A model generated the notes under the pieces. The model was not told the DNA's origin. It made no database searches and saw only the letters and a program-made list of their open reading frames with translations. 10,936 nt of DNA from Chloroflexota bacterium (lineage in GTDB: Bacteria; Chloroflexota; Anaerolineae; Caldilineales; Caldilineaceae), in NCBI GenBank assembly GCA_026389895.1, contig JAPLGZ010000191.1, forward strand, positions 1 to 10,936, in the 5' to 3' direction. Shown here piece by piece: positions 1 to 10,936 of this stretch. Made by a program: the position numbers and the translations under genes. Numbering within the stretch: position 1 is the stretch's first letter; each line of letters opens with the position of its first letter.

Positions 1-266
1 AAAGGTTAGTTACCATTATCGAATACGCTTGATGACCTAGTGATTGATACGCTCAATGCGGCTTGATCATGCTGAATTCACCAATTGTATATGCGCAGCA
101 CCGAAAGAAAAACTTTCTTAGCTCATCAAATGTTCCTGGCAACCCCTGCTCATTTTTAATCGCCTGCTTGTTGGCAAACCATCAGATTTCGCTTAGGGCT
201 GTAATTCTACCTCCATTATATCCGTAATGTACGGGCATAGCAATCCCTAAATTTATTATCGGCAAC

Positions 267-1307
267 TCAAGTAACGGGCAACAACCAAATGCGCGCCGCG
301 GGTAAGCGAATAGCGATCTGCGCGCCCGCTGGCAGGTGCAGGTTAGCCGGACCGTGCGCTAGCCAAGGTTGGCCATTCACCTGGAGTTGCACCTGTGTGT
401 AGGCGCCCATATAGACACTCGACAAGACAGGGACATAGAGCAGGTTATCAGTAGCCGTTGGATGGAGTTGAATCTCCTCGGGGCGCACACTCAACAGAAC
501 GGGACCATCAGGCTGATTCACTTGTTCTAGATCAACCTCTAAACGGCCCAACGCGGTCTCGACTTGATTTTGCCGTTTGACGCCCAGTAAAAAATTATCA
601 TTGCGAAAAAAACGCGCAATCGGCGCGGTGCGCGGCCGTTCGTAAAAAGCCTGCGGCGCCGCGTATTGCTGCAAGGCGCCATCAAAGATCAAGGCGACGC
701 GGTCGGCCAACATCACAGCCTCTTCCTGGTCATGGGTGACAAAGAGCGTGGTGATTTTTAGTTCACGCTGCAATTTTCGGATCAAGGCGCGCATTTCCAA
801 CCGTAAATTGGCATCTAAATTCGCCAACGGTTCGTCCAGCAGGAGCACACGCGGCTGGATCACCAGGGCCCGCGCCAGGGCAATGCGTTGTTGCTGACCA
901 CCCGACAATTCGTGGGCCCGTCGCCGCTCAAAGCCGGGCAGCCGCACTAATTCGAGCATTTCACCCACCCGCTGGCGAATTTCTGCGGGTTTCACGCCTT
1001 GCATTTTCAGACCAAAACCAATATTTTGCGCCACATCCATGGTCGGGAAAAGCAGATGCTTTTGGAAGACCATCACGGCACCACGTTGCTCGGCTGGCAC
1101 CTTTAGCATCGATTTCCCATCGAATTGGACATCGCCAGCGCTCGGGGCCAACAACCCGGCGATCATCCGCATGGTAGTTGTTTTGCCACAACCCGAAGGC
1201 CCCAGCAAGGCCACCAGTTCACCGGAATTAATTGCCAGATCAAGTTGCTCGACCGCCTTCACGTGGCCAAAATGTCGGGTCAACTGCACTAAGTTTACTG
1301 CTGTCAT
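267..1307 (-). CDS. ABC transporter ATP-binding protein (PotA/FbpC-type importer ATPase with a C-terminal regulatory/TOBE-like extension)
   Basis: Walker A GPSGCGKTT, ABC signature LSGGQQQRIALARAL, Walker B LLLDEP and H-loop VTHD are all present in the translation. The start ATG at 1305-1307 overlaps the stop of the upstream permease (ATGA), implying translational coupling. The 346-aa length fits an ATPase domain plus a C-terminal domain. Confidence 0.9.
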   Translation of the reverse strand: MTAVNLVQLTRHFGHVKAVEQLDLAINSGELVALLGPSGCGKTTTMRMIAGLLAPSAGDVQFDGKSMLKVPAEQRGAVMVFQKHLLFPTMDVAQNIGFGLKMQGVKPAEIRQRVGEMLELVRLPGFERRRAHELSGGQQQRIALARALVIQPRVLLLDEPLANLDANLRLEMRALIRKLQRELKITTLFVTHDQEEAVMLADRVALIFDGALQQYAAPQAFYERPRTAPIARFFRNDNFLLGVKRQNQVETALGRLEVDLEQVNQPDGPVLLSVRPEEIQLHPTATDNLLYVPVLSSVYMGAYTQVQLQVNGQPWLAHGPANLHLPAGAQIAIRLPAARIWLLPVT

Positions 1308-2107
1308 AGCCGCCCTAGACCGTTCATCGCGCTGGCTTCTTGGTGTAGCGAACGCGCCGTAAAGATAAAGATAACAATGGCCGGCAAAATGAAGACAACA
1401 CTAATGGCGGCTGCATTAGGATGATTAGACGCGCTGATAAAGGGGAAAAGCACCATTGGCAGTGTGACAATCCTGCCGCCACCAATCAAAACGGTGGTGA
1501 TATACTGGCTCCAAGAGACCAGAAAGGTGAACAGTGCGGCAATGAGTAGGCCAGGGAAAATGGCGGGCAGGGTGATATACCAAAAGGTGCGCCATTCATT
1601 CGCGCCCAAGGTGCGGGCCGTCTCTTCCAAAGCGGTATCGTAATTGGCAAAGACCCCGCTCATGACCAAGATAAAGTAGGGCAGCGCCGGGACAAGATGA
1701 ATTAACACCACCCCAGCAAATGTATCAGCCAATCCATAGCGAATAAACAGGATGTGGATCCCCATCACGACCACCAAACCGGGCACGATCATCGGGGCCA
1801 TGATCAGCCATTCCAGCACTCGTTTGCCGCGAAAGTGATGCAAACTCAAGGCGCGCGCCGCCGGCAAGCCGATCAACACAGATAAGATCACCACGGCCAG
1901 GGCCAGGCTGGCGCTATTCAACCAGGCTTCCCCGACTTTCGCAGTCGGTGAAATTAGATAAAGCCAAGCCCGCCAGCCCCATTTTTGGGGTAAGAGACTG
2001 GGAAAGAACCAGTTATAAGCAAATGACCAGACAAATTGGGGCAAAATCGGCAACAATACGCCAAGCACAAGGCCAACGATCAGGAGCCAACGGAAGAATT
2101 TATGCAT
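1304..2107 (-). CDS. ABC transporter permease (second transmembrane subunit, PotC-like position)
   Basis: 267 aa and very hydrophobic with multiple predicted TM helices. Contains an EAA-like motif region (EETARTLGANEWRTFWYITLPA) typical of importer permeases. Lies 2 nt downstream of the first permease and overlaps the ATPase start. Confidence 0.85.
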   Translation of the reverse strand: MHKFFRWLLIVGLVLGVLLPILPQFVWSFAYNWFFPSLLPQKWGWRAWLYLISPTAKVGEAWLNSASLALAVVILSVLIGLPAARALSLHHFRGKRVLEWLIMAPMIVPGLVVVMGIHILFIRYGLADTFAGVVLIHLVPALPYFILVMSGVFANYDTALEETARTLGANEWRTFWYITLPAIFPGLLIAALFTFLVSWSQYITTVLIGGGRIVTLPMVLFPFISASNHPNAAAISVVFILPAIVIFIFTARSLHQEASAMNGLGRL

Positions 2108-2109
2108 AA

Positions 2110-2982
2110 TTATCGAAAGAGTAATCCGTCATGTTGTCTCCGCTGTGCATAACGGCGATAGACGGCCAGCAAGGCAATGACAATGGTCGTGATGATCATC
2201 CCAATGGCCATCGCGGTCGGACGCTGCTGCAAGTCGGGATCGATGTAGGCGCGGTAAGCCATCACCGGCAAGGTGTTCGGGTATCGTTGCCCCAATAACA
2301 AGGGCACCTCAAAACTGCCAAACGTGTAGGCAAAGACGATCACCGAAGTTGAGACAAGGCCAGGCATGAGCAACGGCAACAGGATGTAGCGAAAACGCTG
2401 CCATGGATTCGCGCCGAGTGTACGCGCCATCTCTTCATATTCTTGGCTCACCCCACGGAGCACCGCCAATACCACCAACCCAATAAAAGGGGTCTCTTTC
2501 CAGACATAGACGAGGATCGTGGCCACATTCCAACGATCAAAGACCAACACGGGAAATTGCGCCGGTTGCGTCAGCCAGCCCACGCTGTAGATCAGGCGGG
2601 CGAGCAACCCACTTTGGGTGAGCAAGAGAACAAAGCCTGCGGCCGCCACCATATGTGGCACGGGCAGTGGAATTTGAAAGATCAACGTGACCAGACGATG
2701 GCCATAAAAATTTTGGCGCAAAAGCAACGCTGCGGCCACCGCCAACACCATAGCAAGGCCAGTGCTGACCAAGGAGATATAGAGCGTCAGCAACAACGCA
2801 GAACGAAAACCCTCATCGGTTAAAACAGCCAGGTAATGGCGCAGGGTGGGCACTCGCAACCCAATCACCGGCATATAGTCAAGACTTTGCCCTAACCCCA
2901 CCACAACGCCGCCCACAAAGAGGAGGAGGATAACGGCGAGTGCGGGGCCAAGCATGAGTGTGAGGCGTAATTGGTTAGGCAT
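2110..2982 (-). CDS. ABC transporter permease (first transmembrane subunit, PotB-like position)
   Basis: 290-aa hydrophobic protein with a permease EAA-like motif (EEMARTLGANPWQRFRYILLPLL). ATG at 2980-2982. No obvious Shine-Dalgarno; a perfect hairpin lies just upstream. Confidence 0.85.
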   Translation of the reverse strand: MPNQLRLTLMLGPALAVILLLFVGGVVVGLGQSLDYMPVIGLRVPTLRHYLAVLTDEGFRSALLLTLYISLVSTGLAMVLAVAAALLLRQNFYGHRLVTLIFQIPLPVPHMVAAAGFVLLLTQSGLLARLIYSVGWLTQPAQFPVLVFDRWNVATILVYVWKETPFIGLVVLAVLRGVSQEYEEMARTLGANPWQRFRYILLPLLMPGLVSTSVIVFAYTFGSFEVPLLLGQRYPNTLPVMAYRAYIDPDLQQRPTAMAIGMIITTIVIALLAVYRRYAQRRQHDGLLFR

Positions 2983-3000
2983 AGCTAGAACAGGGGTTGT

Positions 3001-3043
3001 GTGATGAATGATGAGTGATGTATCAACTCACTCATCATTCATC
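3001..3043 (-). promoter_or_regulatory. Perfect intercistronic stem-loop (17-bp stem, 9-nt loop) between the binding-protein gene and the first permease gene
   Basis: Positions 3001-3017 (tgatgaatgatgagtga) are the exact reverse complement of 3027-3043 (tcactcatcattcatca). Located 7 nt after the SBP stop (3050-3052) and 18 nt before the permease ATG. Not followed by a U-tract on the transcribed strand. This is the typical position of mRNA-stabilising or attenuating hairpins that raise SBP:permease expression ratios. Confidence 0.55.
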
Positions 3044-3049
3044 AGCTGA

Positions 3050-4324
3050 TTACTTTTTTAACACATTCGCCGTCCAACCATCATCAATGGGCTTTACCCA
3101 GCTCGCGCGCGCTTCGGGAATGGCGTGGCTGCTCAACACATCGGAGGGTAAGGTAGCCACGCCACGCGGTGTCTTCGCCAGTTGCGCCTGCTCTTCAGCG
3201 CTCAGGCGCGTCGGGTCGATGGCCACCATCCATCCAAGCCCCGTCTCAGGATCGGTCAGGGCGATCTGATAGTCGGGCGAAGCGAGCAAATTGGCTAAGA
3301 CCAGCGCGCCCGCCGGATTATTGGCATTATACGGGATCCCGACATAGCTGACATTAGCCAGGGTGCCGCTATCAAAGACAAAGGTGCGCATACTATCGGG
3401 ATATTGGCCGGACTTGATGTAGGTCGAAGCGCGGTTAGCGTCATATTCCATATTAAAGTCGATCTCACCATTTGCGATCAAATCGGTCATCGCCGCCAAC
3501 TCAGGATAGGTGTCGCCGGCATGCCACAAATTGGGCTTAATGGCGTTCAAATAATCCCAGACTTGAGGCGCCACTTTGTCATAGGCGGCCTGGTCAAATT
3601 CTTGCAGAAAAATATCTGGGCTGCCTGCCGCCCAATAGAAAAGCTGCCGTACAAAGGCGCTGCCCACATGATTGGGCGGTGCTGGATAGGTAAAACGGCC
3701 AGGGTGTTGCGCGATCCAGGTTTTTAAGGCCTCAAAAGTCTTGGGCGGGGTTTGGACATTTTTGGTATTATACTCCATCACCCATTGAAAACTAGCCCAG
3801 GGCGCTTCGTAACCGTCCACCTTTTGGCCGAAGTCATAGGCCAGCGCGGGGTTATCCCAATTAACAAATTTGCGATTGGGCAGTAGGTCGGTAAAAGGCC
3901 CATAGAGTAGATTGGCCTCCTTCAACGTGCGAAAGTTTTCGCCGTTGATCCAGATCAGATCGATGCTACCGCCGTGCGCTTTGCCCGCCGCCTTTTCATT
4001 CAGCACTTTGTTGACCGCGTCGGCCGTATTTTCCACCGGCACACGATTTAGGGTAATGCCATATTGCTCCTTGAGGGGACCACCAATCGCCGTATCCACA
4101 TGTGCGTTGATCGTGTCTGAGCCGCCCCACATAAACCAATTAACCGTGGTCCCTTTGGCGGCGCTCAGCACATCGTCCCAGTTTGTATATTTGGGCACAG
4201 TTGTCTGTGGGCTCGGTTGCGAGGCATTGCCCGTAGGTTCGGCTGGTGCAATACAACCAGTCAGCAGTGTGATGACAACAACCAACACCAGGCTTGCAAA
4301 AGTCAGCCGTTTTTTAAACAACAT
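3050..4324 (-). CDS. ABC transporter substrate-binding lipoprotein (extracellular solute-binding protein, family-1-like)
   Basis: N-terminal signal peptide with lipobox LLTGC (MLFKKRLTFASLVLVVVITLLTGC). 424 aa. Shine-Dalgarno GGAGA lies 6 nt upstream of the ATG at 4322-4324. First gene of the SBP-permease-permease-ATPase operon. Confidence 0.85.
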   Translation of the reverse strand: MLFKKRLTFASLVLVVVITLLTGCIAPAEPTGNASQPSPQTTVPKYTNWDDVLSAAKGTTVNWFMWGGSDTINAHVDTAIGGPLKEQYGITLNRVPVENTADAVNKVLNEKAAGKAHGGSIDLIWINGENFRTLKEANLLYGPFTDLLPNRKFVNWDNPALAYDFGQKVDGYEAPWASFQWVMEYNTKNVQTPPKTFEALKTWIAQHPGRFTYPAPPNHVGSAFVRQLFYWAAGSPDIFLQEFDQAAYDKVAPQVWDYLNAIKPNLWHAGDTYPELAAMTDLIANGEIDFNMEYDANRASTYIKSGQYPDSMRTFVFDSGTLANVSYVGIPYNANNPAGALVLANLLASPDYQIALTDPETGLGWMVAIDPTRLSAEEQAQLAKTPRGVATLPSDVLSSHAIPEARASWVKPIDDGWTANVLKK

Positions 4325-4399
4325 ACTTATCTCCTACGTCAATGTGGTAGAGGTGGCAAATGATGATTTGAAGTTAGGAACAGTTGCGGATGAAGCTTA

Positions 4400-4560
4400 C
4401 TTGTCGCAACAGAATTTGACGTACTCCCGCGACTCAAGTCGAGGGATTCTAGGGTCAGACGGCAATTGCTGTACGAGACAGTCTGACATCGCCTAACCTA
4501 AGAGAAGACGCCCCTTCTCTATGAATATTTAGAGCAGCGTTTAGATCACGGTTATGGATA
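4400..4560 (-). ncRNA. Predicted TnpB guide-RNA (omega/reRNA) locus: 3' end of tnpB plus the right-end region
   Basis: By analogy with characterised TnpB systems, the omega RNA derives from the tnpB 3' end and the right end of the IS. This stretch is rich in hairpins: GTCAGAC-N20-GTCTGAC at 4454-4487, spanning the tnpB stop and enclosing the palindrome GCAATTGC; GTTGCG-N20-CGCAAC at 4385-4416; and the right-end hairpin at 4426-4445. Transcript ends are not determinable from sequence alone. Confidence 0.3.
4426..4445 (-). repeat. IS right-end subterminal hairpin (cccgCGACTcaAGTCGaggg)
   Basis: Imperfect hairpin whose core CGACT/AGTCG and downstream GGATTCT match the left-end hairpin at 6094-6120 in the same orientation. 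Confidence 0.5.
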
Positions 4561-5603
4561 ACACCACAACCAGGACAAGCCCATTGCCGCTCAGACAGTT
4601 TCAAATCATGCTTAATATGGCCGCAGTCAGAGCAAGTCTTGCTCGACGGATAGAAACGATCAATCAGATGAACAAGCTTACCTTTGGTGGATGCAACATA
4701 CCCCAAAATGCCCATGAACTCAGAACGAGCAAGGTCGCCTACTTGGCGACCCCACAGGGCTTCGGGTACCCTCTGGGTGCCCTTCATGTTCAAATCTTCA
4801 AAGTACAGTTGATCGAACTTATCGGTCAATTCGTGGGCCAGCGTGAAGAACCAATCACGGCGCTTGTTGACCACCGTCTGATGAATGCGCGTGACAACCA
4901 TTCTGGCTTTCTTCCATCGACCGGAAAACTTGACCTTGCGGGCCATGTTTTGTTGAGCAAGTTTCAATTCGGTCATTGCTTCCCGAAAGTACAACGGGCT
5001 TTCAATATCTTCACCGATGGATGGTTTCAAGAAGACTTTCAGACCAAAGTCAAAGCCTGCGCTGTTACCCGTCATAGCCTGATTGATTTGGCTTGTTTCT
5101 TCTTGCACCACAAAGTAGAGATAGAGATGGCCCAACGTATCCCGCTTGACTGTAACTGTTTTAACAGCGAGTGGGATGTCACGACTCTTGCTAAACTTGT
5201 AAACCATGCCCTGAATATAGATTTTGTTGCCGTCCAACAACTTCCAGCCAGCTTGCTTCAAGGTGAACGACGTATAGCGTTTGACTTTCTTGAAACCTGG
5301 CGGGGATGTTCTAACCTTGCGCTTAAGATTGCCGAAGAACAGTTTATAGGCTTTGTCAATGCGTTGCGTGATGTCCTGAATCGCCTGGCTACCTACCTTG
5401 CCCCAATACGCGTACTTAGGCAGCTTCTTGAGTTTGGCAAGATGTTTTTGCAAGTCGTACAGGTTCAAGCTTTTGCCAGTCAACTTGTAGTAGCGCCGAT
5501 GCAAAGCAATGGCATGATTCCAGATAATCCCAGAAATGTCGATCTGCTGATGCAGGTGCTTATTCTTTTTCGACTGGTAGAGTTTGAACTTGTACGTTCG
5601 CAT
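4455..5603 (-). CDS. tnpB: TnpB (IS605 OrfB-family RNA-guided endonuclease)
   Basis: 382 aa. Has RuvC-I (AGFDFGLK), RuvC-II (TLAHELTDKFD with Glu), a zinc finger CSDCG...CPGCG, and RuvC-III (HNRDLNAALNI). The catalytic D/E/D residues all appear present. The start overlaps the 3' end of tnpA, as in IS605-type elements. Confidence 0.9.
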   Translation of the reverse strand: MRTYKFKLYQSKKNKHLHQQIDISGIIWNHAIALHRRYYKLTGKSLNLYDLQKHLAKLKKLPKYAYWGKVGSQAIQDITQRIDKAYKLFFGNLKRKVRTSPPGFKKVKRYTSFTLKQAGWKLLDGNKIYIQGMVYKFSKSRDIPLAVKTVTVKRDTLGHLYLYFVVQEETSQINQAMTGNSAGFDFGLKVFLKPSIGEDIESPLYFREAMTELKLAQQNMARKVKFSGRWKKARMVVTRIHQTVVNKRRDWFFTLAHELTDKFDQLYFEDLNMKGTQRVPEALWGRQVGDLARSEFMGILGYVASTKGKLVHLIDRFYPSSKTCSDCGHIKHDLKLSERQWACPGCGVIHNRDLNAALNIHREGASSLRLGDVRLSRTAIAV

Positions 5604-6000
5604 TGGTTCTTCTGTTCTTCGATATAACGTCTAATCGTTTCGGCTGAAATATGCCCAACCGACTCCCAATAATACGAACGAGTCCAGAGGGTAGGTAGAC
5701 CAGATTTGAGTTTAGGAAACTCAGCGCGAAGCTTAAACGATGAATAACTTTTTAGTTGCTGTATGATGTAATGCGGCCCATGAATCGGTTTTGTTTTCAC
5801 AAAGAGATGCACATGATCAGGCAGGATTTCCATCGTATCGATAATCAAGCCAAGTTCGGTTGCCTTCTCACTCAACAGTTCTTTTAACCTGCTTGCAACC
5901 TGATCAACGAGCACTTTGCGCCGATACTTTGGAGACCAAATCGATGATAACCAATGTTATAAACTGCCTTATTGCTAGTGATCCAACGTTCGTTTATCAT
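5480..6000 (-). pseudogene. tnpA: IS200/IS605 TnpA (Y1 HUH transposase) with a 1-nt frameshift near codon 19. The longest intact ORF (5480-5914) starts at an internal GTG
   Basis: The 144-aa ORF has the HUH motif (DHVHLFV) and the catalytic Tyr region (RSYYWESVG). Immediately upstream in the same frame lies IWSPKYRRKVL (consensus VWCPKYRRKVL), preceded by a stop. The missing N-terminus (ATG at 5998-6000, MINERWITSNKAVYNIGYH) is in the +1 frame. The two frames join at GGT TAT CAT | CG ATT TGG (around 5942-5946). One extra nucleotide there would restore YH-x-IWSPKYRR. The result could be a genuine inactivation or a sequencing error. Confidence 0.6.
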
Positions 6001-6093
6001 GACAGAAGGATACCAGAATATTATACATCGTCAAATAGATAATGTTTTGGCGTATACTATCAACTTCCAAAGCCAGCAGGCTTTGCCGCATTC

Positions 6094-6120
6094 ATCCTAC
6101 GACTAAAGTCGAATTAGGAT
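6094..6120 (-). repeat. IS left-end subterminal hairpin (atcctaCGACTaaAGTCGaattaggat)
   Basis: Outer stem ATCCTA/TAGGAT and inner stem CGACT/AGTCG. The same core motif occurs at the right end. Lies about 95 bp upstream of the tnpA start. Confidence 0.5.
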
Positions 6121-6145
6121 TTCTGCGGGTAGGATCGTAAAACAG

Positions 6146-6191
6146 GCTAAAGGCTTTACAAATACAACTGTAAAGCCTTTAGCGTTTTGTT
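6146..6191 (-). terminator. Intrinsic terminator of the flotillin gene. The perfect 15-bp stem is bidirectional in appearance
   Basis: 6146-6160 (gctaaaggctttaca) is the exact reverse complement of 6169-6183, with an 8-nt loop. On the minus-strand transcript the stem is followed by CUGUUUUAC. On the plus strand it is followed by GUUUUGUU. It starts 22 nt after the flotillin stop codon (6206-6208). Confidence 0.55.
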
Positions 6192-6205
6192 ATGCGACTC
6201 CACCT

Positions 6206-6502
6206 CTACGCGGCCGGCTTCTCACCCGCATCATTCTTCTTGTCCTGTTGACTGGCCGCCAGACTTGCGTAAATCTGATTGCGCAGCGCCTCCACCTGCG
6301 GCGAACGGACCGCATTGGCGTCGGGGTTGACCGACACGCCCATCCGATCAGACAACAGGATCGCCAGCAACCCTTGCATTAAGTTGTTCTGGCTGCCGTC
6401 CTGACCGTTGCCACCACCACCGCTGATTACGACGCGGGGCACTACGTCCACACCGGCCACTTGAATCGCCTCGGCGAAACGATTCATCACTTGTTGTGTC
6501 AC
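6206..6502 (-). CDS. C-terminal fragment of flotillin-family protein, out of frame with the upstream ORF because of a 50-bp duplication
   Basis: The 98-aa ORF starts at GTG. Its first 10 residues (MTQQVMNRFA) repeat the end of the 599-aa ORF. The remainder (EAIQVAGVDVVPRVVISGGG...) matches the conserved flotillin C-terminal tail pattern (..LP.IA...PL....V.V.SG..). No ribosome-binding site of its own. Confidence 0.6.
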   Translation of the reverse strand: MTQQVMNRFAEAIQVAGVDVVPRVVISGGGGNGQDGSQNNLMQGLLAILLSDRMGVSVNPDANAVRSPQVEALRNQIYASLAASQQDKKNDAGEKPAA

Positions 6503-6571
6503 CTGGTATTGCGGGCCACCACGGCGAAACGATTCATCACTTGTTGTGTCACCTGGTATTGCGGGCCACCA
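6472..6571. repeat. Perfect 50-bp tandem duplication (2 x cggcgaaacgattcatcacttgttgtgtcacctggtattgcgggccacca)
   Basis: 6472-6521 is identical to 6522-6571 base for base. The flanking bases differ (6471 t vs 6521 a; 6522 c vs 6572 t). 50 is not a multiple of 3, so the second copy shifts the reading frame of the gene it lies in. Confidence 0.95.
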
Positions 6572-8298
6572 TAAGCACGCACCTGTTCTTCGACGGCAAT
6601 GGCTTGGGCGATACCGATACGGGCATTCTTTTCGGCTTCGGCTTCGGCCAATGTACGAATTTGCGCTGCCATTTGCAAGGCTCGTTGATATTCAGCCTTG
6701 CCTTCGTTGCTCTGCACCGTAATGCTCAGTTCAGACTCGGTGATCTTGGTCTGTTGTTGCGTGCGGGCCTGCGCTTCGCGCAACTCACGTTCCTTGACCG
6801 AGGCCGCCTCTTGCCGGGCATAGGTTTCGATCTGCTCCTCGGCGATCTGGCGCGAGCGCAACTGCATCAGAATGTTCTCGATCTGTGTATCCCCTGGAGG
6901 CGAGGTGGGGGTGCCGATCAATACTTCTTCTAGTTCCAAATTGTAGCGCGCAAACTTCTCTTTCATCTCCTGGCTAGAAATATTCTGAATATTGCTGCGA
7001 TCCTGAATCAACTGAATCAAGGTGCGCGTCTGGCCAATATTTTTGAAGTAGGCGGCCACCAACGGGTCAAGCGTCTGCTCAACCAGACGTTTGATATCAC
7101 CAAAGCGTTGGATCACCAGCGGCGCTTTGCGATAGTCGATGTGCACCACCACCGACAGCGGCAACAGCGGTTCAAAGGCGTCTTTGGTGATCAGCGAAAT
7201 CTCGGCCAAATTCTCATCAAAACGATGCGCCCCGACTTCGTTGCGATTCCATTTGAGGATGATATTCGTGGTCGGCACGGTAATCACCTTGCCGGCATAG
7301 GTGTTGAAGGCGTATTTGCCGGGCAGCAATGGCTCGTCCCAAACGCCGCGATTGCCACGGCTCACCATCTCACCATGTTTATAATCGGCACCCGACAGAT
7401 CTTCGCCTACCCCACCCGTGTAGGAGATCACCACACCGGCATTACCGACTTCGATAATCGTCTTGGGGATGCGCTCGACAGTCGCGAAGAGCCGGTTGAT
7501 ATAATAAGTGCCTTCGACCACGACCTGCAATTGGCGACCACGCATACCGCCAGCGAGCAAAAAGCGATCGGCGTCTTGAAACTTATTGTGATAGGTAGAC
7601 TCATCACCGACATTGTCGCCGACCACGGGCGCAATGATATCGCCCTGGTGCAGCGACGGACCATCATGCACTGTCACAATGCCGACCGAATCTTCGTTGT
7701 CTTTGATCACGACGGGCGTAAAGCCGCTGCGATCGGAGATCAGGCTGGCCATCTGCTTGACAATCTCTTCTTCCTCGCGGCTGATCGAGAGTGAATAGAC
7801 CTTTTCTGCCGTGAGCACGACAAACTGCGCCAAATTGATCGCATAGGTGCCTTCGCGCAAGATCATGCGTTGCGGGCCGCGCGTGCCGCCATCGCGCATA
7901 AACGCCGTCACATCTTGAAAATCATGGGCTGTGACATTCGACGCCAAGGCTTGCGTCGCGCTCAATGGCTGGCCATCACGCGCGAACACATAACCGATGC
8001 GGCCTTGCGGGATCGTCACCAACGGGGCGCGGTGTACGGCATACTGGAACGGCGGTAAAAAGTGGATGCCACCACGCAGCAAATTAGGCTGAAAACCGGC
8101 TTCGCCATTGAGCGCAATAAAACCCGACTTGATCGATCCGCGCGCGCTCCAACGCTTCTCGACGATCCCTACGCGCGTATTCGGGATAAAACGGATCCAC
8201 GACGCAAGGACGATCAACAACACGAACAGCACAACTGCCACCAAAATCAAAGTTGCCAATACTCCAAACATTTTCCATTTCCCTTTCGCTCGGCGCAA
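6499..8298 (-). CDS. Flotillin-family SPFH/band-7 protein (YqiK/FloT-like), N-terminal 592 residues, prematurely terminated by the frameshift. The likely true start is the ATG at 8269-8271 rather than the TTG at 8296-8298
   Basis: N-terminal TM helix (MFGVLATLILVAVVLFVLLIVLASW), then an SPFH-like domain, then a long EA-rich coiled-coil region (EAQARTQQQ...AEAEAEKNARIG) typical of flotillins. Ends ...NRFAVVARNTR*, where VVARNTR is frameshift-derived. The ATG at 8271 is preceded by AAAGGGAAA. The TTG at 8298 has no Shine-Dalgarno. Confidence 0.85.
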   Translation of the reverse strand: MRRAKGKWKMFGVLATLILVAVVLFVLLIVLASWIRFIPNTRVGIVEKRWSARGSIKSGFIALNGEAGFQPNLLRGGIHFLPPFQYAVHRAPLVTIPQGRIGYVFARDGQPLSATQALASNVTAHDFQDVTAFMRDGGTRGPQRMILREGTYAINLAQFVVLTAEKVYSLSISREEEEIVKQMASLISDRSGFTPVVIKDNEDSVGIVTVHDGPSLHQGDIIAPVVGDNVGDESTYHNKFQDADRFLLAGGMRGRQLQVVVEGTYYINRLFATVERIPKTIIEVGNAGVVISYTGGVGEDLSGADYKHGEMVSRGNRGVWDEPLLPGKYAFNTYAGKVITVPTTNIILKWNRNEVGAHRFDENLAEISLITKDAFEPLLPLSVVVHIDYRKAPLVIQRFGDIKRLVEQTLDPLVAAYFKNIGQTRTLIQLIQDRSNIQNISSQEMKEKFARYNLELEEVLIGTPTSPPGDTQIENILMQLRSRQIAEEQIETYARQEAASVKERELREAQARTQQQTKITESELSITVQSNEGKAEYQRALQMAAQIRTLAEAEAEKNARIGIAQAIAVEEQVRAYGGPQYQVTQQVMNRFAVVARNTR

Positions 8299-8669
8299 TT
8301 TTAGGTCAAATTTTTGACGTTGTTAGCCTTTGGCCAGTGCGGAGCGCGATGAACAGCATAACCGATCCCAAACACATTTGCCTGACAAAAACAGCCCAGC
8401 CAGCGGACAGCCAGCGACGCCAACCGAGAAAAGGGCGCCCACAACTGGACGCCCCAACACAGGAGCGCATTTTAATTTGTACTATACTTTGAGGCAGACT
8501 GTAGTAACTGTGTCGGGCAACCTTCATTATGCGCCTCGCAGGTGCCGCGTGCAAATTTGTTACTACGGCCTATAAATATCAACACGTAGTGCCATAGTAG
8601 TGTGCCGCGTGATACAATAAGTAAACGTTATAAGTCAAGGTCACCAACCGGCCAAGAAAGGAATTACCT
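8299..8669. promoter_or_regulatory. Divergent promoter/regulatory region between the flotillin (-) and LOG (+) genes
   Basis: Palindrome GTCAAA-tt-TTTGAC at 8305-8318 lies just upstream of the flotillin start. Candidate -10 TATACT is at about 8483-8488. An extended -10 TGaTACAAT at 8610-8618 lies 52 nt before the LOG start. A 10-mer GTGCCGCGTG is repeated at 8542-8551 and 8602-8611. An 8-bp inverted repeat GTAGTAAC (8501-8508) / GTTACTAC (8559-8566) flanks 50 nt. Which of these sites is bound or functional is inference. Confidence 0.3.
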
Positions 8670-9479
8670 TTGGGAAAAAAATCCGCTAGCCCAGCGCAAC
8701 CCAATCCTACACTGAATCGCGCCGCCCGTGCCAAAGCGGCAACACAAGATGAAAAACTGCTCGCTACGCCTGAGCCCACGCCCCCTCCGTTCACGGAAAC
8801 CGACACCTGGCGCGTCTTGCGGATTACGGGAGAATTTATCGAAGGGTTTGACGCGCTCTCCACCTTAGGCCCTGCGGTCACGCTCTTTGGCTCGGCACGC
8901 ATCCAGCCGAACGATCCGATGTATGCAGCCGCGGTTGAGACAGCGCGCTGTCTCGCCGAGTCCGGCTTTTCGATTATCACAGGGGGTGGTCCAGGCATTA
9001 TGGAGGCAGGCAATAAAGGGGCGCAGTTAGGCGGCGGCGTCTCGGTGGGCCTGGGCATTGAGTTACCCTTTGAACAAGGCATTAATGCCTATGTGCAAAT
9101 TCCCGTCAACTTTCGTTATTTTTTTGTCCGCAAAACGATGTTTGTGAAGTATGCGCAAGGGTTTGTGATCTTTCCCGGGGGCTTTGGCACCCTGGACGAA
9201 ATGTTTGAAGCGCTGACCTTGATTCAGACCGGCAAAATCCGGGGGTTTCCGCTCATTCTCTTTGGTTCAGCCTACTGGCAAGGTCTGCTTGATTGGCTGC
9301 GCAACACGCTCCTGGCCGAAGGAAAGATCGCCGAACCAGATCTTAATTTGATTAAAGTGACCGATTCGCCCGAAGAAGTGTGCGCGATCATTCACAAGGC
9401 AATGGCAGAGGATAACGGATTTGTGCGGCAAGAAGCGGCAGCCCGTGAAGTGACGCGTCAAGTGTATGAGAGCGAATAA
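8670..9479 (+). CDS. LOG-family protein (TIGR00730; cytokinin riboside 5'-monophosphate phosphoribohydrolase-like / nucleotide N-glycosidase), long form with an N-terminal Pro/Ala-rich extension
   Basis: Has the LOG motifs GGGPGIMEAGNKGA and PGGFGTLDEMFEALTLIQTG. The TTG start at 8670 has AAAGGA 7 nt upstream. The start is uncertain. The conserved domain begins near residue 70. Confidence 0.8.
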   Translation: MGKKSASPAQPNPTLNRAARAKAATQDEKLLATPEPTPPPFTETDTWRVLRITGEFIEGFDALSTLGPAVTLFGSARIQPNDPMYAAAVETARCLAESGFSIITGGGPGIMEAGNKGAQLGGGVSVGLGIELPFEQGINAYVQIPVNFRYFFVRKTMFVKYAQGFVIFPGGFGTLDEMFEALTLIQTGKIRGFPLILFGSAYWQGLLDWLRNTLLAEGKIAEPDLNLIKVTDSPEEVCAIIHKAMAEDNGFVRQEAAAREVTRQVYESE

Positions 9480-9485
9480 GGACTC

Positions 9486-10250
9486 ATGAAAAATCAACCT
9501 ACTCAGATCCAGGCAATGCTGCCCAGTTCCACAACAGGGGCAGCCCCGCTCATGGATTGTTATCTGCCCACCCCAGCGCAACGTAATGGCGTTGGTTTGA
9601 TCATCTTTCCAGGCGGCGGCTATGGCGGCCACGCCGAGCACGAAGGGAAAGGATATGCTGACTATTTTGTGGCGGCTGGCATCACTTGCTTTGTCGTGCG
9701 CTATCGCCTTGGTTCGGCAAATTTTCGACACCCAGCCATGCTCGAAGATGCATTGGCCGCGCTTTACACCGTCCGCCAGCGAGCCAGTGAATGGGGTCTT
9801 GATCCCAACAAGATCGGCATAATGGGATCATCAGCGGGCGGGCATCTGACCGCCCACACCCTCGTGGCCTATGATCGCTACGCCAGCGACATCGCTTTGC
9901 GCCCAAATTTTGGCATCCTCTGCTATCCGGTCATTGCGATGACGGGGCCGTATTGTCACACGGGTTCACGGGCGAACCTGCTGGGGGCCGATGCAGACGA
10001 AGCCTTAATGCTTGATGTCTCACCCGAACGACTCGTCACGGCGCAAACGCCGCCCTGCTTTCTCTGGCACACGGTGGAAGATGCGGCGGTGCCAGTCGAA
10101 AACAGTCTGCTCTTTGCCACCGCGCTCCGCGCGCATGGGGTAGCGTTTGAAATGCACATCTATCCCACAGGCCGCCACGGCTTGGGTCTCAATACCGACC
10201 TCGCTTGGGCCAGCGCGTGCCTGCGCTGGATTGCTGAAGTCACTGCGTAG
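9486..10250 (+). CDS. Alpha/beta-hydrolase fold esterase (GxSxG serine hydrolase, HSL/BD-FAE-like)
   Basis: Has the nucleophile elbow GSSAGGHL, an oxyanion-region motif FPGGGYGGH, and a C-terminal His in GRHGLG. The ATG is 7 nt after the LOG stop, with AAGGA 3-7 nt upstream. Probably co-transcribed with the LOG gene. Confidence 0.8.
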   Translation: MKNQPTQIQAMLPSSTTGAAPLMDCYLPTPAQRNGVGLIIFPGGGYGGHAEHEGKGYADYFVAAGITCFVVRYRLGSANFRHPAMLEDALAALYTVRQRASEWGLDPNKIGIMGSSAGGHLTAHTLVAYDRYASDIALRPNFGILCYPVIAMTGPYCHTGSRANLLGADADEALMLDVSPERLVTAQTPPCFLWHTVEDAAVPVENSLLFATALRAHGVAFEMHIYPTGRHGLGLNTDLAWASACLRWIAEVTA

Positions 10251-10288
10251 TGCTTTAATTTACGTAGAATCTCGGCGTCATAAATCCA

Positions 10289-10346
10289 CCCAATACTTCT
10301 CACCCATCCCCGTTAGCTATAACGGGGATGGGTGAGAAGTATTGGG
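10289..10346. repeat. Perfect 27-bp-stem / 4-nt-loop palindrome (cccaatacttctcacccatccccgtta gcta taacggggatgggtgagaagtattggg)
   Basis: Every one of the 27 positions pairs (10289-10315 with 10320-10346). Sits 38 nt after the esterase stop in a convergent intergenic region. Flanking U-richness is only modest (GCUUGUGUG on plus). Could be a bidirectional terminator or a dispersed palindromic element. Confidence 0.6.
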
Positions 10347-10575
10347 CTTGTGTGCGAAAAACAAGCGCATAGCCCCGAGCGTATAGGCTGGATTAAATGG
10401 CACAAACGTGCGGTCGGCCAGAAGACAAGTTTCCCCGGGCGCTTTGCGCAGAGCGCTGTGCCTGCGGATCGGCAAAGTCATCCCCCCAAATGGCCCGATC
10501 TTCACGCGTGTGGGCGGCTGAAGGCAAGACCCTATTGACCGCTTTCTGGGAACTCAGTAAATTCGCCTGGCCTGC

Positions 10576-10936
10576 TCACCAACTCCACGTTGCCATAAAA
10601 CCTTCGGCAATTGGCCGTGCGGTCCCACCGTTAATTGGTAGAATATAGATTTGGGCCTTATTTCCTTTGACCATGGGTACAACCAGTGCGTCGCTATCCG
10701 GCGACCAGAGACGATGGCTCAAGGCATATTGATCAAAAAACGGCAGAAATTGATTCACAAACAATGCCCACGGTTCAAAGACGGCCAGCGTCTGCGTCCG
10801 CCCGCCTCGGACGTGGACCACATGCAACGCTAAGCGCAAGCTGTCGCGCGGCTCGGGTTGCGGCTCGGTGTTCATAAAAGGCCAATTCCCTGTGAAGCGT
10901 CCGTTGGTGACAAACGTGGGCGGCCTTAGCAGCGGG
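10576..10936 (-). CDS. C-terminal part of a hypothetical protein (possibly a beta-propeller/PD40-like repeat protein). The gene continues beyond the right window edge
   Basis: The 99-aa ORF from ATG 10873-10875 stays open in-frame upstream to the window end (..PLLRPPTFVTNGRFTGNWPF-MNTEPQ..), so the true start is probably outside the window. Segments WSPDSDALVV and QIYILPINGGTARPI resemble PD40-type propeller blades. This is a weak call. Confidence 0.45.
   Translation of the reverse strand, partial: PLLRPPTFVTNGRFTGNWPFMNTEPQPEPRDSLRLALHVVHVRGGRTQTLAVFEPWALFVNQFLPFFDQYALSHRLWSPDSDALVVPMVKGNKAQIYILPINGGTARPIAEGFMATWSW

Follow-up and report, generated by a model that had tools for sequence, protein, structure and literature searches.

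A probable IS608-type copy with a decayed transposition module and a retained TnpB/ωRNA module ahead of an ABC-importer operon

The window analysed here, a stretch of 10,936 nucleotides from a metagenome-assembled (MAG) contig of a Chloroflexota bacterium, carries a transposon-like segment at the head of an ABC-importer operon. The locus raises the question whether this segment is a mobile element, an immobilised remnant or a part taken over by the host. The analysis indicated that it is very probably one copy of an IS608-type element at 6136..4416, in which the transposition module has decayed and the TnpB/ωRNA maintenance module is intact. It is preceded by a Band_7/flotillin gene and then by a terminator hairpin at 6183..6146, and followed by the SBP_bac_8 binding-protein gene, two genes for permeases and one for an ABC ATPase. 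All genes are on the minus strand, confirming the co-directional placement between the flotillin terminator and the binding-protein gene that had been described for this locus. The insertion lies within the T-tail of the terminator that follows flotillin, and 91 nt separate the element from the downstream binding-protein gene.

The bounds of the element were set by the homology breakpoints against the related loci L034, L031 and L077. These revealed a 1,721-bp IS608-type member of the IS200/IS605 family on the minus strand, starting directly 3' of TTAC (6140..6137, minus strand) and ending with TCAA (4419..4416). The TTAC tetranucleotide is flanking DNA outside the element and forms the left cleavage site CL for TnpA. 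The original prediction had placed the element at 4417-6139; its presence was upheld, while both ends had to be shifted and the TTAC assigned to the flanking target. The full-length homologues L077 (86% nucleotide identity), L034 (82%) and L031 (76%) have both end points identical to those of the window element. The right ends of related elements, 28 out of 28, all terminate at ...GGGAGTAYGTCAA (GTCAA), the left ends of nine related loci begin directly after TTAC (8/9) or CTAC (1/9), and homologous elements with the same exact end bases are present in other metagenomes. The GC fraction is 0.41-0.50 inside the element against 0.51-0.58 in the flanks, in agreement with the earlier remark that the element is more AT-rich than its surroundings.

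An empty site was found in the related strain L074, whose locus is syntenic with the window (binding protein 92% identical, flotillin 98%). There the sequence reads ...GTTAC|ATTCTCTTGCGACAAGCAAG, that is, TTAC joined straight to the right flank of the window (ATTCTGTTGCG) with the element absent and no target-site duplication. Full-length homologues with the same ends and a recognisable empty site both exist, so that this refuting condition of the original prediction does not apply. Insertion 3' of a specific tetranucleotide, TTAC in the window, without target duplication is the behaviour that defines the IS200/IS605 family. The insertion is recent, since L074 lacks it although the flotillins are 98% identical.

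The left end (LE) was located at 6058..6136 (minus strand) from its 87% identity across 83 nt to the LE of L005 and from alignments with relatives. It holds the imperfect palindrome IPL at 6118..6096 (CCTA-ATT-CGAC TTTA GTCG TAGG). A further hairpin in the LE, CAAAGCC..GGCTTTG, is likewise conserved. The right end (RE) core at 4416..4449 (minus strand) was delimited by comparison with related right ends and with IS608. It contains the guide GR, GAAT (4449..4446), the imperfect palindrome IPR at 4445..4426 (CCCTCGAC TT GA GTCGCGGG, with a single T·C mismatch) and the cleavage site CR, TCAA (4419..4416). A 6-nt linker separates IPR from CR, therefore the right cleavage would fall 10 nt from the hairpin foot. 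The T·C mismatch was considered as a lesion and rejected, since L077 carries a T·T mismatch at the same position. A repeat search recovered the matching subterminal hairpins in direct orientation that had been predicted, at 4425-4442 and 6095-6112. Compensatory changes among relatives show that these hairpins are conserved, and there are no terminal inverted repeats, as expected for an IS200/IS605 element.

In IS608 the cleavage sites are CL TTAC and CR TCAA and the guides are GL AAAG and GR GAAT, with CL lying 19 nt from the IPL foot and the right cleavage 10 nt from the foot (PMC5934647, PMC3201880). The window element resembles IS608 (ISHp608, Helicobacter pylori) in the order LE-tnpA-tnpB-RE on one strand, in the insertion 3' of TTAC without target duplication, in CL, GR and CR and in the 10-nt right spacing; its relatives also share the GL AAAG and the 19-nt distance between CL and the hairpin foot. 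It differs in its Chloroflexota host, low protein identity, a frameshifted tnpA without its stop, a left spacing of 18 nt between cleavage point and hairpin foot, as also in L005, and its GL. The GL tetranucleotide at 6122..6119 is AAAT in the window compared to AAAG in 9/9 relatives (G to T), and it does not fit the element's own CL TTAC. The family trait of guide tetranucleotides placed 5' of the hairpin feet and pairing with the cleavage sites (GL with CL, GR with CR) is recognisable, the GL of this copy being the part that deviates.

The tnpA gene, coding for a Y1 HUH transposase, is present as a pseudogene at 5600..6000 (minus strand, ATG at 6000). Its frame is lost through deletion of one nucleotide (T) between 5943 and 5942, where the window reads TATCATC-GATTTGG and L077 reads TATCATCTGATTTGG; the deletion was seen against three intact relatives and lies outside any homopolymer (CATC|GATT). 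The predicted frameshift was therefore real, its position being codon 20 and not near codon 19. The former stop TGA (5602..5600), which overlapped the tnpB ATG, is now TGC, turning ATGA into ATGC. The HUH motif (H63, H65) and Y126/Q130, the equivalents of Y127/Q131 of IS608, are still encoded in the downstream frame. The repaired TnpA matched Pfam Y1_Tnp over positions 2-121 of 121 (7e-36) and IS608 TnpA 2A6M (2e-27), and these matches, together with the Pfam domains of TnpB and the full-length homologues, bear out the assignment to the IS200/IS605 family. The intact TnpA homologues are all 133-140 aa in length, and the product of the window tnpA was not found among the best 120 TnpA homologues in the protein collection. 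The window's own SBP and TnpB, unlike the tnpA product, do appear among the collection homologues. Synonymous and nonsynonymous changes in tnpA number 5/5 for the window copy, compared to 9/3 and 28/8 for the other branches, which hints at relaxed selection, the numbers being too small to conclude. As read from the MAG contig, tnpA is dead through frameshift plus lost stop; the immobilised state proposed earlier is reinforced by two further lesions, this lost stop and the mutated GL.

The tnpB gene is an intact ORF of 382 aa at 4455..5603 (minus strand). Its product matched OrfB_IS605 (1e-14) and Cas12f1-like_TNB (1e-20) in Pfam and aligned full-length with the TnpB of ISDra2 from Deinococcus radiodurans (8BF8/8EXA/8H1J; residues 7-372, E=2e-43). 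The residues D191, E278 and D361 of the solved ISDra2 TnpB correspond to D185, E269 and D353 of the window TnpB, and C331/C334/C351/C354 to the two CxxC pairs of its zinc finger. The RuvC D-E-D triad and the zinc-ribbon (TNB) domain of a TnpB are thus both present. The earlier description of an intact TnpB with triad and zinc finger is supported by this alignment, and the residues that had been assigned to RuvC do occupy the catalytic positions. A 4-aa in-frame insertion (TQRVPE replacing MQ, about 4765-4776) just after the catalytic Glu also sets the protein apart from ISDra2 TnpB. It was rejected as a lesion, being common to P0123/L077, whose tnpA is intact. The synonymous and nonsynonymous counts of the window tnpB branch (44/19) are similar to those of mobile relatives (35/13 and 41/13). 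More than 2,900 TnpB homologues were found at E≤1e-80, and the window TnpB belongs to an abundant Chloroflexota/Cyanobacteria lineage with IS608-type cis signals.

A promoter-like site upstream of tnpA at 6007..6034 (minus strand; TTGACG-16-TATCCT with TG) was identified by consensus scan and alignments and is a putative promoter of the element. The corresponding site in L077 and L034 is TTGACA...TATACT; in the window site one base of the -10 hexamer is substituted (TATACT to TATCCT) and one nucleotide is missing at the -35 hexamer. Since both hexamers of the window copy differ from those of the relatives and the ATGA overlap no longer couples tnpB translation to tnpA, TnpB may be poorly expressed.

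The ωRNA scaffold was predicted at 4416..4547 (minus strand) with RNAalifold on 24 relatives. It takes in the right end and roughly the final 90 nt of tnpB, and its actual 5' end could be located upstream of 4547. The predicted helices are 4520-4501, 4500-4497/4453-4450, 4493-4489/4465-4461, 4481-4478/4472-4469 and 4446-4441/4430-4425, together with a long-range helix 4547-4545/4420-4418. Of the 30 pairs in the consensus, 20 show compensatory changes, and the window copy retains 29 of the 30. The proportion of ωRNA cells paired was 94.6%, compared to 43-52% (about 48%) for slid controls, and none of 500 shuffles reached the observed value. The single-sequence fold of the window region was uninformative (z=-0.22), the structure being visible only by comparative analysis, and an Rfam scan of the whole window at E≤1 matched no ωRNA or other family. 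The predicted structure spans the tnpB 3' end and the RE and ends at the transposon boundary, as is characteristic of TnpB/OMEGA systems. In ISDra2 too the ωRNA covers the tnpB 3' end and the RE, and its guide comes from the 3' flank (PMC8612924, PMC10097598). The window system differs in an ωRNA sequence unrelated enough for no Rfam match and in an expected TAM of TTAC against TTGAT in ISDra2; TnpB presumably recognises the TTAC at 6140..6137 as its TAM.

Following the known TnpB/ωRNA architecture (PMC8612924), the predicted guide/target is ATTCTGTTGCGACAAGTAAG at 4396..4415 (minus strand), in the flanking DNA directly 3' of the RE. The leader of the ABC-operon binding-protein gene begins with this region. 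It matches the empty site of L074 (TTAC+ATTCTCTTGCGACAAGCAAG) at 18 of 20 positions, and no second match was found elsewhere in the window. Judged from the homologous ISDra2 and ISGst systems, the promoter of the element itself would drive transcription of a tnpB mRNA, which would be processed to an ωRNA whose guide comprises 16-20 nt of the flank after TCAA (ATTCTGTTGCGACAAG...). In complex with this ωRNA, TnpB would then cut chromosome copies with TTAC abutting the guide sequence, i.e. the empty allele, and recombinational repair from the filled copy would reinstall the element. Due to the tnpA frameshift, the lost stop and the GL AAAT, the transposition module is considered decayed while the TnpB/ωRNA module is kept. 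On its own the window copy presumably cannot excise, and even with TnpA supplied in trans it may be a poor substrate. The element is best regarded as a non-autonomous IS remnant that would still be competent for homing; it does not represent a new kind of system.

The lesions could be read in other ways. The tnpA lesion is an indel of one base in a contig assembled from a metagenome, all the catalytic motifs are still encoded, and the flotillin gene on the same contig, otherwise highly conserved, is frameshifted by a suspicious perfect 50-nt tandem duplication (6472-6571) that could be an artefact. An autonomous, functional IS whose tnpA frameshift is an assembly or sequencing error is nevertheless improbable, as the deletion is not in a homopolymer and independent window-specific substitutions occur in the same module (TGA to TGC, AAAG to AAAT against 9/9 relatives, TATACT to TATCCT). 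Substitutions are seldom invented by assemblers. Expression of tnpA by programmed ribosomal frameshifting has nothing in its favour except two overlapping frames. The slippery heptamer is absent at CATCGATTT, the stop codon is lost as well, and TnpA is single-frame in all close relatives; this explanation is effectively refuted because the intact relatives encode TnpA in one frame. A somewhat unlikely, though the most serious, alternative is that the copy is non-autonomous and still mobilised in trans by the TnpA of a sister element, hence not immobilised. The subterminal hairpins of both ends are preserved, as are GR, CR and CL, accession numbering suggests paralogous TnpBs in the same MAG at 86%, 75% and perhaps 88% identity, and mobilisation in trans is assumed for the ~75% of tnpB genes without a nearby tnpA (bioRxiv 10.1101/2023.03.14.532601). 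Exact-protein look-ups of the window TnpB, SBP and flotillin, and of the probable same-MAG paralogues P0122 and P0131, gave no record. Against this, the GL AAAT no longer matches its own CL TTAC, and no intact same-MAG TnpA was seen among the best 120 TnpA homologues, the MAG being incomplete. In IS608, base changes in GL redirect target choice, and the change of GL from AAAG to GGAA abolishes a robust LE-RE-TnpA complex (PMC3201880).

The position of the element also suggests a host function, in which the TnpB/ωRNA module would have been domesticated, e.g. for controlling or driving the downstream ABC-importer operon, and would no longer be a selfish transposon. The element is co-directional and 91 nt from the first gene of the operon, a terminator lies directly upstream of it, and a crude consensus scan gave no promoter-like site between the RE and the binding-protein start codon; therefore the operon may be transcribed solely by read-through from the element. 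Domestication is still very improbable, as the nuclease triad is intact, unlike in TldR repressor derivatives, the insertion is recent, the arrangement is not conserved across genomes, the substitution pattern on the TnpB branch is that of mobile relatives, and the promoter scan is only a crude consensus match. Slightly less improbable, and still a long shot, is that the element, its tnpA dead and a terminator just ahead of it, now provides all the transcription into the ABC operon, giving an operon mRNA that begins as a chimeric tnpB/ωRNA leader and on which binding or processing by TnpB at the ωRNA scaffold would influence importer expression. If true, this would represent early host co-option of a still nuclease-competent TnpB. 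TldR proteins are nuclease-dead TnpB-like RNA-guided repressors that have lost the RuvC catalytic residues and whose transposon ends are gone. The window copy resembles their genes in being an immobile TnpB-family gene beside host genes, but it keeps the triad and both transposon ends and is thus not assigned to TldR.

The decayed-transposase reading is in accordance with known tnpB-only elements (IS1341-type; ISGst2-5 of Geobacillus stearothermophilus), which likewise have a working-looking TnpB/ωRNA and conserved ends and no functional tnpA in cis. Most tnpB genes are in this state, as a neighbouring tnpA accompanies only some 25% of them (bioRxiv 10.1101/2023.03.14.532601). Within the Caldilineales the closest relatives, L001-L006, belong to the tnpB-only type. 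They differ from the window copy in carrying a small ORF between LE and tnpB, for which Pfam scans in the Caldilineales relatives gave no significant match. The tnpA remnant of the window is nearly full-length, and the loss of tnpA is therefore considered recent. A dead tnpA with an intact-looking tnpB is the commonest state of the very abundant IS200/IS605 family, and the importance of the locus beyond annotation is little. Its value is that of a sharply bounded case in which the filled and the empty site can both be seen, together with the exact ends, a presumed TAM and a predicted guide. It may be seen as a snapshot of an autonomous IS605-family element becoming tnpB-only, the transposase gene and the left-end guide decaying first and tnpB and the ωRNA being retained. 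The compact 382-aa TnpB, with its presumed TTAC TAM and covariation-backed ωRNA model, may be of modest use for genome-editing TnpB mining.

The sequences to the left of the insertion point vary among the strains. In L074, TTGCTT-17-CATAAT is seen by eye just before TTAC; the promoter scan of L074 returned only another weak match, further upstream, and as it did not support the by-eye site, a displaced operon promoter in this empty-site strain is not claimed. The sequence upstream of TTAC is non-homologous between the window and L074. A rearrangement through recombination between IS copies was rejected because flotillin is the left neighbour in both, the divergence starting right after the flotillin stop codon. 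The relative L076 carries a third, different sequence upstream of the TTAC position.

The window is one entire contig (10,936 bp) from a Chloroflexota MAG, and its minus strand carries every relevant gene of the locus. In 5'→3' order, the Band_7/flotillin gene (8298..6206) is followed by a strong hairpin terminator (6183..6146) with a T-tail ending in the target TTAC (6140..6137), and directly after it by the IS element (6136..4416). A leader of 91 nt separates the element from the ABC importer operon, which comprises the SBP_bac_8 binding-protein gene (4324..3050), two BPD_transp_1 permease genes and an ABC_tran+TOBE_2 ATPase gene. The co-directional position first noted between the flotillin terminator and this operon was borne out, as was the higher AT content of the element (GC 0.41-0.50 within it and 0.51-0.58 in the flanks). 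The NCBI entries for the window's own proteins are MCX6045476.1 (binding protein) and MCX6045477.1 (TnpB).

The ends of the element were defined by comparison with its homologues. Scanning the genome collection with TnpB as query gave relatives in Caldilineales MAGs (76-80% aa), cyanobacteria and other phyla, while full-length homologues were traced by scanning metagenomes with the repaired TnpA and by looking up the closest TnpB. Three such loci, L077 (86% nt), L034 (82%) and L031 (76%), have both tnpA and tnpB intact, and in all three the homology begins at TTAC|GATCC and ends at ...GGGAGTACGTCAA|. The right ends of 28 related elements terminate at the same GTCAA with unrelated flanking sequences, and the left ends of nine relatives start after TTAC, one after CTAC. 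The left (CL) and right (CR) cleavage sites are TTAC and TCAA. The right hairpin is immediately preceded on its 5' side by the right guide tetranucleotide (GR), GAAT, and the right-end cleavage lies 10 nt from the hairpin foot. In the relatives the left guide (GL), AAAG, abuts the left hairpin on its 5' side at 19 nt from CL; this distance is 18 nt in the window copy and in the tnpB-only relative L005. The CL, GR, CR, 10-nt right spacing and the relatives' GL with its 19-nt spacing are in accordance with the published signals of IS608 (PMC5934647, PMC3201880). In another tnpB-only relative (L003:3690-3760), the flank is CTAC instead of TTAC and the guide AGAG instead of AAAG, which may be co-variation of cleavage site and guide as the IS608 model predicts.

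A recognisable empty site, one of the checks first put forward, is present in a related strain. The closest binding-protein orthologue (P0002, 92%) is located on contig L074, where the gene order is as in the window (hydrolase, LOG-like gene, Band_7, binding protein). Its flotillin-to-binding-protein spacer lacks the element and reads ...CATAATGTTAC|ATTCTCTTGCGACAAGCAAGCTTTATCTGCAATTGTTC, with TTAC fused directly to the homologue of the window right flank ATTCTGTTGCGACAAGTAAGCTTCATCCGCAACTGTTC. A filled/empty pair that leaves no scar, as here, is what the IS200/IS605 family is expected to produce. Upstream of TTAC the two sequences are not homologous, and a third related genome (L076) has two extra genes, so the spacer is variable for other reasons too. 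The spacer (window 6205..4325, L076:3575-4854, L074:4375-4612) differs in all three genomes and is a local hotspot of variation: the window has the IS element, L076 a PIN-domain gene and an opposite-strand 261-aa gene, and L074 neither, with unrelated sequence directly after the flotillin stop codon in each. A hairpin, or hairpin plus T-tract, ending in TTAC directly precedes several independent insertions of this family (window 6183..6137; left flanks of L002 at about 3690-3730, L031 at about 85-110, and L032/L033), which suggests that terminator-like stem-loops are preferred as its single-stranded targets.

The tnpB product (382 aa) carries OrfB_IS605 and Cas12f1-like TNB domains, and its alignment with ISDra2 TnpB covers residues 7-372 (E=2e-43). 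The residues D191, E278 and D361 of ISDra2 are conserved, as is each of the four zinc-finger cysteines, confirming the proposed intact RuvC triad and zinc finger. A 12-nt in-frame insertion lies just past the catalytic Glu (TQRVPE, against MQ in most relatives); it was not counted as a lesion, since P0123, the TnpB of L077 with its intact tnpA, has the same insertion (TQWVPE). The insertion makes a near-perfect inverted repeat at 4764-4782 (GGGTACCC TCT GGGTGCCC, plus strand) and possibly arose by template switching. TnpB homologues at E≤1e-80 number more than 2,900. Three paralogues are numbered near MCX6045477.1, namely MCX6044553.1 (P0131, 86%), MCX6045881.1 (P0217, 75%) and MCX6050496.1 (P0122, 88%); they are probably from the same MAG submission, and the family is therefore likely multi-copy but diverged in the source genome.

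The ωRNA region was analysed by aligning the final ~210 nt of 24 related elements. RNAalifold gave six helices of 30 pairs, 20 of them with compensatory changes. Standard pairs filled 94.6% of cells, against 43-52% when partners were slid by 1-3 columns, and none of 500 shuffles reached the observed values. The window copy keeps 29 of the 30 pairs, and the sole mismatch sits in the right-end hairpin, where L077 is mismatched too. The structured region, about 4547..4416, is close to the minus-strand placement first put forward for the putative ωRNA (about 4400-4560); it gave no match in Rfam. The predicted guide would be the flank from 4415 on (ATTCTGTTGCGACAAG...), for which no second match was found across the window.

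The frameshift proposed for tnpA was traced to a single missing T. The frame from the ATG at 6000 gives MINERWITSNKAVYNIGYH, then unrelated sequence and a stop, and the remainder (IWSPKYRRK...RRYIEEQKNQ) is encoded in a different frame. The window reads TATCATC-GATTTGG against TATCATCTGATTTGG in L077, and L034 and L031 are likewise one base longer. The protein repaired by restoring a T between 5943 and 5942 spans the whole Pfam Y1_Tnp model (7e-36). It also matches IS608 TnpA, with which its HUH histidines and the YIEEQ Tyr/Gln line up. The tnpA stop/tnpB start overlap, ATGA in relatives, is ATGC in the window, a change synonymous for TnpB (AGA to CGA), and the tnpA frame continues 41 codons into tnpB. 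In addition, GL is AAAT against AAAG in relatives, and both hexamers of the promoter-like site upstream of tnpA differ from theirs. Synonymous/nonsynonymous codon changes on the window branch are 5/5 in tnpA (other two branches 9/3 and 28/8) and 44/19 in tnpB (35/13 and 41/13), counts that are too few for a test and suggest relaxed constraint on tnpA only. No protein from the window tnpA was among the best 120 homologues in the collection, in which the window TnpB and binding protein do appear; this fits a record in which tnpA is handled as a pseudogene.

The same contig holds a perfect two-copy 50-nt tandem duplication (6472-6571) within the flotillin gene, which is 98% identical to its orthologue and is frameshifted by it: one 671-673-aa ORF in L074/L076 (98%/96% identical) corresponds to overlapping 599-aa and 98-aa ORFs in the window. 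Either a genuine disruptive mutation or an error of assembly could account for this, and single-base detail of the contig is trusted less on that account. The stop-codon and GL changes are substitutions, which argues that the tnpA decay is real. With a dead tnpA and a mutated GL, the copy has probably become immobile. It could still be mobilised in trans, though this is the less likely case. In IS608 the GL mutant AAAG to GGAA lost the LE-RE-TnpA complex, and GL base changes redirected the target (PMC3201880).

By analogy with ISDra2 and ISGst (PMC8612924, PMC10278001, bioRxiv 10.1101/2023.03.14.532601), the tnpA'-tnpB transcript would be driven by the element's own promoter and processed by TnpB into an ωRNA with a flank-derived guide. 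The complex would cut TTAC plus guide, that is, the empty alleles, and thereby favour retention or homing of the element. The changes in the promoter and the loss of translational coupling to tnpA may also lower TnpB output.

The element is of an already known kind with an ordinary configuration; tnpA lies near only about one in four tnpB genes (bioRxiv 10.1101/2023.03.14.532601), and the nearest genomic relatives of the window TnpB are tnpB-only elements. In the Caldilineales ones, a ~58-aa ORF (MDEQYTQLRIW...) with its own promoter-like site takes the tnpA position between the left end and tnpB (L002:3865-4044; L005:1359-1547; homologous positions in L003, L004, L006 and L023). The Pfam scan of these Caldilineales ORFs gave no match, and the L023 counterpart matched RHH_1 below threshold (E=0.002). 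A possible equivalent of the ORF is 'Arc', a ribbon-helix-helix repressor that a recent study describes from IS605-family elements (bioRxiv 10.64898/2026.09.24.754181).

Follow-up and report, generated by a model that had tools for sequence, protein, structure and literature searches.

Flotillin/SPFH cage proteins, among them eukaryotic Flotillin1/2 and bacterial HflK/C and FloT/YqiK, are built from an N-terminal anchor, a Band_7/SPFH domain and long Glu/Ala-rich helices, followed by a short conserved strand-like motif and then by C-terminal helices. In the flotillin cage, the parts after the wall helix, namely the cap helix, the beta-strand barrel and the CTD, close the narrow end (PMC11260169). 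The gene described here encodes a protein for which a similar succession of elements is predicted, and it is split by a short, perfect tandem duplication. The capsule genes of pneumococcus are a described case of duplication-based phase variation (Waite et al. 2001, 2003, as cited in PMC4022640); in cap3A, cap8E and tts, a spontaneous perfect duplication within the ORF switches the gene off and its precise loss would restore it, as would hold for the present gene. Errors on record for metagenome assemblies include duplicates at scaffold joins, repeats in the wrong number and identical stretches strung together artificially (Chen et al. 2020, PMC7111523). With IDBA-UD and metaSPAdes, the overlaps of scaffold ends are typically n or n-1, where n is the largest k, and the documented scaffold-join error leaves Ns (PMC7111523).

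The duplication lies within a stretch of 10,936 nt from a Caldilineales (Chloroflexota) bacterium, which was analysed as a whole and is referred to as the window, and it falls in the 3' quarter of a strongly conserved gene. Positions 6472-6521 and 6522-6571 had been described as identical in an earlier note on this DNA, and this was confirmed with TRF (period 50, 2.0 copies, 100% matches, score 200), by direct reading and by string comparison. The period-50 identity covers exactly 6472..6571, so that there is no microhomology at either edge of the duplication, the nearest edge match being a CC at 6469-6470 and 6519-6520, followed by a mismatch. It is the sole direct repeat of at least 16 nt and at least 90% identity in the window, and a chance origin, at about 4^-50 per position, is excluded. 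On the minus strand, each copy contains 16 codons (GGPQYQVTQQVMNRFA) with a single base on either side. The copy that is read first in the coding direction (6522..6571, minus strand) is in the native frame, encodes (Y)GGPQYQVTQQVMNRFA and is identical to the single copy found in L082, a contig from a conspecific strain. The copy that is read second (6472..6521, minus strand) is out of frame when entered from upstream, where it yields VVARNTR and a stop, and in its native frame it forms the start of a stranded tail ORF. At the junction of the two copies, TTGCGGGCCACCA is joined to CGGCGAAACGATT, and the 32-mer spanning this point is GGTATTGCGGGCCACCACGGCGAAACGATTCA.

Since 50 is not a multiple of 3, the reading frame shifts after residue 583, VVARNTR is added, and a stop follows. 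The result is a truncated SPFH/flotillin-like ORF at 6499..8271 on the minus strand, which encodes 590 aa (native residues 1-583 plus VVARNTR) and closes with a premature TGA at 6501-6499; the longest version of this ORF, 6499-8298, ends in QQVMNRFA-VVARNTR and the stop. The ATG at 8271 is the start that is also called in the conspecific protein P0123. The truncated ORF comprises the N-terminal hydrophobic helix, an unmatched region of about 270 aa, the Band_7 domain and predicted long Glu/Ala-rich helices; its product retains the native sequence as far as residue 583, to which 7 foreign residues are appended, and lacks the last 88, in agreement with the view that it would be devoid of the C-terminal tail. 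The stranded 3' part of the gene occupies 6206..6502 on the minus strand, with 98 codons from GTG 6502 and 93 from ATG 6487; it begins with VTQQVMNRFAEAI and continues through the conserved tail, EAIQ-VDVVPRVVI, a Gly-rich stretch and NLMQGLLAILLSDRMG. Its GTG overlaps the upstream TGA stop in the tetranucleotide GTGA (6502-6499). This downstream ORF had been said to restart the gene; its position is right, and its start codon is merely the native-frame valine GTG. Removal of one copy left a single ORF, which has 680 codons when counted from TTG 8298 and encodes 671 aa when counted from ATG 8271. The earlier note had predicted both this continuous ORF and the splitting of a gene of about 671/680 aa into two ORFs by an out-of-frame duplication, and both statements hold. 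The 3' end of the gene is otherwise intact, with a terminator-like hairpin (6146..6183, minus strand; 16-bp stem and T-rich tail) that begins 23 nt past the native stop at 6206. Just 5' of the start codon, a weak sigma-70-like promoter match, CTAACA-17-TAAAAT, is present at 8298..8326 on the minus strand, a match to the consensus only. For annotation, the two ORFs should be recorded as one disrupted gene, or the contig corrected, and not as two proteins.

The repaired 671-aa protein matched PF01145 (Band_7) over residues 272-483 with E=4e-18 and 66.5 bits against a cut-off of 23.6, and its orthologues have a precomputed PF01145 assignment; their names in the source databases are SPFH domain-containing protein, flotillin family protein and YqiK. 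Residues 1-26, MFGVLATLILVAVVLFVLLIVLASWI, are hydrophobic throughout, as in an N-terminal membrane anchor, and in an AlphaFold2 model built with 60 orthologues a helix at 2-24 is the only region with a pLDDT above 80. The same low-confidence model, with a mean pLDDT of only 50, predicts helices at 463-515, 522-566 and 569-589, and an AEAEAEK motif is present. The Chloroflexota family to which the protein belongs is very large: all 8,000 of the 8,000 scored candidates had E<=1e-10, and the best 120 of them measure 643-709 aa. NCBIfam gave no match at E<=1, the Pfam Flot domain was absent from the C-terminal 239 aa at E<=10, where just one chance-level DUF match appeared, and neither the sequence itself nor a profile of 60 sequences retrieved a relative from the PDB. 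The label SPFH/flotillin-like is justified. The description of the tail as that of a canonical flotillin was not upheld, as PF01145 is the only match detected and a Flot domain, an NCBIfam model and a PDB relative are all lacking; the tail is nevertheless strongly conserved within the Chloroflexota family.

Between the anchor and Band_7, residues ~27-270 belong to a conserved region of about 270 aa that has no Pfam or NCBIfam match. This region likewise had no PDB relative by sequence or profile, and the AlphaFold2 model from 60 sequences reached a mean pLDDT of only 50. The SPFH family that carries it, with thousands of members in Chloroflexota, appears to be structurally uncharacterised.

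The ancestral state of the gene was sought among its relatives. The repaired protein is 95% identical to P0001, 97.9% to P0121 and 99.7% to P0123, and relatives of this type, at 95-99.7% identity and from Caldilineales metagenomes, are uninterrupted. Among 123 related proteins, all of 643-709 aa, the motif YGGPQ[YF]QVTQQV[ML]NRFAEAI was found once in 113 and twice in none, the remaining 10 carrying variants of the motif that the search pattern missed. Nor did it occur twice inside one gene in any of the first 81 related loci; one of them, L051, has it at two distinct places some 5.9 kb from each other. A junction pattern made degenerate at wobble positions had no match in the 81 loci or in the JGI metagenomes, and a 24-mer of the duplicated unit was likewise without a match in both sets. 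The closest relatives are syntenic contigs of Caldilineales or soil-metagenome origin. Over window positions 6213-9190, the conspecific L082 (Logan contig, SRR20698643) is 98.5% identical to the window, with 45 differences in 2,928 aligned bases, and contains exactly one copy of the 50-nt unit, with the same sequence. L083 (85%) and L001 (82%) also have one copy each and show a clean 50-nt gap against the window; in the alignments with L082, L083 and L001, it is the copy at 6472..6521 that appears as the insertion. An even closer strain, L084 (Logan run SRR20698640), is 99.93% identical, and its contig ends at window position 8117, short of the duplication. The alignment with orthologues that had been suggested as a check thus gave one copy and one continuous ORF in all of them, including the 98.5%-identical L082, and, as judged from these comparisons, the single-copy frame is shown to be ancestral.

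Neither the protein in its truncated, repaired and tail forms nor the products of two nearby ORFs had an exact match in a collection of 15 billion proteins, a search of E. coli genomes gave no match, and searches with the tail and with the C-terminal fragment for a recurrent hot spot returned only contig-end fragments. L086, a 621-nt scaffold, ceases to be homologous to the gene at the scaffold's 5' end. The P0134/L087 contig has many split genes and is full of frameshifts. A distant, high-GC homologue, L085 (positions 1-200; ENA ERZ27268075 k141_477507), has an in-frame TAG inside the conserved motif, which reads YGGPRY-stop-LTQQVMARFAEAV, and its gene is called from the Met after this TAG; this single case, which has no connection with a duplication, may reflect either a genuine nonsense mutation or an error of sequencing. 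A recurrent hot spot of disruption was rejected, given that the other disrupted homologues have unrelated causes (the nonsense codon of L085, the error-rich contig of L087).

The substitution pattern bears on the age of the lesion. In the comparison with L001, residues 1-583 have a dN/dS of 0.03 and the tail has one of 0.04. Against L082, the whole gene has 33 synonymous codon differences, one real non-synonymous difference (N663D) and one at the terminal residue, and the stranded tail has 12 synonymous codon changes and one non-synonymous change, plus the terminal residue. These counts, compared at the codon level, show that the tail was under purifying selection until recently. A tail left untranslated over any appreciable share of this divergence would have mostly non-synonymous changes, and the frameshift is therefore either much younger than the 1.5% strain divergence or not real. 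The duplication is a one-off, either a very young event or an assembly error, and it is a lesion of an ordinary kind. The approach has some value as a method, in that a conspecific contig together with synonymous and non-synonymous counts can date such a lesion without reads.

The last 266 nt of the gene were also seen to be more divergent from L082, at 6.4% against about 1.2% before them, with nearly all of the differences synonymous, and homology disappears completely just past the stop codon. The rise at 6206-6380 suggests recombination around the variable downstream locus.

If the duplication is real, the truncated product would keep the anchor in the membrane, the SPFH domain and the predicted long helices. 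The 88 residues that would be lost include the end of the predicted helix 569-589, which follows the coiled coil and would lose its second half, and the invariant, strand-like VDVVPR motif, together with a Gly-rich linker and two terminal helices that are predicted in the low-confidence model. Invariant alignment columns in the lost part are E584, A585, V594, P595, L618 and L622, along with many nearly invariant ones. In flotillin and HflK/C cages, what follows the wall and cap helices seals the narrow end and helps the protein to oligomerise; by analogy, the truncated allele should be null or crippled, with a defect in assembly. Weak translation of the tail ORF might result if ribosomes reinitiate at the GTGA overlap or, 13 nt further on, at ATG 6487, and nothing points to selection for such reinitiation. 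Precise loss of one copy by recombination or slippage would restore the gene, as a by-product of the repeat and not as an evolved switch.

We favour a genuine spontaneous duplication that is the majority allele in the assembled population, and we assign this reading a probability of about 0.5. It would have originated by a replication template switch or by slippage without microhomology; both the reality of the duplication as a mutation and the effect of the truncation on the protein are what we infer. The window is free of Ns, and six of six neighbouring genes are intact, with lengths that match those of their orthologues within 1 to 6 residues, in contrast to the error-ridden L087. The strain of L084, 99.93% identical to the window, was assembled independently in another data set, SRR20698640. 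The mismatches between the window and L082 that lie nearest to the junction are at 6380 and 6667, the first on the tail side being 92 nt from the unit. Moreover, the 100-nt structure is shorter than a normal read, and de Bruijn assemblers would therefore need real junction k-mers to produce it, which by this reasoning argues against an artefact. Several considerations weigh on the other side: the two-copy state is known from this one sequence, the window's proteins are absent from the collection of 15 billion, neither the unit nor the junction pattern turns up in the JGI metagenomes, the round length of 50 nt could be an overlap or k-1 value set by software, the absence of microhomology at the edges makes the duplication less typical of slippage, and a gene with a dN/dS of 0.03 is one in which a frameshift should hardly become common.

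An error made during or after assembly is the strongest competitor, and we regard it as a serious candidate that falls somewhat short of even odds. Contig ends with a shared 50-nt overlap, such as k-1 with k=51 or the value of a fixed minimum, could have been joined untrimmed, or the second copy could have come in when gaps were closed or contigs merged or polished; in either case the organism's own gene would be intact and encode 671 aa. Such an origin would account for two perfect, directly adjacent copies of exactly 50 nt, a round length that resembles an overlap or k-1, and for the lack of microhomology; the two-copy state is confined to this one sequence, the assembly of the conspecific L082 has a single copy, and duplicate sequence at scaffold joins is among the known errors of metagenome assembly (PMC7111523). 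The strong purifying selection on the gene, tail included, makes the intact gene the expected state and also favours an artefact. The junction, however, contains no Ns, unlike the documented scaffold-join error, the rest of the window is clean with its neighbouring genes intact, and strain identity does not change across the junction. A chimeric join of two strains at this point was rejected, as the rise in divergence from L082 begins at least 92 nt from the unit and grows toward the variable downstream locus, where all pairs of relatives are more divergent.

The duplication could also belong to an evolved, reversible ON/OFF switch, in which gain and precise loss of the tandem duplication would toggle a flotillin-like scaffold by phase variation; we consider this very unlikely. 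Perfect tandem duplications within an ORF that shift the frame and revert by precise excision are a known mechanism of phase variation (Waite et al. 2001, 2003, as cited in PMC4022640). One-copy (L082) and two-copy (window) states do occur within one species. Any perfect 50-nt tandem repeat is intrinsically unstable, and this too counts for a switch. Against it stands the lack of a second instance in the 123 related proteins, in the 81 loci or, with the wobble-degenerate junction pattern, in the JGI metagenomes; the other disrupted homologues owe their state to unrelated causes (a frameshift-ridden contig in L087, a point nonsense codon in L085), and nothing in the local sequence, be it a repeat tract, a hairpin or a motif, would make duplication more frequent. 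It is just as unlikely that a real reversible ON/OFF allele is segregating in a natural Caldilineales population, with two copies in the window and one in L082, and possibly with a two-piece protein made through the GTGA; if true, an uncultured bacterium from the environment would be using duplication-based phase variation on a protein that organises membranes. Of the three explanations originally put forward for the duplication, a recent event and an assembly artefact both stand, and the dedicated reversible switch is left unsupported by a duplication that recurs nowhere.

Least probable among the functional readings, and hardly to be expected, is a two-piece protein, in which a 590-aa body and a tail of 93-98 aa would both be made, by termination-reinitiation at GTGA or at ATG 6487, and would reassemble through the duplicated helix; equally hard to credit is the corollary that the gene has been split rather than inactivated. 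The overlap of stop and GTG (GTGA, 6502-6499), a Shine-Dalgarno-like AGGTGA hexamer that, on reading the sequence, ends 11 nt before ATG 6487, and the presence of the duplicated 16-residue segment in both pieces would fit such a route. The arrangement is found in no relative, however, the GTG is just a native valine codon, the spacing to the ATG is suboptimal, and related strains yield no short tail-only proteins except contig-end fragments. The zero divergence of the copies would also have left no time for selection to act on a two-piece arrangement.

Some further mechanisms were rejected. Programmed ribosomal frameshifting finds no X XXY YYZ slippery site among the 7 codons read out of frame, GTG GTG GCC CGC AAT ACC AGG TGA, and the arrangement, from the same reading, is not conserved. 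A hairpin or other secondary structure as the trigger was discarded, as the predicted DNA folding of all four junction segments was no better than that of shuffled sequences (z ~0 to 2); a 7-bp inverted repeat, TGAATCG/CGATTCA (6462-6486), is present at the left edge of the duplication. Involvement of an IS200/IS605-family element in the duplication was set aside too, given its location downstream of the gene's stop codon at 6206. To our knowledge, the IS200/IS605 family makes no target duplications.

This element occupies approximately 4416-6202, between the flotillin-like gene and an ABC-transporter operon. It encodes TnpB (4455-5603, minus strand), with OrfB_IS605 and Cas12f1-like TNB domains, and TnpA (5480-5914, minus strand), a Y1 transposase (PF01797). 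Its GC content is 42-49%, against 52-58% in the flanks, and small similar hairpins lie near both of its ends, CGACTCAAGTCG at 4430-4441 and CGACTAAAGTCG at 6100-6111. Relative to L083, which has only about 139 nt at this place, the element is an insertion; the same intergenic spot contains a PIN-domain gene and a 261-aa ORF in L001 and yet another ORF in L082. These differing contents in the window, L083, L001 and L082 mark the intergenic site as a variable hot spot.

Other features of the window were recorded along with the element. A perfect 27-nt inverted repeat with a 4-nt loop is found at 10289-10346, about 40 nt past an alpha/beta-hydrolase gene (9486-10250), and is probably a strong terminator or another structured element; L084 has an inverted repeat at the matching position. 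A second perfect inverted repeat, of 17 nt with a 9-nt loop, lies at 3002-3044 in a short gap of the ABC-transporter operon, flanked by the solute-binding-protein gene (3050-4324, minus strand) and the first permease gene (2110-2982, minus strand), and could form an intra-operon mRNA hairpin. A LOG/SLOG-type 'lysine decarboxylase-like' gene (8670-9479, plus strand; 269 aa) is conserved and syntenic in L001, L083 and L084. Antisense to it, a 167-aa ORF (8579-9082, minus strand) had no family match and no database record, and is probably spurious and not a gene. A search of the window against Rfam gave no match.

If the favoured reading of a genuine duplication is correct, the window would add another case, of little biological weight, in which a non-essential scaffold gene has recently lost its function, and would indicate that a strongly constrained SPFH protein of Chloroflexota can be lost in nature. 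The practical value of the duplication is that of a flag for annotation and quality control.

Set beside the described systems, the window protein departs from the flotillin/SPFH cage proteins in its N-terminal region of about 270 aa without a family match; it is also without a Flot, NCBIfam or PDB match by sequence, and its structure model is poor. In Streptococcus pneumoniae, many independent duplications recur in the same capsule gene, populations are mixed and reversion has been measured (Waite et al. 2001, 2003, as cited in PMC4022640), whereas the window presents one event in one sequence, with no recurrence in relatives. With the join-error assemblies of Chen et al. 2020 (PMC7111523), the window shares an exact, short head-to-tail duplicate that breaks a gene intact in relatives, and a length that fits a k-mer-sized overlap; it differs from them in a junction without Ns and in a contig without any other error or strain switch. 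The remaining comparison is with frameshifted genes and young pseudogenes that arise from short out-of-frame tandem duplications. The window case, which comes from a single metagenome-type sequence and is without flanking microhomology, shows no essential difference from these: as in them, a perfect head-to-tail copy whose length is not divisible by 3 lies within the ORF, a premature stop follows a few codons later, and the remainder of the gene is recognisable and undecayed.
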